Shown here: positions 1 to 64,000 of the stretch, in pieces | Numbering within the stretch: position 1 is the first letter of the stretch | How the letters are laid out: every line of letters begins with the position of its first letter | Assembly: GCA_046290225.1 (NCBI GenBank) | Contig: JBKAGE010000047.1 | Location: 1 to 64,000 of the forward strand | DNA from: Bradymonadia bacterium | GTDB taxonomy: Bacteria > Myxococcota_A > Bradymonadia > UBA7976 > UBA1532 | DNA length: 64,000 nt | Reading direction: 5' to 3' | Notes under the pieces: generated by a model | Told to the model about the DNA's origin: nothing | Database searches by the model: none | Seen by the model: only the letters and a program-made list of their open reading frames with translations | Position numbers and translations under genes: made by a program

Positions 1-82
1 GCCGGGTATTCGCTGTACTGGGTACGGGTGGTGTTCTCAGATGCCTCGCATCAAGATCCAAAGCGACAATCCAATTGGTACA

Positions 83-326
83 GGGCACGGGCACGAGTTT
101 CCCGGATGTGGACCCGTAGCCCTGCATGACTCCGCTCGTAGGTCATGAGGGTGGAGGCTTCACTTGGCCCTGTGCTCTTCTCAGTGGACGGCTTTGAGCT
201 CCATACCTCCCAAGACCTGAAGCCTCAGGCCATTCTGAAGCGCATCAACTCAGCCTCATTAACAGCCATCGCCCTGAATTCATGCAGGGCCACGGGCCCA
301 CATCCGGGAAACTCGTGCCCGTGCCC
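83..326. repeat. 47-bp imperfect inverted repeat pair (MITE/REP-like) flanking 150 bp
   Basis: 83-129 GGGCACGGGCACGAGTTTCCCGGATGTGGACCCGTAGCCCTGCATGA is the reverse complement of 280-326 with 2 mismatches. Confidence 0.85.
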
Positions 327-344
327 GTGCCCGTGCCCGTGCCC
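315..344 (+). repeat. (GTGCCC)x5 tandem hexamer
   Basis: Read directly; extends the right arm of the inverted repeat. Confidence 0.9.
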
Positions 345-434
345 GAAAAACTCTCTCCAAATCATTTTTTGAAGTTGAACAGGCCACTCTGCCGTCACAG
401 GCAAAGCGACCGAGCAGCGACGACCGATGGCGCG

Positions 435-686
435 TCAATCGAGCTTGGTCACTGGGGGCTCTCCAGTACCAGCATCGACGAGCCCGATGGAGAGTTTGAC
501 GAAGGGCTCCGCGGTCTTGAAATGGGCCACGGCCATGGCGCGCCTCACCCCCTGCATGGCCTCCTCCAGCCCTCGACGATCGAGTTGCTGCAGACGGGCC
601 TCGCGCTCGGGGTTGGGGCCATAGATGAGGTGCTCGAATTGACTGACGAGCCGAATAAGATCCTTGCGTCGCATCATGGGTGCCAT
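435..686 (-). CDS. small hypothetical protein (~83 aa)
   Basis: C-terminal part of ORF 435..1661 (MAPMMRRKDLIRLVSQF...) lies outside the BamA-family gene and looks like a helical protein. Confidence 0.4.
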   Translation of the reverse strand: MAPMMRRKDLIRLVSQFEHLIYGPNPEREARLQQLDRRGLEEAMQGVRRAMAVAHFKTAEPFVKLSIGLVDAGTGEPPVTKLD

Positions 687-734
687 GCTACCAGATGCGC
701 CCTGAGATCGAACCAGGCTTGTGCGCACCCTTTC

Positions 735-1889
735 ATGCCCAGACTCACCTTCACCCTCTGCCTCATCTTGTCGCTGCTCTACGGCGTGCATGCACAGGCA
801 GACCCGCGCTCTCCCGAGCAACGTGACGAGCACACACCTGACGTGGACGCCGAGGGTCAGCCCATCCGCTCGGTGAAGGGCACCGTGACCCCGCAGCACG
901 AGAGCAGCTTCATCCTCTTGCCTGTTGCGGCGTACTCTCCCGAGACCAGCGTGCTGTTCTCCGCCCTGGGCATCTTCTTCTTCGACAGCGGCGCCACCCG
1001 CCCCGCCCGTGGGCACGTGGTGCTCACCTATACCCTGCGCAATCAGGCCCGCCTCGACATCGGCGGGGAGATCCCCTTTGCAGGTGATCGGTTTCAGCTT
1101 CGGGGCTTCGGCAAGGCGATCAGCTGGAACGACCGGTTCTACGGGGTGGGCAACGACGCCCCCACCGACTGGCAGAAGTTCGAGAGCGAGGAGTACGAGC
1201 TGCGGCTCGACTTCATGTCGCGCCTGTGGCTCAAGGGGCTCTACGCCGGGCTCGCCATCGAGACCTTCAAGAGCGTCATCTACGATGATCCCGACAGCCG
1301 CCTGCGCACCTCGGGGCTCATCGGCACTCAAGGGGGCGTTCGCCTCGGCGCGGGCGCCCTCATCGAGATGGACCGGCGCGAGGGCACCAGCACCCTGACG
1401 CCCACTGGGGGCTACCTGCTCACCCTCCGCTACAACGCTTTCGACAGCAAAGTGGCCGGTGATTTTACGTACAGTCGCTTCGTGATGGACGCCCGCAGCT
1501 ACCTGCCCTTGTGGGGCTGGGGCTTGCTGGCGAGCCAGCTGAGGGCCAGCTTCACCGGCGGGCAGACCCCCTTTGACGATCTGGGCCTGCTCGGGGGTGA
1601 TCAGTTCGGCCGGGGCATCTTCCGCGGCCGCTACCGCGATCGGCACTCTGTGGTCCTGCAAACAGGCTGGCGTACACCCACCTGGGGCAATTGGGGTGGC
1701 GCGGTCTTCGGCTCGGTGGGCGAGGTCTCACCCGATGTGGCCACCTTCCCCCAGCTGACGCCGAGATGGACCCTGGGCACGGGTCTGCGCTACTTCCTCG
1801 ACCTTGAGCGGGGGATCTCGATTCGGTTCGACATGGGCTTCAACGCCGACGACTTCGGTGCCTATGTGAACATCGGCGAGGCATTCTGA
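735..1889 (+). CDS. BamA/TamA (Omp85 surface antigen) family outer-membrane protein
   Basis: Signal peptide from ATG 735; RGIFRGRYRD motif; C-terminal G-x-G-L-R-Y and GEAF ending. Confidence 0.8.
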   Translation: MPRLTFTLCLILSLLYGVHAQADPRSPEQRDEHTPDVDAEGQPIRSVKGTVTPQHESSFILLPVAAYSPETSVLFSALGIFFFDSGATRPARGHVVLTYTLRNQARLDIGGEIPFAGDRFQLRGFGKAISWNDRFYGVGNDAPTDWQKFESEEYELRLDFMSRLWLKGLYAGLAIETFKSVIYDDPDSRLRTSGLIGTQGGVRLGAGALIEMDRREGTSTLTPTGGYLLTLRYNAFDSKVAGDFTYSRFVMDARSYLPLWGWGLLASQLRASFTGGQTPFDDLGLLGGDQFGRGIFRGRYRDRHSVVLQTGWRTPTWGNWGGAVFGSVGEVSPDVATFPQLTPRWTLGTGLRYFLDLERGISIRFDMGFNADDFGAYVNIGEAF

Positions 1890-1919
1890 GGCAACGAGCG
1901 ACCGTCCGCTCGGCCGATG

Positions 1920-2771
1920 TCACGGCCGGGCAGGTCGCAGGAGCGACTTCAACTTTCCGGCCTGCGGGCGCGTATTGAGATCAGGGTTCATCCCCGCTGC
2001 CAGCGCCTTCTCTGCAGACCACCAGTGCGTACCCCATGGCCGACGTTTGCCATGTGTCAAAGACATGATGCGCTCGATGAAGGTGGAACCCGCAAAAGGG
2101 TACTGACCCGTCATCCAAAAACTGATCGTGGCGCACGCCGAGAAGATGTCTGCTGCCGTCGTGGGGGCGCGACTGGGGTGGGTGATCATCTCCGGAGCGA
2201 GGTAGAGATGTTCGAAGAGGGGCAGGGCGCCGTGACAGAGCGTCTCTGCCGTGGAGATGAAGGCCTCACAGCGTGGTGCGATGCCAGAGAACACCCAGCG
2301 CTCGTGCTCGCGCCTGACGAAGACCAGCTCCGGGCGAATGCCGCCGAGCACGTAACGCTTCTTGTGGGCCGCGTACACGGTGTCCAGCAGTGCCAGGGCG
2401 AGGGTCTTCACCTCGGCGGGGCTCAGCTGGGCTTCGGTGCTGGGCACGCCGGCCGGCCGGGCCTCCACCATCATGTCGAGGGGCTCGGTCGTGCTCACGG
2501 GCGCGACATCGAGCAAGGGTGCCACCCCTTCAATGCCACGGAACGCCAGGCGTTGTTGAAGATCACTCAACGGCACAGTCTGTCGACTGGTCACGGTGGC
2601 CAGGCCCACCTGCCACGATCCCGAGAGCTCAGGGTCGAGACGGCAGAGATGACGGCTGCGCAAAAGCATGCCGCCGATGTAGGGCCCGATTTGCCACGGG
2701 CCCGCCCACTGGCCCACGGGGGGCTCACCGACGAAGTCGCCGTCTGCGAAGGTGATGTCCGATGTACTCAC
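1920..2771 (-). CDS. Ser/Thr protein kinase-like protein, degenerate catalytic motifs (pseudokinase)
   Basis: YLAPE, ADIFS and MTGQYPF motifs present; HRD replaced by LGGIRPELV and no DFG. Confidence 0.65.
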   Translation of the reverse strand: MSTSDITFADGDFVGEPPVGQWAGPWQIGPYIGGMLLRSRHLCRLDPELSGSWQVGLATVTSRQTVPLSDLQQRLAFRGIEGVAPLLDVAPVSTTEPLDMMVEARPAGVPSTEAQLSPAEVKTLALALLDTVYAAHKKRYVLGGIRPELVFVRREHERWVFSGIAPRCEAFISTAETLCHGALPLFEHLYLAPEMITHPSRAPTTAADIFSACATISFWMTGQYPFAGSTFIERIMSLTHGKRRPWGTHWWSAEKALAAGMNPDLNTRPQAGKLKSLLRPARP

Positions 2772-2844
2772 TGTAGAGATGCCTGTCGCTTTCTCGGCTC
2801 TGGGTGCATCACAGCCCCCGCATCAGTTCTTGCCCCACACAGCT

Positions 2845-3258
2845 CTACCCAAAATCTATGGGCTGATCCGCCGCCTGGGCCTCTCGGAGAAACATCACCG
2901 CCCCATGGAAGTGCGCCAGGGCGTTGGCCAGCGAAGGCCCCTCGGGGGTCTCGTGCACGAGCTCTGGTGCTCGGGTGACGAAGTCGAGGGCCGCAGGTGT
3001 GAGCCGCCAATGCTCGTCGATGAGCGGCGCCAGGGCGTGCCAGACCGACTGCATGTGGGTCAGCAGCTCGTCGATTTGCCAGATCTCGAGGTGGTGGCCG
3101 CCATGAGGCATCTGACTCTCTTCGCCGACAATGAGGGCGATGAGATCTTCCTCGGGCCGCTCGAGCAGCTGCGCCACCCGGATCGCCACCCCAAGACCAC
3201 TCTCACCCTGCTCGAGACGTTCGCCGGTGTCTTGTCGTACGAAGGCCACGTCACTCAC
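2845..3258 (-). CDS. putative immunity protein (137 aa)
   Basis: Small acidic ORF whose start overlaps the stop of the upstream toxin-like gene. Confidence 0.55.
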   Translation of the reverse strand: MSDVAFVRQDTGERLEQGESGLGVAIRVAQLLERPEEDLIALIVGEESQMPHGGHHLEIWQIDELLTHMQSVWHALAPLIDEHWRLTPAALDFVTRAPELVHETPEGPSLANALAHFHGAVMFLREAQAADQPIDFG

Positions 3259-6200
3259 CCCCGCCGTTGAAGGCTCGGATGATGAAGGTGGCCATCTCGT
3301 TGAGCTGGTTGGTGGTGAACTCGATGCGGCTGTCGAAGCCCTCGGTGCCTGCAGGGCCTGTGGTCCGGGTGGCCACGCCCTCGACGCCGCCGAGATCGAA
3401 GTACGGCGTCATGTCGCGGCCCACGGTGTGCTTGCCCTCCATCTGGAAGATGCGCAGGCTGGCGTCGCCCTGAGCCACGGCTCTCAAGGCCTCGATGAGG
3501 CCGGTGAGCTGCTGCTGCGCCCCGCTGGCGCTGTCGTTCCGGCCCGACTTCACCTCTTCGAGCTCGGTGATGCGCAGCCGGCCCTCCGGGGTCTGACGCA
3601 CGGTCATCAGATCGGCCTCTGCCATGCTGTCCCAGAGCTTGCCCTCGTGCTCGAAGTAGCGGGCGGGGTTCTGCCCAGGATGATCGGCGGCCCACTCCTG
3701 TACAGTGCGGTAACCCGGGACCTCTCGGGCCACTTTCACGTTGGCGATGACCGAGGCCTCCGCAGTGCCCGCCACTCGACTGCGGGCGGCGCCCTCGGCG
3801 AGGGTCTCGGCGATGATGCCCCGGACCTCGGGCTGGGGCTGGCGACCCTGGATCGCCGTCCGCACGCCGGGCTGGTCGAGGAAGCCCTCGTCGATGAGGC
3901 GCTGACCCTCGGCCTGTACCCGAGCAGAGGCCGCTTCTGCCTGAGCTGCCCGGGCCCCACGGGCTTCGAGGATCCGCGCCACATCCTGGCCCCGGCCTTC
4001 AATGGCCAGGAGTCGATCGAGCACGCTCTGTGGTGCCTCGTCTGGTCGGGCGAAGGCATCCAGGCCTCTGCGTCCGTTCTCCGAAAGCACAGAGCGGAGC
4101 ATGGCGAGGGCTTCTTCGGGGGTCGTGGAGCTGTCGATGGCCTCGCGCACGATCTGCCCTGCCCGGGTCTGACCACCACCCTCGGGGGTGCGCTCTGGCG
4201 CCCGCTCGCTCACCCCAGGCTCACTCCGCCCGGAGGTGCCCTCGGTGAGCCTGAGCAGGCTCTCGGTGGAGATCATGTCACCGATGTAGGGGTTGTTGGC
4301 CCCCTGAACCTGACCCTGCCACATGACCTCGCCGGCGCCGTTGCGCACGACGAGGTTGGCCTCGTACACGGGGATCTCCCCCATGCTGCCTGCACGGGTG
4401 GCGCTCACGATCTCGATGGTGATGGGGGCCTGACCGCTGGTGCCTGGCGCCGGGCTGCCCACCCGACCAGGGGCCACCTCGACATATGGGGTCTGGACGA
4501 TGTGGCCCCGGATGCCGTTCCGGGCCATGAAGCCGAGATCGCTCGCCGAGGGCATGAACTGCACCTGGTTGGCCATGCCCCCAGCCTCTGCCTCACCACG
4601 GACCATGGCCTCGATGGGGAAACCCTCGGAGCTCTCGCCCTGGAAGGGGCGGTAGGGGTGAGAGTGAGCCCGGGCCTCGACGCCGGGGAAGTCGGCCCAG
4701 TTCACGTGGCCCGAGCGCCCCCGGATGATGAGGAAGCGGCCATCGGGGGTGCGGCCGAGGCCCCACTCGGTGCTGGTGGTGTTGAAGTTCTCGGGCACAT
4801 TGCGCACGCCGAGCTCAGTGAGCGCTGACCGCTCACCGGCGGCGAGGCGCTGAATCAACGCCAGGCCTTCCTGCTCGCTGGTGAGGTGACGCCCCACCAC
4901 CACCTGTCGTGCCCCGCTGGCCACCTCGGCACCGTCCTGAGTGGGGCGCACAGCCTCTTCTCTGAAAGCGGGCTCTTCGCCGCGGCCTTCTTCTCGGGCG
5001 CGGCCCTCTTCTCGAGGCTGACCCTCTTCTCTGGCCCGGCCTTCGCCTTCTCTGGCTGTGCCCTCGCCCTCTCGTGCGGTGCCCTCGCCTTCTCGCGCCC
5101 GACCCTCTCTCATACGGCCATAGGCGTCTCGGGGAGTCGGCAACGGGCCTTCGCCCTGCTGCACGTTGGTGACGCGCTCCCCGAGCCAGTTGCGGAAGTT
5201 GCCTTCGCCGGCCCCCTCCACCATTCGGGTGCCGCCCATGCGGCCCATGACCCAGCCGATGCCCCGCGCTGCGGCGAGCATGACGATGGCCTCGATGAGC
5301 ACGCCGATGAGGGTGCCCACGGCGTTGGCGAGCTCACGGCCAGCCTGATCGAGGACCTGACGGTCACCCCGAGCGCTGAAGACAGTGCCGATGAAGGTGG
5401 CAAAGGCGCCGCCGATGCGCACGGCTGCGTCGACGATGAACGCCACAAGGAAGGCCAGGCCCAACCACTCGATGAGGGCGATGCCGACCTCGAAGCCCGC
5501 TGCAGCGCCTGGGGCCGCGCCGGCCCCCGCCCCGGCGATGGCGCCGATGGCCGCGCCGACGGCAGTGCTCAGCGCCAGGACCAGCGCCGCGCCGACCAGC
5601 AACATGGCCAACGAGACCAGAGCGTTGATGATCGCGTCTACGGAGTGCTGGGCGATGGCCTCGAGCATGTACTGACCCGACAGCTCGATGGCGGTGCCGA
5701 AGTCATCCCAGATCTCGCCCGCCCGCTCGATGGTGTCGGCGAGGCCCACAGCGTCGGCGGCGTTGTAGCTCCACGAGCCGGAGTTCACCACCCCCTGCAG
5801 GCTGCGGGCGAACTCCACCGAGGGGATCCAGATGAACTGGTTGGCCTGGAACTGCACCTGCCGCCAGCCATCGGTCTCGTTGGGGATCTCGATGCTGTTG
5901 GCGTAGGCCAACACGTTCACATAGAAGCGGAGATCCTGCCCCCAGTCGTCGGCGCCATCTTGATAGTACTGCTCGGCGATGGCGATGGCCGTGCCCGGCA
6001 CACCTGCCTGCACACGATGCAGCTGTGCGTTGGGCTCCGGCAGATTCTCGTACCAGATGTAGGGCGTCGCCACATAGCCCGTCTCCCCCTCTGCCGTAGA
6101 GATGAAGAGCCAGCCGCTGGCGAAGGATTTGATGACCGTGACCCGGGTGTTGAACTCGAGCTCGCGCACCACATTGTCGCTGCTCGTGTCCGGCTCGGAG

Positions 6201-6898
6201 CGCATACGCAGCTGGGGGCTGCTGTCGCGGTTCACGATGCCCGGCCGCCCCACTTCGGTGCCGCCTTCGGGGATCCCGCCAGGGGTGCTCTCTGCATCAG
6301 CACCGGGGGTGCGTCGCTCAGCATCGGGGCCATCGAGCTGCAGACCACGCCAGGCATCGCCCATCTGATCGAGGGCGTCAGGACCGAGGATCTGCTCGAT
6401 GAGGGCCTCGGCGTTGCCACCTTCGACGACAGCCTGAGCCACCCGCTCTGCCTGGGCTTCGAATGTGTCGGCTCGCTGACCACGGCCGCTCTCCGGGCCG
6501 ACGCCCGAGCGCTGAAACAGCGCGTGCAGGGCCTCGTGCACCGCGGTGCGCAAGTCAGGGGTGCCGTTGAAGACCGCCATGCCTGCAGAGGCGAAGGCGT
6601 TGGCCTGCAAACGCTGGCACGCCATGGTGGCCGCGGGGCCCACGAAGGACTCGATCTCACGGACGTCGAACTTGCCGAAGGCCTCTTGGATCAGATCGAC
6701 GAAGGGCAAGCTGCGACCGTTCCCTCGAGTAGCGGCATCAGCGACATCTTGCTCACCGGCCCGACCGGGGGGCAGCGCGGCAGACTGACCTACAGCAGAG
6801 GCCCCGATGGGGTCTTGCTCGGGGCCCACCTCTGCAGGGGACTTCGGCTCCTGAAAATCCAGGGGGATCCGCGCCAGATCTTGGGCCCAATCCTTCAC
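3251..6898 (-). CDS. DUF4157 (eCIS core)-SH3-TM polymorphic toxin with JAB/MPN-like and C-terminal PD-(D/E)xK-like domains
   Basis: GRSLP...ANAFA...HEALHALFQ...FEAQAERVA (DUF4157); LRMRSEP...GW...GETGYV (SH3); hydrophobic helices; EWG...HSHP...PSASD; GIIAE...ADL...EEVKSG. Confidence 0.75.
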   Translation of the reverse strand: MKDWAQDLARIPLDFQEPKSPAEVGPEQDPIGASAVGQSAALPPGRAGEQDVADAATRGNGRSLPFVDLIQEAFGKFDVREIESFVGPAATMACQRLQANAFASAGMAVFNGTPDLRTAVHEALHALFQRSGVGPESGRGQRADTFEAQAERVAQAVVEGGNAEALIEQILGPDALDQMGDAWRGLQLDGPDAERRTPGADAESTPGGIPEGGTEVGRPGIVNRDSSPQLRMRSEPDTSSDNVVRELEFNTRVTVIKSFASGWLFISTAEGETGYVATPYIWYENLPEPNAQLHRVQAGVPGTAIAIAEQYYQDGADDWGQDLRFYVNVLAYANSIEIPNETDGWRQVQFQANQFIWIPSVEFARSLQGVVNSGSWSYNAADAVGLADTIERAGEIWDDFGTAIELSGQYMLEAIAQHSVDAIINALVSLAMLLVGAALVLALSTAVGAAIGAIAGAGAGAAPGAAAGFEVGIALIEWLGLAFLVAFIVDAAVRIGGAFATFIGTVFSARGDRQVLDQAGRELANAVGTLIGVLIEAIVMLAAARGIGWVMGRMGGTRMVEGAGEGNFRNWLGERVTNVQQGEGPLPTPRDAYGRMREGRAREGEGTAREGEGTAREGEGRAREEGQPREEGRAREEGRGEEPAFREEAVRPTQDGAEVASGARQVVVGRHLTSEQEGLALIQRLAAGERSALTELGVRNVPENFNTTSTEWGLGRTPDGRFLIIRGRSGHVNWADFPGVEARAHSHPYRPFQGESSEGFPIEAMVRGEAEAGGMANQVQFMPSASDLGFMARNGIRGHIVQTPYVEVAPGRVGSPAPGTSGQAPITIEIVSATRAGSMGEIPVYEANLVVRNGAGEVMWQGQVQGANNPYIGDMISTESLLRLTEGTSGRSEPGVSERAPERTPEGGGQTRAGQIVREAIDSSTTPEEALAMLRSVLSENGRRGLDAFARPDEAPQSVLDRLLAIEGRGQDVARILEARGARAAQAEAASARVQAEGQRLIDEGFLDQPGVRTAIQGRQPQPEVRGIIAETLAEGAARSRVAGTAEASVIANVKVAREVPGYRTVQEWAADHPGQNPARYFEHEGKLWDSMAEADLMTVRQTPEGRLRITELEEVKSGRNDSASGAQQQLTGLIEALRAVAQGDASLRIFQMEGKHTVGRDMTPYFDLGGVEGVATRTTGPAGTEGFDSRIEFTTNQLNEMATFIIRAFNGGGE

Positions 6899-7008
6899 TC
6901 AACCACTCCACCTCGCTCGAAGGTGGCATCGTAGCGTCTCAGTGGAGGCTTTGCATGTCGTCAGCGGGGAGTATTTTGATTTCGGCAGGTTGGAGAGAGA
7001 GGCAGGGC

Positions 7009-8253
7009 TCAGAAGGAGAGGCTGGTCGTCACGAAGAGCATGTGCTCGGTGTCGGGATCCTGGGCGCCTCGCAGGCCGTCCTCGGGCAACATGATGCCGT
7101 AGACCGTGCGCATCATCAGGCCAGGGGCCACGATCCACTTCAACGCGGCGTTGATCTCGGTGCCCAGGGCAGTGTCGCCGTTGGGGTTCTCTTCCATGGT
7201 GGAGAAGTTGTGCACGTCGACATAGAGCCACCAGGGCTTCGCCGCCCTCAGCATGAGCCGACCGCCGACATCTACGAGACCGAGATTTTGAGTGTGTCTG
7301 GGGATGTTCAGGAAGAAGTCCATCTCCCCATAGAACTTGTGGTTGGTGGCGTAGAGCGTGTCGAAGGCGCCGGTGGCCTCGCCATCGCCGGAGACCGCCT
7401 CGTACCAGACCGTGATGCCCGGCTTGTACTTCATGTCGAGGGTGTAGCCCACCCGCGCAGCGGCGAGCCAGGCAGAGATGTCCTCCTCACCGAGGGTGCC
7501 CATCTGTGTGTAGGCGTCGAGCTGATAGCTCAGCCCTGAGGCAGAGCCTTTGGCGAAGATGCCTGCGGTGTGTCGAGTCTCGTCCGCGGCGCCTCCAGTG
7601 CGCCGGCTCAAGAACATCGCCGAGCCCGAGAACGCCTTGCCTCCCGGGTAGTGGGCATGCAGACCCAACAACTGCGCTGGGGGCTGAGTGCCATCTGCAG
7701 AGCCATCTGGATCAACATCATCTTCACTGATCACGAAGCCCAAGGCGGTGAGCTTCACTGGCCCTGCCTTGCCGCGGACTGTGGCCCCGCTGAATGAGAA
7801 CCCTCGCTGAGCCCAAACCAGGTTCCCAATCAGACGGTGATCATCGAGGACGAGCTCCTGGCGACCGAGGCGGATGCTGAAGTCTTCGGGCAAGGCGATC
7901 TCGGCATAGGCTTGATGGGCGCCGAAGCCCTGAGCGCGGAAGTTCGCCGGGCCATTCTCTTCGCCCCACTGACGCACATCTTGAAGCTGTACGAACACCC
8001 GGTGCCCGCGATTGTGCTGCGCCGAGAGGGAGAGCTGCGCCCGTTGAGTCACGTACTCCCGCTCGACAAAGTCCCCTTCGACGAGATCTCGGCCGCTGTC
8101 GATGAACAGACGTGGCCTGACCAGAGCACCCGCAGAGACCTTCCAACCATTGGTGCCTCCGATGGGCACCTCGGCACTGGCTTCGGTACACAAGAGCGAG
8201 GCTGCGACCGCAGCACAATACACAGGTAGATGGCGCACGAAGACTGCCCTCAC
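7009..8253 (-). CDS. alginate export (AlgE-like) family outer-membrane porin
   Basis: Signal peptide; QLQDVRQWG, HQAY, RLGRQEL..DDHRLIG, FDTLYATNHKFYG motifs. Confidence 0.8.
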   Translation of the reverse strand: MRAVFVRHLPVYCAAVAASLLCTEASAEVPIGGTNGWKVSAGALVRPRLFIDSGRDLVEGDFVEREYVTQRAQLSLSAQHNRGHRVFVQLQDVRQWGEENGPANFRAQGFGAHQAYAEIALPEDFSIRLGRQELVLDDHRLIGNLVWAQRGFSFSGATVRGKAGPVKLTALGFVISEDDVDPDGSADGTQPPAQLLGLHAHYPGGKAFSGSAMFLSRRTGGAADETRHTAGIFAKGSASGLSYQLDAYTQMGTLGEEDISAWLAAARVGYTLDMKYKPGITVWYEAVSGDGEATGAFDTLYATNHKFYGEMDFFLNIPRHTQNLGLVDVGGRLMLRAAKPWWLYVDVHNFSTMEENPNGDTALGTEINAALKWIVAPGLMMRTVYGIMLPEDGLRGAQDPDTEHMLFVTTSLSF

Positions 8254-8332
8254 TTCGATGGTGGTGTCCGTGTCATCGGCACACCATTGCCCCAGGATGA
8301 GACAATCGAATGAGCGGCCGTCCTACCGCGGC

Positions 8333-9166
8333 TCAGGTGAAGCGCTGCTCGAAGGGTGAAATGATTTCATGGCCCCAATCGAGCACGGCGAAGCACACGT
8401 GCTCGAACCAGCCCTGCAGTGGCCCATGCAATACATCTGCAAAACACCGCGCGATCATCTCGGGCGAGTTGCGGAAGGCCCCACACCCCCAGGCACCGAG
8501 CACAATATCACTGTGACCATGATGGGCGGCGATGCGCAGCACCTTCTCGACACGTTCGGCCATGGCCGTCTCGATGACCGCATCAGAGACGCGCTTGCGC
8601 GCCGCGCCAGCATTCACCGCAGGGGCGGTCACACATGCACAGAGGTAGGGCTCGGCCAACAAGGCGCCTCGATCAGCGCGAAAGACCGGCACGCTGGGGC
8701 TATAGATGGCGTAGTCGGTGTACATCGGATCGCGCTGAGCCCGGTGGTGGGCGTACATGGGCTGACCCTTGAGGCAGGCATAGAGGCCCGAGCACGCAGC
8801 CAGTGATTCCTCCTGGGCAATGGCGCCATTGAGGAACCCCCCACCGGGGCTCTTCGCCGAGGCGAAGTTCAGCATCAGCGGCGGTGGCGCGCCACGGGCC
8901 TGTGCGGCCCGCGCCAGAGGCTCGGCGGCGTCGAGGGTGGTGGTGTTCTCCACAGTAAAGCACGTGCTCCGGCTCGGTGACTCGTCGAGCGCTGGACGCA
9001 CCCCCGGTGGATACTCCGTGGTACCCGCCACAGCCGAGACCAGGAGCGCTTCGAGCTCCACGACGCCGTCAGGGCCGTGATAGCACCCGGCCTCGAGGAT
9101 CTTCACAGTCTCCTGGGACATGCGTGCCCGTGCCCTGCGGCTGGGACGCTCGGTGTCGTGCTTCAC
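8333..9166 (-). CDS. TIGR02452 family protein (bacterial PARG-like macrodomain), copy 3
   Basis: NFASAKSPGGGFLNGAIAQEESL; LGAWGCGAF; overlaps the stop of copy 2. Confidence 0.9.
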   Translation of the reverse strand: MKHDTERPSRRARARMSQETVKILEAGCYHGPDGVVELEALLVSAVAGTTEYPPGVRPALDESPSRSTCFTVENTTTLDAAEPLARAAQARGAPPPLMLNFASAKSPGGGFLNGAIAQEESLAACSGLYACLKGQPMYAHHRAQRDPMYTDYAIYSPSVPVFRADRGALLAEPYLCACVTAPAVNAGAARKRVSDAVIETAMAERVEKVLRIAAHHGHSDIVLGAWGCGAFRNSPEMIARCFADVLHGPLQGWFEHVCFAVLDWGHEIISPFEQRFT

Positions 9167-9981
9167 TGAAGCCTCGCCTCGAAGGCGTTGATGATGGGTC
9201 CGCCGTCACGGTCGAGGACCGCAAAACACACCCGCTCGAAGACGCCGGCGAAGTCACCACGGAGGGCCTCGGCGAAGAGATCAGCGATGAGCTTCGGATC
9301 ATTGCGGAACACGCCACAGCCCCAGGCGCCAAGCACGATGTCGCGGTGGCCATGATGCGCAGCGATGCCCAGCACCTTGGCCACCCGACGCCGCATGGCC
9401 GCCTCGATCTCCACCGGACCTGCACCACGACGGTTCCGCACCGAGCCCGCGTTCACCGCCGGAGCTGTGATGAAAGCGCACCGATATGGCGCATCGAGCA
9501 GGGTGCCGTCATCAGTGCGAAAAACCGGCACGCTGGGGCTATAAATGGCGTAGTCGGTGTACATCGGGTTCTTGAGGTGCCGATGGTGGGCGTACATCGG
9601 CCGACCGTTGAGGCAGGCATACAGCCCTGAGCACATGGCCAGCGACTCTTCTTGAGCCAGCGAGCCGTTGAGGAACCCCCCACCGGGGTTCTTCGCCGAG
9701 GCGAAGTTCAGCGCCACGGGATCTGACTCAGCGCCTTCAGCCATACGACGGGCCGCCTCGAGCGTGGTGCAGTTCTCCACAGTGACGACGGTGTCGAAAC
9801 GTAGCTCTGGTACAGGTGGATTGCGATCAGGTGGCCACTCTTCTGTGTGCTCGATGGCTGATTGCATGGCTTCATCGAGAGTGACCTTGTGGCCCTCAGC
9901 GTTTTGATAGTGACCCTCACGGATGATCTCCAGGGTCTCGCGGGCGAGGGTGGCGCGGCCTTTTCGGTTGGGACGGTTCAT
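9163..9981 (-). CDS. TIGR02452 family protein (bacterial PARG-like), copy 2
   Basis: NFASAKNPGGGFLNGSLAQEESL; LGAWGCGVFRND. Confidence 0.9.
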   Translation of the reverse strand: MNRPNRKGRATLARETLEIIREGHYQNAEGHKVTLDEAMQSAIEHTEEWPPDRNPPVPELRFDTVVTVENCTTLEAARRMAEGAESDPVALNFASAKNPGGGFLNGSLAQEESLAMCSGLYACLNGRPMYAHHRHLKNPMYTDYAIYSPSVPVFRTDDGTLLDAPYRCAFITAPAVNAGSVRNRRGAGPVEIEAAMRRRVAKVLGIAAHHGHRDIVLGAWGCGVFRNDPKLIADLFAEALRGDFAGVFERVCFAVLDRDGGPIINAFEARLQ

Positions 9982-9995
9982 GACAACTCTCCTGT

Positions 9996-10039
9996 TCGTG
10001 TGCCGAGCACACTACACACTTAGTGTCATAAAAACAACA
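9996..10039. promoter_or_regulatory. tandem pair of NrtR-like operators upstream of PARG copy 2
   Basis: TCGTGTGCCGAGCACACTA (9996-10014) and TAGTGTCATAAAAACAACA (10021-10039); both GT-N7-AC pseudo-palindromes, 25-bp period. Confidence 0.6.
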
Positions 10040-10098
10040 TCCGGTTCTCAATTTGGGCGCACTCAAGACTCAGATACCGTCCGGGTTGAGGTGAAGCC

Positions 10099-10917
10099 TC
10101 ACTCAAGATGCACCTTGAACGCGTTGATGATGGCTCCACCTTTACGATCGAGTATGGCGAAGCACACATGCCTGAACACACCATCAAAATCGCCATGAAG
10201 TGCTTCAGCAAAGAGGCTTGCCATGAGTTCGGGATCATTGCGGAACACACCACAGCCCCAAGCACCGAGTACGATGTCTTGATGACCATAGTGGGCTGCG
10301 ATGGCCAGGACTTTGGCCACCCGACCTCGCATGGCAGCGCCGATCTCCACCGGACCCGCGCCGCGATGTTTTCGCGCGGCGTGCGCCTTGACTGCTGGGG
10401 AGGTGATGAAGGCACATCGATATGGCGCATCGAGCAAGGCGCCATCCTCGGTTCGAAAGACCGGCACGCCAGGGCTGTAGATGGCGTAGTCGGTGTACAT
10501 CGGGTTCTTCAGTCGCCGATGGTAATCGTACATCGGCTGATCTTTGAGACAGGCATACAACCCGGAGCACATGGCCAGGGACTCTTCCTGGGCCAACGAG
10601 CCGTTGAGAAATCGACCACCCGGGTTCTTTGCTGAGGCGAAGTTCAGTGCTACGAGCTCCGCGCTGGTGTCTTCGGCCATCCGTCGAGTCGCTTCGAGAG
10701 TGGTGTTGTTTTCCACTGTGATGACCGTCTCGAAGCGTGGCTCTGGCCGAGGCGGGCAACGATCTGGTGGCCACTCCACAGTCCAATCGATCGCGACCCG
10801 CAAGCTGTCATCAAGGGCCACCCGCTGACCCGAGGCATTGAGATAATGCCCTGCCTGGAGAATCTCCAAGGTCTCGTGGGCGAGGACGGCCCGTCCCTTC
10901 CGATTTGGGCGATTCAT
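10099..10917 (-). CDS. TIGR02452 family protein (bacterial PARG-like), copy 1, GGR variant
   Basis: Start MNRPNRKG with GGAG RBS; NFASAKNPGGRFLNGSLAQEESL. Confidence 0.9.
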   Translation of the reverse strand: MNRPNRKGRAVLAHETLEILQAGHYLNASGQRVALDDSLRVAIDWTVEWPPDRCPPRPEPRFETVITVENNTTLEATRRMAEDTSAELVALNFASAKNPGGRFLNGSLAQEESLAMCSGLYACLKDQPMYDYHRRLKNPMYTDYAIYSPGVPVFRTEDGALLDAPYRCAFITSPAVKAHAARKHRGAGPVEIGAAMRGRVAKVLAIAAHYGHQDIVLGAWGCGVFRNDPELMASLFAEALHGDFDGVFRHVCFAILDRKGGAIINAFKVHLE

Positions 10918-10932
10918 GAGACTCAGCTCCAA

Positions 10933-10976
10933 TAGTGTACGAACAACACTTGCGAGCTAGTGTCAAAACCACAACA
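10933..10976. promoter_or_regulatory. tandem pair of NrtR-like operators upstream of PARG copy 1
   Basis: TAGTGTACGAACAACACTT (10933-10951) and TAGTGTCAAAACCACAACA (10958-10976); GT-N7-AC core, 25-bp period. Confidence 0.6.
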
Positions 10977-11027
10977 ACTAATTTCTCAGAAGGCACCTTG
11001 CACGGATTCGTCGCCCCTCAGGGTGGC

Positions 11028-11249
11028 TCAGCGCCTGAGCCGCCAGGCCCTCACGTTCAGAATGGGGCCCACCATGTTGATGCCCATGGCCCCCTCGGCG
11101 AGGGTGGCCTCGACCTCGATGGTGCGATCGATGGCCTTGGGATCCAGATCACCTCGAAGCTCGTATTGCCCGTCATCGGTGACGAGCACCCAGATTGTGT
11201 CCATGAACGTCTGTTGGGTCAGACGACCCACATAAGTCTTCGTGCTCAC
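11028..11249 (-). CDS. small hypothetical protein (~73 aa)
   Basis: GTG start overlaps the S8 peptidase stop (GTGA); STKTYVGRLTQQ... Confidence 0.55.
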   Translation of the reverse strand: MSTKTYVGRLTQQTFMDTIWVLVTDDGQYELRGDLDPKAIDRTIEVEATLAEGAMGINMVGPILNVRAWRLRR

Positions 11250-12952
11250 AGAGATGCTCCTTGTCGCCGCACGTGCTCCGCGCCCATGACAGCCACCGCC
11301 ATGGCCAGAGCCAGAAGCCCGTGACCCCACAACCACGTCGTGTTCAGCCACGATGTCTCGAGGATCATCAAGTCCCCACCGAGAGCGCCGCTGAGCAAAC
11401 GCATCCCGAAGGCGATGCAGACCCCGGCAACCACCGGCGCCAGAGGGCGTACGAGCCCCAGCATGAATGCCAGCACGGCGGGCACGATGGCCGAGGCCCA
11501 GATCCAGCCGTCGCCGAAGCCCATACCCAGGGCCGCAGGCCAATCGGGCACGCCCCGGCCGAGAAGATGAGTCACGGTGTGGGGTGGGATCGGCAACAGG
11601 GGCAAAAAGAACACCCCTGCGGTGGAAATGCAGGCGGCGATGACCAGGACAGGCCCAGTACGGCCCAGGCTCAACAAGCTCACCAGCATCATGGCGAACA
11701 ACCCCGCCGCCACGAAGCGCGGCAGCATGTGACGCCAGATCACCCGAGATACGGCTCGATCCAAACTCAAGCGACCGACACCATAGCGTGCGGTGTCGTG
11801 GCCGCTGGCATCAGCGCTGTCCATCAAGGCCCGGGCTGCTGCACCGCCCGAGAGGCCCATGCCCTTCAACACGGCGACGGCGCCGGCCACGTGTGGAGTG
11901 GCCATCGATGTGCCCTGAAAGGCTTGGAAGCTCGGGCTCTGCCCAGGGCGTACGGTCTCTTGAAGCACCCCTCCACCGGGTCGGCGCAGATCGCCTCCTG
12001 GGGCGGCGATCTCTACGCCCTTCCCGAAGGTGCTGTAGGGCGCAGGCTTGCCATCAGGACCCAGAGCGGCGACGCCGAGGGCTTCGGGCACATGACCTGG
12101 ACAGTGCACCCCTTCACGGCCGGAGTTGCCGGCGGCGACCACCACGACGACACCTCGGGCGGCGGCCTTCTCGATGGCGATGTGGAGCACCTTGGAGTGG
12201 CCCCCGCCGAGGCTCATGTTGATGACGTCAGCACCACGATCGGCGGCGTCGTCGATCGCAGCAGCGATGCGGTCCGAGTCGCCTCCGCCTCGGGCACCCA
12301 GCACTTTGTAGGGCATGATGGTGGACGCAGGCGCCACCCCCACACCGCCCTGGCCGTTGTGGGTCGTCTGCGCGATGGTGCCCGCCACGTGCGTGCCGTG
12401 GCCGTGCTCGTCGATGAACGAGGGCTCCCGAGGCACGAAGGACCAGCCCTCTTCGAGACCGTTGTCCACGAGATCAGGGGTCTTCGCCACGCCCGTGTCG
12501 AGGACCGCCACCTTGACGCCAGCGCCGCCACCTGCTCGCCAGCCTGCAGGCGCACCCATGGCATGCATGTGCCACTGCTTGGGCCACAGCGGATCATCTG
12601 GGTAGCCAGAGGCCTGCATCCGTACAAGCGGCTCCGCGGCCTCTACGAGGGGATCATCACGGACAGCTCGGAGCGCCGCGGCGAGATCGGGCACGTCGAC
12701 CCGCACCAGCGCCTCGTCTGCAGAGGTCGGGGTGGAGTATTTCACCTTCAGCCCCGTGCGTTGCCGAAACGACTCAAGGTCTTCGGCGCTGGTGTCGTCG
12801 ATCAGGTCGATCACCAGCACCCCGGCGCCGTCGCTGGACACAGCCTTGCTCTGAGTGCCTCGCCACTCAGGGGCACCACCAGGAATAGAGAGGAGCGCTG
12901 CTGCTGCACACCCTGCGAGCACCAGCGCCTTCATCTTCGATTGTTTTGCCAT
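11246..12952 (-). CDS. S8 (subtilisin-like) serine peptidase with C-terminal membrane domain
   Basis: VAVLDTG, HGTHVAGT, GTSMATPHVAG catalytic triad; several C-terminal TM helices. Confidence 0.9.
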   Translation of the reverse strand: MAKQSKMKALVLAGCAAAALLSIPGGAPEWRGTQSKAVSSDGAGVLVIDLIDDTSAEDLESFRQRTGLKVKYSTPTSADEALVRVDVPDLAAALRAVRDDPLVEAAEPLVRMQASGYPDDPLWPKQWHMHAMGAPAGWRAGGGAGVKVAVLDTGVAKTPDLVDNGLEEGWSFVPREPSFIDEHGHGTHVAGTIAQTTHNGQGGVGVAPASTIMPYKVLGARGGGDSDRIAAAIDDAADRGADVINMSLGGGHSKVLHIAIEKAAARGVVVVVAAGNSGREGVHCPGHVPEALGVAALGPDGKPAPYSTFGKGVEIAAPGGDLRRPGGGVLQETVRPGQSPSFQAFQGTSMATPHVAGAVAVLKGMGLSGGAAARALMDSADASGHDTARYGVGRLSLDRAVSRVIWRHMLPRFVAAGLFAMMLVSLLSLGRTGPVLVIAACISTAGVFFLPLLPIPPHTVTHLLGRGVPDWPAALGMGFGDGWIWASAIVPAVLAFMLGLVRPLAPVVAGVCIAFGMRLLSGALGGDLMILETSWLNTTWLWGHGLLALAMAVAVMGAEHVRRQGASL

Positions 12953-13119
12953 ACCGCCCTCACATGACCACCAGGCCACAGCGTGACCCTAGCAAAGCCG
13001 CGCACCTCACTGACGCATAACGTGTCACTTAAAGGTCCATGACAGCCTTGATCCCCATGCTGGTTCTTGCTATCCGCCGGCTGTCACAACCGTAAACTCA
13101 TGAAGAAAAACGGTCACAT

Positions 13120-14727
13120 ATGAAGAAGCTGGCACACATCCTCGCCGCCGCCACCCTCGCCGTAGGGTGCGCCCCTGAGCAAGAGGTCGACACCGTGGCC
13201 CCTCTGGCCCCCGAGGGTTTCGATCTGCCCGTGAGCCCCGGTGGTGACGGCCTCAAGCCCGCCTTCGAAACCGAGACCGAGAAGCGCCAGAGCAAGGCCG
13301 AGCAGTTCGACGTGCGCGGCCAGTTCCAGGACATCTTCGGCTTCACCTCGGCCCCTTCGGGTGCCGTGCGGGCCATCGCCGAGTTCGAGAACACCGACGC
13401 CGTGCTGCTCTCCTGGGCCGGTGATCTTTCGCCATTCTTCGCTGATGTGGTCGAGGGCATCGTCGACGCGGCGCCGGTCTACATCATCACCCCCTCGGTG
13501 GGGTACTCCAACAGCGTGCGCGACTACCTCGCCCGCCGTGGGATCCCCACCGACGATGTGAAGTTCTTCGAGTTCGAGAACGACGCCTTCTGGACCCGTG
13601 ACTACGGCCCGGTGCCCGTGGCCCTCGCCGACGGCCGGCCCGCCTTCATCGATCACCGCTACTACCCGAACCGCCGCCGCGACGACGCCGTGCCCACCCT
13701 CATGGGCCGCTTCTTCGACGTGCCCACGTTCAGGCCGCAGCTGTCCACCGAAGGTGGCAACTTCATGGCCAACGGCGAAGGCCTCTGCGTGGCCACCGAG
13801 TGGGTGGTGGAGCAGAACCCCGGCCTGGGCACCTCTGGTGTGCTCGACATCAAGCGCGACTACTACGGCTGCGACGACACGGTGATCCTGGAGCGCATGG
13901 AAGGCGAAGGCACCGGCCACGTAGACATGTTCGCCAAGTTCACCACCCGGGACACGGTGATGGTGGGGTCGTACGACCGTCGGCAAGATCCGGTGAACGC
14001 CGCCATCCTGGACCGCAACGCCGAGCGCCTGGCCAACACCCGCCTCGCCGACGGCAGCTTCCTGCGGGTGATCCGGATCCCGATGCCGGCCTCGGACTAC
14101 CCGGTGTACCGCTCGTACACCAACTCGCTCATCGTGAACGACACGGTCATCGTGCCCACCTACCGTCGGGATCGCACCTATGAGGGTCAGGCCCTCGCGG
14201 CCTATCAGCAGGCCTTCCCCGCGAACTACAAGATCGTCACTGTGGACTCCGAGGACGTGATCCAGCTCGCCGGCGCGGTGCACTGCGTCACCATGGGCTT
14301 CAACCTCGCCGACGTCGAGCCCGGTGTCGACCAGCCCCGGCCCGACACCCCCGAGCCTCAGGATCCCGAGCCTGAAGATCCGGCACAGCCCCTGAGCTTC
14401 TCCTCGGAGCCTCAAGCGGCCATTCAGGATGGCGTACGCACTGAAGATGTGATCGAGGCCCCGGTGACGGGCACCCTGGGTCGCGTCTTCGTCGACGTCG
14501 ACATCAAGCACACTTACGTAGGTGATCTGCGGGTGACACTGACCTACCAGGGCGACGAGGTGGAGCTGATGCGCTTCGAGGGAGGCTCTGCAGACGACGT
14601 GAGCCGCACCTTCGCCGTGGACGCCTTCTCTGGTCTGCCCGCAGGTGCGGACTGGACCCTCGCAGTGGAGGACTACTACCGCGGCGACGAGGGCGTGCTC
14701 TCGAGCTGGACCGTACGCTTCGAGTAG
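13120..14727 (+). CDS. agmatine/peptidylarginine deiminase family lipoprotein with proprotein-convertase P domain
   Basis: Lipobox LAVGC; WTRDYGP, EGGN, GHVD, GAVHC; C-terminal HTYVGDL...W.L.V.D...D.G.L.SW. Confidence 0.85.
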   Translation: MKKLAHILAAATLAVGCAPEQEVDTVAPLAPEGFDLPVSPGGDGLKPAFETETEKRQSKAEQFDVRGQFQDIFGFTSAPSGAVRAIAEFENTDAVLLSWAGDLSPFFADVVEGIVDAAPVYIITPSVGYSNSVRDYLARRGIPTDDVKFFEFENDAFWTRDYGPVPVALADGRPAFIDHRYYPNRRRDDAVPTLMGRFFDVPTFRPQLSTEGGNFMANGEGLCVATEWVVEQNPGLGTSGVLDIKRDYYGCDDTVILERMEGEGTGHVDMFAKFTTRDTVMVGSYDRRQDPVNAAILDRNAERLANTRLADGSFLRVIRIPMPASDYPVYRSYTNSLIVNDTVIVPTYRRDRTYEGQALAAYQQAFPANYKIVTVDSEDVIQLAGAVHCVTMGFNLADVEPGVDQPRPDTPEPQDPEPEDPAQPLSFSSEPQAAIQDGVRTEDVIEAPVTGTLGRVFVDVDIKHTYVGDLRVTLTYQGDEVELMRFEGGSADDVSRTFAVDAFSGLPAGADWTLAVEDYYRGDEGVLSSWTVRFE

Positions 14728-14886
14728 AGCGCGTTTCGAACCGCTCCCCCCACCTTCGCCCCACCCCTACCCGACCTCGAGCAGTCGCGACGCCCTCTGT
14801 GTTCAGAGCCTTCTCAAGGCTCTTGCGAGGGTGGCTCAGATCCGCGACCCTCCCTTGCCCACTTTCGACATGAGCGGAGAGACCTG

Positions 14887-15885
14887 TTGAGCGATCCCAC
14901 CCAGAGCCAAGGCCGTGAGTCCGTGGTCCGCGGCGCCAAGACCCGGATGATGCCCACCGAAGACCTGCAGCCCCACCCTCTCAACGCCCGCATCTATGGT
15001 GATCGGGCCGATGACGAGCTGATGTGGCAGATCGACCGCCTCGGGGTGATCAACCCGCTGCTCATCAGCGACGCCCGGGTGGTCATCAGCGGGCACCGCC
15101 GCCTCGACGCGGCGAAGCGCCTCGGCCTCGAGGTGGTGCCCACCCTCACGGCACAGGTGGAAGATCCCCTCGAGATCGAAGAGCTGATCATCCAGGCCAA
15201 CAAGCACCGTCAGCACACCAATGAGCAGCTGGTCCGCGAATACCAGCACCTCAAGCTCATCGAGGCCCGGCGGGCGGAGCTGCGGGCGGCCAAGGCGGCT
15301 CAGCCCGTGCCCGAGGCCCTCACTGAAGATGCTGAAGGTGCTGAAGGCGAAGAGAGCACTGAGGCAGCCCTGGCGCCGTCACCGGTCATCGTGGAGGCCG
15401 GCGCCGCCGTGCATCACATGCCCGAAGGCGAGCAGGCCAAGGGTGAGACCGCCGATCTGCGCCCTCCCACGGCGGCGGAGATCCGTAAGGCCGCGGCGGC
15501 AAAGGTGGGCAAGGGGGCCAGCACCCTCGAGAAGGGCCTCCGCGTCGTCGAGGTCATCGACCAGCTCAAGGCCTCTGCGAACCCTGAAGAGGCGAACAAC
15601 CTGCAGAGCATCCTCAACAACCGCAGCGTGAACGCCGCTTACAAGGAGATCCTCGGGGAGAAGCCCGAGAAGAAGGCTCCCAGCCGCCCACCCCTCGCCC
15701 GTATGCGGGGCATGGTGGCGGCCATCGAGGGCTGGCTCGAAGCCGGGGAGCATGCCCCTGAGGAGATCCGTCCCATGTTCCAAGATGCGATCCAGGCTGC
15801 TCAGAAAGCCATGGAGGCCTGGGAGCAGCACCTGATCTCGCAGAAGCAGAACCGCGACACCGAGCCCGAGGCTGAAGAGGCCTGA
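14887..15885 (+). CDS. ParB/Srx N-terminal domain protein
   Basis: L.PHPLNARIY...GVINPLLI...VISGHRRL.AAK.LG. Confidence 0.75.
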   Translation: MSDPTQSQGRESVVRGAKTRMMPTEDLQPHPLNARIYGDRADDELMWQIDRLGVINPLLISDARVVISGHRRLDAAKRLGLEVVPTLTAQVEDPLEIEELIIQANKHRQHTNEQLVREYQHLKLIEARRAELRAAKAAQPVPEALTEDAEGAEGEESTEAALAPSPVIVEAGAAVHHMPEGEQAKGETADLRPPTAAEIRKAAAAKVGKGASTLEKGLRVVEVIDQLKASANPEEANNLQSILNNRSVNAAYKEILGEKPEKKAPSRPPLARMRGMVAAIEGWLEAGEHAPEEIRPMFQDAIQAAQKAMEAWEQHLISQKQNRDTEPEAEEA

Positions 15886-15887
15886 TC

Positions 15888-17438
15888 GTGCCGAGCGTGT
15901 GGCGCCCATCCCGCCGAGGCCTGCGCCTTCTGGGCCCCAAAGCGAGCCGATGGGCTGCGCTCTGCCTCTTGAGCGCCTGTGATCTGCTCTCCCCCGACCC
16001 TCCTTTGGAAGAAGGCTGGCCTTCTCAGGTGAGCTGGCCCGACGCAGGGGTTGCGCAAGCGGTGGTCGCGCCGCCTCTCGAAGGTGCGCTGCGCATCGCC
16101 ACACCTCACCTTCCCCGGCACTGGCACCCCATCTATGCCACTGATCCCGCCACGGAGGAGATGCTCGGTCATCTCTACCCCGGGCTCACCCGACTGGATG
16201 ACGAAGGTGCGCCCCAACCTGCCCTCGCAGAGCGTTGGACCACAGAGGCAGATGGCTTTGTCTGGGTGTTCACCCTGAGCCCTGACGCCCGCTGGTCCGA
16301 CGGCAGCCCGATCACAGCTGATCAGGTGGTGGCTCGCTGGCTTCAGGTGATCAACCCCACCCTCGAAAGCCCCCACGCCTGGCGCCTCGGTGCCATCGAT
16401 GGGGTGGTGCCCCTTCACCGGAGCCCACGGCGCTGGAGCCCGCGCCGCCGCGCCCCCAGCTTCCCTGGGGTCGAGATCGTCGATCCACAGGTCATACGCA
16501 TCGAGCTGGCCCGCCCGGCGCCGGAGCTGCCGGCGCTGCTTGCCCACCCAGCCCTGTCACCGCTTCATCCCGAGACACCGAAGCAGGTCGATGGTCCTCC
16601 ATCGATCACTGCAGGGCGCCATCGGGTCGAGACCCTCGAAGACGATCGCATGGTGCTGACGCCGACGACGCCGGGTGTGCTGACGTTGGACTACACGGTG
16701 TGCCATGCCCCTGCGCAACTCACCGAGGCCATCGCTCAAGGGCGCATCGATCGCAGCGGCCGATGCCCTGTTGATCCCCCGAGCACACCCGGGCCCGGCT
16801 GGTTGGAGCAAGGGGCCGAGGTGAGATCGCTCGAGGTCATGGGGCACCTGCCACCCTCTCTCTGGCAGGCGCTGTCACAGACCATCGATCGCGATGTGCT
16901 GGTGACACAGGTCACCGAAGCCCAAGACCCGGCCTTGAGCCTCGACGCCGAGGACACAGTCTCGGCCGACGCGCGCTCTCGAGACGACATCTTCGGGTTC
17001 GACCCCACCGCCGCGCGCGCCGCTCTGGCCCAACACCCCATCGAGCACCTGACGCTGTATCACGACCCCGTCGAGCCTCTCCCCTGGCTCGCGAAGGCCC
17101 TCGCCCGCATGTGGCACCGTCACCTGGGCATTGTCGTGCATGTGCAGACAGGCACCTGGCCGATGACCGAGGTTACTCGGGGCCCAATGCTCGCCCTCAA
17201 AAACACCAACGCTGTCTCAGAGCAGCCCCCCGCCCAACTCCTAACGCTCTCCGAGCGCTGGACCGGACACCCGCTGAGCGATCCGTTCACCGAGGCCCTC
17301 GTGGAGCGTGCCCTCGGCGAGCCCTCTGCTGATCTCAGATCAGCCCTCGCCGCTCAGGCCCGCGCCCGCCTCCAGGGGGTGCAGCGCCTGCCGCTCTACA
17401 CACGACAACAATGGCAGTTCATACGCTCGACAGATTGA
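15888..17438 (+). CDS. ABC transporter substrate-binding protein, family 5 (OppA-like)
   Basis: Lipobox LLSAC; PALAERW, WVFTL..DARWSDG.PITA. Confidence 0.75.
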   Translation: MPSVWRPSRRGLRLLGPKASRWAALCLLSACDLLSPDPPLEEGWPSQVSWPDAGVAQAVVAPPLEGALRIATPHLPRHWHPIYATDPATEEMLGHLYPGLTRLDDEGAPQPALAERWTTEADGFVWVFTLSPDARWSDGSPITADQVVARWLQVINPTLESPHAWRLGAIDGVVPLHRSPRRWSPRRRAPSFPGVEIVDPQVIRIELARPAPELPALLAHPALSPLHPETPKQVDGPPSITAGRHRVETLEDDRMVLTPTTPGVLTLDYTVCHAPAQLTEAIAQGRIDRSGRCPVDPPSTPGPGWLEQGAEVRSLEVMGHLPPSLWQALSQTIDRDVLVTQVTEAQDPALSLDAEDTVSADARSRDDIFGFDPTAARAALAQHPIEHLTLYHDPVEPLPWLAKALARMWHRHLGIVVHVQTGTWPMTEVTRGPMLALKNTNAVSEQPPAQLLTLSERWTGHPLSDPFTEALVERALGEPSADLRSALAAQARARLQGVQRLPLYTRQQWQFIRSTD

Positions 17439-17458
17439 ACGTCGATCAGTGATGTCGC

Positions 17459-18649
17459 TTAGGGGGTGGGGCCGCAGACCGCCTCGTTCCACCAGATGGT
17501 GTGGCGGCCATAGCGGGTGCCGTACTTCGCGGCGATGCCATACTGGGCGCCATCAGGGTGGCCCAGGGCTTCGGCGATGAGGCCATAGAAGCGATCGAGA
17601 TCGAAGCAGCGGGGATCACAGTGGCCCCAGAATGCCCGGTCGTCCCAGAAGTGGGTGGTCACCTCGGGCAAGTAGCCCGCCTTGAGGGAGGCCTGCAGGT
17701 AACGCTGAGCTGCGCCCTTGTACTGCTCGTCGGTGTACCCCTCGAGGGCCACGGGCTCGTCACGGTTGAAGCAATCACTGCCCAGGCTCTGGATCAGCTC
17801 GATGTTGAGGGCGCGGCCGATGCGATCGTTGCGGGCCTCGAGGTAGGGCATCGCCTTTTTGCAGGCCTCGGACACCTCGTCTTTGTGGCCAGGGAAGATC
17901 ACTGCGTCGACCCCGGTGCCCATCCCATCGAGCTCCATCTCGGCGAGTGTGCAGAGATGCTCTATCGTCCAGGCTGACGTGGTGTAGATGCGCCCCTCGG
18001 TGGCGGTGAGCTCCTTCAGCGCCTTCTCGGTCTCCGATTCGATCTCTTCTGCAGTGAGTCCCAGGCCATCGAGGGCATGCTCCAGGGCCGTTGACTGCGC
18101 ATCGGGATAAGTGAAGGACCACACCACCCGGCTGACCTGGGCGATCTCGTCATTGCTCAAGATGTCGGTGCCGCGCTCGTGATAGCTGGACGGAGGCCGG
18201 CGCGGGCTGAAGATCTCCGGCCGGGTCACGAAGGTCTCTCCGTCACGGTGAATGAAGACACCAGGGCCATGGCCCAGAGGTCCGCGACCCTCGGCCACCA
18301 ACCGCTCGTAATAGCTGTCAGAAGAGATGCCTGCGGTGTCGTGCAGCACGAAACGGGGCTCGGCGAGCTTGAGCGACTCGAAGTCGAGGTCGACCCCTGA
18401 TCCGCTCAGAGCGCTGAGGATCTTCTGCTCCAGGTCAAAATCGACAGCGGTGAAGGCATAATTGCCCGAGTCACCCCCGATGCCGTCGTCTTTGTCACTG
18501 CCGGTCCCATCGGGGCTGCCCTCTGCCTCTGGCATCTCCGCAGGCTGGCCACCGGGCTCGCCGTCAGTGGAGTCACCACACCCCACCATCCACAACGCCA
18601 TGACAGCGCTGAACCAGAGAGGACGGCGAGACAATGCACGTGACAGCAT
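17459..18649 (-). CDS. hypothetical lipoprotein
   Basis: Signal peptide ending WMVGC; GC3-biased ORF; start uncertain. Confidence 0.6.
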   Translation of the reverse strand: MLSRALSRRPLWFSAVMALWMVGCGDSTDGEPGGQPAEMPEAEGSPDGTGSDKDDGIGGDSGNYAFTAVDFDLEQKILSALSGSGVDLDFESLKLAEPRFVLHDTAGISSDSYYERLVAEGRGPLGHGPGVFIHRDGETFVTRPEIFSPRRPPSSYHERGTDILSNDEIAQVSRVVWSFTYPDAQSTALEHALDGLGLTAEEIESETEKALKELTATEGRIYTTSAWTIEHLCTLAEMELDGMGTGVDAVIFPGHKDEVSEACKKAMPYLEARNDRIGRALNIELIQSLGSDCFNRDEPVALEGYTDEQYKGAAQRYLQASLKAGYLPEVTTHFWDDRAFWGHCDPRCFDLDRFYGLIAEALGHPDGAQYGIAAKYGTRYGRHTIWWNEAVCGPTP

Positions 18650-18752
18650 GGGACACCTCGATGCACATGAACCGATGTACTCTGTTGTAGCAGGAACCAT
18701 GCCCGGATTGAACGGGCGTATGACATGCACACGATGCCATATATCGCCGGAC

Positions 18753-19652
18753 TCAAAAGATGAGTTTGGGCTCCAGGTGAGGGCGAATCCGCGCTTGTGG
18801 CAGATCAGGCGTCGGCGCCCCACGAGGCACGCTGCGCATTTTGATGGCCAGGGTGTACCGGGGCAGCTCCGCAAGAGCCGTCGGGGGTCGAGCGCCATGA
18901 CGCAACGCGCCACGGAACAGCGCCCCACGGCCTGGCCGGGGGACCACCGGCAACCGGCCATCTTCGTCATCGTCGTAGATCACGGTCTCGCCGCCCCAGT
19001 CTGCCGCCCACCGGGGGCAGGCGGAGTACACCAGCGTCAAATCGCGATCCACAGGCCAGCAATCGGTGTGAATGACAGGGGTGTCCGAGGGCAAAAGGCA
19101 ATCTGCGTAGATGCGGCTGACGTAAAAGTCTTCTCTGGGAAACAGATCGACCAGCAAGCCTTGCACGCGGCTGTGCAGCCACGAAGACCGGAAGTTCTCC
19201 AGCTCGACCTCCAGTGAGAACCGCCTGAGGTGTGACGTGGCCTCTGTAGAATGCTGCAGCCGCGCGAACTCGGCGGACTCCAGCGCCTCGAAGAGGCTCT
19301 GCTGCTCCGCCTCGGTGGCCAGCCCGTCGAGAATGAGAGCCTCTCGACCACTCACCTCTATCCGATGGGAGACACGGGGGCCTGTCGGGGTGGGCGCCTG
19401 GGCCTCTTCGGGGGTGACCAGCGCCCCCATGGTTTGGAGCGTCTCCACCAGCCCGAGCCCCTCATCACCAAAGCCCGCTGATTCGAGGGCTTCAGCCACG
19501 GTGCGACGCCCGTCGAAGGCATGCACCAGCGCCACCGCCCGCGGCGGCAACGCCACCTGTTTCGGCTCCAGCCCACGGCGCAACAGCAGACGGTTGCTGT
19601 TGTCCCAGCGCAAGCTCAAGGCCTCGTGTCTCTGGAAGACGAGATCGCGCAT
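18753..19652 (-). CDS. 2OG-Fe(II) oxygenase with N-terminal wHTH/RRE-like extension
   Basis: HTD...WGGET...PRPGR..LF....H....R motifs; N-terminal FDGRRTVAE...LVETLQTMGALV. Confidence 0.75.
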   Translation of the reverse strand: MRDLVFQRHEALSLRWDNSNRLLLRRGLEPKQVALPPRAVALVHAFDGRRTVAEALESAGFGDEGLGLVETLQTMGALVTPEEAQAPTPTGPRVSHRIEVSGREALILDGLATEAEQQSLFEALESAEFARLQHSTEATSHLRRFSLEVELENFRSSWLHSRVQGLLVDLFPREDFYVSRIYADCLLPSDTPVIHTDCWPVDRDLTLVYSACPRWAADWGGETVIYDDDEDGRLPVVPRPGRGALFRGALRHGARPPTALAELPRYTLAIKMRSVPRGAPTPDLPQARIRPHLEPKLIF

Positions 19653-19720
19653 GTCGCTCTCCTCGCAGTGCGTGCGGGAGACTAGAGCAGAATCGAGCAC
19701 CTGCTGCCAGAGCACACGGC

Positions 19721-21811
19721 CTACAACCTGGGTTTGCGGCGACGGCCACGACGACGGCCCACCAGATCAGGCTCGAAGGCGGGCAGCCCCAACGCCATCC
19801 CCCGGTCTTTCATGATCTGCACTTGTCGCGCCCGGGCATCCTGTACGTCCGAGCGCCCCTCGGGGTCATGATGCAGGTTGAACAGCTTCGCCTGAGTGGC
19901 GTGACGCGCCACCTCGAGCTTCCAGTTGTGCTCGATGAGCACTCCACGGGCTGGCTCTCGTCGGCGGTTGAGCAGCTCGGCGTACAGCCACCGGGGCTCG
20001 AGCCCCCGGCCGGCGAGGGCGGGCCACAACGAACGCCCCACGAGGCCCGGCAGCGCCTCGGGGTGGCCACTCAGCTCAAGCATCGTCGGCGTCAGATCAG
20101 CGATGGAGACGGGGGTGTTGATCGTCCGTGGCGGCAACGCCGGCAGGCAAATCATCAGGGGCACCCTCAAGTCATCCTCTTCGAGATCCGGGCGGTGGTG
20201 ACGATCGAAGCGAGCCCCTGAAGTGCCCGCGATGATCAAAGCTGCTCGATAGACATCCTCGCGCCCCCACAGAGTCGCCACGAGGGGGGCCAGCGCCTGA
20301 TCGACGGCGGCGATCTCTGCCTGGCCATCGCCTTGCTGAGAGCGCCTCAGATCAGTCAGGTGGGTCCAGGCGAACCAGGTGGGATCGTCGTCCCCCTGAC
20401 CCTGCGTGTTGATCCAGCGCGTCATGTTGGTGATGGCCTCTGTGGCTGAGGGCGCCACCTCCATTTCACCAACCGGGCGCGTCACGGGTTGCCATGTGTC
20501 GAAGCCCTGCTCCAGCCCCGAGACCCCCTGACGGAAATACCAATGGGCGGGGAAACCGCCTGTGCTCACGCCTCGGGCGGACAAGATCTCGGCGATGAAG
20601 TTGTTCTGAGGCTCGAAGTGCACAAACCGCCGACCATCGCCTTCAAGGGTGGACAGCCAACGCCCGGAGAGCGCCACGGGCACCCCTGCAAAGGGCGCAG
20701 GGCTCGTGGTGTATGCGTGAGAGAAGCGTACGCAGTGGGGCTTGAGGGCTTCGAACACGGCGGGGCCCTTGCCCTCGATGCCATATGCAGCGTCGACAGA
20801 GAGGGACTCGACGGTCACCAGGGCGATGCTGTGGGGCCAGTGCGGCGCCCCCTGCACCACGTTCGACAAGGGCTTCGGCGGCCCTGCCTGAGGCACGACC
20901 GGATCAGGCGCCGGCGGACCCATGACCACGGGCGCTGGCAAATCGACCCCATCGCAATCCTCATCGATGCCATTGCCGGGCATGTCCAGAGCGCCAGGGT
21001 GTGTGCTGGCGAGTTCATCGTTGCAGTCGACTCCACCAAAGGCTCCAGGGAACCCGTCCTCGTCTCCGTCGAAGCTGCTCCGAGCCCAACTGAGCACCAC
21101 AGGGCCAGCGCCTTCGCCCTTGGCGAGCACGAGACGATCCTCGAGGCTGCCGAGGGAGAGATGGGCGGTCAGCAATGCCACGAGGGGCCACACTGACACG
21201 CCCCACGCCCACCAGATACGCTGCGACGCAGGCCGCGCCATGACCCAGCGCTGCCAACGGGCCACGCAGCGCTCACCCATAGCCCACCAGGCCACGAGCC
21301 AGCCCACCACGGCGCCTTCCGGCCCCGGAGACAGCCCCCACGCCATACTCAGCCCGGCGAGGGCCCACCATCGACCAGGCCGCACCCAGCGGCGCCACCG
21401 CGCCGTAGAGGCCGTGGCCCCTCGAGCCAGGCGGCGAGCCAGGATCGGGCTGAACACCATTGCCGCAGCCATGCCGCCCAACATCATCAACCCGCGATGT
21501 GCCAGAGGATCGATCGTGTGCACCCACCACCCGAGCCCGACGCCCACACAGGCCATCAGACCTTGAGCAGCGCGGGCACACCGAGGCAAAAAATGAGCGG
21601 GGGCCCAGAAGCGGGTGATGCTCGGCGCGCACAAGCTCCGCCCGAGCATCGCGCCCACCAGCCCACCAGCCACGGCGAGGGCCAGGCTGATGCCCACCAC
21701 CGGCGTCTCTGCGATCCAGGCTTCCACTGCGCCGACGAGGGCACCGACGACACCACCGGCGAGGGCATGACCTGAAGGGGGCTTGAGGGCATTTCGGCTT
21801 CGGCGACTCAC
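19721..21811 (-). CDS. membrane-anchored sulfatase-like (LTA synthase-like) protein with MopE-type repeat
   Basis: N-terminal TMs; DGDEDGF..DCND..HPGA.D.PGNGIDEDCDG; degenerate sulfatase motifs (F.HAY, RVPL, D.TPT.LEL). Confidence 0.7.
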   Translation of the reverse strand: MSRRSRNALKPPSGHALAGGVVGALVGAVEAWIAETPVVGISLALAVAGGLVGAMLGRSLCAPSITRFWAPAHFLPRCARAAQGLMACVGVGLGWWVHTIDPLAHRGLMMLGGMAAAMVFSPILARRLARGATASTARWRRWVRPGRWWALAGLSMAWGLSPGPEGAVVGWLVAWWAMGERCVARWQRWVMARPASQRIWWAWGVSVWPLVALLTAHLSLGSLEDRLVLAKGEGAGPVVLSWARSSFDGDEDGFPGAFGGVDCNDELASTHPGALDMPGNGIDEDCDGVDLPAPVVMGPPAPDPVVPQAGPPKPLSNVVQGAPHWPHSIALVTVESLSVDAAYGIEGKGPAVFEALKPHCVRFSHAYTTSPAPFAGVPVALSGRWLSTLEGDGRRFVHFEPQNNFIAEILSARGVSTGGFPAHWYFRQGVSGLEQGFDTWQPVTRPVGEMEVAPSATEAITNMTRWINTQGQGDDDPTWFAWTHLTDLRRSQQGDGQAEIAAVDQALAPLVATLWGREDVYRAALIIAGTSGARFDRHHRPDLEEDDLRVPLMICLPALPPRTINTPVSIADLTPTMLELSGHPEALPGLVGRSLWPALAGRGLEPRWLYAELLNRRREPARGVLIEHNWKLEVARHATQAKLFNLHHDPEGRSDVQDARARQVQIMKDRGMALGLPAFEPDLVGRRRGRRRKPRL

Positions 21812-21921
21812 GGCGCCTCCCGATGAACAAACACATCACCTGGGGGCGTCTGGGCCCCCGGCATTGTGATCAGCAATGTGATAGAAACCCCGAGACACCC
21901 GACGCCGTGTGAGGCCTGACG

Positions 21922-22503
21922 ATGAACTTTGCTCTGCTGCGCGCCCCGAGCCGGGGGCTGCTCGCTTTCTCTCTCGCCCTGCTCACCCTCAGCCTCGGCC
22001 TGAGCCTGAACGCACCGGTGGCGCACGGGCGCAGCCCGGCCAAGGCCCTGAAGGGGCGGGTGATCCTGTCGACCACCCCTTTTCCCTTCAAGTTCAAATC
22101 GAACTCGGCGTTCATCAAGCACATGAAGAAGGTCGACACCAAAGCCTTCAACCTTGAAAAAGGTCGGCAGACCAACGTCGAGCTGATGGCATTCTTCGGC
22201 AAGGCCATCAAAGCCACCGAGGTCACGGCCACCATCTACGACATCACCGAGAAGCCCCAGGAGATGGTGGAGACGTTCCCCATCTACCTGCAGGGCAACA
22301 AGGCCGAGCAGATCGTGGCGAGCAACTTCGCCCTCGACCTCGACAGCTATAAGCTCGAGCGCCGCTACATGCTGGTGATCACGATGGGTTACCGGGGCAA
22401 GATGCTGGCAAAGACCACCTTCGCGGTGAAGGCGACCGCCGCCCAGCGCGCGGCGATGAAAGCGGAGCAGAAGGCCGCCCAGAAGGCCATGGACATGGAA
22501 TAA
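21922..22503 (+). CDS. hypothetical secreted protein
   Basis: Signal peptide; strong codon bias. Confidence 0.7.
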   Translation: MNFALLRAPSRGLLAFSLALLTLSLGLSLNAPVAHGRSPAKALKGRVILSTTPFPFKFKSNSAFIKHMKKVDTKAFNLEKGRQTNVELMAFFGKAIKATEVTATIYDITEKPQEMVETFPIYLQGNKAEQIVASNFALDLDSYKLERRYMLVITMGYRGKMLAKTTFAVKATAAQRAAMKAEQKAAQKAMDME

Positions 22504-22509
22504 GGTGCG

Positions 22510-24240
22510 CTAACGCACGCACCTGAAGCCCACCTCGGGCAAGCTGCTGCGGGGGTTCATCAGCAACGGGAAGTTCCGCCACGTGAGGGTGCTGAACGCC
22601 GCCGCTGATCCGTAGCTGCCCCCCCGCACGGGGATGAAGTCCTCGATCCCACCCTCCAGAGCAGGCGGATCCCGCTCCGGCACACGGCTGTAGTACTGGG
22701 GGTCGTACACGCCCGCCACCAGCTCGTGCACGTTCCCGCCGAAGTCGAAGCCGCCGTTGTCGTTCACGTCACCTGCCGTCGACATCACCTGCAGGGGGCC
22801 GTCATTGCAGTTGTTCACGTTGGCGCGAGCGCAATCTGGAAGCGCGTTGCCCCAGGGGTAGCGAATGCGGGCCGTGCCGTTGCTGCCTCGGGCCGCCCGC
22901 TCCCACTGGGCCTCAGTGGGCAAGCTGCCTCCAGCCCAGTTGCAGTATGTCGACGCCTGGATCTGGTTCACGAAGACCACTGGGTGATTCACGAAGGCCG
23001 GATCCTCGTATCGCAGGCTCGAGGAGAGGTTGGGGTTGCGGTAGGGCGGCCGGCAACGGTTCGCCGCCACACAGGCCGCGTACTGACCATTGGTCACCTC
23101 GTGCACCTCGATGGAGAACGCGCTCAGAGTGATCTCGCGCTGAGGCACCTCGTCGCAGTTCTCGTCGTTGTCAGGGTTCTGAGCGCACGAGGCCTGATCA
23201 GCATCCTCGCTGCCCAGCAAGCTCGGCCCTTCAGGGATGGAGATGAGTTCCGTGCGCAGATCGCTGGGGCAGCCGTCATCGACAAAACCATTGCAGTCAT
23301 TGTCGACGCCGTCACAGGCCTCGTCAGCCCCAGGGAAGGTGCCCGGATCGCTGTCGTTGCAGTCACCGGCCCCACCGGCTACTCCGTCACCGTCGTTATC
23401 GGCGTCGCCGTCACAGGCGTCGCCCACCCCGTCGCCATCAGAGTCGGCCTGATCGGGATTCACGCTGCCGCCACAGTTGTCGCAGGCGTTGCCCACCCCG
23501 TCGAAGTCCAGGTCGGCCTGTCGCGGATCAGGATCGTTCGGGCAGATGTCGTCGGCGTCGGCGATGCCGTCACCATCAGCGTCATCTGTGGGGCATTCGG
23601 CGTCAGCACCGCTGCAATCGTCGTCACGGCCGTTGTCGCAGGTCTCGACGTTCCCAGGGAAGATGCGGGCGTTGGCGTCATCGCAGTCGCCCTGAGCCAC
23701 ACTCACCCCGTCGCCGTCCATGTCGACCTCGTCACAGCGCAGGTCACGGCCATCGCAGTCCTGATCGATCCCGTCGTCGCACGTCTCCAGACGCCCGGGG
23801 GTGATCAAGATGTCGTCGTCGTCGCAGTCACCTTCCTGCTCGCTGAAGCCGTCCCGATCCCGGTCCACGTTCTCGCAGCTCAGATCCTCGCCGTCACAGT
23901 CTTGATCGATCCCATCGCCGCAGATCTCGGTGCCGCCGGGGAACACGCGGGGGTTCGCGTCGTCGCAGTCCCCTGCAGAGACCGAGACGCCATCGCCGTC
24001 GCCGTCTTCCTCACCGCACACCAGATCAGAGCCGTTGCAGTCCTGATCGATCCCGTCGCCACAGATCTCGTCTGCGAGCGGGTTGATGGTGGGATCACCG
24101 TCGTTGCAGTCACCGAGCTCTGTCGAATACCCGTCGCCGTCCGCATCTCCGTTGGGATCGGCGGCCTCGTCGCCTCGATCGACGCACGCCCCGAGCAGCC
24201 CGACGCAGAGGAGTCCCACACACAGTGTGCTCGGCCTCAG
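22510..24240 (-). CDS. lipoprotein with MopE-type and thrombospondin-3-like repeats plus FGE-sulfatase (SUMF1/EgtB) domain
   Basis: Lipobox LLGAC; repeated DGDG..GDC.D....PG..E.C.DG.D.DC; EVTN.QY, LPTEAQWERAARG, GNVHE, RGGS, GFRC; start approximate. Confidence 0.85.
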   Translation of the reverse strand: MRPSTLCVGLLCVGLLGACVDRGDEAADPNGDADGDGYSTELGDCNDGDPTINPLADEICGDGIDQDCNGSDLVCGEEDGDGDGVSVSAGDCDDANPRVFPGGTEICGDGIDQDCDGEDLSCENVDRDRDGFSEQEGDCDDDDILITPGRLETCDDGIDQDCDGRDLRCDEVDMDGDGVSVAQGDCDDANARIFPGNVETCDNGRDDDCSGADAECPTDDADGDGIADADDICPNDPDPRQADLDFDGVGNACDNCGGSVNPDQADSDGDGVGDACDGDADNDGDGVAGGAGDCNDSDPGTFPGADEACDGVDNDCNGFVDDGCPSDLRTELISIPEGPSLLGSEDADQASCAQNPDNDENCDEVPQREITLSAFSIEVHEVTNGQYAACVAANRCRPPYRNPNLSSSLRYEDPAFVNHPVVFVNQIQASTYCNWAGGSLPTEAQWERAARGSNGTARIRYPWGNALPDCARANVNNCNDGPLQVMSTAGDVNDNGGFDFGGNVHELVAGVYDPQYYSRVPERDPPALEGGIEDFIPVRGGSYGSAAAFSTLTWRNFPLLMNPRSSLPEVGFRCVR

Positions 24241-24247
24241 AACGGCC

Positions 24248-24457
24248 TCACTCCATGAGAACGTCGACGATCTTGTCCAGCTTCTTCTTGGCCACACTTT
24301 TGAACTCCCGACCGAACTCTTTGTAGAAGTCCTCAGCGAACCCCTTGGGGTCATCTTTGAACTTCTCAGCCAGCTCGTGATTGCGAAACTCGATGCCGGT
24401 GAAGAACCCGCCCCCAAACCCCAGGGCCACCAACAACAACAAAGACAGAATGCGCAT
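24248..24457 (-). CDS. small membrane-anchored hypothetical protein (69 aa)
   Basis: MRILSLLLLVALGFGGGFF N-terminal anchor followed by a charged helix. Confidence 0.6.
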   Translation of the reverse strand: MRILSLLLLVALGFGGGFFTGIEFRNHELAEKFKDDPKGFAEDFYKEFGREFKSVAKKKLDKIVDVLME

Positions 24458-24517
24458 CGAATGCAGCTCCACGGGCCCCCCAGGGCCCCTCTCCTGCATG
24501 ATCTGCGCAGGGCAGGC

Positions 24518-25420
24518 CTACACCAGCCCCGACCAGATCAACAGAGTCCCCTGTAACAGAAAGGGCAGGGCGAGGGCGAACAACGCCCGGCCGAAGACGG
24601 CGTTGTGGGCCAGGCGCAACCCGCCCACCAGCAAAATGACGTCCAGGAAGGCCCCGATGAGGTGACCCACCAGGGGGATCACCAACAACAGGTGGGTGAC
24701 CCGACCATAGGCGAAGACCCTGAAGGTGGCCTCTGCAGATCTGCGCGGGCCCCCGTAAAGCCCCAGGCCCAGATGCGTCAGCGCGGCGGCGATGCCCATC
24801 TCCAGCAGGGCGGCGACGGGCACCAGGGGCAAGAGCAAGAGGGGGCTTCGGGTCTCGGTGAAGCCCGTGAGGTGGTCGAGCAACACCAGCGTGGGGCTGG
24901 CCCACACCGCCTGACCCGCGAGGCTGGCCCGGAAGGTGAGCGCCAACTCGCCGATGAGGGTGCACACCAGAGCGAAGATGAGCGGGGTGCGCCAGTCCCC
25001 CTTCGACCAGGGCACCCCTTGCATGAACTGAAACGGCGCAGTCACGGCGCTCACGCAGGTGGCCCACAGGGCACTGACCGCGCTGGGGAACCGGCCTGAG
25101 GCCTCCCAGGGGATCAGATCTTCTGCAGATGGCTCGGGTGGCCACGCAACATCTGCCGCGGCAGGCGCTTTGGGCACCCCATCACGCGTGTCGAGCTCGA
25201 TCCCCGTGGCGAGACCTTCCATCACCGGGCAGGGCAGGCCTTCGGCGGTGAAGGTACACACGGCGAGGCCGTCGGCGTCCACGCGACGCATCTCGGCGCA
25301 AATGGGCTTGAGACATCGAGTACAGATCGCCTCTGCAGGTCGATCCGGGTGCAAGGTGCACCGACGAGGCCCGCCTTCGGACGAGGGGGCCCCTGAGGGA
25401 TCCTCAGGTGAGGTCGTCAC
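24518..25420 (-). CDS. B-box-like zinc finger + YIP1-like membrane protein
   Basis: C.LHP....ICTRC.KPIC; IPWE; multiple TMs; overlaps the ffh stop. Confidence 0.7.
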   Translation of the reverse strand: MTTSPEDPSGAPSSEGGPRRCTLHPDRPAEAICTRCLKPICAEMRRVDADGLAVCTFTAEGLPCPVMEGLATGIELDTRDGVPKAPAAADVAWPPEPSAEDLIPWEASGRFPSAVSALWATCVSAVTAPFQFMQGVPWSKGDWRTPLIFALVCTLIGELALTFRASLAGQAVWASPTLVLLDHLTGFTETRSPLLLLPLVPVAALLEMGIAAALTHLGLGLYGGPRRSAEATFRVFAYGRVTHLLLVIPLVGHLIGAFLDVILLVGGLRLAHNAVFGRALFALALPFLLQGTLLIWSGLV

Positions 25421-27081
25421 TTCTTGCGCTGCTTCTTTCGAGCGGCGCGGGCCTTCTTGTTCTTCTTGCGCGCAGTGGCCTTGGCCTTGCGCTGGGTCTC
25501 ACCGGTCTTCCGGGCCCCGCCGGGGGTGCCCGGGGGCAGGTAGCCCTTGGGCAGACCAGGCAGCATGTCGTGGATGTCGGCGCCAGCAGGCAGGCTGCCG
25601 CCGGGCATCATCCCAGGCATCATCCCAGGCATCATGCCGCCACCGGCGCCGCCGGGACCGGGGACCCCGAACTGGCCGAAGACGTTGCCCATGTCCATGC
25701 CCTTGAGCTGCTGCATCTGGGCGAACTGCTTGAAGCCCGGCAGCTTGTAGAGCAGGTTGCCGCCGCCCGGGGAGCCGATGGCCCCCATGATCTTGCGCAT
25801 GGCCTTGAAGCGGCCGATGAGCTCGGTGACCTCTTGGGTCTCGGTGCCCGAGCCCTTGGCGATGCGATTGGCGCGACCCTTCTGGCGCTCGATGAGCTCG
25901 GGCTTGCTGCGCTCCTGCTTGGTCATGGACTGGATGATGGCCTCGATGCGCACGAGGGCCTTGTCGTCCATCTGGGCGCCCTCAGGCAGCCCGTCGGAGA
26001 AGAAGGGCAGCTTCTCCATGAGATCGCCGAGAGAGCCCATCTTCTTGATGGTGCGGATCTGCTCCAGGAAGTCCCACATGTCGAACTTGCCGGAGAGCAG
26101 CTTCTTGGCGTCTGCCTCGGCCTGCTCCTGGTCGATGACCTCTTCGAAGTCTTTGACCAGGCCCACGACGTCGCCGAGGCCCATGATGCGGCTGGCGAGG
26201 CCCTGAGGCCGGAACTCTTCGAGGGCGTCGAGGCCCTCGCCCATACCGAGGAACTTGATGGGCTTGCCGGTGACCGACTTGATCGACAGCGCCGCACCAC
26301 CGCGGGCGTCACCGTCGAACTTGGTCATGATGAAGCCGCTGATGCCGATGCGCTCGTCGAAGGTCTTCGCGGTGCGCACGGCGTCTTGGCCGATCATGGA
26401 GTCGACGACGAGCAAGGTGTTGTCCGGCTTGGTCCGGCCCTTGATGTCGTTGAGCTCGGCCATCAAGGCTTCGTCGATGGCGAGGCGGCCGGCGGTGTCG
26501 AAGATGACCACGTCGCGACCGCGGCTCTTGGCGATCTCCAGCGCGTCGGCGCAGATCTTCGGCGGGGTCTGGCCCTCTTCGTGATAGACGGGCACGTCGA
26601 GGCGCTGGCCGAGGACCTTGAGCTGGTCGACGGCGGCGGGGCGGTAGATGTCGGCGGCGACCAGCATGGGACGCCGGCCCTCGCCGATGAGGAACTTCGC
26701 CAGCTTGCCGGTGGTGGTGGTCTTACCAGCACCCTGCAGACCCACCATCATGATGGTGGTGATGCCCGCGCTGTAGTTCAGGCTGGTGTCGACGGGCCCC
26801 ATGAGCCCTTCGAGCTCGTCGAGGCAGATCTTGACGAAGCGGTCGCCGGCGGTGACCGAGCGATCCATGCCCTCGCGCTGACCGACATCGACCACCTGGC
26901 CGAGGCTCTTCTCCTTCACCCGCTGGATGAAGCCCCGGACGACCTTGAAGTCGACGTCGGCCTCAAGCAGCGAGACGCGCACCTCGCGCAGCGCCTCGTC
27001 GATGTTTTCCTCGGTGAGTTCCCGCTTGCCCTGGAAGCGGTGGCGCAGTGAGCGGAAGCCTTTGCTGACGGTCTCGAGCAT
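25417..27081 (-). CDS. ffh: signal recognition particle protein Ffh
   Basis: LLEADV, GLQGAGKTTT, DTAGR, TKFDGDARGG, Met-rich M domain. Confidence 0.97.
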   Translation of the reverse strand: MLETVSKGFRSLRHRFQGKRELTEENIDEALREVRVSLLEADVDFKVVRGFIQRVKEKSLGQVVDVGQREGMDRSVTAGDRFVKICLDELEGLMGPVDTSLNYSAGITTIMMVGLQGAGKTTTTGKLAKFLIGEGRRPMLVAADIYRPAAVDQLKVLGQRLDVPVYHEEGQTPPKICADALEIAKSRGRDVVIFDTAGRLAIDEALMAELNDIKGRTKPDNTLLVVDSMIGQDAVRTAKTFDERIGISGFIMTKFDGDARGGAALSIKSVTGKPIKFLGMGEGLDALEEFRPQGLASRIMGLGDVVGLVKDFEEVIDQEQAEADAKKLLSGKFDMWDFLEQIRTIKKMGSLGDLMEKLPFFSDGLPEGAQMDDKALVRIEAIIQSMTKQERSKPELIERQKGRANRIAKGSGTETQEVTELIGRFKAMRKIMGAIGSPGGGNLLYKLPGFKQFAQMQQLKGMDMGNVFGQFGVPGPGGAGGGMMPGMMPGMMPGGSLPAGADIHDMLPGLPKGYLPPGTPGGARKTGETQRKAKATARKKNKKARAARKKQRKK

Positions 27082-27289
27082 GGTGTCTTCGTTATCGCTG
27101 TATGGGGGGTGAAGGGGGCCGCTGTCGATGTGCTCGCAGAGGCCACGCCTGGGGCCCCAGGCTGGTCAAAACAGTCGTCGCCCAAGTGATTTGAGGCGGC
27201 TCAAATCATGGGCAAAATCCGTTGGACTCTAGGGATCGCACAGGGCATTGTCAATCGGTTGAACGGCCAGCTCAGCAGGAGGGCAGACA

Positions 27290-28894
27290 TTGAGCGAACC
27301 GCAAAAGAGCGCTCGACCAGAGGCTCGCAGCCTCACGGTCGAGGCCATGCTTCGCGAGATTCAGAGTGGTCGCTTCCGAGTGCCTCACTTCCAGCGGGCC
27401 TTCAAGTGGAAGTCCACCCATATATGCAACCTCTTTGACAGCCTCTATCAGGGGTATCCGATCGGCAGCCTCCTCGTCTCGGAAGACACAGGCGCTGCTG
27501 AAGTGCGCGCCTTTGGCCCTGTCACAGTGGAGAGCTCTGAGCGGCACGATGCCTGGTTCATCGTCGATGGTCAGCAAAGAGTCGTCTCCATCGCGGGCGC
27601 GCTGCTGCATCCGGACGATCACCCTCGAGGTGACGTACACGCGATCTGGTTCGACCTCGAAACAGAGACCTTTCACCGCCTGAGCAGGCGCGAACCCCCG
27701 CCCACTTGGGTACCACTCAACGCAGCCCGAAGCTTCGAGAGCATGCTCAGGTGGCTCACCAGTTGGCCGCTCAAAAGCACACGACCTGAGCTGGTCTCGA
27801 AAGCTCAAACCCTCGTCAGCCGACTCTTGGGCTACACGATCCCGATCTATGTGTTGCGCAACGCTGACCGGCAGACTTTGGTCAGGGTGTTCGAGCGCAT
27901 CAACACGTTTGGTGTGGCCATGCGGCGCGATGAGGTCTTCGATGCGCTCAACAGCAGAGGTCAAATACGCCCCATCGAAGACATGGGGCGCAGGCTTGAG
28001 CGAGAGGGTTTCGGGGCCATCAACCCAGGCTGGCTCGAGCAAATCGCTCAGGCGGTCATCCGTGCCGAGCCCACGGCGGCGTCTGATCATGGGCGCGCAG
28101 TGGCGCTCGCCGAGCCCGCCATCAGACGTACGCTGACCTTTCTCAGGGAGGACGCGTGCATTCCTCACGTCAAGCTCTTGCCCCACAAGTTGCCTTTCAT
28201 TGTGCTGCCTGGCTTCTTCCTCAAGCACCCACACCCCACACCACGTGTCCGCACACTGCTGACGTGGTGGCTCTGGCGGGGCACCTTGAGCGACGCACAC
28301 AGTCGCCCCAACAACACCGAACTCAGGCGCCTGTGGGACGCAATCGACGAAGATCAGGCGGCGTCTGCCCAGCGTATATTCGAAAGCACTCAACAGAGCT
28401 GGACTGAGGTATCGCTCACCCCACAGCTTGAGAGCCCTTGGAATGCAGGGCACGCCACGAGCAAGCACATCGCCGCAGCCATCGTCGCCGCCAGCCCCCT
28501 CCATCCCTCGACAGGCGCGCCCATCTGGCCCGATGAGGAGGCTTTGGGTGATCCCAGCAAGCTATTTCTGTCGCCCTTTGGGCGAGGCGGCCCCATCAGC
28601 AGCCGCTTTTTGTTGACTGATCCAGAGGGACTTCCACTCACAGCCGGGCAACAACAAGCAGCCTTCGAGACGCTGTATGAGGCATCAGCTTCCATCAAGG
28701 CGAGTCACGGCCTCGATGAGGCGTTCGTACGCGCCATCAGGGCAGGCGACGACTCGACAGCAACGCAAATACGCCACCAAAACCTCGCCCCGATGTTACG
28801 CACTCAGTTCGAATGGCTGACTGGCTTCGGGCGAAGCACACGGCCGGCGGTCAACTCCATCATCGAGCGCGCCCACAAGGTGATGGCTTCGTGA
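27290..28894 (+). CDS. DUF262 (GmrS/ParB-like) domain protein
   Basis: VPHFQRAFKW, LFDSL..GYPIGSLL, IVDGQQR, FERINT.G; AGGAGG RBS before TTG. Confidence 0.85.
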   Translation: MSEPQKSARPEARSLTVEAMLREIQSGRFRVPHFQRAFKWKSTHICNLFDSLYQGYPIGSLLVSEDTGAAEVRAFGPVTVESSERHDAWFIVDGQQRVVSIAGALLHPDDHPRGDVHAIWFDLETETFHRLSRREPPPTWVPLNAARSFESMLRWLTSWPLKSTRPELVSKAQTLVSRLLGYTIPIYVLRNADRQTLVRVFERINTFGVAMRRDEVFDALNSRGQIRPIEDMGRRLEREGFGAINPGWLEQIAQAVIRAEPTAASDHGRAVALAEPAIRRTLTFLREDACIPHVKLLPHKLPFIVLPGFFLKHPHPTPRVRTLLTWWLWRGTLSDAHSRPNNTELRRLWDAIDEDQAASAQRIFESTQQSWTEVSLTPQLESPWNAGHATSKHIAAAIVAASPLHPSTGAPIWPDEEALGDPSKLFLSPFGRGGPISSRFLLTDPEGLPLTAGQQQAAFETLYEASASIKASHGLDEAFVRAIRAGDDSTATQIRHQNLAPMLRTQFEWLTGFGRSTRPAVNSIIERAHKVMAS

Positions 28895-30087
28895 CCGAAG
28901 CACGCGCCGTCACAGTCCGTCTATATGGTTCGCCTGTCGGTCATCTGGAGGCCCTGGGTGATGCCGCCGAGACATACAGGTTCGAGTTCGCCCCAGAGTG
29001 GCTCTCTCGACCTGACCGCCCAGTCTTGGGTCAGCAATTCGAAGACCGCCAGCCTGGCCCTCTGATTTTTACCAATGGTGGCCTGCCGCTCTGGTTTAGG
29101 GGGCTCCTGCCCCAAGGGCGGCTGTTGCGTATGCTCAGCCGGCGCTGGGGGCTCGACCCTGACGATCACCTCGATTTGCTCATCGCCCTGGGCGCAGATC
29201 TGCCAGGTGCAGTGACCATCAACCAAACCTCTCGGCGACACAGCGCCACTGACATCAGCCCCGCTCCGACCTCCCACCCTGCCGACGCGACAGACCTTCA
29301 ACTCTCGTTCAGCCTCACGGGCGCGCAGTGGAAGCTCTCGGTCAAACCCGGAGAGCGAGGCCTCATCGTGCCTGTACGCGGTGAGTCTGGAGACTGGATC
29401 GCGAAGCTGCACGACCCAGAATATCCGGGCCTACCCCATGTGGAGTTCAACACGGCATGTTGGGCACGCGCCGCTGGCGTACACACCCCAATGTTCAGGA
29501 TGGGGCACGTGGATGAGTTTGCCCACCCTCTCCCAGTGGAGATCCCCACTGGGGATGGGCACCTTTTTTTGAGTCGTCGCTTCGACCGCAACCCGGTCTG
29601 TCATATGGAAGATTTCGCTCAGATCCTCGATCGCCCAGATCAGCAACGAGGCATCAGCGAGGACGTCGCGGCGATCCTTGCGTTGATTTGCCCCGAAGAT
29701 CTGCGCGCATTTGTCGAACGCCTCGTGTTCTGTGTGCTGAGCGGCAACGGAGACGCACACCTCAAGAACTGGTCTCTTACCTACCCGGATCGCCTCAACG
29801 GACGCCTCAGCCCAGCGTATGATCTGGTCTCTACGGTGCTTTTCTTACCCAATGACAACCTCACCTTACCCATCGGGGGGCACCGGGCGTTTGACCACAT
29901 TGATCATCACGCCTTTGAGCCGCTCGCCCGGGTCACCCGACATGACTTTGCCGAGATCGGTCAGTGGGTGCGCGAAGCCGCCCAACGGGTGAGAGCGGCA
30001 TGGCTCGCCGAGGGTGGCTTTGACTTTACCGCGTCTCAAAAGAAGTCTCTTGAGGCCCACATGGCCCGTGTCCCGTTGGTTGGTTGA
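28891..30087 (+). CDS. hipA: HipA-family Ser/Thr kinase toxin (Couple_hipA N domain + HipA_C)
   Basis: GLLPQG, DLPGAV, SLTGAQWK, WIAK, RRFDR, HMEDFAQ, GNGDAHLKNWS, LSPAYDLV; GTG start overlaps the DUF262 stop. Confidence 0.9.
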   Translation: MTEARAVTVRLYGSPVGHLEALGDAAETYRFEFAPEWLSRPDRPVLGQQFEDRQPGPLIFTNGGLPLWFRGLLPQGRLLRMLSRRWGLDPDDHLDLLIALGADLPGAVTINQTSRRHSATDISPAPTSHPADATDLQLSFSLTGAQWKLSVKPGERGLIVPVRGESGDWIAKLHDPEYPGLPHVEFNTACWARAAGVHTPMFRMGHVDEFAHPLPVEIPTGDGHLFLSRRFDRNPVCHMEDFAQILDRPDQQRGISEDVAAILALICPEDLRAFVERLVFCVLSGNGDAHLKNWSLTYPDRLNGRLSPAYDLVSTVLFLPNDNLTLPIGGHRAFDHIDHHAFEPLARVTRHDFAEIGQWVREAAQRVRAAWLAEGGFDFTASQKKSLEAHMARVPLVG

Positions 30088-30178
30088 GGGCGCAGCTCGA
30101 TTTTTTCAACTGGCTGAGGACGAGACAGCGGGGTGCAGCTCAATGGCAAGCACAAAGACTTCAAGGGGTTTTTACCGT

Positions 30179-30570
30179 ATGAGTGAGCCAGATACGCTCG
30201 TTGGTCGGTGGGTGCTGTTCCCGTGGTTCGAAGAGCACGGCGAGGCACACTTTCACCGGATGATGTAAACATCGCCAAAGAGATACGGCCATACGGGAAG
30301 CTCTTCTTCGTCGCGCATCGAGATGGGAATTACCTGAGCGCCAAGTGGGGCGATCTGACCATTCGGCTCACCCCGTCGCTCGCCAAGCGTGTAGACCAGC
30401 CCTTCCATGCCATAGGCAGCACGCTCACTCTTCAAGATGGCCGCTCAGCCAAGGTGCTTGAGGTTCAATGGCACCATGGCCGTGCGGAGCCTTTCTATAT
30501 GCTCGAGGTCGAGGGCAAGAAAAAATCTAAACGATATTGGTCTTCGGACATACGCGAGCAAACCTGTTGA
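30179..30570 (+). pseudogene. frameshifted small protein (DUF6960-like, from memory)
   Basis: MSEPDTLVGRWVLFPWFEEHGEAHFH continues in another frame as PDDVNIAK...YMLEVEGKKKSKRY; one C missing at ~30256-30258. Confidence 0.6.
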
Positions 30571-30614
30571 AGGCATCCTGTCGGCCGCAGCGCTGCTCTG
30601 ACCGAAGCCCTACC

Positions 30615-32891
30615 TCAAGGTGTGTCGACGCGCCCCCACCGCCAGGCCCCCCCAATCACGATCAGCACCCCAAGAAAGAACAACCCGGTGCTCGCGGAGA
30701 AGCGCCACGGCGCAAACCGCATGGCGATCGTGTGCTGCCCCGGCGGCACCACCACCCCGCGGAACAGGTAGTTCACCCGATGTACCTGGGCCGGCTGACC
30801 ATCGACGGTGGCCTCCCAGGCGGGATACCAGGCCTCGAGGAACACCGCGAGGCCGCCCGTCTCACTGTCCACCGTGGCCTCGAGTTCGTCTGGCGTGATC
30901 CGTGTGAGGCGCCCAGGTGTGGCAGCGCCCGCCTGGGCCTTCACCAGCGGGCGGACCTCGTCGGCAACATCGGCCTCGGCCATCACCGCCACCGCACCGG
31001 CCTTGGCCCTCAACCAGCGATCTCGAACCCTGGCCTCGTCTTTGACCACCTGCACGTTGGGGTACACCGCCACCTGAGGCGCCGCCCCTTCAATGCGCCA
31101 AACCCCCTTCTCCAACTCCACGAAGCCTTTGTCGCGCTTGATGGCCCCGAGCTGCATGCGGTGGGGCAGCATGCGATGGCGGGGGCCCCGCAGGTAGTGG
31201 CCGGCGCCGAGATGCCGCAACAGTGAGGGCTGACGGCGGGTGCGCTTGATGATGTCGTTGTAGCGGCGAGATCCTAGCGGGTCACCCTCGTACCCGCTCA
31301 CGTCGCGTACGGCGAGGCGCACGCCCGGGCGGTACATCAAATAGTTGTCGTCATAGAGCCTGCCGGCGAGCACATCGTAGCCGATGCGCTCGATGACCGT
31401 GTCTCGCTCGGTCTCGGGCACTGGGAAGAAGTTCGATCCATGGACCCGGCTGCTCCCAGCCCATACGGCGATGACCGTGGCAGGCACCACCGCCCACGCC
31501 CACGCAGGAATACGCTCACCTTCGGCTTTCTGTCGCACCATCAGGATCACCACCCCCACCACCAGCAGGGCCAGCAGGGCCCCGAGGGCGAGGGCTTGCT
31601 GCTCGAGGCTCTTCGCTGCCTTGCCCCCCTGCCCCGCCATCACCGCGGCACCCACAGCGAAGCCCACGATGGTCACCAGAGCCACGCCACCGCAGATCCA
31701 GGCGAAGCGACGTCGGGCAGCGGCGTCGGCGCGCATCACCGCGGTGATGCCCACGGCGGCCCACACCGCCAGCCCCGCAGAGCAGAGCGCCGCATAGCGA
31801 TGGGGCCCACGGAACAGCCCAAAGGGCGGCAAGATCGAGGCGAGCCCCTTGAGCAGGAACCCGTTGCCGCCCAACGCCACCAAAGCGCCAAAGAGGGCCA
31901 GCATCGCCGGCCACGCCGAGTCTTTGGGCCGCCGCCAGAGCGCCGCGCCGGCAAAACACAGCGCCAGCAGCCCATAGTGGAACCCACGGTTGTTCACGTC
32001 GGGCAGGAACAACCCCAGCAATTTGTAGGGGGTCAGATCGGTCCTCAATACGAAGCTCGCGCCTCGAGCAGTCCGCACCGACTGCGTGAAGACCTCTTGC
32101 ACAGGCAGTAACGCCGGCGCGCCGAGCAGCACGGTCACCACGGCACCGAGACCCAGCGCCACCAGGAGGGGCTTGAAGTACGCCAGACGCTCACCTGCAT
32201 GGGCGCGCCATCGCCGCACCACGCCATCGACGAACATGAAGGCCACCCCGATGAGCATGTAGAACAGCGAGGGCGGGTTCCCGGCGAGCACAGGCAGAGC
32301 CATCACCCCACCGAGCATCACCCCCCGTCGCCAGCCTGGGCGCTCCATGACCCGGTCGAGGGCGATCCACACCCAGGGCAGCCACGAGATGGGCCACAAC
32401 AGCGCAGAGGCGGCGAAAGAGATGATCGGCGGCGCCAGGGCGAACAGATAGCCACCGACCCAACAGGCGGGCGTCGCCTCACCACGTCGCTTCAAGAAGG
32501 CGAACATGCCCACCGAGCCGAGCACCAGATGCAGCCAGTTCTTCAGCGCCACGGACCAGTAGGGCATCTCGCCCCCGATCCACGCCAGGGGCCAGGTGAG
32601 CCAGTTCACCGGGTAGAACTGCCCCGCTTGCGGATCGGCATATGACGGGAAGCCAAGGCGCTCCCAGGGGTTCCACAGTGGGACGTCCCCCTGTGACAGC
32701 CACCGGGCCTGATAGGCCACGTCACCCCAATATTCGGTGAGCATGTCCCAGCCCAGGGCCTTCTTCTCTCCGAAAGGCGACCACAGGAACCAGAACACGG
32801 CGGCAAATGTGAGGGCATAGACCGCCGCCACCGGAAGCAGCTTCTTGAAGCTGATCGGCACAGGCGATCTCGAAGTGGAGGGGGTGCTCAT
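30615..32891 (-). CDS. YfhO family membrane protein (GT-C fold glycosyltransferase-like)
   Basis: PLWNPW..LG.P..ADPQ...FYP; many TMs; E.WYP.W.ATVDG...RVNY.FRGV.VP.G.H. Confidence 0.85.
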   Translation of the reverse strand: MSTPSTSRSPVPISFKKLLPVAAVYALTFAAVFWFLWSPFGEKKALGWDMLTEYWGDVAYQARWLSQGDVPLWNPWERLGFPSYADPQAGQFYPVNWLTWPLAWIGGEMPYWSVALKNWLHLVLGSVGMFAFLKRRGEATPACWVGGYLFALAPPIISFAASALLWPISWLPWVWIALDRVMERPGWRRGVMLGGVMALPVLAGNPPSLFYMLIGVAFMFVDGVVRRWRAHAGERLAYFKPLLVALGLGAVVTVLLGAPALLPVQEVFTQSVRTARGASFVLRTDLTPYKLLGLFLPDVNNRGFHYGLLALCFAGAALWRRPKDSAWPAMLALFGALVALGGNGFLLKGLASILPPFGLFRGPHRYAALCSAGLAVWAAVGITAVMRADAAARRRFAWICGGVALVTIVGFAVGAAVMAGQGGKAAKSLEQQALALGALLALLVVGVVILMVRQKAEGERIPAWAWAVVPATVIAVWAGSSRVHGSNFFPVPETERDTVIERIGYDVLAGRLYDDNYLMYRPGVRLAVRDVSGYEGDPLGSRRYNDIIKRTRRQPSLLRHLGAGHYLRGPRHRMLPHRMQLGAIKRDKGFVELEKGVWRIEGAAPQVAVYPNVQVVKDEARVRDRWLRAKAGAVAVMAEADVADEVRPLVKAQAGAATPGRLTRITPDELEATVDSETGGLAVFLEAWYPAWEATVDGQPAQVHRVNYLFRGVVVPPGQHTIAMRFAPWRFSASTGLFFLGVLIVIGGAWRWGRVDTP

Positions 32892-32950
32892 GGGGCATGG
32901 GCATACCGCGTCGACGCGATGCGGCCAAGGCAGAAATCAGCTCGGGGCCT

Positions 32951-33835
32951 TCAGGTCCCCGGAGGGGCGATGACCACCATGTCCTCGATGAAGGCGGGAT
33001 CCCCGCTGTTGCTCGTACGGCTCAGCACCTGCCAGCGGTTTCGGCCACAGTCGCCGGTGTCCACCCACACTTTCTCGATCTCCGAGGTCTCGTTGACGAA
33101 GGAGCTCTGCGTCGTGTTCGACCCTGTCCTGCCCCCGTCATCCCTGGCGGAGTCAGCCCAGCTCAGGCGCCGGAAGTCCTGGTAGCGATAGATGGTGGTG
33201 GGCACCACCCAGTGACCCCCCTGGCGGGTGTACCGGGTGCCTGCAGCGTTGGGCTGGTAGTAGCCAAATCGCACGATGACGATGTGCCCCGCCTCGAGGT
33301 GGTCGAAGATTTTACGTGGGTTGGTGATGTCGTAGTTCCCCAGGTTCCGGCACTCTTTCTGACCTTCCCGCGTGATGGTGAAGTCGTCAGGGAGCATCAC
33401 CCTGAGGCCATCGACCATGCCGGAGATGTCGGTCCCGTTGACGGGATCGGTCTCCATGGCGTCGGCAACATCGGCGATGAGGCCATCACCCAGTCGCACC
33501 TTCAGCGCGTTGCCGACCAGCCTGGCAGTGCGCTCGCGGCCCGTGACACCGGCAGTGGTCTCCGGCTCGAGATCCACGTCTCCAGGATCGATCTCCGGAA
33601 ACCCTTCCCGGGCGAAGTAGTTGAGCACGTTGGCGCCCGCCGTGGGCCCGCAGTACATCGCGCCCTGACGGCGCTCAGGCCCCCAACTGGCAGGATCACG
33701 GCTCTGATCGAGATCAGTCATCCCCTGAACGGTGGCCAGAAACGACACGCCATCGGCGCCTTCGACAGCGGTGATGTCGGCATGGGCTGTGGTCGAAGCA
33801 AAGGTCAGGGCTGCGAGGGTCAACAATCGGCGCAT
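32951..33835 (-). CDS. secreted papain-fold (C39-like) cysteine peptidase-like protein
   Basis: Signal peptide; Q...YCGPTAGANV; GGHWV; WADS. Confidence 0.6.
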   Translation of the reverse strand: MRRLLTLAALTFASTTAHADITAVEGADGVSFLATVQGMTDLDQSRDPASWGPERRQGAMYCGPTAGANVLNYFAREGFPEIDPGDVDLEPETTAGVTGRERTARLVGNALKVRLGDGLIADVADAMETDPVNGTDISGMVDGLRVMLPDDFTITREGQKECRNLGNYDITNPRKIFDHLEAGHIVIVRFGYYQPNAAGTRYTRQGGHWVVPTTIYRYQDFRRLSWADSARDDGGRTGSNTTQSSFVNETSEIEKVWVDTGDCGRNRWQVLSRTSNSGDPAFIEDMVVIAPPGT

Positions 33836-33916
33836 GGGATCACTCCTTTCATCGTGGTCGATGTGGAGTTCGCAGCCTCGGCACAGCATCTGACATACAC
33901 ACCCCAAAAGGGGTCA

Positions 33917-33956
33917 CTGTGAACCGCGGGCACACTCCCCTGTGAACCGCAGGCAC
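33917..33956 (+). promoter_or_regulatory. 17-bp tandem direct repeat, candidate enhancer (UAS)
   Basis: CTGTGAACCGCGGGCAC (33917-33933) and CTGTGAACCGCAGGCAC (33940-33956). Confidence 0.6.
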
Positions 33957-34008
33957 GGTCGTCGTGAAATATTCACCACAAATGCGCGAAACAGGGCTTT
34001 TTCGAGTT

Positions 34009-34024
34009 CGGCACGCATCGTGCT
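34009..34024 (+). promoter_or_regulatory. sigma54 (-24/-12) promoter candidate
   Basis: CGGCACGCATCGTGCT: GG and GC at canonical spacing, 45 bp upstream of the ECF ATG. Confidence 0.6.
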
Positions 34025-34069
34025 CAAGAGGTCAGGGTCTTTCGATTCACGTTTTTCCGGAGCACCCAT

Positions 34070-34756
34070 ATGAACGCGACCAACCAGCAGAAGCTCGACC
34101 AGCAAAAGCTCGCCCAGAAGCTCAAGCAGCAAAAGCTGCGCGCTGAAGACGCCGCCCTCGTACGTGCCGCTCAAGAAGACGACGCACAGGCCTTCCGCAC
34201 CTTGGTGGAGCGCAACCAGCGCCGCGCCCACCACGTCGCCCTTTCGATCCTCAAAGACGCCGACGACGCCCACGATGCCACTCAGGAGGCCTTCGTCCGG
34301 GCCCACCGTAACCTCAAGCGGTTCAACGGCGAGTGCACGTTTTGGACATGGCTCTACCGCATCGTGGTCAACGTATGTATCGACGCCCGCCGCAAGCGCA
34401 AGCGCATGCCCACCGTGAGCTTCGAGGATGCATGGGCCGTAGGCAGTGAGGCGACGATCCTGCCCTTCTGCTCCGACATGCGCCTCGCTCACCCGGGCCA
34501 CGCTCTGGAGCAGCAGGAGCTCGGCCAGATGCTCAAAGAAGCCTTCAACGGCCTGAGCGAGGCCCACCGCGACATCCTGATGATGCGCGAGGTGGACTGC
34601 ATGAGCTACGCGGAGATCGCCGAGCGCCTCGGCTGCGCCCCTGGCACGGTGATGAGCCGCCTGCACCACGCCCGCCACAACTTCCGCAAGGCGTTTGGGC
34701 CTTACATGAAGCGCGGCGGGCGGCCGAAGAAGATCATTACGCGGTTGGCGGCCTGA
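34070..34756 (+). CDS. ECF sigma-70 factor
   Basis: DA.DATQEAFVRA, F.TWLYRI.VN.CID, SYAEIAE.LG...GTV.SRLH.AR. Confidence 0.9.
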   Translation: MNATNQQKLDQQKLAQKLKQQKLRAEDAALVRAAQEDDAQAFRTLVERNQRRAHHVALSILKDADDAHDATQEAFVRAHRNLKRFNGECTFWTWLYRIVVNVCIDARRKRKRMPTVSFEDAWAVGSEATILPFCSDMRLAHPGHALEQQELGQMLKEAFNGLSEAHRDILMMREVDCMSYAEIAERLGCAPGTVMSRLHHARHNFRKAFGPYMKRGGRPKKIITRLAA

Positions 34757-35585
34757 GTGGGTGAGCGGACGGCGTGCTTTGGCACGGGCGCCGCTCAGGA
34801 CACACACCGTTGAGCGACCAGTCCACCGGCACGAACTTCACCGACGGTGACCCTTCCACCACCTTCGCGTTGTACTTCTTGATGTACGCGATCGGATCCC
34901 CCAGATCCCCCTTGTACCACTCGAACAGCTGGCTCAAGTGCAGCGTGTCCCCCTCGCGGCGTACATAGCGCTCGTCAGCAGTGATGCGCGTCGCCGCCTG
35001 CTCCAGGCGATCCAACACATCCTCTTCCGAGAAGGCTGTGCGCTCCAGCGGAGCCGAGCCCTTCGCTGCCTTGCTCAGCACGAAGTGGATCGCCCCGTTG
35101 TGGCGGAACACCTCGCGGATCAACTCCTGCTCCACCGTGTCGAGGGTGACCTTCGAATCGCCCATGGCGTAGCCCACCCGCCAGAAGAAGCCTCCGCTGA
35201 AGTAAGCGTCCTGCACTGAGTTGAGCGGGCAGGACTCCAGCACCCCAGCGAGCACAAAGGCGTTGTAGGCGTTGATGTAATACGCCAGGCGGGCCTTGTC
35301 GGTCTTGAAGCGGTGAGGCGCCGAGGCCGGGCTCGTACCCCGGATCATGCCCAGGTAACGGTCCAGATCACCACGGGCGCCGGCGAGGGCCTTGTAGTCC
35401 ACAGTGCCATCTTCGGCCACCACGCGCTGCAGCACTGTGGTCCAGGCGCTGTGATCGAAGCCCACCTCGGGTGGGGGCACCGGCGCCGCCTCCGGGCCGG
35501 AGATGCCACCAGGGCGGAGCCAGTACAAGGTGACCATCACCACAGTGGCGACGATCACCAGCCAGGAAGATTTGAGGAAGTTCAT
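34737..35585 (-). CDS. DUF547 domain protein
   Basis: FDH..W...L, G.VDY..L, LAYYINAYNA, TLD.VE, IHF.L, LSQLFEWY..D, DWSLN. Confidence 0.85.
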   Translation of the reverse strand: MNFLKSSWLVIVATVVMVTLYWLRPGGISGPEAAPVPPPEVGFDHSAWTTVLQRVVAEDGTVDYKALAGARGDLDRYLGMIRGTSPASAPHRFKTDKARLAYYINAYNAFVLAGVLESCPLNSVQDAYFSGGFFWRVGYAMGDSKVTLDTVEQELIREVFRHNGAIHFVLSKAAKGSAPLERTAFSEEDVLDRLEQAATRITADERYVRREGDTLHLSQLFEWYKGDLGDPIAYIKKYNAKVVEGSPSVKFVPVDWSLNGVCPERRPCQSTPSAHPLRPPTA

Positions 35586-35631
35586 CGGCCCTCCCGAGGG
35601 ATCAGCAGAGGGAGAGGCCGCGGGGCGGGGC

Positions 35632-36249
35632 TCAGGCGGCGAGGGGCTCCAGCGCCTCGGCCTCCATCAGGGAGCGCACCTGCTTGCGGGCTCGGTGCAG
35701 TCGGGACTTCACCGCCGGCACCGAGAGGCCAGAACGATCTCGGATCTGCTTGAGATCGAGGCCTTCCTCCACCCAGAGTCGCAGGATGCTGCCATATTGC
35801 GGCGGCAAGCGCGAGATGGCCCCTTCGACGCGGTTGGCGAGCTCGGTGCCCACGGCCATCTCGTCCGGGGAGAAAGGCCGGGAGCCTCGACCCATCACCG
35901 CGGCGCCGTCCACCGCCTGCTCGGAGTCGTGCAGGCGATCGTCGATCGAGTCGGTGCGACGACGGCGCCGGGAGCGCAGGTTCATGCGCACGCAGTTGAG
36001 GACGATGCGGGCGATCCAGGCCCGGAAGCCACCGAAGGTGTCGCCCTGGAACGTGTGCAGCTTGGTGAAGATGCGCAGGGTGACCTCCTGGGCCACGTCC
36101 TCCGCCTCGTCCGGATCACCGAGGGCCTTGAGGGCCCGCCAGTAGATGTCGTTGCGCAAGGGCTCGATGAGCGCGTGCATCGCCCGCTCGTCTCCGTTGC
36201 GGGCCTTGTCGAGGAGCATGGGGAACTCGGGATGCTCTGTGCGTGCCAT
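35632..36249 (-). CDS. ECF sigma-70 factor
   Basis: AEDVAQEV, FRAWIARI..N, AVKSRLHRAR. Confidence 0.9.
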   Translation of the reverse strand: MARTEHPEFPMLLDKARNGDERAMHALIEPLRNDIYWRALKALGDPDEAEDVAQEVTLRIFTKLHTFQGDTFGGFRAWIARIVLNCVRMNLRSRRRRRTDSIDDRLHDSEQAVDGAAVMGRGSRPFSPDEMAVGTELANRVEGAISRLPPQYGSILRLWVEEGLDLKQIRDRSGLSVPAVKSRLHRARKQVRSLMEAEALEPLAA

Positions 36250-36292
36250 GGGTACTGCCTTTCAAAATCTCTTGTGCGTTTACAACCTGGAT

Positions 36293-36318
36293 AACGAACG
36301 ACGTCTTCCCGTTGTTAC
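36293..36318 (-). promoter_or_regulatory. ECF-type promoter candidate (GTAAC-N17-CGTT)
   Basis: Minus strand GTAAC aacgggaagacgtcgtt CGTT, 43 bp upstream of the ECF start, in an AT-rich intergenic region. Confidence 0.45.
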
Positions 36319-36464
36319 TTTTTTTGTTACATTTAACCTCACACAAACGTTTTATGCTTTCATCACGAGCACTTGGCCTATTCAAAAAAAGCACTTCGTC
36401 TTCAGGCTTGAGTGAATGGGCCCTCTTCACCGAACATTGAGTCGACGACAGAAGGGCTCATGGA

Positions 36465-38117
36465 GTGAATGCGCCGATCAGCGTCCTCCTCGTGGAGGAC
36501 AACGATGATGACGTGGCGATCCTGCGCCGCTATATCCGTCGCTGCCCGGGCAGCTGGCGGGTTGAAGTGGCCTATTCTGGGGCAGAAGCTCTAAAGGCCG
36601 CCCGCTTGCGCAACCACGACGTGGGGCTCCTCGACTACCACCTCCCCGATCAAACCGGCACCGAGCTGATCTACCGCCTGCGAGAGGCGGCGCCTGATCT
36701 GCCCCTGGTCATGCTCACGGGTCACGGCGACGAGCGCCTCGCCGTCGAGGTGATGAAGGCAGGCGCATACGATTACCTGCGCAAAGTCGAGCTGACCCCC
36801 GAGGTGCTCTACCGCACGCTCCACAACGTGCTCGAGCGCGCCCGCCTCGAGCTCGAAGTGCAGCAGGCCCAGAACCGCCTGCGTGAGTGGGCGATCCGCG
36901 ATGGGCTCACGGGGCTCTTCAACCACCGGCACTTTCAAGAGCTGCTGCAGAACGAATACCTGCGCTCAGATCGATATGATCAGCCCCTGAGCTGCATGAT
37001 GCTCGACCTCGATCACTTCAAGAGCATCAACGACACCTACGGCCACCCTTTCGGTGACGAGGTGCTCAAGCGAGTGGCCACCACCCTCGGTGGCGCAGCC
37101 CGGCAGGTGGACATCATCGCCCGGTATGGCGGTGAAGAGTTCGTCGCCGTATTGCCCAACACCGATCTCGACGGCGCGCTCAAGCTCGCAGAGCGCATCC
37201 GGAGCGAAGTGGCCGCCCAGCCCTTCGTCTTCGAAGGCCACACAGTGCATCTGACGGTGTCAGTGGGCGTGGCCACCACAGATGATCCCCGCGTGAACGG
37301 GGAGCGCGATCTCATCAAGCAGGCCGATGCCGCCCTCTACCAAGCGAAGTGGCAGGGCCGAAACCGGGTGCGGGTCATCGACCCCGCCCTGCCGGTGATG
37401 CCGACCCCCTCGTCGACCCAGGGCGCCCTGAGAGGCCTCACCCCGCCGCCGCTGTCCATGGGACACGCCGCCCTCGTGGCTCAACGGCTCGACGAGTCGG
37501 GCCGCAAGGCCCTGGTCAATCACCTCGTGGCCACAGTGGAGATGTACGAATCACGGGATCCGTGGTTCCGCAGCCATTCTGCCCGCACGGCCACTCTGGC
37601 CACGGGCTTCGGCGCCACCATCGGGGTGTCGACGGCAGAGCTCGCGGTGTTGAAGGTGGGGGCTCAGCTCCACGACATCGGCCGTCTGTCATTGCCTGAT
37701 CACATCTGGTTGCAAGTGGCGCCGCTGAGCGCCGAGACCTGGGACCAGATCAAGAGTCACCCGGATCGGGGTGCTCAGGTGCTGGCGATGTCGGGGGCCC
37801 TCGATCAGGAGGCCCTCATCGCCCGACATCACCACGAGTGTTGGGATGGCACGGGCTACCCTGACGGCCTCGTCGGAGAGCAGATCCCGCGGCTGGCCCG
37901 CATCGTGGCCCTCGCCGATGGCTTCGCCGCCATGACCGCGCCCCGCACCTGGCGGCCGCCCATGAGCGCCGAAGAGGCCCTGAGTCACATCGAGAGCCTC
38001 GCGGGATCGCGCTACGATCCTGCCCTGGCCCCCCTGTTCGTCGAGCACATCCGCGCCCTGGCCATCACGGGACGCACCACCCCTGCTCCGGAGCCTGCGC
38101 GCTCCACTGAGGATTGA
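36465..38117 (+). CDS. response regulator with GGDEF and HD-GYP domains
   Basis: REC (LLVED, LLDY.LP); RQVD I-site and GGEEF; HDIG, HHE.WDG.GYP. Confidence 0.9.
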   Translation: MNAPISVLLVEDNDDDVAILRRYIRRCPGSWRVEVAYSGAEALKAARLRNHDVGLLDYHLPDQTGTELIYRLREAAPDLPLVMLTGHGDERLAVEVMKAGAYDYLRKVELTPEVLYRTLHNVLERARLELEVQQAQNRLREWAIRDGLTGLFNHRHFQELLQNEYLRSDRYDQPLSCMMLDLDHFKSINDTYGHPFGDEVLKRVATTLGGAARQVDIIARYGGEEFVAVLPNTDLDGALKLAERIRSEVAAQPFVFEGHTVHLTVSVGVATTDDPRVNGERDLIKQADAALYQAKWQGRNRVRVIDPALPVMPTPSSTQGALRGLTPPPLSMGHAALVAQRLDESGRKALVNHLVATVEMYESRDPWFRSHSARTATLATGFGATIGVSTAELAVLKVGAQLHDIGRLSLPDHIWLQVAPLSAETWDQIKSHPDRGAQVLAMSGALDQEALIARHHHECWDGTGYPDGLVGEQIPRLARIVALADGFAAMTAPRTWRPPMSAEEALSHIESLAGSRYDPALAPLFVEHIRALAITGRTTPAPEPARSTED

Positions 38118-38159
38118 TGGTGTCGGGGAAGATCACCTCGATCGCCGAGGAGCTCGGAA

Positions 38160-38642
38160 GTGTCTGAGAAGCCCCAAAAACAGCCACCGGTGAAGCCCCC
38201 GATTCACATCGTACTCGTCGAAGATGACGACAACGATGTTCGCATCATACGTCGGGCGATCCGCCGTGGGCACCTCAACAACACCATCACCGTGGTCCGC
38301 GACGGACAAGAGGCGCTCGATTATCTACACCGCCGCCCGCCCTTTGACGATACAGAGGCCTGGCCCTGGCCCGATTTGCTGTTACTCGACATCCACTTGC
38401 CTCGGATCAACGGCATCGACGTGTTGCAAATGATCAAGCGCGATCCCGAGCTGAACACCCTGCCGGTGCTCATGCTCACCACGTCGGCCCGGAGAGAAGA
38501 CGTCGCGATGTCGTACATGCGAGGGGCCAACGGCTTCATCTGCAAGCCCATCGAGTTCGCCCGGTTCATCGAGGTCATCAACGACCTCAACGAGTACTGG
38601 ACGGCGGTCTCGCGTGGGCCCTCGGACAGGAGATCAGGATGA
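38160..38642 (+). CDS. single-domain response regulator (Rcp1-like)
   Basis: LVEDD, PDLLLLDI.LP, LTTS, GANGFI.KP. Confidence 0.9.
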   Translation: MSEKPQKQPPVKPPIHIVLVEDDDNDVRIIRRAIRRGHLNNTITVVRDGQEALDYLHRRPPFDDTEAWPWPDLLLLDIHLPRINGIDVLQMIKRDPELNTLPVLMLTTSARREDVAMSYMRGANGFICKPIEFARFIEVINDLNEYWTAVSRGPSDRRSG

Positions 38643-40360
38643 TGGCAGGCTCATCGGCGGTTCCAGCACACCCCCACCACGACGATCAAGCTCTGCAGCG
38701 CCAGCTGCAGCTCGCTGATCTCACGGCGAAGCTGAGCACCGCTGAAGACGAGCCTGCCCTGGTCTACGCCCTCACCGAGGCCCTGAGCAGCCTCGAGCCC
38801 ACACACTGCATGATCCTCTGGGTCCCCCCTGACGCGGCACCCACTCTCTGGACCGCAGGCCCGGAGGGCTGCGACACCCGAGACGACGAGCTGACGCTCC
38901 AGGCTCGCCTCCGGCTCGAGCCCGGGGCCCCCAAAGGGCTGACGCCGAAACGCTGGGTGCACATCAACCGATCCTGGCGCCACTCGACGGCCCACACTCG
39001 GCTGATTTGTCACCCCATCCTGGTGCACAACCACATCCGGGGCATGGTGGCGGTCCGCGTACCCGCGGACCTCGGCACCGACAACGCCGATCTTCTGCGT
39101 ATGCTCGTGGCCCGTGTGGGCCCGCCCATGGAGCAGCTGCGCCGCCTGAAAGGCCTGGCCCGCACCAACCAGGAGCTGGACCAGGCCAGTGAAGCCCTCA
39201 AGCGCACTCAGGCTGATCTGGTGAGCGCCGAGCGTATGGCCGCCTTGGGCCAGATGGCCACGGGGGTGGCCCACGAAATCAACAACCCCCTGGCCTATGT
39301 GAAGAGCAACATCGAGGTGATGCGCCACTACCTCGAGGCCCTCTCCGAGGTGATCAGGCTACACGGCGAAGGGGATCACGAGAGCGCGCGCATGCAGGCG
39401 GTGGATCTGCACCACCAGGGCCTCGTGGGCGAGCTGCGGGATCTGATCGACGAGACCACCGACGGTGCGGAGCGCGCATACAAAGTGGTGCGCGATCTCA
39501 AAGCTTTTGGCCCTCAGGCCACCTCGAGCTGGGTGAAGCTCGATCCGGCAGAACTGGTGCAGAACACGCTGCACGTGCTTCACGGCGACATCAAAGCCCG
39601 AGCCACGGTGACGGCAGAGATCTTCGACTCGCCTCTCGTCTACGGAGACACGGGCCGTCTCAGGCAGGCCCTCATGTGCTTGCTGGTGAACGCCGCCCAG
39701 GCGATCCCGCTCGAACGGCGAGGGCGCATCGAGGTGCGCTGCCGCCCTGAAGGCGATGGCGTGTGCATCGAGGTGGCCGACAACGGCGAGGGGGTCTCCG
39801 CGGAGCAGCGCAGCCGCATCTTCGAGCCGTTCTTCACCACCCGGAGCGGCACGCTGGGCAGCGGGCTGGGTCTGGCCATCGTCCGCGACGTGGTCCGCGG
39901 CCACGGCGGTCGCGTCGACGTCCGCTCTGTACCTGGTGAGGGCTCGGTCTTTGCCATCTGGCTGCCTCCCGCTCAGAGCCTCGCCGCCGAAGATCGCCCC
40001 ACGGTGCTCTTCGTCGATGACGCCCAGGTCTGGCTGAACGCCTACCATCGCGCCTACAGCGCCAATGCTCGAGTGATTCTGGCTCACGGCACCACGGCGG
40101 GCATCAAGGCCCTGAGCCAGGAGCCCCACATCGACGCGGTGGTCTGTGATCTGCATTTGCCCGACCAGGGTGGGCAGCTGATCTACAACTGGCTGGCAGA
40201 GCACCAGCCTCAGCTCTGCAACCACTTCGTCGGCGCCACCGACGGGCCACACGACGACGGCATCCGTCGATTCCTCGACACCACCGAGCTGCCGGTGCTC
40301 TACAAATCTTTTGGGATGGCTGATCTCAACGAGGCCCTCGCAAAGGTCCTCGAAGACTGA
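38639..40360 (+). CDS. hybrid sensor histidine kinase
   Basis: GVAHEINNPL H-box, NAAQA, DNGEG, FEPFFTT, GLGL; C-terminal REC. Confidence 0.9.
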   Translation: MMAGSSAVPAHPHHDDQALQRQLQLADLTAKLSTAEDEPALVYALTEALSSLEPTHCMILWVPPDAAPTLWTAGPEGCDTRDDELTLQARLRLEPGAPKGLTPKRWVHINRSWRHSTAHTRLICHPILVHNHIRGMVAVRVPADLGTDNADLLRMLVARVGPPMEQLRRLKGLARTNQELDQASEALKRTQADLVSAERMAALGQMATGVAHEINNPLAYVKSNIEVMRHYLEALSEVIRLHGEGDHESARMQAVDLHHQGLVGELRDLIDETTDGAERAYKVVRDLKAFGPQATSSWVKLDPAELVQNTLHVLHGDIKARATVTAEIFDSPLVYGDTGRLRQALMCLLVNAAQAIPLERRGRIEVRCRPEGDGVCIEVADNGEGVSAEQRSRIFEPFFTTRSGTLGSGLGLAIVRDVVRGHGGRVDVRSVPGEGSVFAIWLPPAQSLAAEDRPTVLFVDDAQVWLNAYHRAYSANARVILAHGTTAGIKALSQEPHIDAVVCDLHLPDQGGQLIYNWLAEHQPQLCNHFVGATDGPHDDGIRRFLDTTELPVLYKSFGMADLNEALAKVLED

Positions 40361-40400
40361 GCGGGTGGGTCTGCTCAGGCAGGTCTGAACGACGCATGCC

Positions 40401-40892
40401 TCAGGGGGTGGGGGTGGCGCACTGGGCGGTGACCTGAGCGGCGCACTTCAAACCCTGAGCCACGATGGTGGCGATCATCTGACGACGGGCCTTCTTGCAG
40501 GCGGGGGTCTTGTAGTCGTCGCGGCACTGCTGCACACAAGCGCGCTTGTCGCCGCGGGCCTCTTTGAAGTCGCCGCGCTTGTCCTTGCGGCAGGCGCTCT
40601 TGCACTGACGCTTGGCCTTGCCCTTCTTGCCGTCACACTTGTTGAGGCAGCTCTTCTTGTCGTTGCGGGCATCGCCCTTGGCATCTCGCTTGTCGACGCG
40701 ACATACCTTCTTGCAGTCCCGCAGGGCCGCACAGGCGTTTCGAGAAGCCTTGATCTTTTTAGCCACCTTGGTGCCCCCACCGACGCACCCGCCGATGGCC
40801 TGAGCGCAGGCCAGAGGGCCAGCGCTGGCGGTGCTGGGCAGCAAGAGCCCGGCGAAGAACAAGAACGCGATGGACATGATGGACTTGTGCAT
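40401..40892 (-). CDS. secreted cationic cysteine-rich protein (14 Cys)
   Basis: Signal peptide, four CxxxC pairs, Lys/Arg rich; GGAG RBS. Confidence 0.75.
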   Translation of the reverse strand: MHKSIMSIAFLFFAGLLLPSTASAGPLACAQAIGGCVGGGTKVAKKIKASRNACAALRDCKKVCRVDKRDAKGDARNDKKSCLNKCDGKKGKAKRQCKSACRKDKRGDFKEARGDKRACVQQCRDDYKTPACKKARRQMIATIVAQGLKCAAQVTAQCATPTP

Positions 40893-41160
40893 TTGATGTC
40901 TCCCTGTGTGTTTTTCCCTCAAACGTGGTCGCTCTCCTCGACCAAACGTTCGCCGACGGTGTGCTCTGTGAGGTATTCAACCTCACCTGGGGTTTTCTGA
41001 CAGTTTTTCATGTCAGCCACCCATCTCCTGCACATGATCGGCCCTCCTTTTTTCGACACCCTGACAAAGTGTCTTAAACCCTCGAGCGATCACACTGACC
41101 CTTTGAGGCGAGTTGGGGTCTGTGTCAGGATGGTCACTCGTCCTCATAGAGTGAGTGCCC

Positions 41161-41733
41161 ATGAAGTCACACCTCAAGATCGCGCTGGTGCTGACAGGCA
41201 GTGTGTCGTGCCTCAGCGCATGTGCGCCTCCAGAGCAAGTGGAGCGTGAACTCAAATCGCAGGAGGCCCCCGCGACGACGCGTCAGCAGAGCCTGGACGT
41301 GGCTGCGATTCAGGGCCAGCCCGACTTCCGATGGCGCCCCACAGGGGCCCTCGCTCAGCTCGACCTCGAGGCCAGCGCCATTCCGATCCTCGCGCCGGGG
41401 CCAACGCTGGGCTGGGCGCCCACCAGAACGCAGCTCACCCCCATCAATGGGGGCCATGCCCTGGCCATGCACAGCGATGACCTGCACATCTTCGTCCGGG
41501 GCACCACACGGGCCACAGTGCGCCCTGATCTCACCGAGGAGCTGTCCACCCTCGACCCTGCTGCGGTGCGTACATCCCACGCCCACCATGTATGGAGCGC
41601 CGCCTTTCAGCGCTTCGGGGTCTCGTGGCTGGTCACAGTGGAGTGTGCCGATCCACATGGAGACACCCGCTGTGTCGATGATGCCTTTGTGCACACCGTG
41701 GTGAAGAGTTTGCGCATCCTGGAGGCACCATGA
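41161..41733 (+). CDS. hypothetical lipoprotein
   Basis: Lipobox LSAC; ATGA overlap with the M23 gene. Confidence 0.65.
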   Translation: MKSHLKIALVLTGSVSCLSACAPPEQVERELKSQEAPATTRQQSLDVAAIQGQPDFRWRPTGALAQLDLEASAIPILAPGPTLGWAPTRTQLTPINGGHALAMHSDDLHIFVRGTTRATVRPDLTEELSTLDPAAVRTSHAHHVWSAAFQRFGVSWLVTVECADPHGDTRCVDDAFVHTVVKSLRILEAP

Positions 41734-43211
41734 GCCGCCGGTTGATCGTGGCGCTGATGATGTGTGTGGCCAGCACGGCCCACGGGCAGGCATTCGAATA
41801 CAACCCGCCCGGGCAACTGCACCCGGGCAGCGGTCAGGGCCGCGTCGACGAGCAGGTCTATGTGCCCGGCATGCGGTTCCCCATCGAAGAGGCGCCGGCG
41901 TTTGCCAACTCTCAGGTCTGGGGCCGCGGTGGCTCTCAAGGCGGTGGTGGAGGCCAGTGCGACGGGCAGAACTACAGCTACCCCTGGTCCGACAACTTCT
42001 GCGAGTCCCGACAGTGGAACATGCCCCTGTGCCCATCCGGGAACGGGCACCAGGGCCAGGACATCCGGCCCGCCACCTGTGAAGATCAGCGCTGGTGGGC
42101 CGTGGCTGCCGAAGACGGCCGCATCACCAACATCGGGTCCTACTCGGTCTACCTCGACTCTGACAGCGGCACCCTGCACCGCTATCTGCACATGGATCCC
42201 GGCAGCCTGCGCGTCAGAGAAGGCCAGCGGGTGAGCCAGGGCGATCGCCTCGGCCTCGTGTCCAACGCCTTCGGCGGCACGCCCACCACGATCCACCTGC
42301 ATTACGACCTCAACCAGAACGTCGCCGGTGTGGGTCAGGTCTACGTGCCCACCTATATGTCGCTGGTTCGATCCTACGAGCGGCTCATCGGCATGCCCGC
42401 AGAGCCCTGCGCCATCATCCCTGCAGCAGGCGGTACTCTGGACAACGACAGTCGCTGCTTCGACCGGTTCGGTCCGCCAGCGACGTGGCGCCTCGCAGAG
42501 GGGCCTGGAGAAGGTGGCAGTCTCCTCTGGACCTTCGCCTGGACGAACGACACCCCGGGGAACTGGGCCCGCTGGCGCATCGAGATGGCTCAAGGGGGCC
42601 GCTTCGAGATCCAAGCCCGCCTCGAGGCCGCCTATGCCTCGTCTCAGCAAGCCCTCTACCGCGTGCGACACAGCGGCCGCGAGACCCCGGTGCAGGTCAA
42701 CCTGGCCAACGCCGGGCAGTGGTTGTCGCTGGGCACCTTCGACCTCGCTCAGGGGGGCGATCAGTGGGTGGCCGTCTACGACAACACCGGTGAAGATCGA
42801 GATCTCGAACGCCGCATCATGGCCGACGCCATCCGGATCGTGCCCGAGCGCGTCATGATGCCCGACGCAGACGTGCCGCCCCCACCCCCGGTAGACGCCG
42901 GGGTGGTGGACGATCCCGACGCCTTCTTCGACAACCGGCCTGACGCCTTCGTCGACAACCGCCCCGACATGGGCATGGCGCAGCCTGACCGCGATCTCGG
43001 CGTCTCTCCTGATCGGGACGCCTACGTGAACCCCTTCGATCCGGCCTTCGACACCGACGCCGCCAAGCTGCCAGACCCGGAGCCCGTGAACCAGGATGCT
43101 ACCCGCTCGGTCAAGCTGACCGGCGGCTGCAGCGCCAGCGGTCATAGCCCGTCGGCGGTCTTGTGGTGTCTGGTGTTGGGGATATCGCTCTTCAGGCGTA
43201 GGAGGTCCTGA
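41730..43211 (+). CDS. M23 peptidase with golvesin-like domain and MYXO-CTERM-like anchor
   Basis: HQGQD, YLH, HLHY; W.SLG.F...ADAIRIV; GGCSAS...LWCLVLGISLFRRRRS. Confidence 0.8.
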   Translation: MSRRLIVALMMCVASTAHGQAFEYNPPGQLHPGSGQGRVDEQVYVPGMRFPIEEAPAFANSQVWGRGGSQGGGGGQCDGQNYSYPWSDNFCESRQWNMPLCPSGNGHQGQDIRPATCEDQRWWAVAAEDGRITNIGSYSVYLDSDSGTLHRYLHMDPGSLRVREGQRVSQGDRLGLVSNAFGGTPTTIHLHYDLNQNVAGVGQVYVPTYMSLVRSYERLIGMPAEPCAIIPAAGGTLDNDSRCFDRFGPPATWRLAEGPGEGGSLLWTFAWTNDTPGNWARWRIEMAQGGRFEIQARLEAAYASSQQALYRVRHSGRETPVQVNLANAGQWLSLGTFDLAQGGDQWVAVYDNTGEDRDLERRIMADAIRIVPERVMMPDADVPPPPPVDAGVVDDPDAFFDNRPDAFVDNRPDMGMAQPDRDLGVSPDRDAYVNPFDPAFDTDAAKLPDPEPVNQDATRSVKLTGGCSASGHSPSAVLWCLVLGISLFRRRRS

Positions 43212-43731
43212 GCGAGTCGATGCGATGTATCAACATGGCCTCGAGATCGGGATGGGTACCTTCCACAGCCTTCGCCACTGCCAGCGCCCACTCCCCATAG
43301 GCCACCACCCGCTTTGGTTCCCAGTTCTTGGGCGGATCAGCGAGCAAGTCACTGACATTGGAGATCTTGTCGGCGAGTTTCAGGCAGCGGGCCCGATGAC
43401 TGGCGTGGGCTGCGTGCTCCACCTGCAAGCGCTTGCGCTCCATCTTGGGCAGCCGCTTGTCGTCAGTGACCTCCATCACCAGATCGGCGATCTCATCACC
43501 GAACTCGGCCCGCACGTCAGCCTCGGTGGCCACTGTGTCCTCCACGACGTCGTGAAGCAGCGCCGCCGAGAGCAGGGCCACGTCTTGCAGCCCGCCGACC
43601 TCCACGAGCAGCCGGGCCACCTCGATACAGTGATCGATGTAGGGCTCAGCGCGGCTGCCTTTTCGCCGCTGATCGCGATGCATGCGGGCGGCGTAGGCAA
43701 GGGCACGGATGAAGGTGGGCTCAACGACCAT
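43192..43731 (-). CDS. HD-domain small alarmone hydrolase-like protein (SpoT HD/Mesh1-like)
   Basis: H.DQ.RK...PY..H, AALLHDVVEDT, EVTDDK, KLADK.SN. Confidence 0.85.
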   Translation of the reverse strand: MVVEPTFIRALAYAARMHRDQRRKGSRAEPYIDHCIEVARLLVEVGGLQDVALLSAALLHDVVEDTVATEADVRAEFGDEIADLVMEVTDDKRLPKMERKRLQVEHAAHASHRARCLKLADKISNVSDLLADPPKNWEPKRVVAYGEWALAVAKAVEGTHPDLEAMLIHRIDSLRTSYA

Positions 43732-43805
43732 GGTGTGTGACTCTCCTCGGGCATGTGCAGATGACGTGGTGTAGAGTAGCGGGCGATTTCATCAGGAGTG
43801 AACGG

Positions 43806-45005
43806 ATGCGCAGGACCACACTCGGGTTGTGGGCAATCATGGCCCTCGGCGCCCAAACGGGCTGTCAGAAGAGCGATCCCCCGAAGAAGGAGATCGTCGA
43901 GCGCAAGACCGCGCAGCAGGTCACCCCTGCCCTGGCCCGGACCTTCGCCGAGAGCTTCGAAAAGGCAGCGAAGAGCAAAGACGCTGTCGCCCTCAACAAT
44001 CTCATCGACTGGAACATGCTGCTGGAGATCTCCACTGAAGGGCTCGACCTGCCCTCTCAGATGAAGTCGGGCTTCATGAGCGGCCTCAAGTCCACCGCTG
44101 GGGGCGGCCCCCTCGCCGCAGGCATCATCCAGGCCCTCAACGCGGGCGGCTCGTACGACTTCTTGAAGGTTCGAGAGGTCAACGGTCAGCGCAGGGCGCT
44201 GTTTCGGCTGATCATGCCCGGCGAAGGCGGCGTGAACTATCACGACGTGGTGCTCGGCGCTGGCTCCGGGGGCAAGGTGAAGGCCATCGACATCTATGTC
44301 TACCTCACCGGTGAGCCCATCTCTCAGACCTTCCGTCGCTTGTTGATTCCCATGGCAGCCTCCACGGGGATCGCGGCGCGACTCGGCGGTGAAGAGGCCT
44401 TGCTGGTCAAGCACCTCGACGACCTCCAGGTGATCGGCAACGCGGTGCAGTCCGGTGATCACAAGACAGCCCTTCGCCGTTACGCGACCCTGCCCAAAGA
44501 ACTGCAAGAAGAGAAGTCGATCCAGCTGATGCGGCTGACGGCGGCTCAGAACGCCAACGACGACGTCCTCTACGCCAAGGCCATCGAAGAGGTGGAGCGC
44601 CTGTTCCCCAATGATCCGAGCCTCGACATGCTGCTCATCGACGGCTACTTCATGAAGAAGGACTGGGCCAAGGTGCTTGAGAGCGTCGACCGCCTCGACG
44701 CGCGCATCGGCGGCGATCCGTACCTCAACATCATGCGCTCCGGCGTGATGCTCGAGAAGGGCAGCAACGATGAAGCCCTGGCCCTGGGCGCCAAGGCCCT
44801 CGAGGCCCTGCCCGAGCTCGCCGACGCCCACTGGACCCACCTGTCGGCGGCCCTGCGCAGTGAGGACTATGCGCTGGCGCTCAAAGACATGAACACGCTC
44901 ACCTCGAAGTTTCAGGTCGTCTTCGGTGATCTGACGACGAACCCCGAGTTCGCCGGCTTTGTGAAGAGCCCGCAGTACACGGAGTGGAAGGCCGCTCATC
45001 CCTGA
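43806..45005 (+). CDS. hypothetical lipoprotein with TPR-like C-terminus
   Basis: Signal ending QTGC; helical repeats; strong codon bias. Confidence 0.7.
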   Translation: MRRTTLGLWAIMALGAQTGCQKSDPPKKEIVERKTAQQVTPALARTFAESFEKAAKSKDAVALNNLIDWNMLLEISTEGLDLPSQMKSGFMSGLKSTAGGGPLAAGIIQALNAGGSYDFLKVREVNGQRRALFRLIMPGEGGVNYHDVVLGAGSGGKVKAIDIYVYLTGEPISQTFRRLLIPMAASTGIAARLGGEEALLVKHLDDLQVIGNAVQSGDHKTALRRYATLPKELQEEKSIQLMRLTAAQNANDDVLYAKAIEEVERLFPNDPSLDMLLIDGYFMKKDWAKVLESVDRLDARIGGDPYLNIMRSGVMLEKGSNDEALALGAKALEALPELADAHWTHLSAALRSEDYALALKDMNTLTSKFQVVFGDLTTNPEFAGFVKSPQYTEWKAAHP

Positions 45006-45170
45006 GCTGCTTCAAAGCCAGCCACAACCAGCTGAAACCTCAAGCCATTTCATTTTGCCAAAGGAATCTCTTGACCCCGTCGAGACCCTTGGCAAGCCTT
45101 GCAGTGTTTCCCACCCCCATGGAGGGTTGTTCAATGAAGACTCTTATGTTCCAGCGTCGCCCCAACCGCT

Positions 45171-45230
45171 GAGGCGGACCCCCTCCATTTGAAGGGCTGG
45201 TCCGCTTCTCGGATCGGCCTTTTTCGCTTT
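45171..45230 (+). terminator. long hairpin followed by a T-tract
   Basis: GAGGCGGACC (45171-80) pairs with GGTCCGCTTC (45199-208); then CCTTTTTCGCTTT. Confidence 0.4.
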
Positions 45231-45420
45231 CTGGCCCTGCACAACACGATTTTCGACGCCCCTTGAGGGTTGTTGTCTCCAGGCCAGGCTGCGCGCTGAT
45301 CCCCATCAATCATCAACACCACACCCGTCTTGGGCGCACACGGAGTATGGAGGAGTGCGCCTCAACGGTGATCAGGCGACACATACAACCTGATCACCCT
45401 GCCCATGTTGGGGTTTTGAC

Positions 45421-46800
45421 ATGTTGGCTCGGGATTGGAACCGAATCAGACAGGCGGTGTCTCGGGGGTTTGCCGGTGAAGGCGGCGCCCATGAAGTCTC
45501 ACAACTGGCCTGGCCACTCGCGGTGGGCCTGATCTCCTACACATTGATGGGTGTCACCGACACCCTGCTCATGGCCCAGGTCGGCACGGTGCCCCTCGCC
45601 GGGGTGGGTCTGGGCTTCATCTTCAGTCTCTCGGCTGTCGCCTTCTTTCGAGGGCTGGTCTCTGGCGTACAGAGCGTCGTCGCTGGGGCTTTTGGTGACG
45701 ACAACACACAACGGGTGCGAGAAGCCGGCAGCGCTTCGGTGTTGATCGGCGTGATCTCAGGTGTGCTGGCGTCATTGTTGTTGTGGCTGTTGCTGCCGGT
45801 CTTGCCGGCCATGGCCGATGGTGAGGGGGTGGCCGACGTCGCCTTCGATTACGCCAGCATCAGGGTGTACGGGCTGCCGTTCGCCGTGGTGGGCTTTTCG
45901 CTCGTGGCAGCGTTGCAGGGCCTCGGCGACACCCGGACCCGCATGTGGGTGAGCCTCGCGGGCAACGTGGTGAACATCGTGCTCGATCTGATCCTCATCT
46001 TCGGGTGGGGTCCGATCCCGCCCATGGGTGCCGAGGGCGCGGCATGGGCCACGGTCATCGGCTCGGGGGTCATGATGGCGCTGTACGCGTGGCGCTTCCG
46101 GGCTCGCTTCGGCCCCTGGATACGCCCCACGCGTGCTGTGATTCAGGACACGATCGCCCTGGGCCTGCCCTCGGGCGGCCAAGCAGTGTTGGAGATGTCG
46201 GCTTTCTCCGTGGTGCAGATCATCGTGGCCCACGCAGGCGCCGCACATCTGGCGGCGAGTCAGATCGCCCTCAACATCATCAGCCTGTCGTTCTTGCCGG
46301 GTTTCGGCATCGGTGAGGCCGGTGGGGTGTTGGTGAGTCGTTACTTGGGCGCCTCTCGACGGCCGGTGGCCATGCGGGCGATCTCGTCGGCACGATCGCT
46401 GGCTCTGGGCGTCATGGGCATCATGGCGTTGATCTTCCTCTTCGGGGGGCACTTCATCGTCAGCCAGTTCTCAGATGATCCAGAGGTGGTGTCCATCGCC
46501 GCTGACTTGCTGATCCTTGCGGCGGCTTTCCAAATCTTCGACGCCTTGGCCATGGTGCACTTGTGTGCGTTGCGCGGCGCCGGAGATACCCGCTTCACCC
46601 TGGCCCTGGCCTCTTCGGTGTCGTGGGGCATCACCGTGCCCCTCACCTGGGCACTCGCGTTGTGGATGGGTTGGGGCGCTCCTGGTGCCTGGTTGGGCCT
46701 GACGCTGGAATTCGTCGTGGTCTCGTGGCTCTCAGCTGTGAGGCTCAGAGGTCTGGCTTCTGGACGGGTCGGTCGGGTGGATCTGCTGGTGGGCCGATAG
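45421..46800 (+). CDS. MATE family efflux transporter
   Basis: LAWP, DTLLM, GLGDTRT, GAEGAAWAT, LRGAGDT; ~12 TMs. Confidence 0.9.
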   Translation: MLARDWNRIRQAVSRGFAGEGGAHEVSQLAWPLAVGLISYTLMGVTDTLLMAQVGTVPLAGVGLGFIFSLSAVAFFRGLVSGVQSVVAGAFGDDNTQRVREAGSASVLIGVISGVLASLLLWLLLPVLPAMADGEGVADVAFDYASIRVYGLPFAVVGFSLVAALQGLGDTRTRMWVSLAGNVVNIVLDLILIFGWGPIPPMGAEGAAWATVIGSGVMMALYAWRFRARFGPWIRPTRAVIQDTIALGLPSGGQAVLEMSAFSVVQIIVAHAGAAHLAASQIALNIISLSFLPGFGIGEAGGVLVSRYLGASRRPVAMRAISSARSLALGVMGIMALIFLFGGHFIVSQFSDDPEVVSIAADLLILAAAFQIFDALAMVHLCALRGAGDTRFTLALASSVSWGITVPLTWALALWMGWGAPGAWLGLTLEFVVVSWLSAVRLRGLASGRVGRVDLLVGR

Positions 46801-46811
46801 AAAGGCCTTCA

Positions 46812-46853
46812 GAGTGAGGGCGATGAGTGCTCTTCGCCCTCACTCATTTGATT
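46812..46853 (+). terminator. intrinsic terminator-like hairpin
   Basis: GAGTGAGGGCGA/TCGCCCTCACTC 12-bp stem just after the MATE stop, T-rich tail. Confidence 0.65.
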
Positions 46854-46940
46854 GAATGCATCTATCAATTCATTTTTGAGAAGTAATTTAGGAACAGAAG
46901 ATGTAATTTGAAAAGACGAGGATGCGAGAACATTGCCTGT

Positions 46941-46972
46941 GGCACATATGACCTTTCATCATAATATGTGCC
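46941..46972. promoter_or_regulatory. inverted repeat GGCACATAT-N14-ATATGTGCC (operator candidate)
   Basis: Perfect 9-bp arms immediately upstream of the next gene, in an AT-rich region. Confidence 0.45.
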
Positions 46973-46990
46973 TTTGATGAGAGTGAATTG

Positions 46991-47878
46991 ATGATGTCAT
47001 TTCGACAGAACACACCATCTCCCACCCTCGACTCCTATGCCCCTGAAACAGTGGCCCGGCATCGACAGGCAGCGCTCGCTCTCCTTGCACGATTCACCCC
47101 CAACCTCACCCTTGAATCGATGGGTCGACTGTCCCATGCGGTCATCCAAGCCCTCGGCCCGCTCTCACTCAACCGCGACGTACTCACACGAGAGCTCGAA
47201 CAGGCGGGGCGCTTCAAAGCCTTTGGCGGCCACGAGAAGAGCCGGGCGCACCTGAGCAAAACGCTCAACGAGGTGTATGCCGATCTGAGCTTTCAGCCAC
47301 AGCTTGAGAGCATCCTGCCCACGCAGTATCCAGCCATGGCACCCGTGGGCGAGATCATCATCCGCCGCCATGGCGCTTACCGTCTCGCCAGCACTCAGAC
47401 CCGCTTTGCAGGCGGTGATCTGGAGCGTGAGGGCTTGCTGAGCCTCGTGCAACATGCCGCACGCCATCGCCTCCCGCTCACCATGCCCGTAGTGACTCGA
47501 TACACAGGGAACCAGAACCGGCCCTCGTCCAAGGCGAGCCTCGCGGTGATGTATGCCCCAACCGAGAACCTTCCCCTGGGTATGCAGGGCAACATCAGCG
47601 TCTTTGTGGTGCCCCCGGCTCGGGTGGTGGCCATGGGTATGCGGGGTGACTCTCTCATGGAGGTGGCCCGTCGATGTGGCCCCTGGCTCGATCGCTGGTT
47701 TGAGCGCCATGCTGACCGCTATGTGGCCGACGGCCCGCTCCGGGTGCTCACCTACAACCCTTCTGTGAGCCGAGATCGACGCAGCCGTTACTTCGAGCTC
47801 GAGCGCCCGATCCGTCCTGCTGGAGAAGCCTCGGGCTTTGATCCTATGGACGAGATGAGCCTCGACGGGGTCTGGTGA
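46991..47878 (+). CDS. SOUL heme-binding/GyrI-like domain protein
   Basis: TMPV, V...P...V...G.RG, R.L.YNP motifs in the C-terminal half. Confidence 0.55.
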   Translation: MMSFRQNTPSPTLDSYAPETVARHRQAALALLARFTPNLTLESMGRLSHAVIQALGPLSLNRDVLTRELEQAGRFKAFGGHEKSRAHLSKTLNEVYADLSFQPQLESILPTQYPAMAPVGEIIIRRHGAYRLASTQTRFAGGDLEREGLLSLVQHAARHRLPLTMPVVTRYTGNQNRPSSKASLAVMYAPTENLPLGMQGNISVFVVPPARVVAMGMRGDSLMEVARRCGPWLDRWFERHADRYVADGPLRVLTYNPSVSRDRRSRYFELERPIRPAGEASGFDPMDEMSLDGVW

Positions 47879-49007
47879 TCTCACACCGACTCGACCGCTT
47901 CAGCACGAACTCGTCGATGATCCCCGGTGGCCTGACATTGCCCGTGAAGGTTCTGTGTGCTGTGAGGACGAGACGTTCGGGGCCAACATCCACCTGTACG
48001 AAATGGTGAGATCCCGAGAAGACTCGGCTGGCTCGCCCGTCAGCCTCGGCCACCTCTGAATCCACTTTGAACGACAACCCTGGTACCGGCACCGTGAAGG
48101 TCGCGGCGCCCCCAGTGACGACATAGAGGGTGCCCTCATCGTGACATCGCTCAGGACCCAGGCCACGGCTCCGGCAAAACCGCTCGTAGTCGTGATCATG
48201 GCCGCTCAGCACCAGATCAACGCCTCCCCGATCGATGAGGGGCACGATCTGCGCGTTGAGCCCACGCTCGTCGCTCCCATGGTTGCCCCGTGACCAGATG
48301 GGCCGATGGGTGACCAGGATCCGCCACCGCTCAGCGGGTACGCTCAAGGCTGCTTTCAGTGCAGGCAACATCTCCTCGGTGGAGGCTTCGGTGTTCACCC
48401 CGATGATCTCCACGGGGCCCCATCGCCATACGAAGACCGGCCGGGGATCGTATCCGAGGGCTTCATAGAGGCCGCCGCGATCGTGATTGCCCTTTACGGG
48501 GAGCACAGGAGGCCACGGCGGCAGGCTCAACAACCACTGGCGCCACTCTTGGGGATCCCGCCCCCGCTTCACCAAATCTCCGGTGTTGATGACGAGATCG
48601 GGCTGGTGGCCCAGGGCCTCGCTCAAAATACCGCGCCAACCAGCGGAGGGACCCACGCCATTGACGGCGGCGCGACCATCACCGAGGGCGATGAGGCGCA
48701 CGTGAGCACACGCATCATCGATCTGTGCAGGCACAGTGAAGTGCCGCGCCCCAACGCGCACATCGTGGGGCTGACGCCCATCGAGGCTCAACGGGCTTCG
48801 GCGTTGTTCAAGCCTCTGTCCATCGACGCTGACATCGCCTGTCCCCATCCACCTGATCTGCCATCGCTCCGGGCCATCTGGCAACGTGCGTACACCCCAG
48901 ACTTGGGCATTGCCCCAGGCAGGCCACAGCATCATCGACCACCACCAGACCAGCCGGATGGTGATTTGACTGCGGGTGTGACACCCTCTGCGGCATTTTC
49001 CACCCAT
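47844..49007 (-). CDS. metallophosphoesterase (purple acid phosphatase-like)
   Basis: ALGD, TGDLV, GNHD, HRP, SGHDHDYER; start uncertain. Confidence 0.85.
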   Translation of the reverse strand: MGGKCRRGCHTRSQITIRLVWWWSMMLWPAWGNAQVWGVRTLPDGPERWQIRWMGTGDVSVDGQRLEQRRSPLSLDGRQPHDVRVGARHFTVPAQIDDACAHVRLIALGDGRAAVNGVGPSAGWRGILSEALGHQPDLVINTGDLVKRGRDPQEWRQWLLSLPPWPPVLPVKGNHDRGGLYEALGYDPRPVFVWRWGPVEIIGVNTEASTEEMLPALKAALSVPAERWRILVTHRPIWSRGNHGSDERGLNAQIVPLIDRGGVDLVLSGHDHDYERFCRSRGLGPERCHDEGTLYVVTGGAATFTVPVPGLSFKVDSEVAEADGRASRVFSGSHHFVQVDVGPERLVLTAHRTFTGNVRPPGIIDEFVLKRSSRCEITRPRRGSSRP

Positions 49008-49020
49008 ATGGAGCCCTGGG

Positions 49021-50535
49021 ATGGCGGAGCGAGACGAGGCGACCACGGCAGGCAGAGGCTTCCTGGTCATCACCGGCGCCAAGCTGTGGTTCATGGTGGG
49101 CGGGGCCCTCATCACCTTCGGGCTGCCCAAGCTGCTCGACGCCGCAGGGTATGGTCAATACACCGATCTGAACAACACCCTGAGCATCTTGAGCATGATG
49201 GTGATCACCGGCGGACTGCAGGCGATCGCCAAGTTCGTCGCCGAGACACCTGAGGCCGCTGGTGGTGTGGCCCGGCAAGGGCTGAAGTTGATGGCCCTGG
49301 TGGGTGTGCTCGTCGGGGGCGGTGTCGCCCTCGCGGCCCCCTGGCTCGCAGAGTGGCGCAGTACGCCTGAGTTGACGATGGGCTATGTGGCCGCTGGTGG
49401 AGTGCTCTTCTGCTACAGCCTCTACACGGTCTTCATCGGCGTGCTCAACGGGCGAAAAGCCTTTACCCGACAGGCCCTCTTCGACGTGACCTTCACCACC
49501 TTGAAGGCGACCCTGATTCTGGGCTTCGCTGCAGCAGGCTTCGGGGTGCTGGGGGCCTTCTCGGGTTTTGCCCTGGCGGCGGCGTTGATCCTGGTGCTGG
49601 CGGTTCTGCGCGTGGGCCCCACCCTCGGGGATGGCCCCAAACAGCCCAAGCTGGTGTCCTTCGCGCTGCAGGTGATGCTCTACACCCTCGTGTTCAACCT
49701 CATCTTCAAGCTCGATGTGCTCTGGCTGAAGCCCACGGCCCTGGAGACGCTGGGCACGACCGACCTGGCCGACGCTCTGGTGGGCCGCTACGGCCTGGCG
49801 GTGCAGCTGAGTCGCCTGCCCTGGCAAGCGACGCTGGCGATTACCTTCGTGATCTTCCCCATGGTGAGCGCGGCGACGTTCCAGAACGATCTCGACCGCA
49901 CCCGCCTCTACATCCGAGAGACATTGCGCTATGGCGCGCTGCTCGTGGCGGTGGCTTCGGTGGTGTTGTCGGCGCTCCCCGAGGTCTGGGTCTCGCTCTG
50001 GGGCCCAGATTATGCGCAAGCAGCGGTGGCCCTGGCCTGGACCGCCCCGGCGTACTTCCTGTTCAGCATCTTCAACCTCATCAACACGCTGCTGACTTCG
50101 GCAGGCCGCGCAGGCTGGGTGCTGGGCATCGGCTCGGTAACGGCTCTCGTGGCGACGGCACTGTATGGCCTCTTGCTGCCCATGGCTGCTGACGAGGAGG
50201 CCCTTCTGATGATGGCAGGGATGGCAACATCGGGGGCCTTCGTAGTGGGCCTCGCGCTGGGCGCAGGGGCGCTCTGGCGTTTGTACGGCTCGCCTTTTGT
50301 GGTGGGCACCTATGCCCGCGTGGTGCTCTGGGGTGGGGCGCTGGTGGTGGGCTGCCGCCTGCTGGTGCAAGCGCCCCTGGTGTCATGGCTGTCGAGCCAC
50401 TCGGGTCTGTTGTCCGTCGCGGTCATTGGCGCCTCGGCGGTGGTGATCGCGGTGGTGTTCGTAGTGGGCTTGTGGGGACTGCGAGAGTTCAACGATGCGG
50501 ATCGCGCACGCTTTCGGCGAGTGATTGGTCGGTGA
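49021..50535 (+). CDS. polysaccharide flippase (Wzx/MOP superfamily)
   Basis: About 14 TMs; FPMVS; MOP-type layout. Confidence 0.8.
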   Translation: MAERDEATTAGRGFLVITGAKLWFMVGGALITFGLPKLLDAAGYGQYTDLNNTLSILSMMVITGGLQAIAKFVAETPEAAGGVARQGLKLMALVGVLVGGGVALAAPWLAEWRSTPELTMGYVAAGGVLFCYSLYTVFIGVLNGRKAFTRQALFDVTFTTLKATLILGFAAAGFGVLGAFSGFALAAALILVLAVLRVGPTLGDGPKQPKLVSFALQVMLYTLVFNLIFKLDVLWLKPTALETLGTTDLADALVGRYGLAVQLSRLPWQATLAITFVIFPMVSAATFQNDLDRTRLYIRETLRYGALLVAVASVVLSALPEVWVSLWGPDYAQAAVALAWTAPAYFLFSIFNLINTLLTSAGRAGWVLGIGSVTALVATALYGLLLPMAADEEALLMMAGMATSGAFVVGLALGAGALWRLYGSPFVVGTYARVVLWGGALVVGCRLLVQAPLVSWLSSHSGLLSVAVIGASAVVIAVVFVVGLWGLREFNDADRARFRRVIGR

Positions 50536-50579
50536 GTTCTGGATCGCATTCTCCCACAAGCCATGAAGATGCAGGGCAA

Positions 50580-51035
50580 GGGTTGAGCTGGGCAGTCGCT
50601 GAGGTTGTGGCTGGGCCTTTGTAGGCAGTCATCGCTTCGCTCTGCCTGCGTAGGCGCCGGGCCTTCGGCAGCCCTTCGGGCAACCTCGTCTGGCGCGTAC
50701 ACGTTCAGGCACCTGCTGACGCAGGCACCTTCCCGGGTAGGCAGGGTCGCTCAAGGCTTCGCCTTATTTGCTCGCTCCCCTGCGTAAAGAGCTTCTTCTG
50801 TCTCTTGTTGCTGAACCCCACCGGGATTTGACCTACCGCGAACCTGCAAGCCTCAGAGTGTGAACGTTGGGCGTAAGCCCTAACAACATTGGAAGTAGCC
50901 TGAAGTCACACCTCTCTCACCAAACGCCACGTAACGGCCCCTCGGAGGGGCGGAGGCCACGTGAGTGGTCGACTGGGTTGTGAGGTGTGGTGATTGGGTG
51001 GTGATTCACCCGCAGGCGATGCCAAAGCATCGTCG
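50580..51035. ncRNA. large structured non-coding element of unknown class
   Basis: 577-bp gap between convergent genes with nested stems, cUUCGg and GNRA-type loops and a long-range stem 50599-610/50844-856. Confidence 0.55.
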
Positions 51036-51112
51036 AGGAGGGAAGCGCCGGCCAAGCGCCGCAGATCGCAGCACAGGCGGCCGCTCACGGGGCCGGAGCC
51101 CCGGAGCCAAAC

Positions 51113-51649
51113 TCAGAACGGAATCGGATCGTCATCGAAGTCGTTGGAAGGGGGCGGGTTGTTCCGACCGCCACCACCACCGCCACGGTTGCCACCGCCG
51201 CCGTAGTTACCACCGCCGCCGCGACCACCGCCGCCACCGCCGCCGTAGTTACCACCGCCGCCGCGACCACCATCGCCGCCACCGCCGCCGTAGTTGCCGC
51301 CGCCACCACCGCCGCCGTTGCCGCCGGAGAGGAAGACCACCTTGTTGGCCCGGACGTCCCAGGCGCGGCGGTTGATGCCCTCTTTGTCAGTGTATTCGCG
51401 GCTCTGCAGCCGACCCTCGATGTAGACCTGACGGCCCTTGCTCAAGTACTCCTTGCACAGCTCCGCCTGCTTGCCCCAGACGCTCACACTGTGCCACTCG
51501 GTCTTCTCTTGACGGTTGCCCTGCTTGTCAGTCCAGGACTCGCTTGTGGCGATCCGCAGACTGGCCACGGGGGTCTCGTCTTGCATGTAACGGACTTCGG
51601 GGTCCGCACCCAAATTGCCGACCAGAATCACCTTGTTTACACCGGCCAT
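51113..51649 (-). CDS. ssb: single-stranded DNA-binding protein
   Basis: [26 protein letters not shown], Gly-rich tail, DDDPIPF. Confidence 0.97.
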
Positions 51650-51900
51650 TCTATTTCTCCTTATTGCCTGGTCGCGCTCCATCGTCGTGACGAAGAGCAA
51701 GATTGCGCACGGAATTGCACCTGTCAATCCCGCGAAACAGCAAAAAAACATTTGGCTCATACTGCACGGATGTTGCGATGTTTTTACCAAGTAAAATCGA
51801 CCTGCCCCCCTCTCGGAGGGGTAAATCGACCGTGGTAAAAAAGCCCGCCAGTGCGCCAATCATTGAAGTTTCTGGCCACTCAGCTAAATTGGCTCCCCGT

Positions 51901-53133
51901 ATGTCCCGCCCAGCGCCCATTCGCACCGTTGATCACCCGATCACCCCCGAGCAGATCGACGAAGACGCCGCCAAGGTGCTCCGTCGTCTCAACCAGTTCG
52001 GCCACGAGGCCTTTCTCGTCGGTGGTGGCGTTCGTGATTTGATGCTCGGCATTCAGCCGAAAGACTACGACGTCGTCACCAGCGCCACGCCGAACGAGGT
52101 CCGAGATCTGTTCAACAACTGCCGGCTCATCGGTCGGCGGTTCCGCCTCGCCCATATTCTGTTCAGCGGCGGCAAGATCATCGAGTGTGCCACCTTCAGG
52201 GCCAAGCCACCGGAGACCTCTCGGGGCGATCTGATCGTCGACGACAACGAGTTCGGCACCCCGGACACCGACGCTCAACGACGGGACTTCACCGTCAACG
52301 GCCTCTTCTATGATCAGCAGACCACCCAGGTGATCGACTACGTGGGTGGGCTGCACGATCTCGAGCGTCGTGTGTTGTGCACCATCGGCGAGCCTGCAGT
52401 TCGGTTCCGAGAAGACCCGGTGCGCATGCTCCGTGCCGTGAAGTTCATGGCCCGCCTCGATCTCGATCTCGACCCCGCCAACCGGGCAGCCATCGAATCT
52501 GAGCGTACCGAGCTCACCAAGTCGGCCATCCCCAGGCTGTACGAAGAGATCATCCGCATGCTCAAGGGTGGCGCAGCGGCGCGATCCTTCGAGTTGCTCG
52601 AAGAGCTGGGCTTGCTGGAGCTGATGCTGCCCGAGTTCTCAGGGTGGCTCCGGGGCAACCCTGGGGCCCCTGAAGCCCTCAAGCGCACACTCGGCGCACT
52701 CGATGACGCGATCCGTCAAGGCGCCAGCGCCTCCAATGGCATGCTCATCACCGCGCTGTACTGGCCCATCTATCGCGATCTCGTGTCGCCCTACGCCGAG
52801 GGGGCCAACCCCAAGGCCATGGCCGAGATGGCCCAGATCCTCGTCTCCCCAGCAGCTGCGCGGCTGCGGATGCCTCGGCGCGACCTCTTCGCCGTCATCA
52901 ACGCCCTCGAGCGTCAATACCGACATCATCAGGTGCTCAAGAAGAAGGGGCGCCGGGTCTCCTTCGTGCGGGAGCAATCCTTCCCCGAGTTCATCGGGTT
53001 GCTCCATCTACGCACTGTGTCGGAGGGGCTGCCCCAAGAGCCTCTTCAGGCGTGGCAGGATCTCGCTCTGGAGCATCGACGCCCCGAGCAGCACCGCCCA
53101 CGGCGTGGGCGACGGCGTCCTCGTCGACGCTGA
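51901..53133 (+). CDS. pcnB: poly(A) polymerase I
   Basis: VGGGVRD, KDYDV, LIGRRFRLAHI PAP signature, RRDFTVN, EDPVRMLRA. Confidence 0.9.
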   Translation: MSRPAPIRTVDHPITPEQIDEDAAKVLRRLNQFGHEAFLVGGGVRDLMLGIQPKDYDVVTSATPNEVRDLFNNCRLIGRRFRLAHILFSGGKIIECATFRAKPPETSRGDLIVDDNEFGTPDTDAQRRDFTVNGLFYDQQTTQVIDYVGGLHDLERRVLCTIGEPAVRFREDPVRMLRAVKFMARLDLDLDPANRAAIESERTELTKSAIPRLYEEIIRMLKGGAAARSFELLEELGLLELMLPEFSGWLRGNPGAPEALKRTLGALDDAIRQGASASNGMLITALYWPIYRDLVSPYAEGANPKAMAEMAQILVSPAAARLRMPRRDLFAVINALERQYRHHQVLKKKGRRVSFVREQSFPEFIGLLHLRTVSEGLPQEPLQAWQDLALEHRRPEQHRPRRGRRRPRRR

Positions 53134-53175
53134 CTCACTGACTGCACATTCGAGCCTCAGGGGCTGGAGACATTC

Positions 53176-53643
53176 TCAGCCCAGATCGGCGAGGACCGTC
53201 GTGGCGTGGTCCACCACCGAGACGTCGGGGTAGACCTTGGCCACCACCTTGTCCTTGATCACGTAGGTGGTCCGGGCGATGCCCATGAAGGTGTGCCCCT
53301 GCCAGCTCTGCTGGCCCCACACGCCAAAGGCATCACAGAGGGTGTGCTCCGGATCCGCGATCAGCGGGAAGTTCAGGTTGAACTTGTCGCGGAAGGCCTG
53401 GTGGCTCTCCACCGAGTCGGCGCTGATCCCATAAATCACCACGCCCTTGTCGGTATAGGCCGAGAGGTTGTCTCGGAAGTCACACGACTCTTTGGTGCAC
53501 CCGGGGGTGTCGTCCTTCGGATAGAAGTAGAGCACCACCGTACGATCAGCGAAGTCGTCGTCGGTCACGGTCTGGCCATGATCATCGAGCAACGAAAAAG
53601 AGGGCAGCGGATCACCAGGGCTCAACAGGCCACGCTCGGACAT
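53176..53643 (-). CDS. bcp: peroxiredoxin Bcp/PrxQ
   Basis: YFYPKDDTPGCTKESCDFRD; GAGGAG RBS before ATG 53643. Confidence 0.9.
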   Translation of the reverse strand: MSERGLLSPGDPLPSFSLLDDHGQTVTDDDFADRTVVLYFYPKDDTPGCTKESCDFRDNLSAYTDKGVVIYGISADSVESHQAFRDKFNLNFPLIADPEHTLCDAFGVWGQQSWQGHTFMGIARTTYVIKDKVVAKVYPDVSVVDHATTVLADLG

Positions 53644-55896
53644 TTCGATCTCCTCGTCGAGGGAAGGGATTGCGGCCGCCGGCGCGTACGCCACCATCGA
53701 CGCACTGGCAGGGGCCGGCAGGCCGTACAACACAGACACACAGGACTCGATCTCGCCGCGCAGCCGACGCGCTTCTGCACGGCCTTCAACGAGATGAGCA
53801 GGTGCTTCGGGATCTGATTCGGGCCACCCCTGCTTGATCAGGCGCCTCGACAAGCGCGCTCTGGCAGTGACGTCGCCTTCGGGGAGCCTCGAGAGCACCT
53901 CGGCCTGGATCGCCTCGAAGCACTCGGCCTCCAAAGCCTGAAGCCGCAACGCCTGATCACTCAGAGCATGCAGACGCACATCTCGAGGGGCCACCGGAGG
54001 CAGGGGTAAACGCCGCAACTCGCCCAGCTTCAGCTGTGGGAACAAACGATCATCCGCCTGATGACGCGCTCGGAGCAGCCGTGTCACCGCCTCACTGCAG
54101 ATGATGGCCAGCAGCGCCCCTGGCGGCCAGGGCTGGCCCTCGAGCAGCCGGGCGATGTACACCGACTGATCACAGCACAGCGGATCTTCGGTGTAGGCCG
54201 CGCAGAGGGTCTCCCCGAGCACCTTACGGACCAACAACCGGGGCCCCTCGAAAAAGCGTGGATCTCGCGGCTCTTTGAGCCAGGGCCCATAACTCAACCA
54301 GTACCGCCCTGTGAGCCAAAGACGATATGCCCCCAACTCCCGCCCTCTCAGCTCGGGCACGTAAGTGTCGTTGACGGCGTGATCAGCGTGATGCACACGG
54401 GCAGCGATTTGCTCGGGTGTGTGGGTGGTTCGGTGGTAGGGGTTCACGCCCCGGGTCAGCTCGGCAACGTCACCAAGGGTGACGCGCCAATGCCGGCTGC
54501 GGACCAACATGGACGCCGTCTCTGCATCTCTGGAGAGCGGCAACGGCGCCTCGGGACGCTCGGGGGTCACGATGAGGGAGCCACGGGCCGTGGGTGCCAT
54601 CTCGACATCTTCAGCATCTGGCGCCCAGCCCAGTACAGGGATCGATGGGCCTGTCCGGCCGCCCGCCTGAACCCGAACCACCACAGTCTCCACCCCAGCG
54701 CCGAAGACCGACTGCGGCAGCTCGAGCACCTCAGTGGTGGTGTGCTCCCCCACCAGCAGTCGACGCAGACGCCCCGCCTTGAGGTTGCTCATCCATGCGT
54801 TGGGCACCACCATCGCCAGCGTGCCCCCAGGCTTCAGACATTCGAGGCCCAGCTCGAGGAACAGCGCATAGGGGTCGAGCTGATATTCGGCCACCTCGAA
54901 GGTTTGCCGGTAGAGCTCGTCCGCCGCTGGCAGCGGCCCATGACGCCCACCGCGATAAGGCGGGTTTCCGATGACCACATCGAAGGGGGTAGGCATCAAC
55001 AGATCGAGATCGACGGGCTCGAAAGACAGCGCCTCCTCTCCATCTTCCGAGGTCTCGTCAGCTTTGAGATGGGGCGCGACAAGCGCACGCCGGCCGCGAA
55101 AGAGCGCCGCCTGCCTCACCCGCCACCCACGCATGCGGGCGCGACGGGCCCGTGGATCACCATCGAGGGCAGGCCGAGGCGGCGGAGGGGGCGCGAAGAG
55201 CCCGAGCTGGTCACGGGCGCGACCACGCTCTCGTCGAGCAGCGGCGAGGCCCAACAAGGGATCACCGGCCTCGATGTTCACGTCGATGGCCACCTCGAAA
55301 CGCCTCGGCGTCGCACAGGCCAGGTGAACGGCTGCCTGACAGATGGCCACCGCCAGTGGATCCGCATCTACGCCGTACAGGCAACGCTCGGCGATCTCCG
55401 CCCGTTGGGGTGAGGGTGGCCCTGGGGCGATGCGATCCAGCGCTCCGAGCAAGAACCGCCCGCCACCACAGGCAGGATCGAGGATCTGTGCCTCGGCGCT
55501 CAACTCTGCCGGGAGCGCGTGCATCACCCAGGCTCTGGGGGTGTAGAAGCGGCCCACCTGCTTGCGGGTGCTCGACGCGCCCAACGTGCCGTACACATCA
55601 CCGAGCACGCCTGGATCTACGCTCGCCTCGCCGATGGGACCCACGCCTTCATCGGCGCCCTTGCACAGCACCTCGAGCACCCGCTCGATGACTGGTCCTT
55701 CGAGAGGCACCGGATCGACGTAGAGCGCCGAGGGCACCCCCTCGGCCATGCGGGCCGCCGCAGTGAGCCACCACGCCGCCAGATCGCCCTCTGGTGCAGG
55801 CACGAGGCCGCGATGAGCCGCAGTGGCCGTAGCCCACAGGCCCATGAGCGACCGCAGATCGCCGTCGACTTCATCGAGGGTCCATTGAGGGATCAT
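53176..55896 (-). CDS. N6-adenine DNA methyltransferase (Eco57I/TaqI-like), ORF continues in frame into bcp
   Basis: G.FYTP, ILDPACGGGRFL, VIGNPPY, TaqI_C-like region, VLYGL; no stop before bcp. Confidence 0.8.
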   Translation of the reverse strand: MIPQWTLDEVDGDLRSLMGLWATATAAHRGLVPAPEGDLAAWWLTAAARMAEGVPSALYVDPVPLEGPVIERVLEVLCKGADEGVGPIGEASVDPGVLGDVYGTLGASSTRKQVGRFYTPRAWVMHALPAELSAEAQILDPACGGGRFLLGALDRIAPGPPSPQRAEIAERCLYGVDADPLAVAICQAAVHLACATPRRFEVAIDVNIEAGDPLLGLAAARRERGRARDQLGLFAPPPPPRPALDGDPRARRARMRGWRVRQAALFRGRRALVAPHLKADETSEDGEEALSFEPVDLDLLMPTPFDVVIGNPPYRGGRHGPLPAADELYRQTFEVAEYQLDPYALFLELGLECLKPGGTLAMVVPNAWMSNLKAGRLRRLLVGEHTTTEVLELPQSVFGAGVETVVVRVQAGGRTGPSIPVLGWAPDAEDVEMAPTARGSLIVTPERPEAPLPLSRDAETASMLVRSRHWRVTLGDVAELTRGVNPYHRTTHTPEQIAARVHHADHAVNDTYVPELRGRELGAYRLWLTGRYWLSYGPWLKEPRDPRFFEGPRLLVRKVLGETLCAAYTEDPLCCDQSVYIARLLEGQPWPPGALLAIICSEAVTRLLRARHQADDRLFPQLKLGELRRLPLPPVAPRDVRLHALSDQALRLQALEAECFEAIQAEVLSRLPEGDVTARARLSRRLIKQGWPESDPEAPAHLVEGRAEARRLRGEIESCVSVLYGLPAPASASMVAYAPAAAIPSLDEEIEMSERGLLSPGDPLPSFSLLDDHGQTVTDDDFADRTVVLYFYPKDDTPGCTKESCDFRDNLSAYTDKGVVIYGISADSVESHQAFRDKFNLNFPLIADPEHTLCDAFGVWGQQSWQGHTFMGIARTTYVIKDKVVAKVYPDVSVVDHATTVLADLG

Positions 55897-56024
55897 GGAG
55901 GGCACGTTGAGCCATGGGCTGGTCCAGAGCAAGAGGGATCGTGAGAGGAGCGGTGACCCAAAAGGGGAAACCTTGGTACACTCCGGCCGTCGTAGACCAC
56001 TGCAGTACACGGGGAGACATCGGA

Positions 56025-57275
56025 GTGCGCCCGACAACAGCCATCTTCAGCCTCATCCTGGCCATCGGGGTGAGCGCCCCTGTAGAGCACGCCCACAGCC
56101 AGGGCGGCAGCGCAGCCCTGCCTCAAGGGCAGCTCAAAGGCCGCATCAAGAGCGACTTCTCCGAGGTCCGCGCAGGCCCGGGGGCGGTGTACCTGAGCCG
56201 CGGGCGGGTCTACCAGGGCGATCTCGTCGACATTCGTCGCCGCAGCGACAACGGTGAGTGGATGGAGGTCGTCGGCGGCGGTGTCCAGGGTTGGGTGCGC
56301 AGCCGCTACGTCGAGCTGCTCGGCGCCGGAGAGCAGGCCAAGGCCATGGGCAGTGGCACAGCCACGGGCAAAGATCGACGCCAGAACAACTATGGGTACG
56401 ACGATCGAGGCCGCCGCGTGGGTTCAGATGGCCGGCCCGTGGGCTCGGGCGAAGGCACCGACGGCTTCGACGAGACCACCATCGAAGGCGACAGCTTGTC
56501 CGACTTCGGTGACGACGGCCCTGCCACGGTCTCCATCGGCGTCTCCCTCGGCGCAGCGCAGGTCCGACGCAACTTCGCCAGCAACATCTCGGTGGTGAAC
56601 AACGAGGTCAACAACTCGCTGCTGCAGAGCGCCACAGCGGCGCCCACGGGCTACACCCTGGGTCTCGACTTCGGCTGGAACGCTCACAAGCACTTCATGG
56701 TGCGCTCGAACTTCGTCGCCACCCTGCTCGCCGAGCTGACCATCCCTGCCAACCCCGACCAGAACATCGACAACCCGGTGCCCATCAAGGTGCAGGCCCT
56801 CAACCTGAGCGTCGACGCCATCGGCCGCTACGACTTCGGCAGCGGCTGGATCGGGCTCTACACCGGCCCCCGGTACTTCCAACACGCCTTCAGAGAGACC
56901 AACCCCCTCATCTTCACCAGCATTGATTATGTGGGTGCAGGCTTCGGCGCCGCTGCAGCCTTCCAGGCCGGGCCCGTGGATTTCGGGCTCTCTGGCGGCT
57001 TGTTCCTGCCCCTCTCCATGAGCCAGGGGCCCGCGGAATCTGGCGACGTGGCCAGCAGCAATGGCTTCGAGGCTCAGGGGCACTTTGCCTGGTCGTTCCA
57101 GAAGGACTTCGCCATCGTGCTCCTCGGATACTTCACCCGTGTGCAGGTGGATTACAGCGGTCGCTCCACACATGGCGACGGCTTCGTCACCCCTGGGACC
57201 GTCTTTACCTACACCGCCGCTCAGGAGACCAACTCCCTCGTCGGCGGCAACCTCGGCTTGCGCTGGCGTCTGTAA
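56025..57275 (+). CDS. SH3-domain outer-membrane beta-barrel-like protein
   Basis: Signal peptide; VRAGPG...GEW..V....QGWV; alternating beta strands ending GLRWRL. Confidence 0.7.
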   Translation: MRPTTAIFSLILAIGVSAPVEHAHSQGGSAALPQGQLKGRIKSDFSEVRAGPGAVYLSRGRVYQGDLVDIRRRSDNGEWMEVVGGGVQGWVRSRYVELLGAGEQAKAMGSGTATGKDRRQNNYGYDDRGRRVGSDGRPVGSGEGTDGFDETTIEGDSLSDFGDDGPATVSIGVSLGAAQVRRNFASNISVVNNEVNNSLLQSATAAPTGYTLGLDFGWNAHKHFMVRSNFVATLLAELTIPANPDQNIDNPVPIKVQALNLSVDAIGRYDFGSGWIGLYTGPRYFQHAFRETNPLIFTSIDYVGAGFGAAAAFQAGPVDFGLSGGLFLPLSMSQGPAESGDVASSNGFEAQGHFAWSFQKDFAIVLLGYFTRVQVDYSGRSTHGDGFVTPGTVFTYTAAQETNSLVGGNLGLRWRL

Positions 57276-57282
57276 AGCCCCC

Positions 57283-58824
57283 TCAGGGTAGGGCGTTCTC
57301 GTTCGAGAGCAGCGGGCGCTCGCTCGAGTGCTCGAGGAGCTGCTTTTCCGCAGCTTCCGCGCCCACCTCCTCATCGTCGACCCCGCGATCGTTCTGACCC
57401 GAGAGCTGCCCCCAGGCCACGAGGCCCACCACGAGAGCAGCGATGAGCCCCACAGTCTTGAGCACCCAGGTCGAATCACCCCCACGGGCAGCAGGCGCCT
57501 GTCGAGGTTTGGAGGTGCGTCGTGGGCTGGCAGGCGTGCTCGACGGCTGACGGCCGCGTTGGGGTGGGGGTGTCCGCCGTGGTGTGTCGAGCAAGTTGCT
57601 GCGCTGGTCGAATCGATCCGAGGTCGCGGCATCGTCGGCGGTCTCGCCGCGCATGGCCAGCGCCCCTTCGTCAACGGGCAGGTTGAGCATCAGGCGTCCA
57701 TCAGTGCCCATCTCCACCCGAGCCACAGCGATCGGCTCCAGGGCGCCGCTGGAATCCACCACACTGTGGTGCGGCGTAGGCGTCAGCGGCACCAGGGGCT
57801 CGGAGTGACTCTGAGATGCCTGGCCCACAGCCTTGCGGATCGCCGTCGCCATCTCCATGGCCCGGCCGAAGCGATCTGCAGGGTTCTTGCTCAACGCCTT
57901 GCGGACCACCGCCTTGAGGGCCTCGGGCACATCACAGGTCAGCTCCGGTACGGGCCACTGCGCGTGCTGCTCCATCATGCGATAGCTGCTGCGCGCGTTG
58001 TAGGGCGGCCGGCCTTCGAGCATCTCGAACAAGATCACGCCCATGGCGTAGAGATCGGTCTCGGGACGCAGAGGCTTTGCCATGGCCTGCTCGGGGGCCA
58101 TGTACTTCGGCGTACCCATCACCTCTTTCTGCCCCCCACCAGAATCAGCGGTCTGGCTCAGCAACGGCCGGCCACCGAGGGCGCCCATCAGCTGCCCCAC
58201 CCCGAAGTCGAGGATCTTGAGGCGAACCACACCGCCCCTCTGCACGGAGACCATCATGTTCTCCGGTTTGAGGTCGAGGTGCAGCACATCGGCGTTGTGT
58301 GCTTCCTCGAGGCCTGTGAGGGCCTGGGTGATCCAGTTGATGACCATGGGCAGCTCGAGGCGCCCATCTTCATTGAGCACATGACGCAGAGTCCGGCCCT
58401 CGACATACTCGAGGACCATGTAGAACACGTCGTTGTGGTGACTGAAGTCGTAGAGGGTGACGATGTTGTCGTGGTTGAGGCGAGAGATCACCCGCGCCTC
58501 GTCGACGAACCGCTCCTTGAGCCCCTCCGCGTTGTACTTGGATGCCGCCTCAGGGCGAATCACCTTGAGGGCCACCACGCGGTCGAAGGGATCTTGCAGC
58601 GCTCGATAGACCTTGCCGAAGGCGCCATGACCCAACACGTCGAAGACCCGATACTTGTCGTCGAGGTGCAGCCCCAACAGCTGATCTTCATCAAACTTTC
58701 GGTGCACATCCAGATCGAGCAGAACCGCCCCATCTGTTGGGCAGAGGGTGCCTGGGGGGCCCTGGTAGTTGCGGCCGCATCGGCGGCAAATCAACAACCC
58801 GGTCTCTTGAGGCGCGTTGGTCAC
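57283..58824 (-). CDS. Ser/Thr protein kinase, membrane anchored
   Basis: LGHGAFGKVY, VALK, HLDLKPEN, DFG, GTPKYMAPE; N-terminal CxxC..CP.DG; C-terminal TM. Confidence 0.92.
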   Translation of the reverse strand: MTNAPQETGLLICRRCGRNYQGPPGTLCPTDGAVLLDLDVHRKFDEDQLLGLHLDDKYRVFDVLGHGAFGKVYRALQDPFDRVVALKVIRPEAASKYNAEGLKERFVDEARVISRLNHDNIVTLYDFSHHNDVFYMVLEYVEGRTLRHVLNEDGRLELPMVINWITQALTGLEEAHNADVLHLDLKPENMMVSVQRGGVVRLKILDFGVGQLMGALGGRPLLSQTADSGGGQKEVMGTPKYMAPEQAMAKPLRPETDLYAMGVILFEMLEGRPPYNARSSYRMMEQHAQWPVPELTCDVPEALKAVVRKALSKNPADRFGRAMEMATAIRKAVGQASQSHSEPLVPLTPTPHHSVVDSSGALEPIAVARVEMGTDGRLMLNLPVDEGALAMRGETADDAATSDRFDQRSNLLDTPRRTPPPQRGRQPSSTPASPRRTSKPRQAPAARGGDSTWVLKTVGLIAALVVGLVAWGQLSGQNDRGVDDEEVGAEAAEKQLLEHSSERPLLSNENALP

Positions 58825-58934
58825 GTCTGCTCCGCGCTGACGCCGGCTGTGAGGAGGCGCGTCTCGCTCTCCGCCGCTGGCAAGGTCTCAGTAGATGCCA
58901 AGCCTACAGGCTTTGTCTATAGGCTCAAAGTGAG

Positions 58935-59729
58935 TCATGTATCGAATGGGTGATACATGCCCTCTCCCTGACGCACCCAGGTAAAAAGATGCAGGTGCGC
59001 CTCTTCAGCGAGCTGCCTGGCGAGGCTCGTCGCCGCCCCCACCGCCACCAGGACCGCCACTCGGGCCAAAGCGGCTTTCTGTACGATCTCGAAGCCCACT
59101 CTGCCGCTGACCACCAGGGTGCTGCCCTCCGGGCGCTCGCCATCAGCGGCGAGCACAGACCCGATGATTTTATCGACGGCGTTGTGACGCCCCACGTCTT
59201 CTTTGACACCTCGCCAGCGCCCGGAGGCATCGATGAGGGCGGCGCCATGTACTCCACCAGTGCGGGCGAAGAGCGCCTGCTCACCTCGCAACCGCTCAGG
59301 GAGCAGCACGACATCCTTCAGATCCGGCGCAGGGGTCTTGGGCATCGGGCTCACCCGCTCGAAGATCTGCTCGATGGAGACTTTGCCGCACAGGCCACAG
59401 CTCGAGCTGCCGTAGAGAGCCCGCCGCGCAGCCTCGAGGCGCGACGCGATGTCGGGGGCCCCAGGGGCCAGGCGCACCTTGACCCGATTCTCTCGATGAC
59501 GACGCCTTTGATCCTGACAGTGGGCCAGAGCCGCGATGTCGTCGGGCAACTCGACGAAGCCCTCGGTGTGCAGGAACCCCATCACCAGATCGAGATCGTC
59601 ACCGGGTGTGCGCATGAGCGCAGCCACGGGGTGACCCTCGACCTCGATCTCCAGAGGCTCTTCGATGGCGAGGGCGTCGAGGCCCGCGCCACGCCGCCGC
59701 ATCACCGGCACGGTGACGTCACCGCTCAT
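58935..59729 (-). CDS. fdhD: formate dehydrogenase accessory sulfurtransferase FdhD
   Basis: EEPLEI, MRTPG, SSCGLCG, TGGVHGA, EDVGRHNAVDK. Confidence 0.92.
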   Translation of the reverse strand: MSGDVTVPVMRRRGAGLDALAIEEPLEIEVEGHPVAALMRTPGDDLDLVMGFLHTEGFVELPDDIAALAHCQDQRRRHRENRVKVRLAPGAPDIASRLEAARRALYGSSSCGLCGKVSIEQIFERVSPMPKTPAPDLKDVVLLPERLRGEQALFARTGGVHGAALIDASGRWRGVKEDVGRHNAVDKIIGSVLAADGERPEGSTLVVSGRVGFEIVQKAALARVAVLVAVGAATSLARQLAEEAHLHLFTWVRQGEGMYHPFDT

Positions 59730-60697
59730 GCGAAGGGCCGGGGGATTCCAGGTGAGATCGGCATCCGGGCGATCTGGCCTTCGATGGCCTGCAGCCTGCG
59801 TTTGATGGCCGAGGCCTCTTCTTCTGGGTGATGGCGCAGGTAGAGCGTGTACTCGGCCTGGGCTTCGTGCAGCCGCCGGGCCCGCTCGTGCATGCGGGCC
59901 AGATCGAGATGGGCCCGGGTCACGGGTGGCCGGCCGAGGAGGGCCTCTTTGAAGTGATGCACGGCCCGGGGTGGATCTTCCTCGATGAAAGCCCGGCCGA
60001 GGGCGTAGTGCGCAGGGCCGAAGTCTTTCTGGCGTTCGATGACCTGGTTCAACAAATCGCGGCCCTCGAGGGCGCGCTTCTGGGCGAGGTACACCAAAGC
60101 CAGCTGGTAATGAATGCGCACATCCCGACGCTCGAACCTGAGGGCGGTCTGCAGCGCATTCTCGGCTTCTTCGTGGCGCTTCTGTTCGAAGGCGCACACC
60201 CCGAGCATGTACCAGGCGCGGGCGTCTTTGGGACGGGTCTGGACCACAGTGTCGAAGCACCAGGTCGAGGCTCTCAGGTTGCCCAGAGTACGCTCCACCA
60301 GACCCAGGTTGAACAGCACCCGTGGATCACCAGGCACGGCCTTCAGAGCAGCCTCGTACTCCCGAGCAGCCTCAGCACCTCGATCGGCCTCTCGGAGCAC
60401 ATTGCCCAAAGCAAAACGAAACGACGCCTCTTCGGGACCAAGGGCCGCCGCATGGGCAAACCGCACACGTGCTTGCTCGAAGAGCCCCTTTGCCAAGGCT
60501 GCGCGGCCAGCGTGAAAGTGCAACCAGGGCGCATCGGGAAACCGCAACAAGGCCCGGTGCAGCTCCAGAATCGCCCGCTCGGACTGCCCTGCGTCGACCA
60601 GGGCCTGTCCCCAGCGTTGATAGAAACGCGGTGAGCCGCCCATGAGGGGCTCCAGGGTAGAGAGCAACCACACCACGCCCCGACTCGAGGCCTTCAC
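59726..60697 (-). CDS. tetratricopeptide repeat protein
   Basis: Multiple TPR motifs; 4-bp overlaps with both neighbours. Confidence 0.85.
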   Translation of the reverse strand: MKASSRGVVWLLSTLEPLMGGSPRFYQRWGQALVDAGQSERAILELHRALLRFPDAPWLHFHAGRAALAKGLFEQARVRFAHAAALGPEEASFRFALGNVLREADRGAEAAREYEAALKAVPGDPRVLFNLGLVERTLGNLRASTWCFDTVVQTRPKDARAWYMLGVCAFEQKRHEEAENALQTALRFERRDVRIHYQLALVYLAQKRALEGRDLLNQVIERQKDFGPAHYALGRAFIEEDPPRAVHHFKEALLGRPPVTRAHLDLARMHERARRLHEAQAEYTLYLRHHPEEEASAIKRRLQAIEGQIARMPISPGIPRPFA

Positions 60698-62220
60698 TGC
60701 TCTGGCTCCATCAACGCAGCAGCGAGGGCCGCCACCTGCTGAGCAGACTCCAGGGCCCCGGCCTCAGTGAGCAATGTGGCCAGCTGCAGGTAGTGATCAG
60801 CGACCGGGCTGCCGCCGGCGACGAGGATCTTGAGCCAGTGGGCCTGCCGCTCGGTGTTCTGAGCCATCTGAGCCGCCGAAGCCGCCGCGGACAACACCTC
60901 GACCTGCTGGCCCATGATCTCGTGGACCTCGATGAGCTGCTCCAAGAAGCTCAAGGCCTGCTCGGGGCCTGTATGGCTCAAGTAGCGCTCCGCGAGCTGG
61001 AGGGTGGGCTCTACAGCCCAACCCGGGGCTGCCTCGATGAGCGCCTGCAGCTCGGCCCAGGCCACCTGCTCGTCACCGGTGGCCAGCAACGCCTGCACCT
61101 TCAAGCTGGTGTACTGATGCAGATCATCCCCCTCGGGGACCACACCTTCGAGCCCGCTCAGCACAGCTTTGGCCTGCTCGGCATAATGGACCACGTGAGG
61201 CTCGCCCCGGCCGAGACCCACCTGCATCAGGGCGTTGGCCTGAGCCAGATCGGCCCGCCATCGCGCCACCGACGGATCTTGAAATGCTGTGGCCCCGAGG
61301 CCCGCAGGCACCAGGCGGCCCTGTTTGAAGAGCGCGGCCCCCTGAATCGGGCGCCCGGACTCCATGGCCGCCTGACCTGCCACATACGCCAACGTGCCAT
61401 AGTCGGGGTGCGTCTTCAGGGTGCCGAGGGCAAGCTCGAGCGCCTCTTCGGGCTGCCCCAGGCTGCGGAGACATTCCACAGCAAAGACCGTGGCGCTGAG
61501 GGCATGATTCACCGCCCCACCATGCTCGATGACGTCGACGAGCAGCGGTAGAGCTGCGACGTTGTCACCGGCGGAGTAGTGCTGACGGGCCAGATGGAAC
61601 CACACCTGCGGATCATCAGGTCGCGCCTGCATCTCCGCTTCGAGCAGCTTCAAATTCCGGGCGTGCTTGCCTCGGGCAGCCATCAGCCCGGGATCGTACC
61701 CGAGGTGTACGATCTGCACCTGATCTACGAACCACATGCGCACGCTGTGACCCTGCTGGGCCACTGCCTGCTCGTGAATGCGCCCTTCGAACCTGATCCA
61801 GGGCTGGTGGCGCCACAACCGTGCCATGTGATCAGCCCCGAGGTGTCGCCCCTCGGCGTCGACGTTGACGATTTGCGGCAAGTAGAGGGTGGGCTGCTCG
61901 GGATCGTCTGCTTCGAGCAACGACATCAAGGGCCCGTAGCTGTCGCCGCTCAGCCGCTCATCGGCGTCGAGAAACAGCACGAAGTCGCCTGTGGCGGCGT
62001 CGAGGGCGGCGTTGCGGGCAGCAGAGAAGTCGTCGATCCAGGTGAACTGGACCACCTGGGCATTGAAATAACGGGCAATCTCCATCGTGCGATCGGTGCT
62101 GCCGGTGTCGACGACGACGATCTCGTGCACGACAGGGGCGGCAGACTCGAGGCAGCCGGCGATGAAGTCTTCTTCATCGCGGACGATCAGACAGAGTGAG
62201 ATTTTGGGCGCGTCGGCCAC
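60694..62220 (-). CDS. GT2 glycosyltransferase with TPR repeats
   Basis: ISLCLIVRDEE, VDTGSTD.T, DFSAARN, LDADE, GRIHEQ, HLGY; TPRs. Confidence 0.9.
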   Translation of the reverse strand: MADAPKISLCLIVRDEEDFIAGCLESAAPVVHEIVVVDTGSTDRTMEIARYFNAQVVQFTWIDDFSAARNAALDAATGDFVLFLDADERLSGDSYGPLMSLLEADDPEQPTLYLPQIVNVDAEGRHLGADHMARLWRHQPWIRFEGRIHEQAVAQQGHSVRMWFVDQVQIVHLGYDPGLMAARGKHARNLKLLEAEMQARPDDPQVWFHLARQHYSAGDNVAALPLLVDVIEHGGAVNHALSATVFAVECLRSLGQPEEALELALGTLKTHPDYGTLAYVAGQAAMESGRPIQGAALFKQGRLVPAGLGATAFQDPSVARWRADLAQANALMQVGLGRGEPHVVHYAEQAKAVLSGLEGVVPEGDDLHQYTSLKVQALLATGDEQVAWAELQALIEAAPGWAVEPTLQLAERYLSHTGPEQALSFLEQLIEVHEIMGQQVEVLSAAASAAQMAQNTERQAHWLKILVAGGSPVADHYLQLATLLTEAGALESAQQVAALAAALMEPEQ

Positions 62221-62223
62221 GCC

Positions 62224-63072
62224 TCAGAAGGCAAACCGGGCCCGGCCCCGGAGCTTCCGTCGGGCGTGGACCTCCGTGAGGATCACGGTGCTGTTGTCGT
62301 CGCCGCCACGGGCGTTGGCCAGATCGATGAGGGCCCGGCCGGCCTGACGAGGGCCGAGGTTCAACACGGCGTCGAGCAGCTCGGCGTCTTCGATCTCGCC
62401 GGTGAGGCCATCGGAGCACATCAGGAAGATGTCGCCGGGCTCTGCCGGTACGGCGCCGACGTCGACCTTCACCTCGCGCTCGAAGCCGATGGAGCGGGTG
62501 ATGATGTTGCGCATCATGGAGTGACGCGCCTGCTCGGCGGTGATGAGACCTGCCGCCACCTGCTCCTGAACCAGCGAGTGGTCTTCGGTGACCTGGTGAA
62601 TCTCGCCGTTACGGATCAGGTAAGCCCTGCTGTCACCCACGTGGCCGAAGTAGAAGATCGAGCCGTAGAGCAACATCATGGTGCACGTGCTGCCCATGCC
62701 CGCGAGCTCTGGATAGGCCCGAGCGGTGTCGAAGACGAGGGCGCAGGCGTCGAGCACGGCCCCTTCGATGATGCCCGGCACGTTGATCGGCCCTACGCCG
62801 CTGCTCCGCTCTGCGGTGGTGAGCCGCTGCACGATGGAGCGGCCGACCTCCTGCACGGTGAGCCTGCTGGCCACCTGGCCACCGGCGTGACCCCCCATGC
62901 CATCGGCCACCACCCACAGATGGTTTCGGGGCAAGACCAGGAACGAGTCCTCGTTGGCCTCCCGGCGCTGGCCTACGTCGGTGAGGCCATGGCCGCTCAC
63001 CCTCAGGGCGGGTCGGCGGGTCTTGATGGAAGGGGTAAAGGCCCAGATTTCAGGCCGATTGGTCTTGTTCAT
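62224..63072 (-). CDS. PP2C-family Ser/Thr phosphatase
   Basis: TDVG..R..NED, VADGMGGH, GHVGDSRAY, DHS, CSDGL, GG.DN.T. Confidence 0.92.
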   Translation of the reverse strand: MNKTNRPEIWAFTPSIKTRRPALRVSGHGLTDVGQRREANEDSFLVLPRNHLWVVADGMGGHAGGQVASRLTVQEVGRSIVQRLTTAERSSGVGPINVPGIIEGAVLDACALVFDTARAYPELAGMGSTCTMMLLYGSIFYFGHVGDSRAYLIRNGEIHQVTEDHSLVQEQVAAGLITAEQARHSMMRNIITRSIGFEREVKVDVGAVPAEPGDIFLMCSDGLTGEIEDAELLDAVLNLGPRQAGRALIDLANARGGDDNSTVILTEVHARRKLRGRARFAF

Positions 63073-63396
63073 CGCAGGCGAGTCCGTCCGGGCGCCCCTG
63101 CCCGGATGGCAGGGAAGGTTCTCCAAAGCTGATGCAGACTACTGTGTGGCGTCACACAGGGCAATGGATATAGGTCAATCGTCCTGCGATGGGCGAATCG
63201 ACGAAAAAACGAGATCTGAACTGCGCCCTTGTCCTACCCTGCCCAGCGGAGTGTCACGTGGTCGATCCACATACACACACTCGCGATGTACGAAATGAGG
63301 CTCACGCATCGGCCAAACCGATGCGTGGGGAGGCGCTGGTACTCGTGGCACGGCCTCGACATCCAGCAATGAAGCGCTCGGTCCCGAGAGGTGACA

Positions 63397-64000
63397 ATGA
63401 ACAATAGAGCAGCGTATTACCTGATGGTGGCCTTGCTCGCCATCGGCTGCGACGACGAAGGCAACGAGACGCCAGACCCCGGTGGTGCTGGTGGTGGTGT
63501 CGGCGGCGCCGGTGGTGATGTCATGGGTGGTGCCGGTGGTGGCACCGGAGGCATGCCCGGCGGTGCTGGTGGCGCCGGCGGCGAGATGATGCCTGACGCA
63601 GACATCGGCGGTGCCGGTGGCGTCGGCGGCGATATGCCCGACATGGGCATGGGCGGCGCCGGTGGTGGGATGACCGAGATCGATCTCGAGATCACCGCAC
63701 CTGAGGACGGGGCGTTCTTCAACACCGCTCAGGTCACCGTCGAGGGGACGGTCGACCCTGAGGTCCCGGTGAGCATCAACGATGTCGACGCAGTGGTCGT
63801 CGACGGCGCCTTCTCCAACACCGACATCTACCCTGAAGGCGAGACCACGGTGACGGTGGAGGCTGAGGCCGAAGACGGCAGCACCGCCTCCGCCGAGGTC
63901 TCCTTCACCGTGGATACGGTGGCGCCCATCATCACCGTCGACGCACCGATGGACGGCGCGACGATCGACGGTGAGATGGTGGTGGTGGAAGGCTCGATCG
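63397..64000 (+). CDS. lipoprotein with Gly-rich linker and Ig-like repeats (partial, runs off the window)
   Basis: ATG 63397: MNNRAAYYLMVALLAIGC lipobox; GGAGG repeats; ITAPEDG...V.G.V...VDT.AP; absent from the ORF track because truncated. Confidence 0.75.
   Translation, partial: MNNRAAYYLMVALLAIGCDDEGNETPDPGGAGGGVGGAGGDVMGGAGGGTGGMPGGAGGAGGEMMPDADIGGAGGVGGDMPDMGMGGAGGGMTEIDLEITAPEDGAFFNTAQVTVEGTVDPEVPVSINDVDAVVVDGAFSNTDIYPEGETTVTVEAEAEDGSTASAEVSFTVDTVAPIITVDAPMDGATIDGEMVVVEGSI

Follow-up and report, generated by a model that had tools for sequence, protein, structure and literature searches.

In hipBA and the other Hip kinase organisations reviewed by Gerdes et al. 2021, a kinase with the full-length HipA fold is encoded second in a coupled two-gene operon, next to an HTH antitoxin gene in the case of hipBA. 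The accessible text of that review (PMC8262856) names HTH, HipS, HIRAN, resolvase-like and Stl-like partners of Hip kinases, and the string 'DUF' does not occur in it. HipA also has a non-HipB partner in DS-6/HipAD/PDC-M66 (HipA with DUF3037-DUF1829); as far as the accessible reports describe it, HipA with DUF3037 provides kinase-dependent phage defence and is toxic without this partner, which neutralises the kinase (PMC12548924, PMC13092281). DUF262 proteins include the type IV restriction enzymes BrxU and GmrSD. According to the accessible part of its description, BrxU requires a DHIYP-type motif for cleavage and phage resistance, hydrolyses all common nucleotides and is not toxic when overexpressed (PMC8565348). 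In Menshen (NsnABC), Dazbog, PD-T4-2 and ptuXYZ, a DUF262 protein without an active DUF1524 nuclease is the proposed sensor for a separate effector, and Dazbog, which has no nuclease domain, is described in its accessible text as aborting infection upon encountering a phage methylase (10.1101/2022.08.27.505566). Finally, the loci of the PADLOC candidate PDC-M55 found here combine an ABC ATPase (M55A), M55B and a long DUF262 protein (M55C).

We analysed a 64,000-nucleotide stretch of DNA (hereafter, the window) from a Bradymonadia bacterium, in which a DUF262 gene (gene 1) is directly followed by a hipA gene (gene 2; Table 1). The layout proposed in a previous sequence-only reading was corroborated in all its elements. 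The stop codon of the DUF262 gene overlaps the hipA start within a GTGA, the 4-nt overlap being found in 50 of 105 surveyed pairs, with 16 others abutting. The pair lies between ffh (SRP54) and a YfhO-family gene (Pfam assignments), with a short additional ORF before yfhO. A search with a profile of 14 HTH proteins that partner related kinases detected no HipB-like HTH within 700 nt of the pair, which differs in this from hipBA. The weaker GC3 bias reported for the two genes turned out to be a mild shift (0.71 and 0.67, versus 0.77–0.92 in 10 neighbouring genes and a crudely estimated genome-wide median of ~0.79). A palindrome with 9-bp arms is present upstream of the pair (27187-27208). The promoter and terminator scan returned a single sigma-70-like site, facing ffh and at chance level, and the putative insertion ends of the window pair exhibited only chance-like repeats, no same-genus genome being found for comparison.

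Table 1. Coordinates of the DUF262-HipA locus and of its main sequence features in the window.
Feature	Position	Strand	Remarks
Gene 1, DUF262 ORF (BrxU/GmrSD-like protein)	27290..28894	+	TTG start, 534 aa
Gene 2, full-length HipA-family Ser/Thr kinase	28891..30087	+	GTG start, 398 aa
AGGAGG ribosome-binding site	27277..27282	+	7 nt upstream of gene 1 TTG; from sequence
GTGA start/stop overlap of gene 1 and hipA	28891..28894	+	translational coupling
LFDS, aa 48-51 of gene 1	27431..27442	+	matches BrxU RLFDS nucleotide/dimer-switch motif
DGQQR, aa 93-97 of gene 1	27566..27580	+	NTP hydrolysis motif
C-terminal domain, aa 378-534 of gene 1	28421..28891	+	homologous to HH-x-FP...N...N domain of distant relatives
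C-terminal tail element of gene 1	28838..28846	+	DRP in consensus, TRP in gene 1; specific to kinase-linked copies
N-subdomain patch V45-L-G-Q-Q-F-E51 of gene 2	29023..29043	+	typical of DUF262-linked kinases
Catalytic loop GNGDAHLKN (aa 285-293) and SPAYD (aa 307-311) of gene 2	29743..29823	+	
120-aa ORF separating hipA from yfhO	30208-30570		

The sole Pfam domain found in gene 1 was GmrSD_N (aa 19-219, E 3e-22), and all the DUF262 motifs previously reported (FQRxxxW, DGQQR and FERIN) were retrieved, together with LFDS. This ParB-like NTPase domain is followed by a helical middle and a degenerate HNH-type C-terminal domain. The AlphaFold model (pLDDT 93) aligned over residues 10-508 with residues 1-579 of BrxU 7p9m (VIA-align, Z 16.2, 447 aligned residues, identity ~14%), with an rmsd of 15.7 indicating that the domain positions differ. 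As judged from this model, gene 1 encodes a full-length BrxU-like protein with a three-part architecture extending through the C-terminal domain, a whole-protein organisation shared with BrxU/GmrSD, HEC-05, HEC-06 and SspE. The RLFDS-like and DGQQR motifs are common to gene 1 and BrxU/GmrSD, with QRxxxW, DGxQR and FxxxN all present. S51 occurs in 100% and D50 in 95% of the gene 1 proteins from 105 pairs defined by a long, high-scoring kinase, and DGxQR is kept in 36/36 HipA-linked copies from loci chosen independently of the motif.

By contrast with BrxU/GmrSD, gene 1 has no DHIYP-type nuclease motif and has an obligate kinase partner. The sequence-only reading had described a C-terminal half devoid of HNH/DUF1524; this was right for the motif and wrong for the domain, which survives in degenerate form (hhalign probability 98%, E 2.6e-13, versus E 0.43 for the reversed control). 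Where HH-bearing relatives have E-x-HH-I-FP in the alignment, gene 1 has DPSKLFLS (aa 421-428), and at the position mapped by hhalign the catalytic histidine motif was kept in 0 of the 105 pairs. A loose HNH pattern flagged 1/36 kinase-linked and 1/21 ATPase-linked proteins, and the aligned site lacked the motif in both. Because Pfam GmrSD_C matches not even the HH-bearing relatives, those relatives are labelled nucleases on the strength of the motif and of the structural match to BrxU. By these sequence criteria, gene 1 combines intact NTPase motifs with a nuclease domain that is predicted to be dead. Its tail carries a further element, [DEN][RTSK]P within the last 45 aa, present in 70/105 kinase-linked proteins, 1/19 ATPase-linked ones and none of 18 HH-bearing ones, which makes it a candidate for contact with the kinase.

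Gene 2 matched Couple_hipA (aa 8-110, E 9e-19, 68.2 bits) and HipA_C (aa 140-371, E 3e-37, 128.8 bits), both above the curated Pfam cut-offs (22.5 and 30.5 bits, respectively), and its model (pLDDT 91) resembled HipA structures (Foldseek E 3e-19, TM 0.72-0.76). The kinase catalytic motifs, previously read as intact, are so, and K172, E185, D288, H290, K292, N293 and D311 are present in 100% of the 105 pairs. In the N-subdomain patch, G47, Q48 and E51 occur in 88%, 78% and 74% of 112 DUF262-linked kinases, versus 0-5% of 57 sister HTH-linked kinases, which carry LS(A/L) at this position, and 0% of 11 classic hipBA kinases.

The best PADLOC match of gene 1 was PDC-M55C (E 1.7e-49, aa 2-353), and PDC-M55C-type proteins, likewise without HNH motif, are its nearest outgroup. 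However, true PDC-M55 loci contain the ABC ATPase module and no kinase, their M55C proteins score up to 338 bits versus 167 bits for gene 1, and the kinase-linked DUF262 proteins form a branch separate from true PDC-M55C (SH-aLRT 100). Judged by component profiles instead of PADLOC's exact system rule, neither M55A nor M55B was found beside the window pair or in 80 genome loci. Gene 1 as a whole BrxU-like enzyme with a predicted dead nuclease domain and with PDC-M55C as sister group is what is new relative to the sequence-only reading. Gene 2 had only a weak PADLOC match to PDC-M03A (1e-4) and none to the DS-6/HipAD/PDC-M66 models at E 0.1; the partner in those systems is unrelated to gene 1, in which Pfam detects neither DUF3037 nor DUF1829. 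Menshen, Dazbog, PD-T4-2 and ptuXYZ are described as devoid of the DUF1524 domain, whereas gene 1 retains it in degenerate form. The Menshen NsnB ABC ATPase and NsnC inPIN-effector were absent from the window and the 80 genome loci (M55A/NsnB-like ATPase profile), and the word 'kinase' does not appear in the text of the Menshen survey. The impression that this pairing had not been described agreed with PADLOC and with the literature searched, in which no DUF262-HipA pair appeared.

The gene-neighbourhood survey suggested by the sequence-only reading revealed a widely conserved pair. HipA lies directly downstream of the gene 1 relative in 74 of 80 genome loci, the others being five contig-edge ends and one locus without HipA, that is, in 74/75 loci with enough downstream DNA, and the pair occurs in no fewer than 10 phyla. 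Of the 39 best DUF262 matches in a sample balanced across phyla, 34 were linked to the kinase, two to a remnant and two to an ATPase, the last one being at a contig end. DUF262 and kinase tree distances were correlated (r 0.80; 0/999 shuffles), gene order was fixed and there was no other recurring neighbour. The two genes are a coupled, co-inherited unit. Defence genes often cluster, as stated in the accessible text of PMC4619093, and two independent genes might merely travel together with no joint function, but the fixed order, the start/stop overlap, the agreeing trees and the lack of any other recurring neighbour make this highly improbable.

The partner of these kinases appears to be exchangeable. 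Among 80 related metagenome kinases, 18 were linked to DUF262, 51 to HTH, none to both and 11 were unresolved; the partner label switches twice on the kinase tree versus 54 times in shuffles, and a search for HTH genes near 112 pair loci gave one weak opposite-strand match, at a single locus. The idea that the DUF262 protein stands in place of the antitoxin gained support here, as the slot is occupied by it exclusively of HTH partners. Trees nest the HTH-linked clade within the DUF262-linked kinases with an SH-aLRT of 82-87, and the AU test did not reject monophyly of the latter (p 0.28); in view of these values, we claim no order for the exchange.

Decay was also unequal: the kinase was broken or lost beside an intact gene 1 in seven loci, the reverse was seen in one and both genes were damaged in three, a count biased by the discovery of most loci via gene 1 and by the many frameshift-prone metagenome assemblies. 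Natural HipS/HipT-type splits were considered and rejected, the split kinases examined being frameshifts, stops and deletions at varied places. Gene 1 might alternatively be an activator, the kinase being quiet alone (through N-subdomain self-inhibition or autophosphorylation) until a triggered DUF262 protein turns it on, with an unchanged defence role. Such a role would fit the intact kinase beside a frameshifted gene 1 at locus L170, the activation of effectors by DUF262 NTPases in GmrSD and SspE, as given in the accessible texts (PMC12065111, PMC10952713), and the association of sister proteins with an ATPase module, a setting in which an antitoxin has no obvious part. We nevertheless consider it unlikely, as gene 1 swaps with HTH antitoxin genes in one slot, the kinase is usually the first to decay, and there was no clear case of an orphan intact kinase among the related kinases examined.

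The roles could also be reversed, with the DUF262 protein as the effector (NTP drain, foreign-DNA clamp or non-canonical cutting) regulated by kinase phosphorylation. S472-H473 and R495 in the C-terminal part of gene 1 are indeed strongly conserved in the 105 pairs, and the nucleotide hydrolysis of BrxU would suit an NTP drain. However, BrxU and the HH-bearing relatives also conserve these H and R positions, a pattern indicative of a structural role, the persistence of gene 1 in the seven loci with a broken or lost kinase implies that unregulated gene 1 is tolerated, and BrxU can be overexpressed harmlessly. This makes role reversal quite improbable.

Three pair copies sit within BREX or DISARM clusters, embedded as pglX-pair-pglZ (L086), drmMI-PDC-S48-pair-drmA (L176) and helicase-ATPase-ORF-pair-drmMI (L065). 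A clear defence-system core gene was a neighbour of only ~4 of roughly 100 pair loci, in a scan covering all but the last 24 long neighbours, and most copies, including that of the window, are surrounded by housekeeping genes. Since PDC-M55-type control loci are equally solitary (PADLOC matches in 0/41 flanking proteins), solitary placement says little in these taxa. Pair copies also occur on two Azospirillum plasmids, one of them adjoining conjugation and recombinase genes, and the sister kinases linked to HTH genes are frequently plasmid-borne. This setting, together with the palindrome upstream of the window pair, is compatible with an ordinary addiction or stress toxin-antitoxin in which gene 1 would be a ParB/KorB-like DNA-binding antitoxin and repressor, phage sensing being uninvolved. 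Several points argue against this, apart from the solitary controls and the three copies embedded in defence systems: a three-domain NTPase of 530 aa, its motifs invariant, is an expensive choice for a plain antitoxin, and no shared upstream operator was found in 99 loci (best inverted repeats averaging 6.2 bp versus 5.9 bp in shuffled sequences). It seems an improbable explanation.

The sequence-only reading saw the DUF262 protein as a sensor that releases the kinase for abortive infection, a view supported in part here. The reading that we favour, at a probability of roughly one half, is that of a two-gene toxin-antitoxin-type defence system made up of a DUF262 sensor-antitoxin and a HipA kinase toxin, with HipA-DUF3037 and Dazbog as precedents for defence. 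The gene 1 protein would bind the kinase and hold it off, replacing HipB, and would have retained, from type IV restriction ancestors, their DNA-binding cleft and nucleotide-driven dimer/monomer cycle. A change of shape that frees the kinase might be triggered by altered nucleotide pools or, most probably, by foreign DNA carrying modifications. The released kinase would phosphorylate a translation factor, the activity of E. coli HipA and HipT making an aminoacyl-tRNA synthetase the probable target, and growth of the infected cell would cease. We infer the sensing role by analogy with enzymes only ~14% identical, and the placement of most pairs among housekeeping genes counts against this reading. 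A disarmed restriction-enzyme relative in the antidote slot is suggestive of phage sensing coupled to release of the kinase. More tentatively, and with appreciable doubt, a type IV restriction enzyme without its nuclease site may have become a modified-DNA-sensing, NTP-switched antitoxin, the same sensor family acting on a HipA or a PDC-M55 ATPase output and the kinase lineage having exchanged this sensor with HTH antitoxins. The natural activation of HipA-type kinases is a long-standing gap, and gene 1, with its enzymatic switch and likely DNA-binding cleft, offers a possible trigger. In the GmrSD/BrxU family, the pair would also provide a case of sensing uncoupled from cutting, and of a restriction enzyme turned abortive-infection sensor.

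No fused DUF262-HipA form appeared among 8000 long candidates, a weak test. On viral contigs, single-protein patterns retrieved no gene 1 relative and the three kinase matches were HTH-linked; one weak match to a phage record was also seen. Cultured strains with intact-looking pairs include Azospirillum sp. B510 (WP_247894530.1/WP_042446031.1), and further such loci come from Myxococcus qinghaiensis, Asanoa, Dactylosporangium and Micromonospora.

The sequence-only reading had proposed an operon of a DUF262 (GmrSD/BrxU-like) protein gene (gene 1) and a HipA kinase gene directly downstream (gene 2) with overlapping stop and start codons; Pfam assigned both genes as proposed, and the stop of the first and the start of the second share the tetranucleotide GTGA.

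Coordinates of the pair, of neighbouring features in the window and of individual loci outside the window (L-numbers)
Feature	Coordinates	Strand	Description
Gene 1	27290–28894	+	ORF, 534 aa; Pfam GmrSD_N (DUF262), aa 19–219
Gene 2	28891–30087	+	ORF, 398 aa, GTG start; Couple_hipA and HipA_C above cut-offs (Pfam)
120-aa ORF	30208–30570	+	after hipA; GC3 low, 0.59
Palindrome	27187–27208		perfect, 9-bp arms, 4-nt centre; ffh/gene 1 intergenic
Sulfatase-like and formylglycine-enzyme-like genes	19721–24417	-	Cu-binding_MopE repeats in both
Region with membrane protein gene	24518–27081	-	300 aa, after ffh; N-terminal B-box-like zinc motif
L004	1006–2782		G000:C35
L070	7935–12234
L071	4930–8719
L090	9944–10417		G000:C52, contig end
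L125	3637–7944
L219	6710–7946		Streptomyces venezuelae ATCC 10712

The pair is conserved elsewhere, a point on which the idea of a system depended. Among the best 80 of 290 confirmed gene 1 relatives from a pattern scan of GTDB genomes, a HipA sequence lay directly downstream in 74, five were at a contig edge and one lacked HipA; five of the 74 kinases were broken or cut short (L188, L205, L210, L216, L219). These 74 came from Actinomycetota (23), Pseudomonadota (16), Myxococcota (13), Acidobacteriota (8), Planctomycetota (6) and five further phyla (6 in total), two being unassigned. Independently, 401 genomes sampled evenly across the window's phylum gave 39 DUF262 matches of at least 400 bits, window included, which had a kinase (34), a short remnant (2), an ATPase partner (2) or a contig end (1) beside them. 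A set of 105 distinct pairs was limited to those in which each gene was long and scored highly, with broken kinases left out. Their junction was a 4-nt overlap in 50 cases and abutting in 16, and no third gene recurred among the 40 neighbour clusters listed. Gene 1 and kinase tree distances were correlated (r = 0.80; 0/999 shuffles as high), and 47 of the 58 gene 1 splits with support were found again in the kinase tree, with 7 in conflict. This agreement shows that the two genes travel together and does not imply contact between the proteins; mere linkage is one rival to the reading of gene 1 as a sensor that restrains the kinase.

The AlphaFold model of the gene 1 protein (pLDDT 93) had BrxU as its best Foldseek match (E = 5e-9), and the end-to-end alignment (residues 10–508 to 1–579, Z = 16.2, 447 aligned) had an rmsd of 15.7, so domain placement differs. 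Judged by sequence, its NTPase motifs are intact: DGxQR is present in 36/36 kinase-linked copies (those with a HipA neighbour) from loci chosen without use of the motif, and in 105/105 of the pair set, a count that is partly circular because the GTDB scan pattern used DGxQR itself. Distant relatives carry E-x-HH-x-FP...N...N in their C-terminal domain, which we read as the counterpart of the BrxU DHIYP motif, whose D474 and H475 are described as required for cleavage and phage resistance (PMC8565348). The absence of an HNH motif from this half of gene 1, claimed from the sequence, holds, as E-x-HH-x-FP is kept in 0/105 kinase-linked proteins and the window protein has DPSKLFLS at that place; the domain itself is still recognisable as homologous to that of the HH-bearing relatives (hhalign 98%, E = 2.6e-13; reversed control E = 0.43). 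Pfam GmrSD_C does not match the HH-bearing relatives either, and we therefore infer their nuclease label from motif and structure; none of the three with flanking DNA (L054 twice, L092) had a kinase alongside.

The best PADLOC match of gene 1 is PDC-M55C, from a candidate system taken from the PADLOC paper (10.1101/2024.01.29.577857), whose name 'PDC-M55' was absent from the full-text literature searched. Its loci made up the matches that scored lower in the phylum search, with an ABC ATPase (M55A, also Menshen NsnB-like), M55B and DUF262. Like gene 1, their DUF262 proteins lack the HNH motif, but they are accompanied by the ATPase and M55B, whereas gene 1 goes with a HipA kinase; a BrxU-like family without the nuclease motif thus serves two different partner modules. 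In a quick IQ-TREE tree of 104 DUF262 proteins, all 36 kinase-linked proteins fell in one branch (SH-aLRT 100, length 0.82), together with 20 database homologues of unknown context, two ATPase-linked proteins and one contig-end case, and the HH-bearing proteins formed a separate branch (SH-aLRT 99). At L070 and L071, two proteins of the kinase-linked branch have no kinase and an M55A-like ATPase upstream, a possible switch of output module. The PDC-M55 loci L035–L053, L091, L093 and L309 combine an ABC ATPase with DUF3696, M55B (no Pfam family) and a long DUF262; with no HNH motif in the latter and a Menshen NsnB match for the ATPase, PDC-M55 appears to be a Menshen-like system in which the genes are ordered differently. 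At L090, this genome has a second DUF262 gene from the same wider family; it is truncated and follows a gene for a 1340-aa PD-(D/E)XK-helicase resembling DpdJ/MkoA.

The kinase model (pLDDT 91) matches full-length HipA structures, and no catalytic residue varies among the 105 pairs, a set that excluded broken kinases. A search of 80 metagenome loci from the kinase side found DUF262 upstream in 18, an HTH gene in 51 and both in none, with 11 unresolved, mostly for too little DNA; of the close kinases that lack DUF262 in the phylum sample, 4 were HTH-linked, 2 lay at a contig end and 1 was truncated. With 112 DUF262-linked and 68 HTH-linked kinases in one tree, the partner label changed twice, against 54 times in shuffles, and the exchange may have run in either direction (AU test p = 0.28). 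A V45–E51 patch and W191 typify DUF262-linked kinases; other residues stand there in the two HTH-linked groups. A DRP-type tail of gene 1 occurs in 70/105 kinase-linked, 1/19 ATPase-linked and 0/18 HH-bearing proteins; patch, W191 and tail are candidate contacts, with very few independent events behind the pattern. Sixteen odd loci included seven with the kinase broken or lost and gene 1 intact, three with both broken and one with only gene 1 broken, a count biased by most loci having been found via gene 1. Earlier decay of the kinase would fit a toxic kinase, in a sample tilted toward gene 1; rival readings are that gene 1 activates the kinase or that the roles are reversed. At L219, gene 1 is intact and the kinase gene has two frameshifts. 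A second kinase of HipA type, 465 aa long and without a Couple_hipA match, is encoded at L004; an HTH gene comes after it, giving a reversed (hipAB) order.

Our preferred reading is that the gene 1 protein would keep the kinase off, that modified foreign DNA would trip its NTP-driven switch and that the tripped protein would let the kinase go; we give this whole chain about an even chance. BrxU is reported to pass from dimer to monomer upon nucleotide binding and to hydrolyse nucleotides without a working nuclease domain (PMC8565348), and the middle domain of DUF262 proteins has been proposed to bind DNA (PMC12065111). Dazbog, a DUF262 system without DUF1524, is described as mounting abortive infection in answer to a phage methylase (10.1101/2022.08.27.505566; PMC10952713), and HipA with DUF3037 as a defence pair that has been validated, the kinase being toxic if the partner is missing (PMC13092281; PMC12548924).

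Neither the two parts nor the sensor-toxin logic is new. The DUF262-HipA pairing, which the sequence-only reading did not place among described HipA organisations, was not found in the full-text literature, most subscription journals lying outside its coverage, and HipA combined with GmrS, BrxU/ParB/kinase or PF03235/COG1479 returned nothing relevant there. Excerpts of Gerdes 2021 (PMC8262856), PMC4619093, PMC12839542 and 10.1101/2025.01.08.631966 name no DUF262-type HipA partner, and those of the one paper that mentions both DUF262 and HipA (PMC11980606) have HipA solely in reference titles. The pairing, with a disarmed type IV enzyme in the antitoxin slot, is thus new in that we found it nowhere described; catalogues of predicted systems in paper supplements may include the operon without a name.

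Flanking proteins were scanned with PADLOC (123, then 61/106, then 97 longer pieces) as crude gene calls, some cut to 450 aa. The pair lies inside BREX at L086 (pglX-pair-pglZ) and inside DISARM at L176 (drmMI-PDC-S48-pair-drmA); pglX and pglZ are core genes of the former, drmMI and drmA of the latter. L065 reads helicase-ATPase-ORF-pair-drmMI, and a DNA methyltransferase adjoins the pair at L066. The remaining flank matches were one-off or generic (SoFic, subtilase, Ser/Thr kinase, ABC ATPase, PDC-M28C), and most copies, the window's too, sit among housekeeping genes; a plain addiction module is a further rival to the restrained-kinase sensor. PDC-M55-type control loci were no richer than pair loci, with a PADLOC match in 0/41 flanking proteins. 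One embedded instance has been held enough to justify testing a candidate system (Payne et al., 10.1101/2024.01.29.577857). Two pair copies are on Azospirillum plasmids, and at L125 an HTH-linked sister kinase lies immediately upstream of a Gabija system (GajA, GajB).

In the window, the pair lies where it had been placed, between a divergent ffh upstream and, after the 120-aa ORF, a convergent YfhO-family gene, and its weaker GC3 bias was borne out (0.71 and 0.67 for genes 1 and 2; 0.77–0.92 in 10 neighbours). The site looks acquired, because GC3 is lower, the 1.5 kb upstream of ffh contain a DUF262 gene in 0/20 relatives, and three members of the organism's own family carry the pair at other sites. 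Among named close homologues of the kinase, Myxococcota predominate. The 120-aa ORF, without a match in Pfam or PADLOC and weakly pointed to DUF6960 by ESM Atlas features (score 0.91, low recognition), may have arrived together with the pair. The palindrome is not conserved in the other loci, and the membrane protein with the B-box-like zinc motif also follows ffh in 11 of 20 relatives.
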